A DNA stretch of 64,000 nucleotides from Calcarisporiella thermophila CBS 279.70 (lineage: Eukaryota > Fungi > Calcarisporiellomycota): NCBI RefSeq assembly GCF_041956535.1, contig NW_027192196.1, positions 861,823-925,822 on the forward strand, read 5' to 3'. The position numbers and the translations under genes were made by a program. Shown in pieces: positions 1 through 64,000 of this stretch (positions are counted from its first letter, which is position 1; the number at the start of each line of letters is the position of its first letter). The notes beneath the pieces are model-generated. The model was given only the letters and a program-made list of their open reading frames with translations. It did not search any database and was not told the origin of the DNA.

Positions 1-1102
1 ACACCTATGCTCTGGTTCAACTCTCATGAGCGCAAATAGTGAGACGCTATCAGTTGCTACACTGAAAAATGAGTTTTTGGAGTATATCTTTCCTCTTAAG
101 ATTCATTTTTGAGGTCAGAGCTCTTCCTGTTGTACCTCCGGCAAAGGTATAGGGGCTATGCTACATTTTTTTATAGCTGATCGATAAAGCAGGCTACCCA
201 TGCTTTAATGAGAGGATTTCTTAGCTGCTCTCTCGGATCATTATGTCTTTTTCAATCCTTTCTAGTTGATTCAGTCTCTTGAACAGTTTGTATAGAGAAG
301 GAAGAATACACTTCAGGATAAGCTAAACAAGCATGCGTTGTCAAGGTGCTGCAAGGACACTTTCCTTTATTCTCCATTTATTGGGAAAGGTTTCGATAGC
401 GCTTTTCCTCGGGGGCCCAACCATTGCTGGAGTCTGGATGCGTCATTCCACCACATCATTCCACTATACTAGTCATCCGCTGGTCGCCAAAGAAAAAACA
501 AAAGGTGGTCATGAGTAAAAACAATTAGTAATATGAACGGGGTAGGGCTATTTTGTTTTCATTCTATAGAGGAGAGGATGGAATTGTTTTCTGGTAGCCA
601 GCCCAATCTATCTTATCAACATGCAAGTTGCATCTCTGCCACGCCAATCTGGTGACGGAAAACAAATTAAAGGCAAACCGCAATTCAGAACTCTCCTCAA
701 ATTATCTACCGATGACGTGCATTTCAGCTAGAGGAAATTCTTAAATCGGCTGCATTCAGAAGCTCACGTCAATGTGTTACAGTTTGAACTTTATGTATTT
801 CTGCAACTTAAGGATCCCGCCCGAGAATCTTCATTTGCCGCTAATAGGAAACAGCTTAAAGGGCTCTATTGACCACTTGGTCTCAAAACAATCCCTCTTG
901 TCCTTTCTTCATCAGATTAAACAGCGTCGTAAATGGTGCAAAGGCGTGTATGATGGAAAGCCTGATATAGTTGAGGGGCTGTTGTAGAAGCGGTGGCTTG
1001 TTTTTTGCATGAATTATCCTCCAAAATATAAGATGATCTAGGGGTTAAAACGTTTTCCCTTGCTTTTCCTCCATCTTTCTTAATGATTAAAGAGCTGTGC
1101 CC

Positions 1103-2102
1103 ATGGAATCACAGCCGCTATTTAATATCCTAGAGAATGTTTTTGGTACCATTGGGACTATATTCTGGTCCTTTCAGCTGCTTCCACAGATATGGAAAAA
1201 CTGGAAGAATAAGTCTTCCAAGGGACTATCGGTAGGGACTCTTTTGCATTTCCACATTCGGTCCTGCTTTTCCAACCTGTTCACTGCTTCCTTGAAACAG
1301 GTCATGATGATGATCCTCTGGTCGCTTTCTGGTGTCTTCTTTGGTGCATATGCAATTCTACTCGATCTCTCCATCCCACTCATCGTGCAACCACAAGTGT
1401 TTGGTTTTTTGGGCATGATATGCGTGATTCAACACTACTACTATGACTGTGGATTGTCCAGAGCTAGAAGCGTTTCGCTTCTTGTAGGCTGTATGGCCGG
1501 TTTTGGAGTAGTGGAGTATGGGTTTGTACGGTTAGCGTGGCTCGCCGTTGGGAACGGGGCCCATTGGATGCTGGATGTTGTGGGTTCGATTTCCGTATCG
1601 CTGCTTACTCTGGGATTTTTGCCACAGTATATTGACATCTATCGTAAATAGCAGACGATGAGTGTAGAGTGAGTCTGGGCTATATCGCTAACCTTCTGTT
1701 TTATAGGCGAGAAAAGGGTATACGGGATTTCCCTCGGGTTCCTGGCGGTCGATATCTCGGGGGCTGCGTTTTCAATTGTGAGCCTTGGCAAGTACACTTT
1801 TCTTGGGCTCCTCATTCTTCGTGATGGGAAGCTATCTGTAAATAAAGGGCAACGTTTCCTAGTAAGTTCTTGTTTTCATAGGGTTTCGTCCTCCGCCATT
1901 TGATGTGTTGGCGGCCTTCAACTACATCTCCGTGTTGGTTCTGGACCTAGGCATTGTTCTTTTCTATTTCGTCACCAATTACTGGTATAAGAGGTCAATG
2001 CTGAGGCGAAAGTCGAATACGCCCGAAGAGGGCGGAGAGGAGAATCAAGTGGATTGCACGGAAAACGTCAATGGGGCGAACAAGGTTGAGTTCGGGGCAT
2101 GA
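1103..2102 (+). CDS. PQ-loop repeat membrane protein (Ypq/PQLC-like transporter), 4 exons
   Basis: Two PQ-loop motifs (FQLLPQIWKNWKNKSSKGLS; GFLPQYIDIY...VYGISLGFL) and several TM helices. Introns at ~1232-1300, 1644-1706 and 1788-1881 (GC-AG). Confidence 0.88.
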
Positions 2103-2490
2103 CGTGACCCCAATCATACTAATGGGGACCGGCTTGGATTGGTCTCGGTTAGAGTTCAGAGTTCAATTACTCTCGAAATAAACAAACACAAGATACCCAA
2201 CATTGAAGAGACACCCTGTTCTTTTGTATTCTTTGTTTATTAGATGTAGAGAAATCAAGCAAATAACGAGAAAAATTTAACAAGACAAAAAAAGAGGAAA
2301 TATTTGTCATTACATACACGAGAAAATGTGTTGGGAACAAAAGAATAAAATGAGGAGTAAACAAGAGGAACAATTAAACAAATGAAGATTTGTAGAATAT
2401 ACGAGATAATATGGAGCAAAATAGTAGTCAGCGGTAGAATAGTTTTTGTTAACGAGGAGAAAGAAAACAATAGGTAGAATGAAGAAAGTT

Positions 2491-3590
2491 TTAAGAGCTA
2501 GATGAGGTGCTAGACCCAGAATGGCTCACCGTTTGTCTAAGAAAGATCTCTTCGACAATATCGGTCGGAGAACGCTCGCACGAGCTCTTTAGGAAGAGGG
2601 CAGGGTCGATGGCTTCGCGCACTGCAAATGTTTCGACCAATGTGGGTGAAGAGTAAGAACGATGCAGAGTGTTAGTGGTGGTGGAACCAATGCTATTACG
2701 ATGGCTGGGGGCTAGAGGAGATAGGGGTGGTTAATGGGTAGGCAGCGACTGGGGCAGGTGGGAGTGCTTGTTACCTTTTAACGATTTACTGTCGGATTCT
2801 TTGCGCGAATCTGTTACCAAAGAATGTATTCCTGTGAATATCTGCGACCGCTTCAGAGAGGGGCTTGTCGATAGTGGGGAGGGGGGGAGTAAACAGATAG
2901 ATTAGATTAGTCATACCGGCGAAAATTGGCCAGCTTTATGCTTACACAACATAGGAAGCGTCGCCCTCAATCTGGCGCAGAGAGATCCCAAGCTGGCAAT
3001 GACACAGATGGGTGAGTGAATGAGTGCCAACGTGTTAATACAATAAATAAAAATACCTTGAGTGTAGAATTGAATTTGCTCTCCTGCAAAAGGTATCGGC
3101 GCATTTCTCCTCCCCCATTAACATATTCAGATAAATTCAAAATAACCACCCCAACATTGGTGGCTTCACGCCCATTAATGGATTCCTATGTTAAAACATT
3201 TTGAGGACACAGTCAAGAGCGAGGGCTGGCCAGCAAAACATCTACCTGCTTTATGTACAAGCGCAGCTCGCATGGTTGGAGAATATTGTCCTTTCCCACT
3301 ATGAGCTGAACGCTAGTTTGGAATTTTTGTCCCCATCTTACGCAGTGGTTCCGTAATGGCGCTCTGGACACACATTGTTTTCAGTGAAAAAAAAAAAGCC
3401 AATTCCACCGAATCCACAAAATTTACCTCTGTGTTTCGCCCTGCGACTGCGCAGCAGATCCTTTGAGTCGCCAGCGGACTGAATAATGCCCGCTCACCAA
3501 CGGAACGTTTGCCAGCTCGTGCACTACGAGAGTCAGCTCGAAGACGGGCTTTTTCCTCTTGCTAATGAAGAAGTGGATCCACGCCGTCAT
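2491..3590 (-). CDS. NT-type C2 domain protein (EEIG1/EHBP1 N-terminal C2; YBL086C-like), 6 exons
   Basis: Manual splicing gives MTAWIHFFISKRKKPVFELTLVVHELANVPLVSGHYSVRWRL...APLRNHCVRW...LQPCELRLYIKQ/ESINGREATNVGVVILNLSEYV...RRYLLQESKFNSTLK/LGISLRQ...TDIVEEIF...SSSS*. GT-AG introns keep the frame, and the motifs match fungal NT-C2 proteins. Confidence 0.85.
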
Positions 3591-4081
3591 CGCGGTAAGA
3601 GAGGGGAGGATTTAGGGGGCGGAGATAAATGGTGAAAGAGGCAGGAGGAAAAAACCTTTTAATTAAAGTTGCCCTCATCGAGTAGTGGCAAAATGACAAG
3701 CCACAGGGGATGGGGACAAGGATTTTTCGTAGTTTTGTTGGGGTTGGCCTAAGAGATTAATTTCTGCAGGTGACAAGTAATCCTGGAAGATTAAATTGGG
3801 TGCCGCTGCTGCGAAGAGGAAGGCGGGGGGCCGAGCTTGCAGTTTCTGCACCCGATCACGCCCTCGGTGCTTGTTTGGGCCGGCTGCTTTTCCTCTCCGG
3901 GTGGATTGTCTCCCCCGCTCGAGACACATTCGCGTCTAAGTGACGGTCTTTCAAAAGGGCCTACAGCTCCGCACTCGCGCCTCACTCCAACCCATTGACA
4001 TCATTAGGCGATGACGCAACTAGGGTCAACTAAGCACGTGGTCTACCCCTATAACTCCCAGAAAAATTTCCACGTATTCTC

Positions 4082-6654
4082 ATGAGATTACCCGTGCGTC
4101 CTTTTCTTCTTTCCCATTCCCTTCTCGGCCGTGGAATCAACCACCGACGAACTCCCCGACAGGTCACACTGCTTCCTACCACACCGTACTTTATCCACCA
4201 TCTAAATAATCTCACTCCAAACTCGAAAATGGCTGAAGCAAAAGAAATTAAGCCCGTCGATACCACGAGACGCGTTCAGGCTCTACGCGAGCAAATGAAC
4301 AAACCAGAGCACAATGTCCAAGCCTAGTGAGTAGACCTTAATCTATTTTAGCTGCTTCCATAAAGTTTGGATTGACACGGGATGCTATCTATAGTGTGAT
4401 TCCCTCCGAAGATGCCCATCAAGTAATGCCGCAATTTTTTTCCACGCTGAGGATTCTCGAGAAATACTTATTTTGTCTTACCATTTTTGCCACTAGAGCG
4501 AGTATTCCGCCGAATGCGACAGGCGGCGTGCATTTATTTCCGGCTTCACTGGCTCTGCTGGTGAGGATATATACTAGAATGCTCAGTTTTGCAGCGAAAT
4601 TGATAGCTGAATTTTCCGCCACTTCAACAGGCACTGCCGTGGTCACCACCGATCAGGCTGCTCTTTTCACCGACGGCCGTTATCATCTCCAGGCTTCGAT
4701 GGAGCTTGATGGGAACTGGACCCTCATGAAGTCCGGCCTGCCGGAGGTGCCAACATGGCAAGAGTGGCTTGCTAAGCTTCCCTCAGGCTCTCGCATTGGT
4801 GTCGACCCTACCCTAATTACCGCTGTGGATGCGCATCAGCTTGAGAAAACCCTTTCTGATGCCGGCTCAACCATTGTCCCTATTGCAGAAAATCTGGTCG
4901 ACATTGCTTGGGGAGCCGAGAGGCCCTCACGCCCACTCGACCCGCTCACCATACTCCCGCTGAAATATACCGGCAAGTCCCATGCAGACAAGATCAAGGA
5001 TCTCAGGGAGGAGCTAGAGAAGAAAGAAGCACACGGATTTGTAGTATCGGGGCTGGATGAAATTGCATGTAAGCTTTGCGTTTACAAAATCCCTTTTTTT
5101 TACCTCCGGGCAAATTTTTACAGATTTATCTGATTCGGCATTATGAATCGTTTGCCTCTCCAGGGCTGTTGAATGTTCGTGGGTCAGACGTGCAGTACAA
5201 CCCGGTGTTTTACGCCTATGCTCTCGTTACCCGAGACGATGTTATCCTCTACATCGACTCTGCCAAGGTTCCTACTGACGTGAAGCAGCATTTGGGCAAC
5301 GAGGTAACTCTGAAGCCATACGGTGCTATTTTTGAAGATCTGAAAGCCACGTCTGCACAACTTAATGAAGGAAAATCGGTAATACTCATGATCATTGTCA
5401 GCCATTTCGAAACTGAACCGCTAAATCCGTTCTTGATATTTCCGCAGAAACTCCTGTTGTCTGATCGCGCTAGCTGGGCCTTGGAAGATGCAATTGGCAA
5501 AGTGCGTTTTTTTTTATATTGCTTCTGATAAACTTTTCCCCAAACAATGCCGATTTAATCCTTTCATTTTTGCATTAGGATAATGCTAAGCTTATCCGCT
5601 CACCCATCACTGATATGAAAGCGGTCAAAAATAAGGTTGAGTTGGAGGGTATGCGCCAGTGTCATCTTCGCGATGCTGCTGCTCTGGTAAATGTTCCTTT
5701 TCAACGGGGAATTGTGATAGGATTGTTAACCGTGCTTGGTATTTTTGTTTAGTGCAACTTCTTCGCGTGGATCGAGGAGGAGCTCAATGCTGGAAAGAGA
5801 ATCACCGAGTACGAAGCTGCAGAGCGTCTCGAGAAATTCCGTGCGGAGCAGGCTGATTTTGTAGGGCCGAGTTTTGAGACCATCTCCTCAACCGGGCCAA
5901 ATGGTGCCATCATCCACTACAGCCCCAAGCCCGGAACCTGTGATGTAATTCAGCGTGATCAGGTGTATCTTTTGGACTCCGGAGGCCAGTACAAGTAAAT
6001 ATCGCATAATTTCGTCTCTTCGGCTCGCACTAATCGTTCTGGATAATATTGATGATTAGGGATGGTACCACGGATGTGACCCGTACGTATCATTTCGCAC
6101 AGCCGACTTCTGCTGAGCGCGACTCGTTCACTCGCGTCTTGCAAGGACACATTGCCATCGATACCGCCATTTTCCCTCAGGGCACCTCGGGCTATCGCCT
6201 TGATATACTAGCGCGTGCTCCCCTGTGGCGAGATGGGCTTGACTACCGCCACGGCACCGGCCATGGCGTCGGGAGTTTCCTTAATGTGCATGAAGGGCCC
6301 ATGGGAATTGGAACCCGTATCGCGTACAACGATGTTCCTCTGGAACCGGGTCATGTGCTCAGCAATGAGCCCGGCTACTATGAGGACGGCAAGTATGGTA
6401 TTCGAATCGAGAGCATCGTGTTTGTGAAGGAGGTGGAGACGCGTGGCCAGTTTGGTGGGAAGCCGTATCTCGGCTTCGAACATGTGACCCTTGTTCCCAT
6501 TCAAACCAAGATGATCAACGTCGACTTGTTAACTCCGTTTGAGCGGGAGTGGGTGAATGCCTACCATCAAGATTGCCGCGAGAAGGTCTCGCGTTTGCTT
6601 AAGCCGGGCTCCCCGGGTCTCGCTTGGTTGGAGCGCGAGACACAAAAGATTTAA
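4082..6654 (+). CDS. Xaa-Pro aminopeptidase P (M24B; Fra1/XPNPEP1-like), multi-exon; alternative ATG at 4229
   Basis: [67 protein letters not shown]. Confidence 0.95.
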
Positions 6655-6813
6655 ACCAAGCTCTTACTTCTTGGACTTTATAATTTCTTGTGATGTGTGT
6701 TTTTTTTTACTGTTGAATATTTAAGTAAACTAAGGAGTACACCATTTCTTAATGATTCAGTGCGTGGAACTAATTCACAAACGGATGGATACATACAACA
6801 ACATTAGCACATA

Positions 6814-8353
6814 TCATTTCTGGAAATAAGCGGTAATTTTGGAGGATCCCGTCTTTTTCTGGGCCTTCGACTTGAGGTCAATCTTGGCGGGCGAGGGTGG
6901 CGTTTTTAAAGCGGTAGCATCTTCTTCCTTGGACGGCATCAGCTTCGGCTCCTTGCTCCGCTTGTCTAGCTCAATGTTGCCGTCCTGCTCGAGGGATCTT
7001 TTTACCCCAACGCTGTCTTCGGTCTCTTTTTCGTCCTTCTCTTCAACCTTGACTTTGACCTTGACCTCCTCTTCTTTAGGGGTGGACGCTTTGGTGGACT
7101 TGTCTGGTTTGCCAAAAAAGTTTGCAATTGATTTTGAACTGCTCAAGGGCTGGATAAAAGCTGGGGAGTTGTTGCGCACGTTTCCGACCTCTTTCGTGAC
7201 CGGATAGCTAAATAAAAAGACGTCAAGCAAGGATTCTCCTACCCTGCAACCAGTACTCAGGTTACCATTCCAATTCCCCCTCATAGGGTCGTAGCACACT
7301 GGCCAACTCAGGCGACCAAGGTTCGTTTGGATCCAACCACTTGAAAAGGGCCTCGGAGCCATTCTCTAAGATAACGGGCATACGGTCGTGCAGAAAAGAG
7401 AGAAACTCCGACGAGTTTGTGGTGATGATGGTGTAGGTGAAAAGCGACTTGTCTTTAAGATCTGTGCGTTGGTAACAAATTCAGTATTGGAAAGAGGCGA
7501 GGAAGGGGAGACATTTATAGGAACCTTCAGGATGCGCCTCATCATAGAGACCTGCTAATAGCATGACCTTCTGGTCGGCTCGACGGGTATAATGGGGGAC
7601 TTTGCTCTCCTTTGGAGTTTTCGGTTTTAGCCATTCATAAAATCTTTGACATTGGAAATAGGCAACCATATCAACTACAAACGAAAAGTGCTGGGCAAAA
7701 TTCTTGCTTTACCCTTGGGCCACAATTACGCATCGCTTCTTACTTTTGAGTGAGTTGAACATTGGCTTGCCAGAAGTTAAAGAGTCATCACGGGCGTTAA
7801 TGGTTTTCAAAGTGGTCTATATTGGTACGAATAGAGAAGAAGTCAGCTATCTTTCTCGTACTGCTGAGGAAAAATGAAAGTGGGACCTGATAATCTGGCA
7901 TTTTTTTGCTCCAGCTGGGAACGAGCCCCCACCGCTGTGATATTAAGTATAGATAAATCGATGAATGTCGACGACAGTTTTGGAATAATAAGTTGCATTA
8001 CCATGGAATGTATCACATAATTCCCTTCTGTTTTACGAACGACGGGCTGATAATGCGTCGGCGCCACATTATAACTGGAAAAAAGAATTATGATCACAAT
8101 TAATCAAGCAAACAAGGAGGCTTGGAAATAGAGGATCAATGGTCATATTCTCTTACGAGGGACGATAGAGCTCCTGATTAACCCAATTTTGAGTCTCTAG
8201 TCTCGCGTCGGCTACCTGGTGGTGAACCTCTTCGGGAGTCTAATGGAATAGAAAGTTATCCCCTGATCCTCAAGATTCAGGAAAGAATGCCTGCAGAAAC
8301 AAGCAAAATGTTTGAGGCTATATTACGTAGGCACAAACCGTTCGGCCGCACAT
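6814..8353 (-). CDS. HMCES: SRAP-domain abasic-site processing protein (HMCES/YedK family)
   Basis: Spliced N-terminus MCGRTVCAY/TPEEVH carries the catalytic Cys2. Also YNVAP, RWGLVPSW, INARDD, KKRCVIVAQG/FYEW, LAGLYD, YTIITT, LHDRMPVIL, YPVTKEVGNVRNNSP, and a C-terminal PIP-like KITAYF. Confidence 0.93.
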
Positions 8354-8660
8354 TATGCACTCATTGGAGGGATGAGACGAGAACAAGGTCGAGATTTTGG
8401 AATGACAAAAAGTGAGAGAGCCAGTGGCCAAAAATTAAACAAAGCAGTCCCGAATCTGCGCGATTCATTAATGTGTCGCGTTAAATTCTTTGCACATATT
8501 TGTTCCATAAACGCGTACTTGATACAAAATAATTCTATTCCATATTCCTACCCTATAGTAAACGACGAAAGACGTGGTGAAATTATGCAAAGAATAACGA
8601 CTCTTCGTCAAGGTATATTCCTTTCCATGAAATTGGGTTCAAGGGATTTTTACGCGTTTT
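8354..8660. promoter_or_regulatory. Bidirectional HMCES/GCNA promoter (plus first GCNA intron) with MCB-like boxes
   Basis: About 231 bp separate the divergent ATGs. ACGCGA on the minus strand at 8476-8481, ACGCGT at 8511-8516, and ACGCGT at 8652-8657 in intron 1. Confidence 0.55.
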
Positions 8661-10600
8661 CACCTTGTTTCCTTTTCAACGATAACTAATTACAATATTT
8701 TGTAGAGCGCGTCTCCATTAAAGCCACTATATCCAAGGAATCCGATGACCTCCCCGATCTGGATGCCCTTCTCCAACGTCTAAACCTAAATGAGCCTCCT
8801 TCCAAAGATACCGAGTCCTCTAAACCAGCCAAAATCCATAGCGAGAATAAAGTCGCTCGTAGAGAGGAAGACTCAAGAGATCCATATGAGCCCAACAGAC
8901 AGCAGGCATTCACACCAAGTGGACGCTCTGTTCGTATCAGGAGGCATAGGCTTATTATTGAGAGCGACTCGGAGGATGAAAACGAAAATGACGAGAACAC
9001 TACTGAATTGGACGGTAGGTAGAGATGAATATAGTACTCAATTCTTCAACTATATCCAAATTGATATCGCCTTTTTATTCAAAAAAGCACAACCAAAATT
9101 GTCTCTGACGGAACGGTTGTTAAATGAAAAACCCCAGGGCAAAGACACCGATGATAGCCCCGAGTCCACTGACGGTGCTGGATTCTTGGTGTTGTAAGTA
9201 CAAGTGACCACGAATTATTTTACTAGGAAGCATGTTATATTAATAGAAATTCTCCCCGCAGCGACGACGGCCTCTCGAAGAATGTGTTCTCGCTCTCACC
9301 TACTGAAAAGTCCTCCAATTCTCCAAAAGCTTCCCCATCCACCCCCTCTACCGATGACGACAGTGACGATCCCTTCACTGTCCCGGATAAGTCACCCGTG
9401 GCTCGAACCCCCCGCACTCCCTTTCGAGATATTCAATCCAAGCTTCTGGTTACTCCTTCCAAGACCCCGGCTGCCAAAAGGGCTTTCCGAAATAAACGAG
9501 AGCAAATGGCTCGGGATTTTTTCAGAGAGTTGAATGAAGAAGTGTTTTCGGACAAATTGCCCGAGGATCTAGAGATAGGCTGGAGCGCTGGGCTAAATAC
9601 CACAGCCGGAAGGGCTTTCCTTAAGAGGTGCATTCATAAACCTACAATTAGGCCCCCAAAGAAATTGAACTTAAGTTCAACATGAATAGGGAGTACAAGA
9701 GAGATTCGTGGAAGCATTCGGCGAGAATAGAGTTGAGCTCCAAAGTGGTCGACGATGAGGGTAAGAGCTCTTTAGCTAGCCACACCCTACCGGACAATAA
9801 TAACGCAAAGATTTTCTCAGCCAAGCTTAGGACGACTCTGGCCCACGAGTTATGCCATGTGGCAGCGTGGATCGTGAATGGCGTTAGCAAGCCGCCGCAC
9901 GGTCCTGTGTTCAAATATTGGTATGGGGGGAGGGGCAAACGTTTATCTAACCAGCTTATCTCGAACCCCAAAACTAATCCATCTTGATTTCTTTACATTC
10001 AGGGCAACACGAGTTATGACCGCATACCCAAATTTAGAAATCAACACTTGCCATAATTACGACATTGATTATAAGTATCGGTGGGAGTGCGTGAGCTGTG
10101 GCAAGATATATGGAAGACACTCCAAATCAATCGATACCAGCATGCACGGGTGTGGGGTCTGTCACGGGTATGGAAAGAGAAAGAAAAAAAAGCCATTTTC
10201 TTTCACATTCGTTTTCATATGAGAATAACGAGCCATTGTGATATTCAGGAAATTGCGATTCATGGAGCGCCTGAAGAAGGACGGCACCCCCTACAAGGCG
10301 CGGCAGCCCAACGCTTTCCAGCAGTACATGAAGGACCACCTGCGCCGCATCAAGCAAGAAAATCCCGGCAAAACGCATGCGGAGGTGATGCGCCTGCTCT
10401 CCGAAGAGTATCGCACATCGAGCGCCAACAACCCGAGGTCGCGAGCGGCCATGACGCCGAACCCGAGCAGAAAGGGCTCAGCGCTTGCGGCCGGAATGAC
10501 CCCTTTTGCAGACCGGATCGTCACAGGGCGGCTGGAGAGAGAGGGTGGAGAGCATGCAGAGGATTCGCTGGTGAGGGCGGTTGGGGAGTTAAAGATTTAA
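8585..10600 (+). CDS. GCNA: GCNA/ACRC-like protein: acidic IDR + SprT metalloprotease + Zn ribbon + HMG-box-like domain
   Basis: Acidic low-complexity N-terminus, then WSAGLNTTAGRA, RIELSSKVVDD, LRTTLAHELCHVAAW (HExxH), PHGPVFKYW, CHNYDIDYKYRWECVSC...GRHSKSID...CGVC, and PNAFQQYMKDHLRRIKQENPGKTHAEVMRLLS. The exact start codon is uncertain. Confidence 0.85.
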
Positions 10601-10901
10601 AAGCATGTGGCACTATTCCCAATTCTAATCTCTAATACCGAAACCCATTTTTCACACTATCGGGATATCTTTCCCTGGAGAGGAGTGAAAAACTATCGCC
10701 CGACTTATATAATTCAAAATCAAAGTCGAATTTATCAAATCATGCCCCTAAAATCACGTGGCAAAGCCTACTCCTGGTTTTATTTTGTAACCAACAATCT
10801 GCTTAACTCGCTCAAACTTCCTCCTGGCTCTTTTCCATACTCCTAGCTCCACGAAACACTAGAAGTCAATAAATACACCTCTAATCTCCTTTTCATTCCC
10901 T

Positions 10902-13330
10902 ATGGCCTCCCTTCGATTATCTGTCTCTAAGAGCATCCACCCGCCCGCATGGTCAGCGAGAGGGACCAGGGTAGGTTCCTAGAGCCGTTTTTTTTTTTGT
11001 GTTCACTAATCGCATTGATCGCTCATTAATTCGCATTTCTAACAGAAACTCACTGCCGGTCTCTACCGGAATTACTCTGCTGCCAATGCGGCGGCTGAGA
11101 CGCCCATCATGGCAGACCCCACTGTGGGCCCTATGCTCCGTTTCCAGAAGAATCTCCCTCGGCTTCCGGTCCCCGCTCTAGCCGACACATGTCAGAAGTA
11201 CCTTCAGACCGTGCGTCCCCTACTAAGCGACGAGGACTACGCCAAAACTCGTGCTGCGGTGGAGGAATTCCAGCGTCAGGGTGGCATTGGCGAGGAGCTA
11301 CAGCGCAGGCTCCTTGCAAAGGCCAACGATCCCAATGTGGTGAATTGGCTTGAGGATTGGTGGAACGAAGTGGCTTACTTTGGATATCGCGATCCCGTGG
11401 TGGTATATGTGAGCTACTTCTTTGCTTATAAAGATGATCCAGTTAGACAAGCTCCCGCTGCACGCGCTGCTGGGATCGTGACCGCTGCGCTGGATTTCCG
11501 TCGCCAGGTGCTCTCGTAAGTCGATGATGTCATCTCATTTGCGCATGGATGTGTCGGTTCTGACCCGTTTTTTGTAACCAGGCAAACTTTGGAACCCGAA
11601 TATGCTAAGAAGCAGCCGCTTTGTATGGATTCGTACAAATGGATGTTTAATGCATGCCGCATCCCAAAGAAGCCTTCCGACTATGAGGCCACTTATGATC
11701 CCACCATTAATAATCACATTGTTGTCATTCGTAACAACAAATTCTATGTGGTTGATGTTGTGCACGACGGCAAGCAACTCTCCACCGCTGAGCTGCAAAA
11801 GTACGTTTGCACTTTACTATTCTTAACTGAATGGATTATTAATCTCCATCGCTGCTTGACGCAACAGGCAATTCGAGCATATAATAAACAGTGCCGGAAA
11901 CGATAAAGGCACGCCCATTGGTATTCTCACCGCTGATAACCGTGATAACTGGGCCGACGTAAGCAATTTTTTTATTTTCTTTTCATAATCACAACCAAGG
12001 TTCAACTATGAACTCGACACCTACATAGAGCCGTGAGCTGCTCATCAATGCCTCCCCGCAAAATAAGGAACTGTTGAAGAAGATCGAAGGCTCGATCTTT
12101 GCCGTATGCCTTGACGATTCAAGGCCCACCACCCGAGATGAGGTATTTCAATAGCTTTACCCCCACTTCCATCCGTCCACTTATGCTTCAAATATGCCAA
12201 CAGATAAGCAGAGCCTGCTGGCACGGCGATGGACGCAATCGCTTCTTTGATAAATCATTGCAATTCATTATTTTTGATAACGGAAAAGCTGGGTTCATAG
12301 GCGAGGTAAATGACTTTTTTATAGCTCTCCCCCTGGATAGAAACCCCAACATTTGCTTACTCAACATAAACTCCGTCTCTGAACATTAGCACTCTTGCAT
12401 GGATGGCACTCCCGTTGCTCGCTTGAACGACTATATCTGCGAGGGCCTCGCAAAGAACAAGATTGATCATGGTTCTCCCTCCGTGCGATCCTCCCTTCCG
12501 GCACCGACCCAACTGGAGTTTGGCATCAATTCGAACGTTCTTCGAGAGATTGACCGCGCCTCTGTCGACTTCGAGAGCCTCATTGATAAACACGACTTAC
12601 GCGTGCTCGCCTACGAGGGCTACGGGAAAAACCTGATCAAGAAATTCCGATTGAGCCCCGACGCGTATGTCCAGATGATCATTCAGCTTGCTTACTATAA
12701 GGTCAATGGGGTTAGTCGGCCAACCTACGAGAGCGCTCAGACTCGCAAGTATCAGCATGGCCGCACCGAGACATGCCGCACCGTGTCGACGGACTCGGTC
12801 AAGTGGGTCCAGGCCATGGCCGACAAGAACATCACGGTAGGTCCTCCCTTCCCTCCGGGGTGATTGCGTGCGAGATGATGGACTCACCCTTTTATTTTTG
12901 TGCTCGCTTTTCTCGCTAGCCTGAGGTCAAGGCGGAGCTGGGACGCCGCGCGATCAATTCGCATGTCAAGTATATGGCCGACTGTGTCGAAGGTCACGGT
13001 GTCGACCGCCACCTCTTTGGCCTTCGTATGCTGCTCCGTCCCGAGGAGCCCAAGCCGTCCATCTTTGTGGACCCTGCCTACTCGTATTCGTCACACTGGT
13101 TCCTGTCGACATCACAGCTTTCTTCGGAGCACTTCGAGGGCTACGGCTGGGGTGAGGTAGTGCCCGATGGGTTCGGAATTGCCTATATGATCAAGAACGA
13201 CTCGCTGCATTTCAACGTGGCGAGCCTAAAGACCATGCCCAATGCGCAAATGCACAGCGCCCTCCGCCAGGCGGCCGAAGAAATGCGGGCCGTATTTGAG
13301 AAGGAGTTGAAGGCAAAGGCAAGCTTATAA
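10902..13330 (+). CDS. CAT2: Carnitine O-acetyltransferase (Cat2-like), with N-terminal presequence exon and second ATG at 11109
   Basis: LPRLPVP, NWLEDWW, HGDGRNRFFDKSLQ, GE/HSCMDG (catalytic His), SPDAYVQMIIQLAY, TYESAQTRKYQHGRTET, GHGVDRHLFGL, LSTSQL, GWGEVVPDGFGIAY. Ends in -KASL*. Confidence 0.95.
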
Positions 13331-13883
13331 ATCCAAAACGATTCATGGAAAAGTAAAAGAGAGAGATGAAAAAATTTTCTTGGTTGTTTATTTCATGATC
13401 ATATTCTATCTTTTTTTTTTCCTTTAGTTTATATATTCCACAACCGATTCATTATTTTTTTTTTTTGCTGTTTGCTATCTTTTTTAATAGATACTCAAAT
13501 AAACCTCTCCCCCCATAAATAAATTGAATAGATGATAGGCACAGTGGAACAAACAATAATAATAATCTCGCTTGATATTGGGATGGACTTGTAGGAAAAT
13601 CATCCCGGCAACTCGAACCAACCAACCACCAAAAGCGACAAGGCAGACCCCATTTCGAGGTAGTTTTTAATATCAAACCTGGCGATTTGAAGGTTAGCCC
13701 GACGCGGTTTTGTCAATGACTTAGAGCAATTCGGTTGAAGCGGTAATCACAGTATATTTTTAGAAGTAAAATGGGCGCGCGTGTTTTAGAATAGAAATAG
13801 GTCATCCCAGTTTGCAAAGAAAAGCCAAAGGGTACAGAACGAATGAATCTAAGATTAATTTTTCATTTCTCCCACAGGCCCTA

Positions 13884-14925
13884 TCAAAATAAGCCGGGAA
13901 TGATGACCCATCGTCCCTTCGGGAACGTTCTCTTCATTTTCTCCGCCCCGAACCGCTCTTGGTACCACTGCGCCGTTTCGTAGCCCACCAGAGACAGATC
14001 CGATACCGTGAAGAGAAGGCAGAGCCACAGAGAGAGGATCTTGCCGCCGGTCAGCACCACCAGCGAAAAGTACACCAGAATCTCAGCGAAGTAGTGCGGC
14101 ACGGTGATGAATTCAAACCAGTCTCCGCGGGGGATGACATATCTTTCTTGCTGGGTGGAAGCTCCCTGCGGACTGGGTTTCTTCTGGCGAAGCGAAGCAA
14201 GTATACGATGGCACCGATACTGATGATAGGCCGCATACCCGTAGAGGAGTAGGGCGACAACGTGTCGAGGCCGAGAGATAAGCCAGCCATCGCCCAAAAT
14301 GTTCACCTGAGAGAAGTCTATGATGTCCAACCACTTACACGCTTAGAATATAAGATGCCCACCACAAAAAGCCGCAAGCCCAGGGGGCGTTACCTTTAGA
14401 CCAAATGCCCAGATTCGCGGCCCCCTCCACCCACGCCCCAAAAACCACCCCCGTGTAGAATGTGAAGCCCACTGCGTAATGAGCGATGTTCATAAGCGCG
14501 TTGGAATGCTGCTGTACGAAGTAGGTTTCGTACAGGCGTCTCGTGACTTGCGCCAGGACGATCAAAATCGCCAAAATGCATTCGTTAGCCGGCTGCTTGT
14601 AAGCAAATGCGATGGCATCCCATTTCCTAAGCTCCTGCAGCATGGGTCCGGAAAGATCGCGGCGTAGAGCCCAGAGAAGCTCGATGTCCACATAGACTGC
14701 GAGCAGAAATGCATACAGGTAGAAGTGGTTGAACCAACGCTTCGGCACCATTAAAGGACGGAGCCACCATGCTGCCTCGCGATTGGGTCCATCCAAGAGT
14801 TTGCCGTACTTGATGAAATTACGTGACAAAAAGGGGATGCAGCGAAGGACAACGCAGAGTAGGATAAGGATCGAGAGGAGGATAGAAGGAATATACAACG
14901 GGTGGAATTTGTCTACTGGAATCAT
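13884..14925 (-). CDS. DFG10: Polyprenol/polyprenal reductase (Dfg10/SRD5A3; steroid 5-alpha reductase family), 2 exons
   Basis: KYGKL, VPKRWFNHFY, RRLYET, MNIAHYAVGFTFY, HQYRCHRILASLR, YVIPRGDWFEFITVPHYFAEILVY, WYQERF...IIPGLF. Confidence 0.92.
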
Positions 14926-16088
14926 CGTTGTGATCTAGGCAGCGTATAGTTTCGATTTCCCTTGAATTTTTGTTAATCTCACGTGAATCGCTCCCTAGAG
15001 CAGTACAGTTGGTTTTTCCTAAGGTCCGATTTTCGCTCTATCTCTGGGCCGCCATTTGCAGGCAGCCGCAAGCATTCCCATTTGGCCCATAGCCACAATA
15101 TTCTTTATCGGTGTCTGAAGGGTGGCGAGAGGAGGGGAGGGGATGCATTAGACAAGCTTATCCAGCCGTTTATCTGAACTGGATCACATAAATCCAGTCA
15201 ATATTCAATACGCGTATATCGTTTCCGTCAAAGTTTGGCGATTTTTTTTTCTAAGAAACAAACACAAACCTAGCAGTCAAGGGCGCGACCATTTCCAGCT
15301 CAAATTCCGCCGAGCAGAGTTTCCGTGCTAACCGCATAAGTATTTATTTTATTGACATAACGTATGGGCCTTGTGGGTCGATTATCGAGACTTGACAAGT
15401 ACAAATATTAGCTAACGTGTCTTTTGGTGGGAATTTTGGGGACGATATTCCTCCGATTCTCAGCGCACTGAGACACAATCCCAATATTCAAGCACCTAAG
15501 CACCAGGCAGCGGCGGCCCTCTGGGGAACTGTAAATGGTGCGGGTCAGATGGATACACGATACACTAGTCAATTGGCGTGCTGCGCTACTCTGGTGTTCT
15601 CTACCGAGAGCAAGCTTCATTTAAAGCGGTGTGGATAGAGGCGACCATCTTGGGCGGTGGTGGCCCAGCAAAGTTGGGTGCAGTGCGGGCGCGTTCGACT
15701 GAGATCCTCCGATCTACCTAGGAAAGCAGCATCCCATGTGACGTGCATTGCTGCCCACTTGCATGTCGAGTATCTCGCCGGGCTGTCATACTGGACGGCG
15801 TAGCCACTCACCCACCAAGAGATTTGCGGAGAAGGCCGCCTCATTGATGGGCTTCAAGCCACCGCATCCCTTTCCCGGCCGAGGCCACCAGGGGGAGAGG
15901 AGGGGGCCGAGGAGAGAATTACATTTGATGTGTTGATGTGATCTGGACCACTCCGAACGAATTCAAACTCCATGATTTCGTGGATTCAGAGCAATTTTTC
16001 ATTTTTTTACATTTCACCCCGAGCAAGCCGACCATTAAAACTCTCTCCAGTTTTCTCTGAGAAACAGTAACAGTCTATAGAGAAAAGA

Positions 16089-17263
16089 ATGGATCACGCT
16101 TCTCTCGACCCACATCATCAGCATTCGCAGCAGCAGCAGCCCCCGCAAGGCGGCAAGCTCCCCCAATCCGTCACCCTGCCCCCTCCTTCTGTACTGCTCC
16201 CGCACACCTCCCCCGGCACAATGACATCCCATGGTAATCCTCCTCCTCCCCCTCCACTCCATGCCTCTCCCCATAGCCTTTCCGGAATGCCCGCCGGATA
16301 TGCACACTCTTCTCCCTCTGCCCTCGATGCCTCACTGCCCAAGCGAGCTCGACTGGAGGATAATGGGCATGCTCCAAGACAGCAGACGGGGGGAGCCGCA
16401 CCAAACTTTGATTCGAAGCGGTATCGTTGACATTCCCAAAATTCACTGCCAGAAAGTTGAAGCAAGTAGTAATGTTTCGACTCCCTTTTCTTTTGCTATT
16501 AGCACATACGAGCTTATCGTGTGCCAGCAACCCCAGAGGGCTCGCATGTGTGGTTTCGGCGAGAAAGATCGTCGCCCCATCGATCCCCCTCCTATTGTGC
16601 AACTGATTGTGCGCGATGAGAACGGCAATATAGATCTAGAGTGAGTACCCCATTGACGCCTTTGTTGTTGTTTTTCAGTCGTCCTCCAACCCCTGCATCC
16701 TATTGTTGCTTTTGCGATCTAGCACCCTTCAAAATCCATTCTTTGTTCTGCATGTCACCCTTTGGTCCGAGGATGGGCGCGAGGAGCGCAACATAATTTA
16801 TGATCCGCCCCGCTGCACGCGTGTCCTGATGGGCTCCCTGGTTGCATCTCCGAGCCTGCTACGCAATCCCGAGGGTGAGCAGGGATGTTATTTTGTATTT
16901 CCTGATTTATCTATTCGCACGGACGGGCGCTACAAGCTGAAGTTCAGCCTGATGAAGCTGGGCGAGTATGTGTTTTGGAGACGGAAGGGGGGGCAATTGG
17001 GTCTCAACCGGAATACTCACATCAATTCTCTCTCTTTTTTTTTGTGCCTATAATCTAGTGAGGAAACGCTGACCGATGGCAACGCAGCCATCATTGCGCA
17101 GGCATTCTCCGACATTTTCACGGTCTACAGCGCCAAGAAGTTCCCCGGGATGACGGAGTCGACCGAGCTCTCCAAGGCCTTTGCTCGGCAGGGGCTCAAG
17201 ATTCCAATCCGAAATGATGTGCGCTCCAAGAAGCAAGGCGATCAGGCTGCCTCCCCTTCGTGA
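16089..17263 (+). CDS. Velvet-domain transcription factor (short VelB/VelC/VosA-like), 4 exons
   Basis: [33 protein letters not shown]; LMGSLVAS; [21 protein letters not shown]; [36 protein letters not shown]. Stop TGA at 17261-17263. Confidence 0.95.
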
Positions 17264-17745
17264 AGTGTAATGTAATTTTCCTCCCCCCCACCCCCCCTTC
17301 CTTCCAGCATTCTGTGTACATTACTTAGTGAATCTTAATAAACCACCTTTTCTGTACGTGGTGGAGAATCTTGAACGTCCCTTCCTTGGCGCCACCCTAC
17401 TGTGTTTAAACCTTTAGGCCCTTCTTCGCGACAAGGGGGTCTTCGGTTCATTTATTTTATCCGCAAATACTTCTATAGAATAATAGTAGTCATAAAATAC
17501 ACTGGAAACGATAGGCATGAGACATCTATTACAAAATTATCCAAAGACAAATTGATGATTATCGAGGTAAGCCAAATCATTGGTATGGAATCACTGTTGG
17601 TTGGTGGGTGGCATTTTATAAGAAAAGAAAAAGAAACAAAGAAACGCAGGTATTAAGATTACAGAATGGGGATGGGGAGGAAAGGGGAGAGGAGGGGAGG
17701 GGAGGGGGGAGGGAATTGATGTTTCTAAAGGACATACACTTTCTA

Positions 17746-18676
17746 TCACGGATGCAACTGTTGCATATCAAACGGAAATCCACGAAAATCGGTTGCGCTT
17801 TCTCCATAACTACTTCTCGCAAAGTTTCCCCCGCCAAAGTGGCCTGCGGGCCGACCGGCGAGCTCGCCGTGGACGTATCGCTTTAACCGGGCCTCTAGCT
17901 CCACGCTGCGCGTGGCCTGCTCGTGAATCTGCTGCTGGAGCACGCGGATGTAGTCCACGCTCTTTCGCAGAATGATGCCCTTGTTGGGGCGAGCGGTTTC
18001 GACCAGCCAATCCGGAAGTAGCGACGAGAGCTCTTGGATTTTCTCGTTGATGTGGTCGCGCCGCCGGCGCTCGACAGCATTATGCGATTCGCGGCGGCGG
18101 CGTCGGCGCTCGTACAGCAGCTGTTTTCTATACTCGGAAACACAGAGGTCAGTACCAGCCAACCACCAACCATAAAGATTAAGTCAATGCGGTGACTCAC
18201 TGTCGTAGGAGCTCCTCTTCGTCCAGCTTCTTGTCTTCCTGCACCTCGCCCGGCTTCTTCTCCTCTCCCCCATTCTCCTTGATGTCCTCTAGGATCGGTG
18301 GCTCCGGCGAGAAGGGGCTCTCCGGAAATGAGTCGTCCCCGGCACAGTATAGGCTGCCGCTCTCGAAGGAATGCAGCAGCTCAACCGGCAGGGAGTGGCT
18401 TTGGGAGGGAAACTCTAGCACGGCATTGGCGGGGCGGTTGCGCCGCGCGGGTATAGAAATGGCACGCGGGGCAGGATTGGCGGGCGCGGTCGTGGGAAAC
18501 TCGGGGGTTGTTGGAGTGTGCAGGTGGGTGGCAAGTGAATAGTAGTGCATTTCTCGCAGGCCCCCATCGGGTGCCATTGCGGCTGCCGCGGCTGCGGCAG
18601 TCTCTGGTGGCTGCCCGGGGGAGAGGGCCTTCATTTGTGACAGGAATTGCTGCATCATAGCCTCGTCATGCTCCAT
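17746..18676 (-). CDS. bHLH-Zip transcription factor (Rtg3/MITF-TFE-like), 2 exons
   Basis: YERRRRRRESHNAVERRRRDHINEKIQELSSLLP...NKGIILRKSVDYIRVLQ followed by a zipper. An intron at ~18130-18200 joins ORFs 18197-18697 and 17746-18162. Confidence 0.9.
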
Positions 18677-19595
18677 GACGGCGGGATAGATTCTCAAGGG
18701 CGCTTATGATGGTGGGGGTGTGTGGAAGGGGGGCGGGGATGCCTGTGGGGGGGGGGATTGGGGGAGGATGGGAATGCAGGATAACGATGGTGGTTGGGCG
18801 TAAGGCACCGAGTAAAAGAATTACATGACAATGTTAGACAAAAAATGGAGTTTAACGAGCCCCACAAAAGTAACTCGTGGGAAAGTCCTCGGGTGGCTTA
18901 TAAAGTTAGAAAGGGGACGGCCCTACCACTAGCGAGAGAAAAGGAGGTTGAGCGGTGTCGGGTGAATTTAAATTTGGATTCCAAGGATGAGCCAAAGCCA
19001 AAAGGTAGTGCTCTATTCCACCTTTGTTTATTTTTACCTTAGGCTTTATTTTAGTGTACTAGCTCTGGTCGAGAAAAGCATGCGATGCGATCCAAGCACC
19101 ACGTCCCCCTTTCCCTTCGGAGCCAACAGAGCATAGCCACGCCTCCCAACAGCATGTGCTCGTCCGACTTTGTATTTTTTTTTCCGTTTGTTTGTTTTAT
19201 TTCCGTTCTGATCCCATCGAGTTTATCCCCCCTCCTCTCACCTAGGGTTGCCTCTCGATTTGTTCACCTTGGGGAGAATAGACTCGGCTCTCACATGGAC
19301 ACCTGCCAGATTCAACCGCCAAGGCCTGATTCGGGGTACAATGGGATGGTAACGATGCAACGCTAAAATTTCCGCGATCTTTTATCTCTTTGATGCCATC
19401 GGAAGTCCGGATTACGATCCCATGCAATGAGTGGTCGGATGCTGGTCATGATAAGATAATATAGGAAAATATATTATGTAAAAACGATAAATCTACAGGG
19501 AAAAAAAAAAGAGTTCATTTCTTATGTACAAAGGATGAAAAATGAAAAAAAAAGTTTGCGGTATTTATATGTAAACTTCAATAAGCTCTGAAGGA

Positions 19596-22500
19596 TTAAT
19601 TTTGATCCCTTCGCCTTCGCTCCACGGCATGCCGCACAATGGAAGCAACGGTTCCCCCGAAAGGAAGGTGTGGTGCAGACGCGCTGAAACTCTTCTCGTC
19701 CAGCTGCATCAGGTCTTCCCAGCTCTATGGATAGAGCAATATACAAACAAAATAAACAAAACAAAAATTATTATCAGCCTCGTCCAGTGTCAATCCGGCC
19801 AACTTACCCGTAAGCGGTGCTCCACCGTGATGGCGGTGCATTCGACCAAGCACTCCACCGCTTCCAAGAGCAGCTCGTCGGTCAGTCCATATCGCTCCCC
19901 ATAGCCCCAGCCGGGCTTATGATTGGTGGCGATCAATTCTTTCAGACGGTCAATGACCCATGCATCCAAATTGCGCGAAAACAAGCGATCCTCCTCGCTC
20001 TTCTGCTCCTGCTGGGCGATATAGCCGCCGTCGTACCGCTCAAGCTCAACCGCATCGTAGTCAAAGTCGTCAAACTCCACATCGTATTCGACGTCGTGCT
20101 CGGAGGGGTCGAGCTGGCTTGCTCGCACCCCACAAGCGGCGGATTGCGAGGAGGGCCTATCGCGGTTTGATTCGCCAGACTGACTCTCCAAACTGTTCTG
20201 CTTAAGCGACGCGTTGTGGATCCGAACCAGCCCGCGTAAGTAGCGTATCGCGCACAATCGGGCCGACGGGGGGAACGGCTGGACTGGGTTTAGAATGGTT
20301 TTCACGACTTTGGTAAGCAAAATAAAAGTGGCAAGTTAACAACGGGTTACACGGGCGTCAAACAAGCCAAATGAGCCTCACAAACCTAAGCTCAAGTAGA
20401 TGGTGGAGGGAATCCGCAAACTATAGGACGCCAGCTTGGCCAGATATCCAAAGCATGCCTGGATCAGCTCCAACAACTGCGACTGCTTTTCATGCCACGC
20501 CTCACGCTCGGCATCGTTGCGAAACACCTGCACGGGCGCCTGCTGATGCTTCGGGGGAGGAGGTTGCTGCGGGTCGCGTTGCAAGAAGATGGGCGCAATC
20601 ACCGGCATGTCCCGCCGTATCTCTTCCCGGACGAACTCGGCGCACAAGAAGGTAAGTTGTTCGTCCAGGTGGGCTACCACGGGGGACACGTCGTCCCCAT
20701 GGTACTGCAGCACATTTCCCAGCAGTGCGAAAGCCTCGAGCGCGATGCGGCGGGCAACCGCATCGCTCTCTTCGAAGCGAAGGAAGCTCTTCATTTGGAC
20801 GACGGACCGCGGCTTAATCTCGGGCGGGACGGTGTGCGCAGTCAGAAGCGAGATGTTGTAGTGGTTCGCAAGCGAAGTGTACCGGGGAGAGGCAATAGAC
20901 GTGTTGTGAAGGGTGCTGGGGCTCTTGCCACCAGCCGCGGTTGAAGTCTCGTTGATCGTCATCACATGGGTTGGTGTTAGGCGCGAGAGAAATTTGTGGA
21001 TGCCCTTCCTGAGCCGGTCTGCATCGGACTCGCCACGAGAGACCGCATCGAGGCATTGCTTGCACTGTTGGTCGACGGCCAGGTGCATCAACTTCAGGAA
21101 AATGTGAAAACATGTGTCGCGCTCTGAGAGGGTCTGGGGGATGGTGCCGTTGAAATGCTGGAAGAAGAGCGGAAAGGACGAGCCCGATTCCTCCTCCGTG
21201 GCAAGATCGCACATCTTGCGTCTTTCGAAAAACCGATACAGACGCAGCACCAAAGAGGCGTGTGGAGTCCAGCCCCATCGGGTCTGCAACTCATGGCATC
21301 GGATGAAGACTGCCCGCACGTGGCGATCAAAGGCGGCAACATGTCTGCGAGTTTTGCTTGGTGAGCGCGCCAGCCAGTCGTTCCGAGCAAATAGGGGGTT
21401 CATCGCGAGCAACTGCTCGATCAATTCCCAGTTGGGGGGCACCGCCGCCTCTGCGAACGACACGCCATCCAGATTAAACTGGAAAAGTGGTAGCAACGAG
21501 AAGAGGAATTCCCAACCTCGCTCAGACCCGCGCCAAGCCTCTCCATTTTCCCCCGGCGCGGGGAAGGCCTCCAAGAAACACCGATTAAAGACGGTCCAGA
21601 AATCTTTCATCTCGGGCGGCAACACAACATCAGTGCCACCTTTGGAGAGTTTGCGTTGGTTTAGCAGGTTGATCAAGCAGATCCACACGCCGGCCACGGC
21701 GTCATGCTGAGTCAACGAATCCCGAATGGTGGTGGTCGCCGGGGGGAATCGGCCGAGAAGAGTGATGCGCAGCGAGCGCGATCCAAGCCGGATCAGATAT
21801 TTTACTAAGTCGTTGATCTGCGCTTCAAAAGAGAGGGCCTCCCCCTCGCCCTCCACGCCCCCTCCCTCTCCCTCACCCCCTATGCTATTTTGGGCATAGC
21901 TACGATAGGCCCACTCCGTCACGTGCCAGCGCACCATCAGCAAAGCTCGGCCACTACGCACTGCATCGATCTCCTGAGGTAGATTCTTTTCGAATGCAGA
22001 CACCTTTTGCAGCAGTGTCGAGATCTCGGTGCCAATGACGGCGAGAAAAATGGTCCGCTCTCGCACGTCCATTGTGGGCACAATTTGTGCCAAACAGGTC
22101 GAAACAAACGTGAAAAAGGCCCGGCACTCACTCAGGATCGCCGTAATATTGTCGGCGTGCTGCGGGTGGGAATGGCCCGTGATTTGCATGTCTGCTTCGA
22201 CCAATTCTCCAAGCCGGGTGGCAAGCTGGAAAAAGAGCGGGGGCATCAGACGGAGGATTTCCCGGGTGTTGTTCTGCAACTGGATCGGGGTGCCAAAGAC
22301 ACGGAATTCCTGGGCCGCAGTGGTATCGGGTGGCTCCTGATGCTCAGATGCAGAGAATTCTAGAAGGTGTCGAAGCGATCCCTGCCCAATGTAGGTATCC
22401 GAGGTGAATGAAAACCCAGAGGGCAAACGCTCCATCCCAAAATTCACGAGAGGGGTGGTATCCGGTGGCCACCAATCCTCCTCCTCTTTGCTCCCATCAT

Positions 22501-25500
22501 CGTTCGCATCTGCCGCAGAAGCAGAGATGGGAGCGGGGTCTGCGGCAACTTGAGCGAATGATTTAGTAGAGAGCGCTGGGGGAGGAGGGTGTAAAGTACC
22601 ATTCCGCTGCTCATGGGGATCTGGTATATGCTCATGGAAATCAGGGGCCGGAGACGATGCTATATGCACACCTTGAGCATTTAACTCAGACCTGCGTTGG
22701 AGACGGCGACGATCCACAGATACTGGAGGGACCACAAATTCTCGAGACGTGCCACTCGAGGACTTGTGCGATCGTGGTGGAAGCTGCTGCTTGTGTGCGC
22801 GCCTCCTCTCCTCTGCCGCATGGGCGTTGTCAACTGCTTGGACCCGGATGGGCCCGGTTGCGGAGCTGTCCCTTTCATTTGCATTCCCCCTCCTCTTGGA
22901 AATCTCACCGTCGTGTGAAGCTGTATGGACTGCCAGGCGAGTTTGGCCTTGTGCATGGCTGGCCTCTCTTCCCATCATCTGGAGCAGACCGCGTACCCAG
23001 TCGGATTGGTTTACTGCCCTATGGCTCTCATTCTCCACGCGCAAAAATTTCCATCGTGAATTGGAGCTGTTGCTCTCAGAAGGCAGTCTGGAAGTAGCGG
23101 AACCGGCATGCGAAGAATTTCGACCTGCAGAACGTGGGCGGGACGTGGCGCCGGAGGGTTTCGAACGAGGGGGTAGACGTGCGATTGCATTGGTTGCCTC
23201 TGTAATTTTGCAATAAATCATCAGTTACCAAATGATAAAGCTCGAAGAATGGGTCACTACCTTGACGAGTGAAGGATTTTGGATAGGAGAGCCTAGACTG
23301 CTTCAGCCGAGGTTGGCGAGTTGTATTTGGGGTGGTCCGCTTGGACTTGGCAACAGACCTCCGAGATCCAATCCCATATGCCCGGGTACGTAGGGTACCC
23401 CGCGCAGCTGAACTTGATCCAAGCCGATTTCTTGCTCGTTGCACGATCCCCAAGCGCGTCTGTCGAAGTCTTTTTCGACTTTGGACGCTGGATGGAGAAG
23501 CCGGGCGTCGGGTGATCATGCGGTTAATAAGATCGCGCTCATAAGCTAGATCTCCAGGGTCGCTTATTGCGTACTCGGGAGAGCTAGGGTCAGACCCTAG
23601 GGGTGGCCAAGCTCGCCAATCGAGGTCGCTGTTATAGGCTCCTTCATCATCGATTTCTCCGTTACTGCCTTCGCGGTCTTCCTCTTCCCCGTTGTCTTCA
23701 TTTTCTTCGTCCGTAAAGACATCATTGACTCCCGCGAGGTGCAGAGAGAGATTCAGAGGCGGAGGAAGTGGAGGAGGGCTGGACGGTCTATCTTTGTATA
23801 CGGGATATGGGGAAATAGCTGATATATTTTCGGGCATAGGTGTTTCCGAGACCCGGTCCACAGGATCTCTTTGTTCCTCTCCGTTCGGATGATCATTAGG
23901 ACCCGCTGACGGGTACTCCACAGGGGGCGAGGGTCGTTGTGAAGGGAATCGGGCCCGTCGCCGTGACTCCAGTTGCTCTCGTCGTGTACGCTCGCGTCGC
24001 AATGCGTCTTCGCGGAGTTGACGCTGGTATACTTTGGTGAAGGATGAGGGAAGTATCCCTTTTAGCCGTTTCTTATTTACCTGTCGCACATCCGTGATGC
24101 GTTTATGATGGCTCTGGTGGTAGTGAGAGTTTATCAGCTGGCGAATGTTTGCTGCTCTCGCGCCCAACTCACCGCTTTCCTCCTCTCTCACTTGCACATC
24201 ACTAAGCTCCTCCTCATCGCTACTTGGTTCAAGATCACTCGAGGCCAGAATTCGTCGAACTTTTCTTTGGAAACGGTTGCTTTTGGAGGACACATGGGGC
24301 TGGGATTTTGTATTTCCATCGCTGTCATACTCTGTGGGATGACGGGAAAGATATGATTGGGCTCCCCCAGCAGAAGTCGAGGGTATTCCAGAAAGCAGTT
24401 CAGACATGTTTGGGAGCTCGTCATCTCCGCTGTCTACAAGCTGTCCCTCCTCGTCCACCCTGTGCTCAGCGTTGGATTCCAGCGTCCGCCGACGCTTCCT
24501 ATGGTCTTTCTGAGGAGCATCTGCCTTCTTTCGCTTCTCCGCGCGTTTTCTATGGAACACATTGGCTCCTAGGGTTGCATCCGAGCCATTTGATCGGGAA
24601 GTTCTTCCCACCCCCCTTCCTCGCTGAATGAGCTGGCGCCTAACATTTCTCCCGTAAGTATAAGGCAATGGGCGTCTCAGCCGAGAAACTTTGTCAGAGC
24701 GTTGCAGAGATCGTCTAGTGGCAGAATAGATCGAGTTTTTGATTTTGATACGAGCGTTCCTCCTCTTAGACTGCATAGCTGTTTCCGTGCCCCCAGCCTC
24801 TATTGCCTCCACATAGTCTGGGTCAAAAAACACGCCTCTATACCGGCGCTTGTGAGACTCTACTGAAGCTTCTTCTGAGTTGGAGCCAGGGAGCGTGCGA
24901 CCAATTAGTTGGTAATACTTTACTTTATCGACAGTGTATGGATGAAGTTGGAGCTGAGTACGTTTACGGAGCGAACGCTTGGGTTCTTGAATTGCGGTTG
25001 TATGCGCATCAATCGGGCCGGCTACACGGGTGTTTGCAATATCCGCTCCATTGTCCTCCTCAATTCCCTTCCCGTCAAGCACATGACCAACAGCAGGGGC
25101 ATTATTTCCTGCATTTAGAATAGGAAAGTATTCCATGATGGCCTCAGGTGGGGATGAAGGCGGAAGGGTATCGAGATCAGCGGGTAATTGTTCCGTCTCC
25201 ACTACATTCAAGTTGGGGCGCGGCACTGAGTTTCCAATTTCCTCCGGCGGTGAAAATACTTGGTCCACAGTGTCCGTTGGCAAAGAATCGGTCGGGAGAG
25301 TAATGGCAGGTTGGGAGGCTATCCTTACAACTTGTTCGAGTCTTTCAGCATGATCAACTTGCGCAGTAGGCGCAGTTTTACTTCTCGGGAGCGAAATCGG
25401 CAGTGGAATGAAAGAAGAACTACGCATTACATTTGAAGGTGGAATGGGTATCGTGGAGGGAGGAGAACAAGAAATCCTAGCTATCGATGCTGAATCCATG

Positions 25501-25850
25501 GTGGCGTGGTCCGTAAGAATGGGAGAGTGCTGGATCAAGATGGTCTGCGAAGAGCCATCGTAGATCTGAGATGACTCGGATGGTGAGGCGAGGCTTGCGA
25601 ATGATTGTGGTGATTCAGGGATCAGAACTGGATCCTGGGGTGGGGGCGATGTCGGCTGGATGGGGCTGCTCACCACGGTTGGATCAACCGAGGGCAGGCA
25701 GCTCAGAGAGAGAAGTCCCCCACCTTCGACATGGCGCTTCGCCTGTTCAACCGCGGCGAGATCCACCGATTCCTCCTGTTGCTGTTGTTGGTTGATTGCT
25801 TTAGGGCGTTTATCTGCAATAGATTCATCTTTATTTAATTCTAGTTGCAT
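19596..25850 (-). CDS. MMS22: Mus7/MMS22-family replication-repair protein (~2000 aa, 4 exons)
   Basis: Motifs of fungal Mus7/Mms22: RSLRKRTQLQLHPY, KKRLKGILPSSF, DLINRM, FGMERLPSGFSFTSDTYIGQG, WGW, DTCFHIFLKL, SLANHYNISLL, VEHRLR/SWE. A 61-nt intron at 23200-23260 joins the 941-aa and 947-aa ORFs in frame. Confidence 0.85.
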
Positions 25851-25935
25851 CAGCCTAACAGCATAAGGAGGAATGATAAAAAGGAAAACTATTATTATCA
25901 AAGTATCGAAAACGACGTGTCGAGTCTAGTTTATT

Positions 25936-26164
25936 ACGCGAGCCCACCATCGACGCGTTTTTTTGCTCCTTTACGTGACTCTGCTACGACTCACGGTATT
26001 CAAGGAAACCTAACCTATGACTTGAGAACCCTAACCTAATTGCAGCCTCGAATGAGGTGTTTTCGCCGCTCTACATTAATATCTGAGTGGAGTTTATCGC
26101 TGTGCACCGTTTCACATTTTCACCCGTGGCTTCAAGTATTGGACACAAATCCAAACGCGAAAAA
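25936..26164. promoter_or_regulatory. MCB/SCB-like boxes upstream of MMS22
   Basis: ACGCGA at 25936-25941, ACGCGT at 25953-25958 and ACGCGAAAAA at 26155-26164. Confidence 0.5.
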
Positions 26165-26331
26165 GCAGGATAAAAACTGACCGATTCCCACTTTTTCCTC
26201 GATCTCCACTCTATTTCTCAGTAACTTTTCTTTTCTCCTCTCCCCATACTCCATCTCTTCTGACGCCGGCCGTCATCTGATATCCTCAGACGTTTTTTAT
26301 TCACTCTTCTTAAACGTTCAACTAGCAAAAC

Positions 26332-26877
26332 ATGCGTTCCTACACCATCGCCACCATTCTTGCTCTCTTTGCACTATCCACCCTCACCGTCGCCCTTGAA
26401 ATTCTCGTCGGTGCTGGGGGCCAGAATTATGACCCCCCGGAAGCAACGGTTCGCATTAATGAAACCATCACTTGGAAATGGCTTAAGGGCCCGCACACCG
26501 TTACCCGGTCCGCTAACGCTACCAATCCCTGCTCGCCATTCCCGGATGGATTCGTGGGAGGCAAATTTGACTCGGGATCCCTTTCTACCGGTACCTTCTC
26601 TATGCAATTTGACACTCCCGGTGTGGTGTGGTACTACTGCTCGGTGGGTCAACATTGCGCCAATGGAATGAAGGCCAAGATCACTGTCTTGCGTGCGGAT
26701 GAACCTTTCCCTTCTAATGCCAACAAGCCTGCTTCCGCTTCTGCTCCAGCCGCGTCGGCATCAGCCAAGCCTCCCGGCAATTCATCTCCTGCCTATGGCG
26801 CTGCGGCTGGAGTGAGCCCAGGAGAAGCACTGAAAATGGCGCTCTTAGTTTTGGTCGGGTTCGTACTAGTTTTGTGA
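26332..26877 (+). CDS. Secreted, probably GPI-anchored cupredoxin (blue-copper) protein
   Basis: Signal peptide, HTVT and YYCSVGQHCANGM (His/Cys/His/Met type-1 Cu ligands), an Ala/Ser/Pro linker and a hydrophobic C-terminal tail. Confidence 0.88.
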   Translation: MRSYTIATILALFALSTLTVALEILVGAGGQNYDPPEATVRINETITWKWLKGPHTVTRSANATNPCSPFPDGFVGGKFDSGSLSTGTFSMQFDTPGVVWYYCSVGQHCANGMKAKITVLRADEPFPSNANKPASASAPAASASAKPPGNSSPAYGAAAGVSPGEALKMALLVLVGFVLVL

Positions 26878-27258
26878 TCAGAGTTGAATGTGATGAAGGA
26901 AAAAAAAATCAGTCGGGAATAGTTACTGAGCCCCCCTCCCCCTTTTATATCTTTAAAACGCTGTGCGTTTGTTTGAGTTCCTTGGACTTTGTAAGTCTTA
27001 ATTTCCCCCACGTATTTCAGCATTGAGCCGGTCCTCATTACTATTCCTTTGCGCTATGCATTTTGAAAACCTATCTCTCGTATGCATTTGATCTTTACCT
27101 TTATGCATTTGAGTTTGGCGAATAAACCCGAATTCAAAAAACTTCCTTTCTCTGCTTTTGTGCAAACATTGGATTATATTTCGACAAAATGAGGATTACA
27201 TATAGATGCATGGGTGTATATGGGATTATTTAAGGAGGAAATAGATCACTGCGAACAA

Positions 27259-28716
27259 TTAGGTGGCACTGGATTTTCCATCGTGCGAATAACGGGCCTG
27301 GTAGTGGGTAAGGTGGGGCATCTTTCGACCGATATCGTCGGCGATCTCCGAATTCGACTCTGGAGGGCCGTGATCCTGGGGCCCGGAGGTCGGGCGTAGC
27401 TCGAGGTTTGAAGGGGAGCCGTCACCCAAGGGCTCTCCCGAGGTTTCCGACGAGACTTCCTCGAGAATTTGGGTTGAGCCCGCTTCTGAGGCATTGGTCG
27501 AGTCGCCTCCGTCCAAGATCTGCTGCTCGAGAAGAGCCTTCTCAAAATCCTCGAGTCGCCTCGACACAGGATTCTCGAGATTGGAGCGCAGGCTATCGAA
27601 ATGGTGTAGCACCTCACGGGTAAACAGAGGGGATACGACGGTTGGGAAGGAGAGGCTCGGGGAAGAGCTTCGGGCAATGGGTGCAGGTTCGGAAGCGGCG
27701 AAAGAGGGAAGACGGAGTGAGCTCACCCTCCATAACCCGTGCTCCATGGCTGGAGGAGGTTCGGACATGGTAAAGTACCGTGAGGTCGGTGAGGTAGGGG
27801 TATCCGGGCGAAAACTTGGCCCTTCCATGGCGGTCTCCTCTCCAGGTTCGTCAAGCGTACTCGAATCTTGCTCTGATGGCTCTCCCGCTCCCTCTTCGTC
27901 CTTCTTCTCCCTCACGACTATCTCTTGCTCTCCTGATTCCCACCGCTCCTTCTGCTGCGGGTACTCTTCCTCTCCTCCCAATCCCACCACCACCACCCCC
28001 TTCTCTTCCTCCTCGTCCTCTCTCTTGCGTACACCCTTTTCTTTCATTATGGTGGCAAGCGGCAAGTTTGAATCGCTTCTTTGGTATCGTTGCTCTCGCT
28101 CTTGCATCTCCTTAGCCAGACGCTTCCGCTTCTGAAAATGGTGTCCGAGGCACACAATGCAAGACCCCATCAGTATTGCTATCACTATAAAGGGGGTGAT
28201 GACCATCAGGACCCCGAGGGGGCCATTGATGGTAAACAAGGGAGAATTGGTGTCAGCGCCGCTGGACTTGGCCGGCGGTGCTGAAACAGAAGAAGACTCT
28301 ACAAGGGAGTCCGTAGGGGATGGGTCGGTCGGCGAAGGACTCTGGGATGTGGCTTGTTTGTCGGGGACGTCGACGACTGCCCGCAGCTCTGTAATGGCGG
28401 GGGCGGGAGCGACTTTTGCAGCCTGAGCTACGAAATAGCCCAGCCCATCGTCGGTGTTAGAGGATGCGCGGGATTGGGTGGGTGCGGGGACGAGACTCGG
28501 GGACGGCTGGGCGGATAAGTAGCTGGCAAGGGGGAAAGAGAGGATATAGTCTGCAGAAGGAGAGCCTCGTTTGAATCTGCGACCCTCCCGCAGATAATAG
28601 AAATGGCGCGACTCGGGTTTAGAAGATCTCGAGTTGACGCGTTGCGCTGTAGGGAAAGAGTTGGCCGTCATTGGTAGTGCTAAAACAAGCGACGCTAGCA
28701 ACAGCAACTCCTTCAT
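27259..28716 (-). CDS. Type I single-pass membrane protein of unknown function (~485 aa)
   Basis: Signal peptide MKELLLLASLVLAL, Ser/Pro-rich ectodomain with dibasic RRFKR, TM helix GPLGVLMVITPFIVIAILMGSCIVCLG followed by KRKR, and an acidic disordered tail. Intronless ORF. Confidence 0.75.
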   Translation of the reverse strand: MKELLLLASLVLALPMTANSFPTAQRVNSRSSKPESRHFYYLREGRRFKRGSPSADYILSFPLASYLSAQPSPSLVPAPTQSRASSNTDDGLGYFVAQAAKVAPAPAITELRAVVDVPDKQATSQSPSPTDPSPTDSLVESSSVSAPPAKSSGADTNSPLFTINGPLGVLMVITPFIVIAILMGSCIVCLGHHFQKRKRLAKEMQEREQRYQRSDSNLPLATIMKEKGVRKREDEEEEKGVVVVGLGGEEEYPQQKERWESGEQEIVVREKKDEEGAGEPSEQDSSTLDEPGEETAMEGPSFRPDTPTSPTSRYFTMSEPPPAMEHGLWRVSSLRLPSFAASEPAPIARSSSPSLSFPTVVSPLFTREVLHHFDSLRSNLENPVSRRLEDFEKALLEQQILDGGDSTNASEAGSTQILEEVSSETSGEPLGDGSPSNLELRPTSGPQDHGPPESNSEIADDIGRKMPHLTHYQARYSHDGKSSAT

Positions 28717-29326
28717 AGGCTTGCAAGATATTAAGAATACTACACACAAAAAAAAAAGCAAGACGGGATAAGACTATGGTGTGCACTGGTTTTCTTTTTT
28801 TTTGCTGCTTTCAAATTGAACAATTTCATCGGCTTAATTTGAAATCAAAGTAACTCTTATCCCGTAATTGGAAGTGAAATTTAGGAGGTCACACGGTAAG
28901 TTTTCCGGTTCTTGCGTAATTTCAGCGAGGAGGGAACAAAAATTCGACTACACGAGGGAAGAAGGCAAATAACAAACCATCATGCCCCAGAGTGGGTCTG
29001 AAAAGAGTCTAATATGAGCAAAGCACACTCTCTAATTTGTATCGGTAGGAAAAGAGAATGTTTTTATCGAGTGTTGTCATAGCGCAATCGCAAAAGGACG
29101 CGCTTAAAAGTCAAGGAGACGCTGTACATTGCCATAAGAGAGCAGTGGTGAAAAAAAAAGAAACCTTGAGAGTTTCTCTGTATAGGAGAGGATATGAAAT
29201 ATATAGGCTAGAAGATTAAAAGGCACGAGAAAGTATGGTACATAATATAAATTGAGAGAATGTATATATTTAGAGGAGGAGGGAGGAGGGGGGGGGAGGG
29301 AGGGGGTGAAGGAGGGGGAATAGAAC

Positions 29327-29622
29327 CTAGTGCGGATTACTGGAATGCCGTCGTGCGCGTTCATTGAAACACGACTGGCAAACGGTGAATGTGCGCAATT
29401 TCTTGGAATGAAGAGCACAATAATGGCGAGAGCACCACCTGCAAAAGAAAATATGGTCATTGCAAAGCGGCTCAGGGCTCTTGCACTTAGAACAGCGCAC
29501 ACTGGCTAATGCATCTTTTTCGCACCCCTCTTCTTTGCAGATTCTGTAACATGGAAGAGCGAGGGAGAAGTGGGTTAGCGACTCTGTGCGAAGATGAATG
29601 AGCATGCATACTTTTGACCCAT
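29327..29622 (-). CDS. Putative 75-aa Cys/His-rich zinc-binding microprotein, 2 exons
   Basis: ATG GGT CAA AA|gtatgc...gctaac...ttacag|A ATC TGC (intron 29544-29611) gives MGQKICKEEGCEKDALASVRCSKCKSPEPLCNDHIFFCRWCSRHYCALHSKKLRTFTVCQSCFNERARRHSSNPH. Confidence 0.65.
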
Positions 29623-31702
29623 GGACGTGGAATGACGATGAGCGGTCGGCTAAGGAGAACAGGCGGAAGAAGAGAATTCCAAGCGATTCCCGATGGAGAG
29701 GGAGATGGTAAGCTTGGAGGGGGAAATAGAGTAGAGCAAGAGGAGGGTGGGGAAACCAAGGTTTTCCGGGCGAACTTAAAAATGCAGCGGGTCCACGCAA
29801 GAGAGAAGGAATTTCATCTTGCCTTTGACGGTGGTCGGGAAATTGCCATCTCTTCCTGGATGCCATCGAGCTGACACTCGAGGGGCGGAGAAGGATGACA
29901 GCCGCTTGTCATTCGACATGGCCGCTGCGGGCTGTGAGATTGTTTGTAGGCCCGCATCCTTCCGGTCTGCTCTCGCCTCTAATTTCTCGCCAGAGCTCGA
30001 TGCAGCTTGGAGCAGGAACCTAATGGGGATGGGTGGCGACCGGGGCAGAAAGTGTTCACGCTCGGCCTGTTCCAACTTACAATTAGGCCTCGCTTGCAGC
30101 TTGAAAACAATCCGGGCCCCCTCCATAGTTTGGCTGCAATGCAAGCACCTTCTCTGGCGCTGGGGGGAAGAAAGGAATTTGTCATCCGAAGCTGCAGCCA
30201 TAAAATAACGAAAAGTAATCCGGCCCCGAGAGCAAGTGGAGTCGGAGAATTTGGCAAAGTGCCGCACGATAAGCCGAACGGAATGGGTGGTTTTCCCACT
30301 GCATAGCTTGCGACTAAGCTCCATTCGGCCCCGCAGTGAGAAAAACTTCCCCCTCCTCCCTTGGAAGAGCAAAGTACCGGCCCGCTGCAGTAGCGCTAAC
30401 GAGAAGGGTGGTCAAGCTGAGGGTGTGTAAGGGCCGAATCAGCCATCTCTCCTTCTCTGCAACCAGTCCTTTCTAGAAAGGCTGACGATCCTCACTCTGC
30501 ATGCAGCTGCTCCTGGAGGTGCCGCTTGCTTTGAAGGGGCCAACCTCGCCCCCCTGCTCTCCCCCTCTTCTCTGTTATATCCTCACGTTGACTGCTGCCG
30601 GTCCTTCTTTTCTTTATCTGCTCCGTCCTCGGCGGAAAGATTGCCGGTGCCAGGATCGAACTCGATCGACATTGATGGTGAGTTCGAACCAGTCGGAACC
30701 CTTCAGGCCCATACGGAACAATATTGCACCGAGTAAAAGAGGGTCTTAAGGAGGGGGAGAAAAACCCTCACCATGATGCAGAAGAGCAACTTGAAAATAA
30801 CTCGCCTAAATGGTTTGTCTCCATCTACATCATCCGCTCACGTCCGACTCAAATAAAACAAGCTGTTACGCTCAACGTCATCCGTTGTCTGCTATAGTCT
30901 CCATGCCTGCACACTAGGGCCTCCAGTAGTGCTTCTAGAAGATCCAGCTCCATTCACACGTGTACATCCATGATAATTAAAACGGGAAGGTAATTTTGGA
31001 GTTATTAAACCAAGTGCAGCAACCAATGTATTTCCGGTAAGCTCAGATGACCTTAATAGGAGATGATGTGCGGAGGGTAAAGCAAAAAAATCAAGGCCAT
31101 CGATGTGCGTGTGTTGGGAGGGAAGCCAGATCCCAGCTAAGATTGAGGCGTACGCTTTACACTCAAGGATGCTCGCCATATACCACGGCCAACTAGTTCA
31201 AACCAAAGGAAAGAGAAGCGAGTGGCTAAAACAGGCCATTTCCTAGAGTAGTGCCAGGTTATCTGACTCTGAATATGGCCCACACACTCTGGCAGGAGGG
31301 TATACCGAAGCCGAAACACCCTTGGTTGCGGACGAAGAGTCTGTTTGGCCGGACAAGAGAGGGTCCTCCCTCAAAATAAGCATGCTGGCTAATCATGGGC
31401 TCAATTTATCTCGGTTCGGATTTTTCCTCAAGCAAGGGGGCCTAACACCAAGCATTGCACCCCAATCTCGCGAGGAAAGGTGGCACACTAACACCCAGAG
31501 ATTTTTGGCTTAGGTCTATCGAGGAAAGAAATCTTGGCTCGCTGCTACCACAAAACAGAGGGATTTTATCGGAGTATACCATGGTAACAACCTATTATGA
31601 AACTATTATTACTACCGCGTATAGAACAAATGAGCTTGTCAATATATATCCGCCCTCCCCATTCCCCCTGAGTTTTTTTTTTTGGAACTAGCTCCTGTGA
31701 AT

Positions 31703-33679
31703 ATGAGATGCTCCATTAGTGACAAGGAGGACGACCTGGGATATGAATACCTCAATGGAAATAAAATCGCCAAGGCCACCTCAGAGGGGCTTGGTGCTCT
31801 TTTCTCCCAAATGGAGGCTCTAGAGGAGGCTCTGAATGCGATAAGGCAGAATGCCAGTCTGTCGCCCCAATGTGGGACAACCATCTCGATTCAGAGCCGA
31901 GATAATGAGACACTCGCCGAGGGTGGGGATAGACAAAGCTTGCGCGCTGAAAAAGAATGGTGCAATAGCATGAATGGAATGGATTGTAATTTCCTAATGA
32001 CAGGCAAGGAGCTACGATTTCAGGCCCGCTTATCATCGCTAGGCGATCTACTACGTCTTTTTCGCCTGCACGATATAGAGGTGAAATCATCCCCTTCTAT
32101 TCCGTTAACCACGGCAAACTCCACTGCGTTGAATGGACAGCCGCAGGGTAATTCTGTTAAACGCTGCTCCATTCTGCTACGGTTTGACCTTGGATTTCAA
32201 AATTCCCGCAAGACATCCTCGCTAAATCGGCTTTCAGAGGGTGAGGGGGCTTCGCTATTGCCCCCCAAGCTGGCCGATTTTCTCATTCACGTATATGCCT
32301 CCGACTGCTTCTACATGTTCCAACACCCCGATCGTGCGGGATTTCTCGATCGGTACTATGCACGAGCTATCCCCCCCGCGTTGCTCCACCCTGCCCTCGC
32401 TTGGGCGGCCGTCCATGTGACCTCGACCCACTTTCGTTCACCCTACAGGAGAAAAATGCGGAAAATAACGGCCTACTTGCTGGAAGAGGCGAGAGCCGCT
32501 CTCGCCGATGCTTTCGATCTTCCAGCAGAGGACACCGTGCTTGGGTTGTTAACCATGTGTATTTGTGAGAGCGAAAGGGATAACAATGCAACCGCATTCA
32601 AGTATCTGTGGCATGCGGTGGTGATGGCACGGGTATTGCAAATGGACCGGGAGCAAGGCAAGAGTGCGATGGCGGAAGTAAGGAGAAGGATATGGTGAGC
32701 ATGCACTCGATGTGTGGTACTCGGAGGGTTTTTACGTGTCCTCACCCGCTCTTGTCTGCTGTGTTTGCAATCCAGGTACGCCCTGTGTCTTTGCGATATT
32801 TTAGCGACCGTCACCGGCAGCATGGAGTCCCTGATTCCGCTCGAGGTGATATCCTCCTCCACGCCGCCTAGAGTGGTATCGGACGAGAGCGCCGAAGCCG
32901 AGTTTCTCCTGGTAAGCGTTGTGCTCTTTGTATCCATGCCGCTGTATATTTTGGTTTCATTCCCTTGGAACGAATGAGCCTATTTTCGTGAGGCTGTGAA
33001 TCTTAATCATGATACCGTTTAGTGGAACCTTGTTCACGGCGTGGGCTTCCTAGTCCAGATCCTTGACATACCCGATCTCGACTTCACCATGTCGGATGCC
33101 GAGATCATCAATTCGTTGAAGCGCGTGAGCACTTTATTGCAACAAAGGTACGACGAGGGCAGTCGGCTTGCGAAGGAAGAGCGATTCAGCCCCCACCCAT
33201 GGATCTCCATCATTCTGCAAACGGAGTTCTACAGCAGCTGGGGACAGCTGTGGCGTCGCTTCTTGGAAGCAGAGGTCCCGCCGGATCGATTTGACACGCC
33301 TTTGATGGGAGAACTACGAAGCGTCGCGCTCCAGGAATCGATTAAGGCTGTCGAAGGCTTCTCCGTGGGCCTTCGACAGGTAGCTGACCTCCGCTCCCTG
33401 TGTCGCCTCGTGCAGCTCGACGTCCATGCGAGGGATATCTGTCGCCTACACCGCTGTATTACCAAGCATCATCCGGACCCCCTCGTCCGTAAACGGAGTG
33501 CAGCCAGTTTGATAGGGTGCTTGCGCAAACTCCGGGAGCGGTCCGAACGAGACTGTGGGCTGATCAAGCGAATATGTCGAGATTTGGTGGAGGCATTAGA
33601 AGTGATGGAGCCCGAGATGTTGATTCTACCTAAGAGAGCAGAGGATGTGCAATTTCGCTTTAAACAGATCGAGTTTTAA
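31703..33679 (+). CDS. Fungal TF middle-homology-region (Fungal_trans-like) protein, paralog 1; no Zn2Cys6 domain seen
   Basis: LADFLIHVY...FQHPDRAGFLDRY...PALLHPALAWAA...TVLGLLTM...YLWHAVVMARVLQMDRE...EVRRRIW/YALCLCD. At least 3 exons; the 5' end is uncertain. Confidence 0.75.
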
Positions 33680-34516
33680 TCGAATATTAGTCCACTCGAT
33701 GCACGATAAACACAATACGGATTGAAAGCCGAACAGACATTTTTCTTGTGTATATAGATTTTTAGGCTATTTATTCCTTATCCTTGTCTAGCTTACCCTA
33801 TTTTTTTTTATTTATTGCATAATCTTCCGCTATCGTTTGTTCCTCAGGCTGGCGACAAACCTGATCATCCAAGTTGTAAGCCCAAATTGTAGATAGTGGA
33901 GCATTCGTTGAGCTTTAAGTTTGCCGTGAAGCACGCTGAATCATAGCCTAGAATATGATAATAAAACGGCAAAAGCCCGAGAAAAAGGGCCTTCATCAAG
34001 TCCTCTTTCACTATCAGGGGAAAGAATACCCACGGTTAGATTGCAGTTTAGCTGCCACCTAGTTTGTCGTTCAAAGCGATAGCAACTTTAGGTGCGAAAA
34101 TTTTGATCCAAGTTATGACAAAGGATGGGGCACATGTCGACAGGAAATAGGTGCGATCTTGGCATGAGTGGAAAGAGACGATAATTCGATATTTCCCTAG
34201 TGACAGTACCGAAGCCTCGAAAATTTCTCCGCTCCAGAATTCTTCGAGTCGGCTGACATTAGCAACGGGTGACTGTCCGAGCAATCGGCTCCGAGCACGG
34301 TTACCATGGGATGCACCCATTCCTTTCGGCACCGGCAAAGGAAAAACGTAGCCGGTTTTCGCACTTGCCATAAAATTTATCCCGCAGAATACAGAATATA
34401 AATATGAGAGGGGATCTTGCGCGCACTACGCCCTCAAAACTTTGCTTTTAGATTTATGATATTTCTATATTAGGCCGATTTTTAAGTGCTGACAAGGAAG
34501 CAGAATAGTGAAAAGG

Positions 34517-36432
34517 ATGAGCAAGGACTATGTTGATAACCAGGGGGAGATAATAGAGAGTGGCCTTTCTCTCCAGTTGGAGGAAATATTGGCCGAGTTT
34601 GAATTGCTAGAGAAGACATTTCGTGGGGTGCAATACATAGATAATACAGAGCTGGACACTGAACTTGCTCTAGCCGTGGATCGGCCTGGTCCGCTGGAGG
34701 ACAAAGCGAAGCACAATGACGAGAGTGAGCGGAGTTCCGGGGAGACTATGGAAAAATATGGGAGGACTGAGGGCCATGACGAGAGCAGAGTGGGCTGCCA
34801 GCTTTTAATGACGGGAAAGGGGCTGCAATTTCAACTTCGACTCTCCACTTTGGGAGACGTCCTGCGGCTCTTTTGTGCCAAGGACCAGCAGGTCTCCATA
34901 GGCTCCTCCCTTCTGGGCGACTTTGAGCTGCGTGCTGACGGCAAAATGCCTCGATGGAGCACCTCAACTAGCCGTTGCACGGTACTATTTCGCCTTGGCC
35001 GGGAGTTTCAGAATACATCGACCATGGTCGGAGCCGACTTGCATCCGCCCCTGCCGCCCCGACTTGCGGATTTTCTTTTTCACGTTTACGCGTCGAATTG
35101 CCTCTATATTTTCCAGCACCCTGATCGCGCGGAGCTACTGGAGCGCTACTATAGCCGATCTCTTCCGGCCACCCTGCTCTACCCGGCTCTGGCCTGGGCC
35201 GCCGCCCATACAGCCGCATCTCATTCTCGCATCCCATATCAAAAACGGCTTCCGGAGCTGATCCCGGCTCTCCTGATGAAAGCGAAGACCGCGATCGAGG
35301 ATGCGTTCGATATCCCAGCTGAGGATACCGTGTTGGGCCTACTGACGATGTGGGTACACGAGAGCGAAAATGGCAATACGGCAAGTGCACACATGTATTT
35401 GAAACACGCGGTGGTCATGGCAAGGATATTAAACATGGAACGAGAGCATGGTAATAGCTTGCACTCTGAAATGAGAAGAAGAATCTGGTAAGCGCACTTC
35501 CCGGTGTTCATGCTGTCTTGGGACAAAAAAATCCCTAAATAAGATGGGATTGCGCTGATTTTTTTACAAAGGTGTTCCCTGTGTGTCTGCGATCTACTGA
35601 TGGTTGCCACCGAGAAAACGGAGCCGCTCATTCCTCTCGAGACCATCCTAGTGTCGCCTCACCCCAAGGCCATGCCGGGCGAGGGCCCTGAGACGGAGAT
35701 TTTCCTGGTACCTATTCTTCTAGCAATCGCTCCATCGAGCATCAATCCATTCATCCCCTTTGCTCTTAATAGATGGTCATTGTGCACATGATCGGGTTCT
35801 TCACGCGACTCTTCGAGATCCCCGAGCTCGATCTCACCCAACCGGACAGCGAGGTTGTTTCCTCATTGGTGCGCGTCTCCATTCTATTAAAACAAAGGCA
35901 GCTTGAAGGGCGGCGCCTTATCCACGAGAAAAGATTCGCATGCTACGAGTGGGCCGCCGCCAATGTGCATGCAGGTTTCAATAATGGCTGGGGGCATCTA
36001 TGGCGCCGCTTTTTGGAGGCGAGAGTTCCCCCCGAACGCTATCATTCGCCTTTGATGCGCGAGTTGCGCGACATTGCCGTTCAGGAATCGGCCAAAGTGA
36101 TCCAGCAATTTTCAAGCGGCCTGCAAGAGGCAGCGCGCCTTCACTCGTGGTGCCGCCTCGTGCAGCTCGATGCCCACGTGCAAGACATCTGTCATCTCTT
36201 TCGGTGTCTTTCCAAGCATCTCCCCGGTCACCCGATCTACATTCAAAGCGCACTGAGCTTGGCAATATGCGTGCGGACCCTTGGGGAGCAGCCGGAGAAG
36301 GACTACGGGGTGGTGAAGCGCATTTGCCATGAATTGGTGAAAACCCTGGAGGCCACCGAGCCTGGAATGCTGCGCTATGCCGAGAGGAAGGAGAAAAGAC
36401 ATTTTCGGTTCAAATCAATCCAATTCCCCTAG
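34517..36432 (+). CDS. Fungal TF middle-homology-region protein, paralog 2 (tandem duplicate)
   Basis: Colinear with paralog 1 (LMTGKGLQFQLRLSTLGDVLRLF; LADFLFHVY; AFDIPAEDTVLGLLTM; EMRRRIW; CRLVQLDAH; FRFKSIQFP), with the same intron positions. Confidence 0.75.
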
Positions 36433-37289
36433 GCAGCTCACCCCCCCCCCCCCCGTTGGCCGGTAGTCCTTTGGCCAGTATGGCCTTTGGTTTCAGCCCT
36501 CCGGTTTGTAACGAAAGCTTGCTCGAGATTCTTGTTTCACTCTCCGTCGGGAAAAACGCGCCGGGACCGCTTCGCACTTATGATTATATTGGACCAATTG
36601 AAACGGTGCAGAACGCTCTCTAAAATTAAGCGGGGGGATAATTATAGCGGTGCGTTTATCTCTACCGAGCTTCTATTAGAATCAGGTTAAGGCGAGCCAA
36701 ACACGGATCCGTCTGCAAAGGAATCCAGAAATATAGAGTTGGATTCTAGGCCAAGGCATGAAGAGACCCGGCAGGCTCGCCACGGTGGGCCGGCTCGATT
36801 CCGGCCTCTCTTCGAATCCTTGTTTCTCACTCTCTTCACTTATTTTTGGATTCGTCCTCGCCTCCCCTCAGCCATCCGCCAAAGGTTTCGCGCCACCGAC
36901 TGGGCAAAATTTCCCGTTCCAACGACTCTAAATTGGGCCACCTTAGGGATCAAATCGGCTGCGTTATGCTGGGGCAGGGGATGGGCCTAGTATTTTGCAC
37001 TCCAGAGCACTCCATTTCAATAAAGATATGCTCAGGTCGGCGGGTTTAGTTTTGTTATCTTTTATTGAAAATCGAGTATACACAAGTTAGAGGTGAAAAT
37101 ACACAAACTACATGGTAATAACAGGAAGTGACTAAAGGTACAGGCAGAGATGACATTTACAATGGGGAAGGGGAGAGAAAGAAGGTGGGAAGACACGACC
37201 CCGACGAAGATTGAATCCTTCCAAAACCAAACAAAAACCAAGAATACCCGAGGACAAGGCCCATCTCCCCAATCGACTCACGAACCTGC

Positions 37290-37845
37290 CTACCACACCT
37301 GATAGGAGAAGGGCCGCCTCTCGCTCTCCCTCCTGCTCGCTTGTCCCGGCATCACAAAGGCGGGGGCCACCGACTCCAGATCCCTCGCGCCAAACGAGTA
37401 CATCTTTTGCCTCATATTCTCCAGGCGCTTGAGCCGCCTCTGCCGCCTCCGCCTCCAAGCCCATACGCCTACAAACACCGCGCCCACCACCGCGACGGCA
37501 AGGATCCCTCCGACGATTCCTCCGATGACATGAGAGCTGTCACGGGAATAGCGGGGGGGATGTTCGGGGGGGCGGGAAGCCAGGGTCTGTTGTTGGGCCC
37601 TGGACACGGCGGGAGTGGGGGGGGTCTTGATCTCCGGATGCCGTTGCAGTTCGGAATCGATCGCGGGTAGCCGGAGAGAGGGCTGGCGACGTCACCGCTG
37701 GCGGGAGGGTGGGAGTGCGGAGCACGGCTGCGGAGGCAGAGCCGAGCGGGAATCTTGTGGGAGCGTTTGTGGAAATCTGGACTATGATCGAGGTCCTGTA
37801 GAGAGTGCTGAGTTGCACGGAGGGTGGGGTAGAAAAACTTGACAT
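37290..37845 (-). CDS. Single-pass membrane protein split by a 1-nt frameshift in a G8 run (184 aa if corrected)
   Basis: An S/T/P-rich ORF (MSSFSTPPS...GDQDPP) joins the TM ORF (VIGGIVGGILAVAVVGAVFVGVWAWRRRR) if one G of 37617-37624 is removed. Confidence 0.6.
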
Positions 37846-38133
37846 TGGCGAAATCAGTGAAAAGGGGGGCGACTTCACACGGGTAAAGATGGCATTATAA
37901 ATACATAGATAGATCAACCACGCTCAAGAGCGTAGAAAAAAAAGAAAAAAAAAAGCAGAGATGGGCGAAGTGCACCCGACAAGCTGGAACAAGAGGAGGA
38001 AATCTTACTGGAGTGCTCAGGCCGGAAGAAACCTGGGATGCGCAATGGGAATCTCTGCCTGATTTGCCACCCGAGAAATTGCCCAGCTTTGTAAACAATC
38101 GATAAAAAACGAGTCAAAAATAGAACCGATTCC

Positions 38134-39296
38134 ATGTTACGCATTGGTCTCGATCATTTCACGCGATGCTCATACTCAACCGCCCCCAAATCCATCAAAC
38201 AGACGCTGCTTGAGGCGGTCGCCCCCGGAAAGGAGCTCTCCAACCGAAAGCGCTTCAATCTCATCCGGCCCGATCCATCCATTGTGCGGGAGATTGCGGA
38301 GGAGGGCCATGGGCTGGATCGGCGCCACTACACCGATCACTTGAAGAAGAAGCGGAAGCGGGGAGAAAATGCAGAGGATGTCCATGTAAGTCTGAATGGG
38401 TTGTGGGCAGGATTCAGATCTGATTGATTGATTCCCGCGCGTAGTTTCCGAGCATCCACTTCTTTGCCGGGGCCAAGCTCCCCTCCTCTTTCCCTCCCGA
38501 GAGCGAGCCCGAGATTGGGTTCGTGGGACGTTCTAATGTTGGTACCTATCTGCAGGCACTAATCTCTGTCCAATTTGGCATTACAACCCCCATTGACCCT
38601 ATGCTCTATGTAGGAAAGTCGAGTCTCATCAACACCCTTGCCAATTCCACCGTGGTCCGCACCAAAGACAAGCCTGGGGTGACCCAGCAGATTAATTTCT
38701 TCGGCGCCAACGGGAAGTTCACGCTGGTGGATATGCCCGGCTATGGATTCGCCTTTGCAACCGAGGAAGCACGGGCACAATGGTGGGAGTTGGTAACCCA
38801 GCCAAAACCTATTTGTTTCCTCCCCTCTCCCGGGAGATGCTAGTGGAGCTAACCCGAGTTTATGTGTTGGATAGATGGAAACCTTTGTCGCGACAAGAAA
38901 AACACTCAAGCGCATCTATGTATTGCTGGACGCGCGGCATGGCTTCAAGCAAGCCGACAAGGCCTTTCTCGACGTACTAGATTCAAAGCGGGTTAAGTGG
39001 GAGGTGATCTTAACCAAGTGTGACCTTGTTCTGCCGCCTGATCTCGCGCGGCGACACTGGCTTGTAAGTCAGGTAGGATTGGTATCTTGTTTATCCCTTC
39101 CCTGGCCCTTGTTCTCACGTGTGTCTATGGTTAGGAGGTGAGCGAGTATAGACATGCTCTGAAGCGGGTCATGATGGTAAGCGCCCACACCGGCGCGGGC
39201 ATAGACAAGGTCAGAAAGGATATCCTGCACAATGTCGGCTATCACCTTCCCTCTGCCTTGTCCGGTTCGAAAAGGAACCATCCTCCAGAGAAATAA
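38134..39296 (+). CDS. EngB/YihA-family GTPase, probably mitochondrial (Mrx8/GTPBP8-like), 5 exons
   Basis: PEIGFVGRSNV/GKSSLIN (G1), KPGVTQQINFF (G2), LVDMPGYG (G3), LLDARHG, ILTKCD (G4), VSAHTGAGI (G5). Confidence 0.92.
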
Positions 39297-39552
39297 ATAG
39301 AGGCCATCTTCACACCCCTATATGAAATACAATTCGAATTAGTCAAATTGCTGAACATTAATTGCAGTTTTCGAAGACCAATTCTTCAAATGGAAGCTTG
39401 CCGATCATTTCCTTATGTGTGTTCGTGTGAACCATCGGCGTACTAGGATAACGGCCAAATGAATTTTTCTTTTCTCTCTACGCTATTTGAGCATTCTTCT
39501 CGAACCATTTTTACATACAGAACAGCCTAGCTCTCTTGTCCTTTATATCATC

Positions 39553-39951
39553 ATGTCGTCGAATCAGCAACAAAGTAGTAGTATTCGCTTTGAATTCATC
39601 TGTATCATTTCCCATGACAAGGCTGTAACTGATCAATCGTATCCATGACTATGTAGACAAACGCTACGAACCCGCCCAAGAGCGCATGAACTTCACAACA
39701 GAGCCGGCCTCTATGCCCAGAGCTGTATGCAGCTTTCCTTCATGGAGCAGTTTGATGTCTTCCATCTTGTTTTTCTTCAAACTCAACCCTCTATTTTGCA
39801 ATAGTCATTCCAGCAACAGCCGAATCTGCCGCAACAGCAGCCTTCCACGCAAAATTCGGGAGAACGACGCCGCTCCTGGGTGAGGAGAGTGAGCGATCAC
39901 ATGATGAGCAACACAACCAACCTGTCGGACGAAGTGCATTTTCTTGGCTGA
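39553..39951 (+). CDS. Putative 80-aa Gln-rich hydrophilic microprotein, 3 exons
   Basis: Introns ~39581-39656 and 39725-39804 give MSSNQQQSSNKRYEPAQERMNFTTEPASMPRASFQQQPNLPQQQPSTQNSGERRRSWVRRVSDHMMSNTTNLSDEVHFLG*. Confidence 0.6.
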
Positions 39952-40149
39952 AATGCAGGGCATTACTCATGCTCATGGGAGCGACCCTCAATTCTTTTCG
40001 TTTAGTACATGAATGGATTTTTATTTTATTTCTTTCCCACCCATAGTGTAAGGTTCAGTGTCTGCTGGCCCTTCTCGCCAGATGTTTATTTTTTTGTTCA
40101 TATTTCACATCTCTCTGGAATCTATTGTATGTAAAGGAATGAAGTCGAG

Positions 40150-40170
40150 TATATATATATATATATATAT
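40150..40170. repeat. (TA)n microsatellite
   Basis: About 10 TA units in the intergenic/3' UTR region. Confidence 0.9.
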
Positions 40171-40589
40171 GTAGTTAATACGCATCTGAGCCTCATCATG
40201 AGAAAAATAAAGATACATGGACACTAAATAGGAAAAATATACAATAAAGTAATAGCCTAGAAGAAAAGATTTTTTGAAATAAAAAAGTACGAAAGAAAGA
40301 TGTTTCGGGTTCAGGTATATTCTTGTTCCTCCGAAATGAGAAAAGAGAGCGAGAAGGAGAGGAAGAGAATAAAAGGAGAAAGAAACATCAAAGAGCGATG
40401 GAGTGGGGGGGGGGGGAGAAGGGGAACACAGAGAAAAGGATTTTGCAAGGAAAGAGTTATAATACAAGAGAAAAGGGCGTAATTTTGAACAACTGACTGA
40501 AAACAAAAGTCTAAGCAAAGCCAACGATAAATAGCAAACTAAGAGAATAAAGAGTGCACTAATGTTTCAAAAGCCCAATAATAGGCGAT

Positions 40590-41404
40590 TCAAGGTGGAA
40601 ATGTCCGCTGACCATATTTATCCTTCTCCGTCCGGGACGGAGGGCAAGCATCTCCGGATGCCAACGGTCGCACGCTATCGCTGGCCAATGGCATACCATA
40701 TCCCGGGAGCGATATTGGGGTAGGCGTGTGCACCGGGGTAGGTGTGGGGGTAGGGGTGGGGGTGGTGAGGGGGTCGGACGGGAGGTGAGGCACACTATGA
40801 ATAGGTGAAATTTTCGGTTGTAGCGGTGAACTACTATGTTCAGAGGGAGAGAGAAATAGGGGTGGACAGACCTCATGCGGGTAATCCGAGCTCTCGAGCC
40901 CGAGTTGGGTCGGTGAAGTCTGGTCGGAGGGTCTCCTGTCCCCGGGCTCATTGGCGGCATTGTTGAGGATGTATTGTAGGCTGGCCTTGCTGGATGTTTT
41001 CTCTAGAATAGGCACAGAATGTATTAGGAATGAGAGGTTTTGAATTTGGAGGGAAGAAAAACAACTGCCGAGGAAAATGGACATGGTCATGCATGTAGAC
41101 AAGTACCTTGGGTCTGCACCCGCTTTCGATAGCTGCGAGTTGCCCGCTGGTTGCCCTGCTGTAGATACCGGGCATACTTTTCCGGGTTTTGCTCCTTCAT
41201 GCGTTGGCGGTAACGCTGCATTTTGACGGCATTGCTGCTGCTGTTGTGAGAGGGCGGGGAGGATGTCGTGGTCGGCGATTGCGATCGGCCGGCCGAGGCA
41301 AGTTCCATCTGAGACTCGGCGGTGGGCGAAGTGGCGGAGGTGGTAGAGGTTGCAGCGGGAGGCATAGGGGGGGAGGAGCGGCGGCGAGGACGGTTACTTC
41401 GCAT
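40590..41404 (-). CDS. Orphan Ser/Pro-rich protein with a basic helix (~236 aa, 2 exons); possible regulator
   Basis: Intron 41003-41106 joins ...NAVKMQRYRQRMKEQNPEKYARYLQQGNQRATRSYRKRVQTQ to EKTSSKASLQYILN... It has a pyrimidine-rich 5' UTR and a long upstream intergenic region. Confidence 0.7.
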
Positions 41405-42147
41405 GGCACCTAGGTGGTAATGCGGCTAGGGCAAGAGGAATTCGCTAATGGTTTGGAGGCGCTTATCCAATGACCAATGCGTGTGGATGGGTGAGGGGAA
41501 GTAACGAAGAGGAGTGATGGCCGGGCTGTGAAGGAGAACGAAAAACACAAAGCGGGGAGAGGAGAGGAGAGGAGAGGAGAGAGAGAAGAGGAGAGGGGGG
41601 AGGGAGAGAATATCTCACGAGTTATATATAAAAATAACACAGACAACGAAACTAAGCGAAGAAAGGTGGAGAACTACTCCAGTTCGCCTCATGTCTTTGC
41701 CTTGTTTTTTCCCCCTTTGCATCTTTTAATAATATCCTTAATACTAGTCTCCGAAGTTTCCCGCACTGCTGGACGATTCTTGTTCCGAAGCAGAGACAAG
41801 CGATGTGGAACCATTACCAAGAATCGCAGAAAGTTAGGTGGACAACTTATCTATAGTTCATACTTTCACGTGTTTCACACTTGACAAAATGCGGGGACTT
41901 TGGCACGGCTTAAGCAACCATAGGAAGCCCATATTTTCCCATAAACGGCAATCTTCCGACAGGCCAGCGAATGGCGGCGCGGATGGTAATACTCTATTTG
42001 AGGATGAGAAACATTATGTTGGGCTGTTCATAAAACACAAATCGGATGTTTTGGCCGTGGTTTGACTCAACTGTCAATTAAACGCTTCATTTTAGAATGG
42101 AACCGAAGTCGCAGATGGAAGGAAAAGCTGCTAATGACGGAGGTGGT

Positions 42148-42170
42148 GGAGGAGGAGGAGGAGGAGGAGG
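42148..42170. repeat. (GGA)n microsatellite
   Basis: About 7 GGA units. Confidence 0.85.
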
Positions 42171-45028
42171 GGCAGAGGAGCCAAGCAATCCACAGACGCT
42201 GAGGCAGCCCGGTGATTAAGCGGGCCCTCCTCTCTCCACCCTCCAATTCTATTTTGTATTACTTCATCCAATATGCCGCCTCGAGGGCTCCTGACGCACT
42301 GCTCAGCGCTTCGAGATACGATCTACGTATCACAAGCCGCATGAGATAACCTAAACCGGAGCCACCATGGCATGGGGCCGGCCGCCGCCTCACGATTGAG
42401 AACCAGAGCTCTAATTCTCATCGCGCTCTCCGGCCGATTGCAATCGGCCCTCCAAACCAGAACGGGGAGAGAACAAAATAAAATCTCGTCGGCTTCTTCT
42501 TCTCTTTTCGTTACTCTTCTAAGCACACTCTCTGACCAGCACTCGTGTCCGGTCTTGAAGCACGGTACAGGAATTCCATCTCAGCTCTGGCACACGCCCG
42601 ATCCCTTTCCCCATGCCACTCACCCCCTCCCTATATCATATGCTTATGGCCCACTTCGAAACCGCTTTTTCGGTGGCCCCAGCCTAAGCCGCGGCTAAGC
42701 AGGCGGAGGAGGAATTGGGGCGAGGAGGGGACCGGTGGGGCGGAGAGTCGATAGGCTGGAGATGGCGCGACAGCCATGCCTTTCGTGGCCAAGAGGGGGT
42801 TTCGCGGTGCGCTCGCTGAGGCAAAAAAAAAAGACACGCCTACCGGCGCCGATGCCCACAATTCATAGATCTGTTTGATCTAGGGATGATGGCTTTAGGG
42901 GAGCAAAGACCAACTTGAAAGGGTAAAGAGTTCCACGGGAAAAATAATCCAAGAGCGGTTGACAGGTCGGTTCCGATATGGGAACTCGCTTTACTAATTC
43001 TGTTTCGTGTGTGACTATTCAAGGATAAAAAAAGCGATTCAAACATTAAGAATGTGTTCAGAAGAAAACCCTCACAGGAGTAATTTCACCTGCCTGCAAA
43101 ATAAAGTCGTTAATAGAATCTTTATTGATCCCGCAAACTCATTGGCGTCGATCCACCTTTAATTATGTAACCTCTCTAACTGCTTAATTCGAATCCAAAT
43201 TAAAACCACCGGCCCACCGTCTCCGGCGACATGTTTCCATTCCATCTCGAAGATGGGCAAGATAACCAGTGATCACGCAGAGCAAGTTGAAAGACATGTT
43301 CGCCACTATCGTCCCCTCCTCCCCCCCCGTTTCCATAGTCTAGGCCAATCAGGTCTTGCTTGGGCTCTCAATATAACAGCATTCAGAAGATGCAGGTATA
43401 CCAATCGCGCACGGGATGCTTGCTCCAATGCAGCCTGATTAGAGCATGAGGAGAGATGGCCGCTTCAAGAATGTTGTGTACCATCTAGATTGGCTTTTTT
43501 GTAATTTGTTTGTAACTTGTTTTTTTTTATTCCCTCAACTTTGGGGACCAGCTCGCGTGGAGTCCAGCGTGAGATCCACGCGTGAGCTTTTTCAGATAGC
43601 ATCTCAAGATAACAATCGGGAATGAGGCCATGGGTGCAAAACGCACAAAAAGGCTTTTGACGATGGCGTGATTAGAGAATGAAAATGCTGAGCGCTTAGC
43701 ATGTGAGGACCTCTCCAGGGAAAAACGAGACTTCATTCAAAGAAGGGTTCTCCAATAAGCTGAAAAGATGAGGGGTAGCAGGGGGAAGGGTGGGGGGTCG
43801 AGAAGGAAAGAAGTGTTCTATTGGTTTCCACTTCCAATAGGTTTTACAGAGAAACATAAAGAGGCCAAAAAAAAGCAACCAAAGATAATATATTAAATAC
43901 TCCAAGTCAGCACTTTATTTGCGTTCGAAATAAGACGACCCCCCAATGAAGGACACGCTGATGTCGAATGCGCGTTCTCCCGCATTTAAATATGACTCCA
44001 CAGCCGATCGTACATCTTTGTTCTCAATCTTGCTAGTTGCGGCACTACATAGCATTAGGAAATTTAGCGGTGAGAAAGAAAGCTGCACAGCATGTAAGAG
44101 GGTAGAGCAATGAGGGGGCGGAAGGGAGCGGAGCACGGAGTAATCTGAGAATAATAGACGTTTCATTACTTACGTTAGCCCAGTGGAGCGTTTAATGCCA
44201 GCAAGTGCTGTGGAGATCAACAATGCATCCACAGCATAGTGGACGATCCTTCCGAACATAATGGCTTGTTAATGGGATATAGAATCGTATATAGATCTGG
44301 ATGTCAGAGATGGAGATCGCGTTAGGGAGGCAATTACGTTAGCTAGCTGTGAGCTGTTAGGATGGATGTCCTTGTATTCTGAGAATGAATCGATCGAAAG
44401 TTGATGTCATGGAGCAAAGAAACCACTCAAGTCAGGAGGGGGAGTGCTGCGCCCCTTGGTCTCCAAAGGGTGAGCAAATCCGTTTTTCATCCTTATCCTT
44501 GACAAGTAGTCGGAAAGTTTGGGTCTTGTCTGACATTCCAAGCGCCTAATCTCCCAATTTAGCCACTAGAGCCACGAAATAAGTCTACGAATTGTAAAAT
44601 TAACTTTCACTATTGCCAAATATTCTCGAATCGCTTTGATATGTAATTAAATATCCTCCCTATTTTTCCTTGTCGTTTGGTGTCGAAAATAGGTCGTAAA
44701 AAGATAAAGAGACGGCACCTGAAATAAAAAAGACAATCTCTTTTACTATACAAAAAAAAAAGAGAGAAAAAGAAAACTAAAGATTATGTTGTATAAACAA
44801 ACATCCACAAAAAAAAGGAGGAAGAGAAAGCGAAAGAAAGAGAAGGAAAGAGGAAGAGAAAGAGGAAGAAAACAAGGGCACTGTATCATAAAAAAAATTG
44901 AATAATAATAAGGATCAGACGGGAAACCCATTATTGATAGATAGATAGAAGAGTTCCTAGATGTTAAAAATAAACTCATCGTGATGACGTCCCAACTCCC
45001 ATGAAAGTGAAAAGAGAAAGCAGGTCAT

Positions 45029-48000
45029 TCAGCTCCTCAGTTTTTTGGGCGCATTGATCGTCTTGATTCGCGATAGCACTTCCTTCGAAGGCCGAAGGGT
45101 GAAGCCCTGGTCCTCATCGTCGTCGCCGCGCTGGCGTTTTTCCAGCCGCTTCGGCAACTCGAGCTCTCCCTCAGACGCTAACGCCCCTGGGCCCGTGCCA
45201 TTCTCGGCCTCATTCTGCGAACTCTCCTCCGACTCCTTTGCCTCGCCGGCCTCAGACGGCTGATCAGCCACAGACGAGGCAGAGCTAGTCGAGATTTCGG
45301 ACGAAGTATTCTCCAATGGCTCCGCTGTCGGCTTGGTCCCAGATTCGTCCTCGTCTGAGGTGTTGAAGTAGGCCTCCTCGTCTTCATCCACCGTGGCAGA
45401 CGCCCATCCCTCATGCCCTGCGCCAGGCGGCGCGGCCGGACTATATCATAAAGATGGATTCTATTAGTCAAGATGAATATTCTCCTCGAGTTGAACTTGG
45501 CTAGCTTACATTGAACTCGAGCCTGGCTTCGCGGAGTCAGAGGCACTGGTGTCCGTGTTTTGCTCATAGCGCAGGAGAAGTTGGTTGAACGTGTCGACAT
45601 AGTCAATTCGCTTGAATTTGTCCCGGAATGTGACGGCCAGATACTCCACCAGACTCTTGATGTTTTCCTGGTGGGGAAATTGTGGAGTAAACCAGGGGGG
45701 TTATCAATGGCATACAAGTTGACACACCACGACTCCACCGACTTACCTTTCGGATAAACTCGAACAGTTCCAGGGACGCGGAATTCAACAAATTGCTTCG
45801 GTTGCCATTCTCTATGAAGGCCACGACAACCGGCTCGAGGAGGTTGTTTTTCTTAATGTGCCTATTGTAGAATTCGTCCATCAGGCCGACACAGGTGCGA
45901 AGCACTCGGAGCGCAGCTACTCAGTTGCAATGAGCAATGGTCGTTAGATTTTTTAAAGGGGGGGGGATGCGAAAGAGGTTTTCCGGTCAACTCACCAAGT
46001 TTCAGATGCTTCTCGCGGGAACGAAGCAGGAGAGCCACCTTGAGCAGCAAGTTGGACGAGAGGATGAAGTATTTACTTCGAAAAGTGTGCTGGCGTATCA
46101 TGAAGGAGAGCAGTTCGCAGAGATGGAAGGCTTGCGTGGCCTGGTCGCGACTTAGCTTAAGTACACCCGAGTGCCCCTCCGGCTTCGAGGACACATCGGG
46201 TAAGTCCATCAAAAGTTGGGTAAAGTCTTTCGTAAACCGGTCGTAGAAGAGGGTAAGAAATTCGTCGGCTTCTGGGTCATGTTTTGGATTGAGAATTGCC
46301 TGAAGGGTAAGAAAGAGAAACATAAACGCATGTCAATACAATAATGGTAAGGAGCTAGAGGGATGGTCAACAAATTGGGCTGGGTTCGTACTTCTGTGGT
46401 GGCGTTAAGGATATTCTCTCCGAAGCTGGAGGTTGTATCCAACAGCACCCTGATAATTTCCGCGTACTGTGCTTTCAGGCCAATGTCAGAATCGGCGTGA
46501 AAATGGTGGAGGATGGTTTCGATCAGTGGCTTCTTCTCCTGCTTAACCTGGGCAAGGATGTAGGAGCGTACTAGGTTGGGATCTTGTTCGAGGACAGAGG
46601 CCAAGATCTCAAGACCCGCCATTTTGACGGTGGGATCTTCATCAGGTAGCGCGTGGTCGAAGATGCGAAAGAGTCCGTATTGACTTAATGCTCTAGAAAG
46701 AGTAGGTATCACGGAAGATATAAGGACGCCATGTCCTACAGTTATAAAAAAAATACTTGCCGGTAGAGACATGATCGGTTGGGGAGGTTAAGTGTTTTTG
46801 CAATGGCACAGAATTGTTGCACAAAAAATATCACATCGCGCTTACGTTCGTCCGACTCTGAAGGAGAATTGAGGATGGCGAAGAGGTCTTTTAGGAATTC
46901 GTGGTTCTGTTTTAAGTGCTGTACAATATCCACGTGGTTACAAAAGATAAGGGAGCTTAGGATTGAAAAGGTGGGATCGTCAAGGGTTCGAGCGAGCACG
47001 ACATCCTTAAGGTATTGTAGTCTGAATGTCTGATGAATTTTTAATTCTATCGACTTGTCCTTGATCGGGAGCACCTAGTATATCAAGGAAGAAGTTTTAA
47101 ATTATTCCAGCCACTGGAAAATAAGCGAGAGGGGGAGGTGGGGTGGGGGGCACGAAGATGGCGGAGGATAGGATGGGGGGAGCCCAAGACACTTACTTGT
47201 TTGAACTTTGAATTTTTAGTTAAAAATTCTCTATGATTTGCCTTCAAACTTGGAAAATCGGGGTCGTCTAAACATAGATTTAATGGGTAGGGGTTAGCGA
47301 CCTGAAAAATTACGCTACAAGCAGAAATAACTAAGAAAAAACTCTCACATTCCAATATTCCAACAACGCCCATAATTAAGTCATCCTGGACAATGCTCTC
47401 GATAATGGTAGCGTCGTTGAGACAAACTGGGAGAAGTATTGAGTTTAGCGCTGTGTCACTATAGAAGAAGAGTGGAGGCGGGAATCATACTTATGCTTTT
47501 CATAATAATACAGAGCGTGTGCAAATCTGTGAGGCTTTCTAGATCTTCGCATATCTCGAGAAAAGGTATGAGCTTTTTGATGTAGTTCTTCTTGTGCCGG
47601 AAAATAGGAAGGAAATTAAAGCAACGAACAAAACAAGAAAAAAAAAATCTAGGAGAACTACCTCGCTAACAATATACGACACCAATTTGTCACGTTCATA
47701 GTGGGATCGAACTGCATCTTTAATGGCAGCCTCAATTTCGCTAAGATTAGAGAGCTCAGGTTCCGGGAGTTGCAGAGGGGATGTGGTCGGAGAGTGCTGG
47801 GGGCTATCGGGTAGTGTGTCAGTGAGAATGGCACCTGAATGTAGAGGGGGAAAACTGCCATTAAAAAAATGAAAATTGGAGATTTCAAATGAAAATGCAT
47901 ACTTTGAGAAGGGATAGACCGAATACTGGTAGATATGCGATCCCTTAAAGTAATAATAAGCCAAAAAGACATGAATAACCAGACTCGTGGAAACTCAGAG

Positions 48001-48450
48001 AGATCAAAATTGTCACCATATCTCGGCGCATCCTTCCGCCTCTTGAAAACTAAGCGCCAGGTCTGTACCATCCTCTTCTGTCCATACTATCAGACTCTCT
48101 GTAAACCCCAGAATACAAATAACAGTCAATATTATTTTTTCTGGATCCAGGAAAGAGTGTGGCCAATATAATACCTTGCTGCTTTTGATATGTATCCTCC
48201 TTATTGATAATTTTTGTTTGCAAAAGAACCGAGTTGTCATCCTCCGATCGCACCAAGATAATGGCCTCATCATCAGACTGAAAAGAGAAAAAGGATTTAG
48301 ATTCAAGAAATAGGGAAGACCTCCAAAGAATTCAAAAAGCAAATTGCCTACATCAATGAACACGCATTGGCCAGTGCCCTTGTCTATCCACGTATTATCT
48401 GCATCCAGCTGGTAAACCTTAACTCTTCTCGGACCCGTTTCGTTCGTCAT
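45029..48450 (-). CDS. PSY2: Protein phosphatase 4 regulatory subunit 3 (Psy2/SMEK), multi-exon
   Basis: EVH1-like RRVKVYQL...[36 protein letters not shown]. Also [57 protein letters not shown]. Confidence 0.95.
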
Positions 48451-48929
48451 ATTAGAGAAGGGTATCCGGAAAGAGGGCGTTTTCAACGCCTAGTCGAAAT
48501 GCTTGCAACGAATTAAAAGTTGATTCAGATCTAGGAGCATAATGCAAAAACAAATAAATCAATTAGATCGAAATCTTCAAAGTTGTAATCTGAGGGAATC
48601 GACTAATCCGCTGGACAAGAGGGGGGCAACAATTACATTATACCCAGTTCTTATTTTCAAAGGTTGATGGATGCAACTCCTAACTGTAGAACGGTTATCA
48701 AGGCCACTTCACGAGAACAAAGATAAACTTACTATTAAAATAGAGGGATCTGCAACGTCACCAGCAAAATCCCGGGTAGCTTCCTCCTCCGATTTTCAAA
48801 AATCAAAAATCTTTCGATTTATTATCCAATCTCTCGATTCCCTACCATATTTCATAGTGCTTCCTATCGTTTAGCTTTCATTTCTTGTTCAGTAGACTAT
48901 CAGGATGAAATAGAGACCGATCTAAAAGC

Positions 48930-50693
48930 ATGATTCGCATCCATCATTTAAACGCCTCAATAAGTAGGTGCCGTGCTAATGCTCTACGCGCCGCCCCTTA
49001 TCTTTATTCCCGCGCTTCTGCACTCTCTGCTGCCGGCATTCCACCGCATTTTCGTGTTCTTCAAACATCTCGAATCAAGTTCGACACTAGATTAACAGGG
49101 CTATACCAAATCAGATTCCATGGCAGTCATGGACATCACCATCACCATCACCATCACCAAGAGCCTGAAATATTAAGTGCATTAGCTAATACGCGTAATC
49201 AATTTTCTTCCGGATCCTGCCCTCTATTCGTTTAGCTTATTTTTCAAATCCTACCCCTCAATTTCCAACTTAGAATCACGAGGTGCGCGAATAACTATTA
49301 TCGGAATGGCGGCGAATGTTGGATTAAGCGTAACCAAGGGAATTGCCGGATGGTAGCGTATAACTTTCAATCCTTTGGCCTTGGATACGGCTAGTACGAA
49401 TATCTTTATTCTAGGCTCATGAATTCCGCTTCTCTTCTGGCCGACGCTGCTCATTCCATGACCGGTACAGTTTTTTCTAAGCTACCGCGTCCTCCTGAAA
49501 TAGAAGCCACCTTCTCATTTTACTCTCTCTAGATATGCTTAGCGATATTGTGACCCTGTATACTTATAAAATCGCCCAAAAACCACCAGACTCGACGCAT
49601 CCATTTGGATATGGTAAATAGGCCTATATTCGGCATGCCGAGGAAACAGAGCCTTATTTATTTTTGTGGTAGGTAAATACGAGACCATTGGCACTCTCGC
49701 TGTTTCTGGGTTTCTCATACTGGGAGCCATCGCTATTGGTAAGCATTCGCTGGAGCTGTTGATGGCTGTGGTGGGTCCTGAGGCAACATCCGCCTCCGAG
49801 GCTACGGCAGAAGTGCCCATTAGTGACGTGGCCGAGGCTGCAGCAGCAATGCATCATTCTGCCTCACCGCATTTGCATTCGCACTCGCACTCACATGCTC
49901 TACTGAATCCCCATGCTGCCTGGTTTGCTCTTTCGAGTGTGATCATCAAAGAGTGGCTCTACCGTGCTAGTAAGCCTGACAACTGCTTACATTAAATTCT
50001 TAGGATTGTCGCATAAACAACTCCTCCTTTTTTATCCAATAGCGTTGAAAATTGGCCTGGACGAAAAAAGCGACGTGCTTATAGCTAATGCTTGGCATCA
50101 TCGAAGTGATGCATTTTCGTCTCTGGTAGCCTTGGGTGCCATCACAGGCTCTTATCTCGGAATCCCTATCCTGGACCCCGTCGGGGGTTTAGTTGTATCT
50201 GGAATGATCGCCAAGAGCGGTGAGTTACCTATCCATCCCCCAATCCACTCAACTTGTAGCCTTGACGCACTTTTGTGTCATCAGGTGCCGACATCATGCT
50301 GTCATCCCTAAGGGAGTTAGTAGATGCGAATGTCGCAGATGATGTTGTGATGCATGCATCGAACGCAGTGAAGAAAATTAAGGTTTGTCTACAAGCTCTT
50401 CTGCTTGAGCATAGCATCTTGTAAATATTTATGCCCTCCTACCATATCTTTTGTGTAATTAGGAGGGGAACCCAGATATAATAGCCTTCGAGCGCTTGCG
50501 TGCGCGCAAATCCGGGCGTTTTGTCATGATAGACTTGTCACTTGAAATAAAAGGGTCGATTTCCCTTGCCGAAGCCATGGAGCTCGAGCATGCTGTTCGC
50601 TCGGCCATTCTCAACGATCCGGAGTGTAAACAGGTGAAGGAGGTGCTCGTCCACTTTGATCCCAAACATCGCGCTGTTTTGGAGGATATTTAA
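48930..50693 (+). CDS. Mitochondrial cation diffusion facilitator (Mmt1/Mmt2-like metal transporter), multi-exon
   Basis: Arg-rich presequence, His tract HGSHGHHHHHHH, LADAAHSMT/D, HPFGY/GKYETIG, KEWLYRA, ANAWHHRSDA, LDPVGGLVVS, and C-terminal RARKSG...EVLVHFDP. Confidence 0.92.
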
Positions 50694-51005
50694 TTTTGTG
50701 TTTCGTTTTCTCTTCCCTCGTTTTTTTATTGTCTTTCTTCCCTGTACATTGTTTCTCCGTATCCTATCCCTAGAGGATTTGCTCTTGCGCTTATATTGTA
50801 GAATTATGAAAATATAAAAGGCCAACGAAGAAATCCCGGGTCTCAGGTTGAAACGAACTTGAATGGTCGCGAAGCAGAAATAAATTCAAATTATTGCAGC
50901 GTACATATTTCACGTACTATATAAAAAGGAAAAAAGGCAAACGGTGTATATACTAAACATTGACATCGGATACAACTTAAATATAAATTCATTTCCAACC
51001 ACACG

Positions 51006-52019
51006 CTATCCACACACGTGCCCTGAACCGTAGTAGGAGTAGAATAGGTCACGGCCTGACAAGTCTTTCGAGTTGTAAGGCTGCTGTGTAGCTGTCTCTG
51101 CGGCAGTGGTCAAAGACGGCAATATCTGAAAGGAGGCAGACGGATGCTCCTTTATTGATTTCTTGGTCTCACACTCGGACCTGACCGCGTAGTTGAGGCA
51201 CCACTTTCCGCCCTTTCCGGGTTCGTCCTCGGGTCTTGGCTCGCGCACAAACTCTTTCTTCATGGTTAAATTGTAGCGGATGGAGTTCTAAACAAGATTC
51301 GCAAATACATGTTTAAGATGATGGAACCAATATGAGAGGGTGCACTCGGGCGAACTTACTCTCCATAAACATTGCGCAGTCCTGAAGTAAGGGTAGTGTT
51401 TGAGGATATATTCGTAAATCTCACTGACCTAACCATGGGGAGAAGTAGATGTAATGGGTCAATATCCATCTTTTGTGATCCACCTTATTTCAAATTAAAC
51501 AGTTAGAATACTAACCGTCATGCTTTTTCGCGGACTTGACTCGATCGCTTGTATGATAAGAGACTTGTAAGAGTATGGCGGACGCCGGCGTTTGCTGAAT
51601 AATTTCATGGGGTCTGCTGGCCTCCTTCCAAGTGGCGAGGGGGGTAGGGAGACAGGAGAGTCAGGAGAGGGTATATAGCTGGTAGGGATATTGATTGAAG
51701 CAGGGCTGACGGAGCATGCTGGTATTGCTCGTGTGTCGAAACCGGACGAGGTTAAGTTGACTTGGGTGGAAATCTTTTGATGGTCACCAAAGGCTCGCTG
51801 CAGAAATAGGGTATCCATCAACATCCCACTATGCTGAAGATACGTGCTGCTTTTTTCCGGGCATTTCCATACGGAACTCACTGCGCTATGAAGGGGTGGG
51901 TGGTCCGGCGCCTTGTCGGGTATCTCATAGCGTTGCGATAAGTGTGCCGTGGGCTGCGCGTGAGAGTTGGCAACTAGGAAGGCCCCAAAGTCGTTGAAAG
52001 CATCCTCCTTATAGAGCAT
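51006..52019 (-). CDS. Forkhead-domain transcription factor (divergent recognition helix), 3 exons
   Basis: RPPYSYKSLIIQAIESSPRKSMT/VSEIYEYILKHYPYFRTAQCLWR/NSIRYNLTMKKEFVREPRPEDEPGKGGKW. Confidence 0.9.
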
Positions 52020-53867
52020 TTTCGAAAAATATAGGGTGAAGGTTGGGTTTCGCGCCGTATGGGTGTCCCTTTATCTCTAAATACCAGTTTTCCGGATCGA
52101 CATTTCCCCGCAAAGTTTATCAATAGGAATCCAGTGCTGTCAGCCCTAGTGCAGCATTGGTTGTCAAGTGCGCTGGGAAGGTCAGCGGTGTCCTCTCTAC
52201 GGATTGACGAGGAGCGCCAAAAATAAAAACACATCCTTTCTCCAGATTCTTTTCTCCATTCTTAGTAATCCGCAATAAAGTTAGCCACCACAAAAATAAA
52301 CAAAGCAGCATGAAGAGGATGGAAAGGCACTAGGTCATTAGAGAATGGATGAATCAGGTTCCTTGGACGGTAAGCAGCCTCCCAAACGAAAATCCCCTAC
52401 GCACCCCCCCTTTTCGTGGGAAAAAGCCGAGCGGCTAGCGGCTAGCGGTAAAATCACGGATGTAATAGAGCCACCGTCGCATTTTCTTGAATGCTTCTTT
52501 GTTGGGGGCCGATTGGGAAGGGGAAGAAGATAAGGATTCCAGGGCTGTAGGTTTTGATGAACGGTTCATTAAGCTAAGAATCTTAATGTGTATGTATAAA
52601 TTACATTATATTAAATGTAATGGCGAGCCGTTTGGATGTTATTGATATGAAGTTATTTCTTTCTTCGGTCGATCCCCTCTATTCCCTAAATGAATTTCTC
52701 CTACATGTGGGAGAAGAATCCGGTTTAATTAAAACACCACGATGTAGCAAATTATGAGAGCTACACTGTGGAATCTTATTTGGCTTTTTTTTTCGTTCAG
52801 TTTGCGTCAATAAAGTCAATGTTTTATCTGTTCAACAATGACAAGCTTACCGTGTGGAGGGTTTCCGGTCCAAATACCCGTGTGAAACAAATCACTGAAG
52901 ACAAGGACTCGGATCGACTAGCGTAGATCCTCAATTGCTTGCTTGTACGAAGAAGCATGGCTGGATTGCATCTATCACACCACTTTTGCCTATATCTCCT
53001 ACTTTATCAGATTCTGTGGTGAATGCCCCCTAATCCAAGGCTAAGAGATGCATGCGCAATTAGAGACATGCTTACCCGGTTCCTTATGCACCGTTAATTA
53101 TTGTACTTCTCGCTATCCCGTTGTCACCCCTTGTCTTTGCATCGAGGAAATGGACTCCATATAATAACGTTTTCATTAGTCTCAATTGGTCTATTCCATA
53201 TTAGAACATTAGTCACAGTGATGGCTTTTCTTCCAATAGGTCCATGAGGAAAAGTATTACCATATTGGCTCCCGATAATTACATGAGAGCTTGCTGTGCG
53301 TGACACTCTCTGCAGGAGTGGGTAGTACCTTGACGGTTTTCTCCTGATCATCCACGATAATGTTGGGGATGTTTCGGGAGAAGGAAAGATCTCGGGACTA
53401 AATGTGACGAGCGGCGAAAGAAAAAGAATTTGCGAGCGAGGGTTTGTAAGTGCTTATGTTACGGTGGATTGTTCATTATGTTTCTTCTGCCTCTTAATAA
53501 TGGATTGATGCTCAAATATAGTATAAGCAGGGACCGACACTAAAACACCATTCGCCTCCAGCTCAAAAACTTCATTTGCTCTTTAGCCTAGCTGTCCATT
53601 GAAAACATATGCAAGCCAGTAGTCAGTAGCCAGTAGCTTGTAAAAAATAAGAGCAAATTGATAAATACACATGTATAGGTTTATTATTGGGATATTGTTT
53701 TAAGCAAGTGTATATTTTTGTTTTGAAAAGTGTATCTAATATTATATCTGTGAATGTGTATATATTTTTGAAATCGACAGTAAAAAGATAATTTACAAAA
53801 TGCTATAGTTGCAATAGCTCTCATCAATGAAAGTAAAGTCGGATGTTCCAACACTAGAGGTAGCTGG

Positions 53868-54408
53868 CTATGCCTCTTTTCCTCCCGCGCTCTTCACCAC
53901 GTAATAATTACCACTGACACGCTTTGCATGTTTAAGTAATTCATTTCCATGTTCTTCGGTCGTCCCTTCCCCACTAAGAGGCTCGTCTTCTCTCAAAACC
54001 ATTGAGATTCTCTCTGGCCAGATTCCGCGCATTGGTTCTACTCCAGTCGTATCCAACTCCTGGATATGACGCACGAAGTGTTCGAGGCTATTGATGTCGC
54101 GCATTAAAGATCGCTCCTCCTCTTTGGAAGTAGGAATTTCGAGATTGGCAAGACGATGTAAATTTTGAAATTGTTCATAAGAAACAACATCACCTTCGCT
54201 AGCATCAGCAGTAGGAAGAAGAGAGCGGACCGACCAAGTGGGTGATGACAAAGGAAATTCGTTTGAAGGAGTAGATTTCCACCGCGCTAGAAAATGTGTG
54301 AATTAATATAGTCAGTGTAGTCTAAAGTAAATTAGCTCAAAACGGGCGATTACCTTTTACAAAGTTACTCAAGTGTGGTCTTTGGTGGCTGCCTATTCTC
54401 CGTAACAT
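53868..54408 (-). CDS. Mitochondrial Glu-tRNA(Gln) amidotransferase small subunit (GatC/GatF-like), 2 exons
   Basis: Presequence MLRRIGSHQRPHLSNFVK, then PTWSVRSLL, LHRLANL, LEHFVRHIQELDTTGVEPM, LREDEP, LLKHA...NYYVV. Confidence 0.82.
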
Positions 54409-54452
54409 GATATTTGGATTCTTGAGACCTTCCAGTGCAGCTTACTGCACTT

Positions 54453-54497
54453 ATTCAATCTAATGACTGCTAAATCATTCAATCTAATGACTGCTAA
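54453..54497. repeat. Tandem 21-bp direct repeat in a bidirectional promoter
   Basis: ATTCAATCTAATGACTGCTAA at 54453-54473 and 54477-54497. Confidence 0.9.
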
Positions 54498-54558
54498 TAT
54501 CCTGAGCATTTTGCGGTGGTGGACACTTAACTAAACAATAGAAGGAATTTCTTATTCA

Positions 54559-57326
54559 ATGCCCAACAAAAAATCGTTTTGGGATTATAAACATCGGGGA
54601 AGAGGAGGTAACAGAACATCTAGGGGAGGTCATAAGAATACTGCTCGGAGAAATAGTTTCTCGAGATCAGGTCAGCGAGAGAATATTACTCGGCAATTTG
54701 GATGGCAAAAATCTGGCTTCGACGATGACTTCAACGGCGACTTTAGCTTCGATGATGTCGATGAGCCTACTCAAAGAAGTGGTGGTTAGTTGTCATTCTG
54801 ATATGATTCTAGCTTGTTTCCGGTCACCTCATCTCTGGTCTCTTTTCTTTGTCTATAGCTAAACCTCCAAGGGAAAGGTTTAGATCTTCAAGAAAGCGTG
54901 GTCGCTCCACGGATTCAAAGAGTTATCGGGTAAAGCAGCCTAAAATCGCATACGATCCTGTCTTGGGCGATTTCGTTAGTTTATCAGAGAAAGAGGGGCA
55001 AAACACCTACTCAAGAGGAAGGCGCTCTAGGCGGCAGCAAGATACAGCCCATCTGCCACATCGTCAGGGTATAAGCTTCCTGAAGTCGGAAAGCATATTA
55101 AATAGATATATCGGCAGTGAGGCTGGAGAAGAAAGTTCTGGTAAGCTTATGGAGAGTTTCTGGGCCCTTCCAAGTTGAATTTTTCTGACCTCTACCCTTC
55201 TCCAACCTCAGATGAAGATGAAGCCGACGATCTCTTGGTGCAAGAATTTGAATGGCTGGACGAGGATGCTGAACCCCCATCTAAACTGAAGCAAACGAGT
55301 AACCTTTTAGAGAATATAAATAGTCCAAACGAAAGCTCGCCCAAGCAGCAGGGCTGGGGAGGGACACTTGCTTACGATGCAGATGTGAGCGGACTACCAT
55401 ACGGAGATATAAACCCGTCAGAGGATGAAAGTGATGATGAAAATAATATGGACAACCTCTCTAGCCTGGAAATTCCTGCTGATGCACAATTGTATCTGAG
55501 CGACGAGTCGGAAGAGAATGAGGTGGAGGTAGTATCCAGCGTATCGCAAGCTGCAGTAAATATTAGCACAGTGGATGATGCGCAGAATAACGAATCAGAT
55601 GGCAGCGAAATCCATTTCTTTATTGACACGACAGGTGATCCATCTGCTTTCGAGAAGATCAGTGAGGGGGCCTCGGGCGTTTTAGACGAAGAAGAAGGGG
55701 CACACGCAAATGAAGACAGGGATGAATACCAACCGGAAGATTCATTTGCAAGTAATAGTGATTTTGTGCCCATTCGTCGTGAGACCAATAAAGCTCGGGA
55801 GCGACGAGAAAGAAAGAGACGACTGATGAATTTGGCCAACGGAGATAAGGACATTTCCTTTGGCGAAGAAAGTGAAGAGGATCAAGATCTTGGTGAAGAT
55901 ATTGAGGCGCTAGTAGACTATATGCAGGTGCGTATAAGTGACTTTACATGACCTGATCTTCTAGATATTAAGGATTTGCTTTATATCCATGCCACAGAAT
56001 ACCTCGACAAAGACCAGTGAACCAGCGAATCTTTCGTTGCTTAAAGCGTTAATGGCAATCAATCTGCCTCATGAAACGATAAATCGAGACTCGGAAAGCG
56101 AGACCGAATTGAGTGATGAAGCAAGCGACGCCAGTTTTGAGTACAATGAGCTGGACGTGGCTTCGGACAACGACAGTGACACTGACTATTTCCGGGGCGT
56201 TGATCAATGGGAATCGGAGACTAGAAGTGTTCAAGATCGGACTCTCGACAGAAAGTTCAGAAGCGTGCTGAATGGCGAGTTTGAGGGTCCTTCTGATTTA
56301 CCGGGAGGTCGTATTGAAATAATAATTAGATATTATCCACGGAAATCTTATTGATTTGTTGTTTCTGAAATTTAAAGGCTTTCAAGCACGGTTGCGAAGA
56401 TTGCGCAAAGACAAGTTGCCAATACAGTCTAGAGAAACCCAGGCTTCGCGACAAAAGCCAAAGAGTCTACCTACCATTGATTTCGACGAAATCAATAAAT
56501 TGGTCCAGCGCTTCGTCAGAGACCAGAATTCTAAAACGTTTGTCTCTTATTTCAAAATCAAACAAATTTGCAGCATCGCTAATCCTCTTATTTATCTTGA
56601 TACAGCCTTGCCCTACAGCCAATGGCTCCGAAAGATAGGAAGTCCATTCATAAACTTGCAGCCATATATAATATTAAATCCAAGAGTGTAGGAAAAGGAA
56701 TGCAGCGGTGAGTGATTATCGCATACAATCTATTTGAAAGGAAACGATAACTTATTTTTGCACGCCGTCTTCCCATTTTCTTCCACTTTCTCTTTCCCAT
56801 GTCTCTTTTCCCCCTCTTTACTTAGGCGCACGATTTTGAGACGCACACGCTACACTTCTATGCCTGAAGACACTCGCTATCTGACTCATTTCCTTACCCG
56901 TGCCCGCCGAAGAAAGCATTCCTCGTCGTCATCCAATAAGCAAGTGTCTTCCCGCCAAACCAAGAAGATGGCGCAGAAGGCTGCAAGAGGGGTAGCCAAG
57001 GGGCTGCGAGCAGAGCGATTGAGGGAGAAAAAGGGTAAAAAATCAGGTGAAGACGGGAGCCGCAAGGGCAAAGCCATTGATGAAGCCGGGCCCGCTCATG
57101 GGAGTGTTGTGGGGGGAGAGGCGATCCCACTCGGACAAGCCAATATCGGGCATCGGATGCTCTCCAAGATGGGGTAAGTGCAGAGTGATTATGCCATTTG
57201 GTCTCCCCTATATTAACTTTCTTCTATAGTTGGAATCCGGGTCAGAGTTTGGGTGTGACAGGCGAAGGCATCACAGATCCTGTCGCCGCAGTTGTTCGAA
57301 AGAAGCGACTTGGTTTAGGAGCCTGA
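54559..57326 (+). CDS. SQS1: R3H + G-patch protein (Sqs1/Pfa1-like), multi-exon
   Basis: RG-rich N-terminus, acidic region with HFFIDTTGD, ALVDYMQ/N, R3H domain (PMAPKDRKSIHKLAAIYNIKSKSVGKG) and G-patch (NIGHRMLSKMG/WNPGQSLG...KRLGLGA*). Confidence 0.85.
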
Positions 57327-57747
57327 TGATGTTTATTTCCTTTGTATTCTATATCCCGTATTGCGCCAGCACGTCGCGGTACAAATGCCTATACTCTTGT
57401 ACTGCTCCATAGATGGCCTAAGGTGCCATTCAATAAACCCCCGTATCTCAGGCTTGACGCCTGAATCTTGTTCATACATCTTGCCAAGTTTTTTGGTAAG
57501 ATTTCACAGTCGAAAAAAAAATTGACATGGTGGCTACTAATATCGGCCACTCCAAAGTGATTGCTATTGTTCTGGAGAATAAAGGAGAATAAATAATACA
57601 TAACCATTCATGGGAATATTGCAACACTGTGCTAGTTAACGATACAAAACACCATAGGAACAAGTAGGGAACCGATACAATACATAAGAAAATAGATCTC
57701 GAGCAGTTATATATATTGCCCACCGCCTTAAAAAATAAGGGTCTTAT

Positions 57748-59383
57748 TCAGCGGGAAGATCTTCGCTCAGGATAGTGGTGTAAGTGGGCGCGATTTTTCC
57801 CTCGCTCAGTGCTACACACCTCAATGGATTTGAACCATTCATTCTCAAGGATTTTTGCACTTTCAATCCGCTTTTCCGGGTCAGGGTGAAGCATCTGGTA
57901 TAATAGCGCACGGTTCCCAGATTCCAGCTTCTCGAAGGGCTCGTACGTGCGGCCAGTGAAGTCTCTCGTGTATCGGAGATAGTTGGCATCCTCTTGAGTA
58001 GCAACGCGCCACGGCAAGTTCTTGAAGTACATACAAAAATACACCTATTCGAGGAACGGGTGCATTGAAGTGGGGAGGTTAGCATGTCTAATAAAGATTA
58101 ACCATCACTAAGGTTGATTCTTACAATCCCACACGCCCATACATCCACCTTACGCGCATCATATTCCCCTCCCTTAAATGCCTCAGGAGCAATGTACGGC
58201 TCGGACCCGCACAGCCCACGCGAAAGGTTCACCTTATTCTCCCAACAACTTCGGAAGACATCGGCTACGCCAAAATCAGTGATTTTAAGAAGATTGTTGC
58301 TGAAGAGCAGATTTTCCGGCTTAATGTCCCGGTGCTAGTCGAAGTTATTCAATGGCTGGTGAGCATCAATCGTACAGCCTGGAACTCAGTTTTAAAACTT
58401 ACTGCTACTCCCATGGAGTGGAGATAGGCAATCCCCGAGATTAATTGCTTGAAGCAGCAATCGATTTCCGAAGTGCCCATCTGGCCGCTTTTGATCGCGC
58501 TGTATAGATCGCCGCCTGAGCAAAACTATCGAGAGAAAGTATCCCATAAGAATGCAGTAGTAGGGTAGTTTGCAACGAAAAAGTGAAAAAAAAAACTGTA
58601 GTGAGATTTTACCTCCATTACTTCGCACCAATTGTCGTGGTCGTCGCGCACCAGATCAATCATCTCCACCACGTTCTCATGGTGCAGTGAGGAGCTGATG
58701 CAGAACTCGCTCGTCAGCTTCTTGATGTAGTCTTTCTTGCTTTCACTCCGTCTCCGTTTCCGGAACTCCTTTATGGCGTAAACACGATCCATCGAGTCTC
58801 CTCCCTCGGATTTGTGCACCATTCGGACGACCGAGGTGGCCCCCTTGCCGATCCCTTTACCAGTGACACCATACATTTTCACGTTGCGGCTTTTATCTTC
58901 TCCAAGCGCAAACGTCGCTTCGGACGTGGCAGAGGTATATGTAGTATAGGTGGCCGAAGGACTGCGGACAATGGGTGCTAAAATATGGTGCAAGATACGC
59001 CGAACCTCTCCGCTTTCCTCTTTGTCTTTCTCAAGCAAAATAATGGCATTGGCATCTGCTTCGTCTTCGAGATTATGAGGAATGGGATGAGTTTTCTCCC
59101 TCTCATCGGAATGGAAGAGTTTCTGGACCAAACTGCGTCTTCTTGAAACAACGGGAGGTTGTGAGGTAGCGCCGGAACTATTGGGGGGCGAAATCACTCG
59201 ATCACGGCTGTTGCGCTGATCCAGTTGGTTGGGTGAAAAAGCGGACGCGTGAAGATTCGAATTCTGTTCGGCAGGAGACCGAGAGGCCGGCGATATGTCT
59301 TCTTCCTCAGAAGTGGCTTCAAACCGACGCCGTACCTTCACATCAAGGCCAGGAGCCCAATACTGAGTATTGAATGTCACCAT
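57748..59383 (-). CDS. Npr/Hal-family Ser/Thr protein kinase (Hrk1/Hal4-like), 4 exons
   Basis: IGKGATSVV, YAIKEFRKRR...KKLTSEFCISSSLHHENVV, VA/HRDIKPEN, DFGVAD, CGSEPYIAPE, DVWACGI. The start codon is uncertain. Confidence 0.9.
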
Positions 59384-60010
59384 ATACTCAGTAGAAAAGT
59401 GCAAAAGATAACGCTGGTTGCCTCAAGGTATGGTGCAGAGCTTTAGAATATTATAAAAGAGAAAACTATATGAATTTAGAAAATAAAAAGATAGAAAATA
59501 CAAAGAAACACCACTAATAGGTGCAATAACGACTCGAGGAGATGCCGCTGGGAGCAATAAATTAATTAAGCTGCGTTAAAGGCTTTTAAGCGACAAGAAG
59601 CAGAAGAAGAGTGGAACTCCACATTCATGCATCAGAAAAAGAATATTGCAAAATATTATAAGTCATCATAAGATAGAGAAAGAATTCCGGCAAACCCACT
59701 CTCTGAAAAACCATAATCTCTTTGAAAATGACCCCCAATTCTTAGTCTAATATTATTTTATTAGCCTGTATTTTTTTTTTACCAGAGAATTTAAAGACAA
59801 ACATTACGTTTTTTTAAAGGGTTTTTTGCTGTGGCGATGCCTCATCAGGGTGGGTCATCAAATCTAATATGTGGCTTAGTGTTCGTTGTTGATTCTCGAA
59901 AAAGTTACATGATGATACAAAAAGATTTGCAGATAAGAAATGACCGTGAATAAGATGCAAGCAACAAAAATTAAGAATAGATATTAGCGAGATAAGAGAC
60001 GAGAAAGCAT

Positions 60011-63000
60011 TTAATAGCTGCTCTTTGGAATGAGTGGCCGGATGCCAGACGTGCTGGAGACGGCTGCGGAAGATTTTGAGGCGCGGTCTTGAAACAAAGA
60101 AGAATTTCGGGAAGAAGACTTGGATCGACTTAACGATATATTTTTTCCTAGTTTGGCAGAAAGGGTTAGAGGCAAATCTCTTGGCAAAATAAGCTCGCTG
60201 CAACTCACTTGAGCTTGTCGATGAGTTGCCTCGAAAATGCCGTGACTGGGTCTCCGTGACGATGATGTTGGAACTAATCCAAAGGGGTTATTTTTTAAGT
60301 CAATGATTAGCTCTTCAATGCAGGTTATGTTTCCAACCTTTTCCGCGTATTCTTTTTCCCCTCCACTCCCTTATACTCCTTCAGTTTAGCGGCGAAACTC
60401 TTGGTAATTTTCATAAAATCCTTCCCGTAGCGATTGTATTTCTCGTCCGTAACGCCCTTTATCGCTAAAAATTCACCAATAGTTCCTGGCATTGCCAGCG
60501 CCTTGTTCAATAAGAGAAAGAGGAATGATTAATGGGGCAGCTCTCATTTAATGCAATAAAGATTGATTTACCATTTCTGAAAGAATTGTATCTGTAAAAA
60601 CGGTGGCAGGCTGTACGTTTTTCTTGGAGATGATCTGCATTAAGGAGAGACGGGTTAGGAAATCGAAAACCACGTATGTATGTGAGTCTACGAATCAGTA
60701 CATACATTATTTCTCAGGTCACGCAGTTCATTAAAGCAATCTTTCTGCAAATTAGCAACCGCAACTTCCGTCGAGTTATCCTCACTCTGGTCTATCGTCG
60801 CTGTCGAATTGGCTTTACGACCTCTTTCTTGGAAACCACTATCCTCGTCGGTATCCTTTCCCTCCCCATCGCTCAAGAAATAGTCTTCGTCTTCGTGCTT
60901 AGCTCGAGTTGCCGGTCGTTTACCATGGGAAAGGGTGGATTGGCGCAGCTTCTCCGGCTGATCAGCCAAGGCCAGCTTTGGTTCACCTCCCTAAGAGTTG
61001 CAAGAGGACTCTGTTAGAACTGGTCCCGAACAAAAATGAAAAGATGAAAATAAAAAGTCATATATGTACCCCTGCGCTGAATGGCATTATCACCGTTTTT
61101 CTGCGTTGCTCCACATCCTGAGCCAATTTCCCAAGCTATAACATATTGAGGACATTAGACATCCTGTTGCGCCCTTGTAAGATTCCGAACTCATTTGTTA
61201 CCTGAACGTAGCTGGATATAAACCCCTGTGCGTTTGCCTCGCACCACTCTGTCAGCACATCTTGGATAACCAATACGCGGAAGAGTCGCTCAGCATCTCC
61301 ACGGGACATGTGCTTTCCGCACCCGTGCAGCTCGATCTTGTCATGTCGGTTTTGCAGAATCTTATTGTGGCGCATTCCCCGAAACACATCAATACAGTAG
61401 AGCAGGGTGACCCGTTTGTTCTCCACGGCTCGGACGAGCTGTATCGCAAGCCGCGCTTCCGCGGACACGTCCCGGTTCACGAACTTCGTGTTGCTTCGAC
61501 AGTTGTCGCAAGTGCGGTGGCAGTCTTTGGGGTCAAAACGCTCTTGAAAGTAGGCGAGCAGTTGCATTCTGCGGCAATCCGTGCGGTTCTCGCAAAACTG
61601 GACCATTTGCCTTAGGTTGCTGCGCTGCCGGTCCTTTTGCTGCCAGTCTCCATCGCCGCGCTCAATCATGAAGTCGATCACGCTCTTATCTTTGTATGAA
61701 TAGTACAGGCGGCAAACCGACTCGATCCCGTCGCGTCCCGCTCGCCCCGTCTCTTGATAATATCCCTCAATGGATTGCGGCAACGATGCGTGGATTACAA
61801 AGCGCACATTTGCTTTGTCGATTCCCATTCCAAATGCCACTGTAGCCACAATCACATGAATTTTGCCGGATTGCCATAAGCGCTGCACTTCATGTCTGTC
61901 CGTGGGGTCCATCCCTGCGTGATAATGCCTCACACGCATTCCATAATCCCGCTGCAGCCTATCCGCCATCTCCTCACAAGCACGTTTGGAGGTGCAGTAG
62001 ATAATTCCCGATTCACCCGCGTGCTGGGCCGTGATAAAGCTATGAATGTCGGCGTAGATCGTTTTGGCGTTCTTGGGCAACACCTCGTACCGTAGATTGG
62101 TTCGGTTGAAGCTCGATACAAATACGGCACATCCGCGAATACGCAGGTTATGTAACACGTCCTCCTTTACTTTTTCGTTTGCAGTTGCGGTCAGCGCCAT
62201 CATGGGCACCGTTGGAAACTGCTCTTTCAAGCTGCCAAGCTGCTTGTAATCGGGCCGGAAGTCGTGCCCCCATTGACTAACACAGTGCGCTTCATCGATG
62301 ACGAAGCGCGCCAGAAGATTCTTTTGGTGTAAGCGGCGAAGGGCGTTTTGGAACTGCGAGCTCTTGGACAACATCTCTGGCGTCACATATAGTAGCCGCA
62401 GCCGCAATGAATTTTCGCTCTTGTCCAGCTCCTGGAAGACATCGCTACGCCGCTTTGCGTCAAGGGTACCGTTCAAACACATAGCCCCAATTCCGAGTGC
62501 AATAAGATGCTGGATTTGGTCCTGCATCAAAGAGAGTAATGGAGACACAACGATGGTTACTCCTCGTGTCACGCCCTTATTTACAATGGCTGGTAGTTGG
62601 TAGCACAAACTCTTTCCACCTCCCGTTGGCATCAACACAAACACATCCTTGCCGCTCAGGGTCGTATTGATCACCTCAAGTTGATTTTGTCTGAAATCTT
62701 TGAGCTTGAATATTTGCTTAAGAGCTGCACGAACTTGCCCAGACCATGGGTATGATTCGGATGGTTTGGCAGGCGGGGCAGATGCACCTGTTCCTAATAG
62801 GGTGGGTGTTGTTGAGAAGGCGGCTGGAGGAGTCTTGGGCACGATCGTGGAAATGGAGATGGAGTTTTGATCCACGTTTTCAATGTTTTCCACCTCAATG
62901 TCATCCATCTGTGACCAAATGATGTCATCCAAATCCAAACCGCAATTGAAGTCGTCAGAACCTGTTGAGCGATGAGTGTTTTCGCGAGGAGACTCCTGCT

Positions 63001-64000
63001 GCTGGAAGGAATTATGAGGTTTAAATACATCGTCCTGCTTTACCCCGGAACGAGGCTGCGAATCCATCTGTGGGCTGTTTCTGGAAACGTTTTCATTTAT
63101 CTGCCCTTTGGCAATGGATCCCAAGGTTCCGGAACTAGTTCGATTAACATGCAGAGATTGCAGGTTGGCTGGGCTTGGCTCCTAATATCATGTAGTATAG
63201 CTAAACTAGGAGTAGCTATAAAAGAGGAGCTATTAAAATACCTTTTTCGACTCTCTCATTCTCATCTCACTTTTTATATCCTCGATATATGCTATTAGCG
63301 CAACTCTAAAAAGAATGCCACAGATAAACATTAAGATAACTCTAGATTAACACCCCTAAAATCATGAAATACCAACCGTTCGCTCTTTAAATCATTCATC
63401 ACTATATTATTCGAGCTCACACATTCATCAAAAAGTAGTGTACATATTTTATCGGAAATATCCTTTCGCTTTTCTACGTTTTCTTTGAGGAGTTCTGCCA
63501 GCTTTTCGTCTTGGACCTACATACAAGCGTAAAGAAATAGCAAAAAATGCTATTAATAATCTAGATACAATAAACCAGGTAAATGTAACAAGGTACCGTC
63601 TTTAAATTAGGATAGCCACCATAATCCAGGTCGCAGCAACCCGATTCTGTGGTGGTTTTCGACTCGATACGCTTTGGAGAATTTTCAAAGAGAAAGTCAT
63701 CCTCCTGTAGTATTGATAACTAAATATATCAGAAAAGAAACGCAGGCTAAGAAAAATAAGGGACATACCAAATCAACCGGAATACAGTCGTCTTCATCTA
63801 TTAAACTTGGTGAGTTGGAAGCATATTTTTCTGTGGCTATATTTGTCGCACTCCTACTAAAATTGCCGTGCGAATCTAATATCCAGGTATACATTAGGAT
63901 CATTATACTACATAACAGATAGTAAGTAAAAAACGAAAATAACCTTTAGAAGGAGGAATAGAATTCCTGTTTGCGCTTGTTCGCTCGGAAAAATTCGAGC
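60011..64000 (-). CDS. SGS1: RecQ helicase Sgs1/BLM-like (5' part probably extends beyond the window)
   Basis: FRQNQLEVIN, MPTGGGKSLCYQLPA, FVIDEAHCVSQWGHDFRPDY, ATVAFGMGIDK, YYQETGRAGRDG, RQC (CENRTDCRR...CDNC) and HRDC exons. Confidence 0.96.

Follow-up and report, generated by a model that had tools for sequence, protein, structure and literature searches.

A divergent HMCES–GCNA gene pair in the fungus Calcarisporiella thermophila, most likely a lineage-specific chance adjacency

The window considered here, a stretch of 64,000 nucleotides from the genome of Calcarisporiella thermophila, a thermophilic member of the Mucoromycota, contains two genes transcribed divergently from a short spacer. 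One encodes an SRAP/HMCES protein and the other a predicted protease of the GCNA/ACRC family (Table 1). The start codons, initially annotated as lying about 231 bp apart, were found to be separated by exactly this distance. Pseudogene status was ruled out for both genes, as both frames are intact. The adjacency itself is a fact of this locus, not a statistical pattern.

Table 1. Genes, exons, and candidate promoter elements of the divergent pair (positions in the window)
Feature	Position	Strand	Remarks
SRAP/HMCES ortholog	6814..8353	minus	8 exons, 347 aa, intact; hand-built model
SRAP/HMCES exons	8353-8327, 8239-8157, 8074-8002, 7934-7887, 7816-7713, 7643-7525, 7461-7266, 7207-6814	minus	stop included
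Spacer between start codons	8354..8584		231 bp
MCB-like box AACGCGA	8476..8482	minus	TCGCGTT on plus
Perfect MCB/MluI box ACGCGT	8511..8516		69 bp upstream of GCNA ATG, 158 bp upstream of HMCES ATG
GCNA/ACRC-family gene	8585..10600	plus	8 exons, 498 aa, intact; model = P0001
GCNA exons	8585-8612, 8706-9014, 9088-9193, 9262-9627, 9690-9760, 9821-9920, 10003-10167, 10249-10600	plus	stop included
Second ACGCGT	8652..8657		within GCNA intron 1

The SRAP/HMCES gene model contains seven introns of 58–87 nt, all GT-AG, and its product was searched exon by exon. The predicted protein begins with MCGR, which places Cys2 right after the initiator Met, and carries INAR, GFYEW, and HDRMP further on; the SRAP domain is followed by a charged disordered tail of ~110 aa. 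Translation of the stretch upstream of the start (8398-8354) contained no in-frame ATG. Exons 3, 5, 6, and 7 gave colinear matches to the Pfam SRAP family (PF02586, best E 1.3e-15), covering profile positions 33–57, 74–104, 106–139, and 144–201, respectively, with exons 5, 6, and 7 scoring 30.2, 32.9, and 58.0 bits against a gathering cut-off of 27.1. The exons were also colinear with Escherichia coli YedK, with MCGR aligned to the MCGR of YedK, and INAR, FYEW, and HDRMP aligned to its INAR, FEW, and HDRRP. The active-site residues are N75, E105, and H160 in YedK, and E127 and H210 in human HMCES. Among solved structures, exon 7 matched human HMCES best (6OE7/5KO9, E 1.9e-08), its HDRMP lining up with HHRMP, and the short exons 5 and 6, each searched alone, matched none. 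A six-frame PF02586 search (92.1 bits) revealed this gene to be the sole SRAP locus in the 28.2-Mb genome. The Pfam matches and the YedK alignment agree with the earlier description of an intact SRAP gene with Cys2 in MCGR, Glu in FYEW, and His in HDRMP, and the gene is, judging from its sequence, an HMCES ortholog. By homology, the N-terminal Cys2 of the protein is predicted to link it covalently, as a thiazolidine, to abasic sites of ssDNA.

The neighboring GCNA gene has GT-AG introns of 60–93 nt, and its hand-built 498-aa product was identical to the C. thermophila database protein VTP21DRAFT_10089 (P0001), which is currently annotated only as “uncharacterized protein”. The product begins with a disordered, mildly acidic region (residues ~1–224), continues through a SprT domain and a zinc ribbon to a two-helix HMG box, and ends in a short tail. 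SprT-like PF10263 matched exons 4 and 6 (E 2.4e-08), and the domain contains HELCH, followed 13 residues downstream by the His of HGP. Downstream of the protease domain, the C2C2 zinc ribbon (CVSC...CGVC) matched Zn_ribbon_SprT (PF17283, 4.6e-07; 30.2 bits, cut-off 28.1), and the HMG box matched HMG_box (PF00505, E 7.2e-07, 30.0 bits, profile positions 3–43 of 69) as well as YABBY (PF04690, E 8.2e-06). Residues 1–224 comprise 42 D+E, 35 K+R, 67 S+T+P, and 43 hydrophobic residues. Exons 2 and 3, encoding the bulk of this disordered region, had no Pfam matches, and screening it with a strict regular expression for the canonical four-residue core of a SUMO-interaction motif (SIM) gave no match, the sole lookalike being RLIIESDSEDENEND, in which LII is followed by an acidic/Ser run.

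Homologs of the product carry the names germ cell nuclear acidic protein, acidic repeat-containing protein, and S. pombe C19G7.04-type HMG box protein, and the top Atlas cluster was “Germ cell nuclear acidic peptidase” (score 0.94, TM 0.85). When solved structures were searched with the protein sequence, the sole match was an HMG-box chain, and no chain of SprT or GCNA type was recovered. The matches to PF10263, PF17283, and PF00505, together with the identity to the database protein, bear out the intact gene with a disordered region, SprT protease (HELCH), zinc ribbon, and HMG box that had been proposed. The gene is, on the strength of its predicted product, a GCNA/ACRC ortholog, belonging to a family that acts on DNA-protein crosslinks. 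Assignment as a SPRTN ortholog was ruled out, as the genome has a separate gene with SPRTN_ZBD.

The core promoters of the two genes, along with their 5′ UTRs, must fit into the 231 bp between the start codons, and this spacer necessarily acts as a bidirectional promoter. The spacer contains two MCB-like boxes (Table 1). ACGCGT occurs at 15 sites in the window, compared with 7.5 expected, and at least two MCB-like cores are present in 4.4% of 231-bp windows. In the same genome, the PCNA promoter contains four MCB-like motifs in 270 bp, and the thymidylate synthase promoter contains two copies of AACGCGA within 50 bp upstream of the ATG, the same form as the spacer box at 8476..8482; an ATP-cone search of the genome for RNR1 found nothing. 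Since the spacer has MCB-like boxes like those of the PCNA and thymidylate synthase promoters, shared G1/S expression is plausible, and the two boxes suggest that expression of the pair probably falls around S phase, like that of many replication and repair genes.

Alternatively, the two genes could be regulated independently from separable core promoters, with GCNA serving mainly in the sexual cycle or meiosis, as in S. pombe, and HMCES in vegetative S phase. The S. pombe member of the family, SPBC19G7.04, is upregulated 17-fold in meiosis, and GCNA is enriched in the germline or sexual cycle across eukaryotes (Carmell et al. 2016, PMC5098910; the supplements of that paper do not mention Mucoromycota genera). 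The MCB doublet, moreover, is only modestly unusual and lies closer to the GCNA ATG. However, so short a distance between the ATGs forces the two transcription start regions to lie almost side by side, and the MCB boxes are located in the interval that the genes share. Divergent gene pairs with nearly abutting start regions are often co-expressed. Independent regulation of the two genes appears unlikely.

The survey of the pairing started from GCNA and covered 11 further lineages, represented by 12 genomes or contigs that carry this gene, with 3.5–10 kb of flank on each side. The loci were those of Basidiobolus meristosporus (L008), Synchytrium endobioticum (two assemblies), Allomyces javanicus, Schizosaccharomyces japonicus, Monosiga brevicollis, Atractiella rhizophila, Fusarium culmorum, Meredithblackwellia eburnea, an ascomycete-like contig (L017, seen twice), Bifiguratus adelaidae, and Spizellomyces punctatus. 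No annotated SRAP gene was present within 3.5–10 kb of GCNA in any of the 11 lineages, and tblastn with the SRAP exon peptides, one by one, against all surveyed GCNA loci gave nothing at E < 0.1; in the positive control, the C. thermophila locus was matched by all eight exons. B. adelaidae, the only other Mucoromycota match for GCNA, has no SRAP gene beside it.

Other neighbors of GCNA recur among these loci. FKS1 glucan synthase adjoins GCNA in S. japonicus, Fusarium, and L017, and a homologous MAS20/SET gene (tblastx 9e-62) adjoins it in Bifiguratus and Spizellomyces. The MAS20/SET gene is absent from the C. thermophila window, and a MAS20 family search of the C. thermophila genome found only TOM20 on contig 18. 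The best non-self GCNA match was 53–56% identical, the nearest genome compared belonging to another subphylum or order. Clusters of the nearest GCNA representatives contained distant organisms only, and an exon-4 query for exon-sized fragments of close relatives gave no matches. Among the public genomes found, the linkage was absent in all 11 lineages, B. adelaidae included, which counts against the proposed module. With none of these lineages showing the pairing, we interpret it as a probable local accident in a compact genome, not a dedicated two-gene unit.

The biochemistry that the initial annotation had called established is correct (PMC10505908): HMCES crosslinks via Cys2, SprT-family proteases act on DNA-protein crosslinks, and SPRTN, a member of this family, is the dominant protease for HMCES crosslinks in Xenopus extracts. 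In C. thermophila, the SPRTN ortholog is a separate gene on another contig (SPRTN_ZBD 3.4e-25), and a Wss1/WLM gene is present elsewhere in the genome. The SPRTN-HMCES relationship in vertebrates was reportedly addressed by Semlow in 2022 and by Yaneva in 2023. Given this relationship, it is an established principle that HMCES adducts are removed by proteolysis.

It could be supposed that the shared promoter was selected to couple HMCES to a dedicated GCNA protease clearing its adducts, as a lineage-specific unit that is perhaps favored in a thermophile. The two intact genes have all their catalytic motifs and share a spacer with two MCB-like boxes, and degradation of HMCES crosslinks by a SprT-family protease has a precedent in SPRTN. 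C. thermophila is listed among thermophilic fungi (PMC11393059), and we infer that more depurination in a thermophile, and hence a higher load of abasic sites, could favor tight coupling. Nevertheless, the SRAP-GCNA adjacency is missing in all the other lineages surveyed, one Mucoromycota member included, and SPRTN and Wss1 are better-established candidate proteases in this genome. None of the papers retrieved for GCNA and HMCES together, as judged by their listing and by passages of PMC10505908, describes an action of GCNA on HMCES adducts, and a survey of SRAP gene contexts (PMC3765255) describes no prokaryotic SRAP-SprT neighborhood. Selection for such coupling is quite improbable. Co-transcription of HMCES and GCNA from one MCB-type bidirectional promoter, with GCNA dedicated to HMCES-abasic-site adducts, either alone or alongside SPRTN, is highly improbable, and a role for GCNA, rather than the SPRTN of this genome, as the HMCES-crosslink protease is not supported, as nothing points to it. 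For the proposed “make and remove” unit, the gene identities and the biochemistry were borne out; the conserved module was not, as the genes were linked in 0 of 11 lineages and SPRTN and Wss1 are present.

The flanking intergenic gaps of the gene pair are about 160 bp and 300–500 bp, as read from the list of open reading frames, and because the neighborhood is compact throughout, a 231-bp gap is ordinary here. Taking ~10,000 genes, a figure based on the locus tag number 10089, and three proteases that act on crosslinks, we estimated the chance of SRAP having a crosslink protease as an immediate neighbor at ~6 in 10,000 per genome, so that roughly one case would be expected among a thousand or more sequenced eukaryotic lineages. 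Set against a chance origin are this low nominal probability (~6e-4) and the single pathway logic shared by the two proteins, and real co-regulation would be consistent with the MCB doublet.

Taken together, we consider it probable that the pair consists of two distinct genome-maintenance genes, each in single copy, brought next to each other by genome compactness and lineage-specific rearrangement, with no indication of selection for adjacency. A rearrangement specific to this lineage, in a tightly packed genome, would have placed SRAP/HMCES and GCNA together. The adjacency most likely joins two real genes in a lineage-specific manner and by chance.

The gain is two well-formed members for known families, and the “uncharacterized protein” label of VTP21DRAFT_10089 can be corrected to GCNA family. 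A dedicated GCNA, if real, would mean a lineage-specific, hard-wired “make and remove” arrangement, and an unrecognized GCNA substrate in all eukaryotes. The sole wider value lies in the hypothesis that GCNA, besides SPRTN, can process HMCES adducts, which is testable in any model organism, independent of the C. thermophila locus. C. thermophila proteins, such as Hsp104, have been used before in structural work. Given this precedent and the lack of a GCNA or SprT match in the structure search, the compact GCNA and the HMCES of this fungus could suit biochemistry.

Compared with known systems, the C. thermophila HMCES resembles HMCES and YedK in its Cys2 after Met, INAR, FYEW (Glu), and HDRMP (His), and in its colinearity with YedK. 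A disordered tail at the C-terminus is a further feature in common with eukaryotic HMCES, and in C. thermophila it includes the PIP-like motifs SIANFF and, at its extreme end, KITAYF; unlike in known members, these motifs lack the canonical Gln, and the tail is very Lys/Glu-rich. The GCNA protein shares with GCNA/ACRC the four-part defining architecture, with a disordered acidic N-terminus, an HExxH SprT domain, a C2C2 ribbon, and an HMG box also matching YABBY; named GCNA proteins are 38–41% identical to it over the structured half. Its 498 aa make it a short member of the family. The spacer resembles the bidirectional promoters of compact fungal genomes and the yeast MBF/MCB G1/S regulon in being a short shared 5′ region with ACGCG boxes, but it contains two boxes only, a statistically unstriking number, and MCB function is unproven in Mucoromycota. 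Finally, as in the vertebrate SPRTN-HMCES system (Donsbach 2023, PMC10505908), a SprT-family protease and an SRAP crosslinker occur in one organism; there, by contrast, SPRTN, assisted by FANCJ, is the protease and its gene is not linked to that of HMCES, whereas the neighbor of HMCES in C. thermophila is the paralogous GCNA.

The initial annotation had read a head-to-head SRAP (HMCES) gene and GCNA-type SprT protease gene in Calcarisporiella thermophila as a candidate module that makes and removes DNA-protein crosslinks. The two divergent genes together span 6814-10600, and hand-built models were obtained for both (see table). The SRAP product begins with MCGR, and exons 3, 5, 6, and 7 matched Pfam SRAP (PF02586) in order (profile positions 33-57, 74-104, 106-139, and 144-201), with exons 5, 6, and 7 each exceeding the gathering score alone. 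Exon-by-exon comparison with E. coli YedK was colinear: both proteins contain MCGR, YNVAP, WG..P.W, INAR, HDR.P, and a C-terminal VGNV...IQP, whereas the Glu motif reads FYEW in C. thermophila and FEW in YedK. The top solved-structure match of exon 7 was the SRAP domain of human HMCES (6OE7/5KO9; E 1.9e-08), whose HHRMP aligns with HDRMP. The eight-exon model, the Pfam matches, and the colinearity with YedK confirm an intact gene with Cys2, FYEW, and HDRMP, as first described. A six-frame search of the 28.2-Mb assembly found this SRAP locus only.

C-terminal to the SRAP domain lies a Lys/Glu/Ser-rich tail of ~110 residues with two PIP-like motifs, SIANFF and, at the extreme C-terminus, KITAYF, both without the canonical Gln. 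The tail (6814-7140, minus strand) also carries a VKVE sumoylation-type site within a KVKVKVEE run. An upstream reading frame of three codons (ATGAGTGCATAA; 8353-8364, minus strand) has a stop codon whose last base is the A of the HMCES ATG (TAATG overlap), and could damp or couple HMCES translation if the 5' UTR extends that far.

The protease gene model was validated by its product, which is identical letter for letter to the database protein P0001 ("uncharacterized protein VTP21DRAFT_10089"). Its exons matched SprT-like (PF10263), Zn_ribbon_SprT (PF17283), HMG_box (PF00505), and secondarily YABBY, preceded by 224 residues of disordered, mildly acidic composition without a domain; the intact disordered region-SprT(HELCH)-Zn ribbon-HMG architecture noted initially is thus upheld. 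HGP, the expected third zinc ligand of SprT proteases, lies 13 residues downstream of HELCH. The structured half of P0001 retrieved 104 proteins. Some of them, found in bird, coelacanth, ctenophore, and moths, carry the name germ cell nuclear acidic protein or acidic repeat-containing protein and are 38-41% identical across 95% of the region; others are Schizosaccharomyces "HMG box protein" of the C19G7.04 type, and SPBC19G7.04 is presumably YGM4_SCHPO. YGM4_SCHPO is the S. pombe GCNA given by Carmell et al. (PMC5098910), and all four parts of the architecture by which these authors define GCNA, among them the two-helix, YABBY-related HMG box, were found in P0001. The top ESM Atlas entry was "Germ cell nuclear acidic peptidase" (score 0.94, structural TM 0.85).

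Assignment of this gene as the SPRTN ortholog was rejected, a separate SprT-like locus with a Spartan zinc-binding domain being present on contig 5. With a Wss1/WLM gene on contig 13, three crosslink-protease families therefore coexist in C. thermophila.

Coordinates of the genes, promoter boxes, and GCNA neighborhoods (plain numbers, window positions; L, individual loci; G000, C. thermophila genome with contigs C5 and C13)
Feature	Position	Strand	Details
SRAP/HMCES gene	8353 -> 6814	minus	8 exons, 7 GT-AG introns of 58-87 nt, 347 aa
GCNA-family gene	8585 -> 10600	plus	8 exons, GT-AG introns of 60-93 nt, 498 aa
ACGCGT	8511-8516		spacer
AACGCGA	8476-8482	minus	spacer
CGCG	8459		spacer
ACGCGT			intron 1 of GCNA gene
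GCNA-FKS1 adjacency	L012:8001-14424		Schizosaccharomyces japonicus
GCNA-FKS1 adjacency	L015:1-10117		Fusarium culmorum
GCNA-FKS1 adjacency	L017:1-10022		ascomycete-like contig
GCNA-MAS20/SET pair	L022:1754-8498		divergent; Bifiguratus adelaidae (Mucoromycota)
GCNA-MAS20/SET pair	L023:10001-16512		convergent; Spizellomyces punctatus (Chytridiomycota)
SPRTN ortholog	G000:C5:286820-290035 (L003)		SprT-like; SPRTN_ZBD PF22934 at 3.4e-25; UBZ-like C-terminus
Wss1/WLM gene	G000:C13:251852-252543 (L005-L007)		

The nearest non-self GCNA relatives in the collections shared 53-56% identity (Basidiobolus first, then Monosiga and green algae), and searching at exon level for unannotated fragments from close relatives gave no hits; genomic context was therefore compared across distant lineages. 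The loci were from Basidiobolus meristosporus, Synchytrium endobioticum (two assemblies), Allomyces javanicus, S. japonicus, Monosiga brevicollis, Atractiella rhizophila, F. culmorum, Meredithblackwellia eburnea, an ascomycete-like contig (encountered twice), B. adelaidae, and S. punctatus. An annotated SRAP gene within 3.5-10 kb on either side of GCNA was found in none of these 11 lineages, B. adelaidae, the sole other Mucoromycota member recovered with GCNA, included. Because annotation may overlook genes, the eight SRAP exon peptides were searched separately by tblastn against every compared locus, giving nothing below E 0.1, with all eight matching the C. thermophila locus as positive control.

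Other GCNA neighbors recur. The glucan synthase gene FKS1/bgs1 adjoins GCNA in S. japonicus, F. culmorum, and the ascomycete-like contig, which looks like an old ascomycete microsynteny without evident functional logic; downstream Mog1 and CRAL_TRIO genes are common to the latter two. In B. adelaidae and S. punctatus, the immediate neighbor is a homologous MAS20/SET-domain gene (tblastx 9e-62; SET match weak), which is absent from the 64-kb C. thermophila window and may represent an ancestral fungal linkage. Since SRAP is found beside GCNA nowhere else in the comparison and other neighbors recur, the Calcarisporiella arrangement is derived and lineage-specific.

The B. adelaidae model BZG36_04941 (890 aa; L022:5203-8498) fuses a GCNA-type SprT protease to TFIIF-beta domains, and is probably two adjacent genes joined by annotation. 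Among ~250 matches, GCNA groups comprised chytrids, Blastocladiomycota, Basidiobolus, Schizosaccharomyces, Pucciniomycotina, and Sordariomycetes, with Calcarisporiella and Bifiguratus the only Mucoromycota; most Mucoromycota may have lost GCNA, unless the searches overlooked it.

The two start codons lie exactly 231 bp apart (8354-8584), in agreement with the ~231 bp first estimated, and by its geometry, with room for nothing else, the spacer is predicted to be a bidirectional promoter. It carries MluI-type (MCB) cores, as do the PCNA gene (four ACGCG cores in the 270 bp preceding the ATG; L019:1235-1410) and the thymidylate synthase gene (a pair of AACGCGA boxes 13 bp apart, located 35-50 bp before the ATG; L020, reverse strand). 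These two promoters suggest that an MBF/MCB-type G1/S regulon operates in this early-diverging fungus, to which HMCES and GCNA plausibly both belong. Taken alone, the spacer signal is weak: at least two MCB-like cores occur in 4.4% of 231-bp windows, and the window holds eight doublets of ACGCG-type cores, some within coding sequence. One doublet (TTACGCGAGCCCACCATCGACGCGTTTTT; 25937-25954) possibly lies in the MMS22 promoter. Among the other protease genes, SPRTN has a single candidate ACGCG-type core upstream of it and Wss1 lacks any in 3.3 kb. Independent regulation of the neighbors, with GCNA active in the sexual cycle like its S. pombe counterpart, is unlikely given the cores flanked by both genes.

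Co-expression would follow from membership in a general S-phase regulon alone, with no special relationship needed between HMCES and GCNA. Assuming ~10,000 genes (from locus tag number 10089), a single SRAP gene, and three crosslink proteases, we estimate the chance of SRAP having such a protease as immediate neighbor at about 6e-4 per genome, which is small alone, but not against at least a thousand independently rearranged eukaryotic genomes with both families, and the coincidence is weaker still against the much larger set of neighbors, replication and repair genes included, whose adjacency would seem just as meaningful. The short spacing lends no weight to functional pairing, because the gaps flanking the pair are similarly small (about 160 bp and 300-500 bp from the ORF list, with approximate gene models). 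The flanking genes encode aminopeptidase P and carnitine acetyltransferase. A single adjacency that is not conserved says little about function, and we regard a dedicated HMCES-GCNA module, coupled through the shared promoter as initially proposed, as very improbable. The best explanation, which we hold with reasonable confidence, is that two ordinary, intact repair genes became adjacent through lineage-specific accident and are probably both expressed in S phase from an MCB-bearing bidirectional promoter.

A linked eukaryotic SRAP-GCNA pair is not known to have been described before, which makes the adjacency a new observation. In the portions of the literature available, mostly titles and abstract openings, no report of GCNA acting on HMCES adducts was apparent among items mentioning both. 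In the accessible sections of PMC10505908, GCNA figures only in a list of additional proteases apparently targeting crosslinks; SPRTN is the main protease of HMCES adducts in Xenopus extracts, and the adducts are cleaved in vitro by human SPRTN, with FANCJ, and are also lost through the proteasome and self-reversal. A survey of prokaryotic SRAP contexts makes no mention of SprT; in its accessible sections the only metallopeptidase association is DUF955, tied to the ImuB-C domain, and the links it reports are to translesion polymerases, Ku/ligase, and helicases (PMC3765255).
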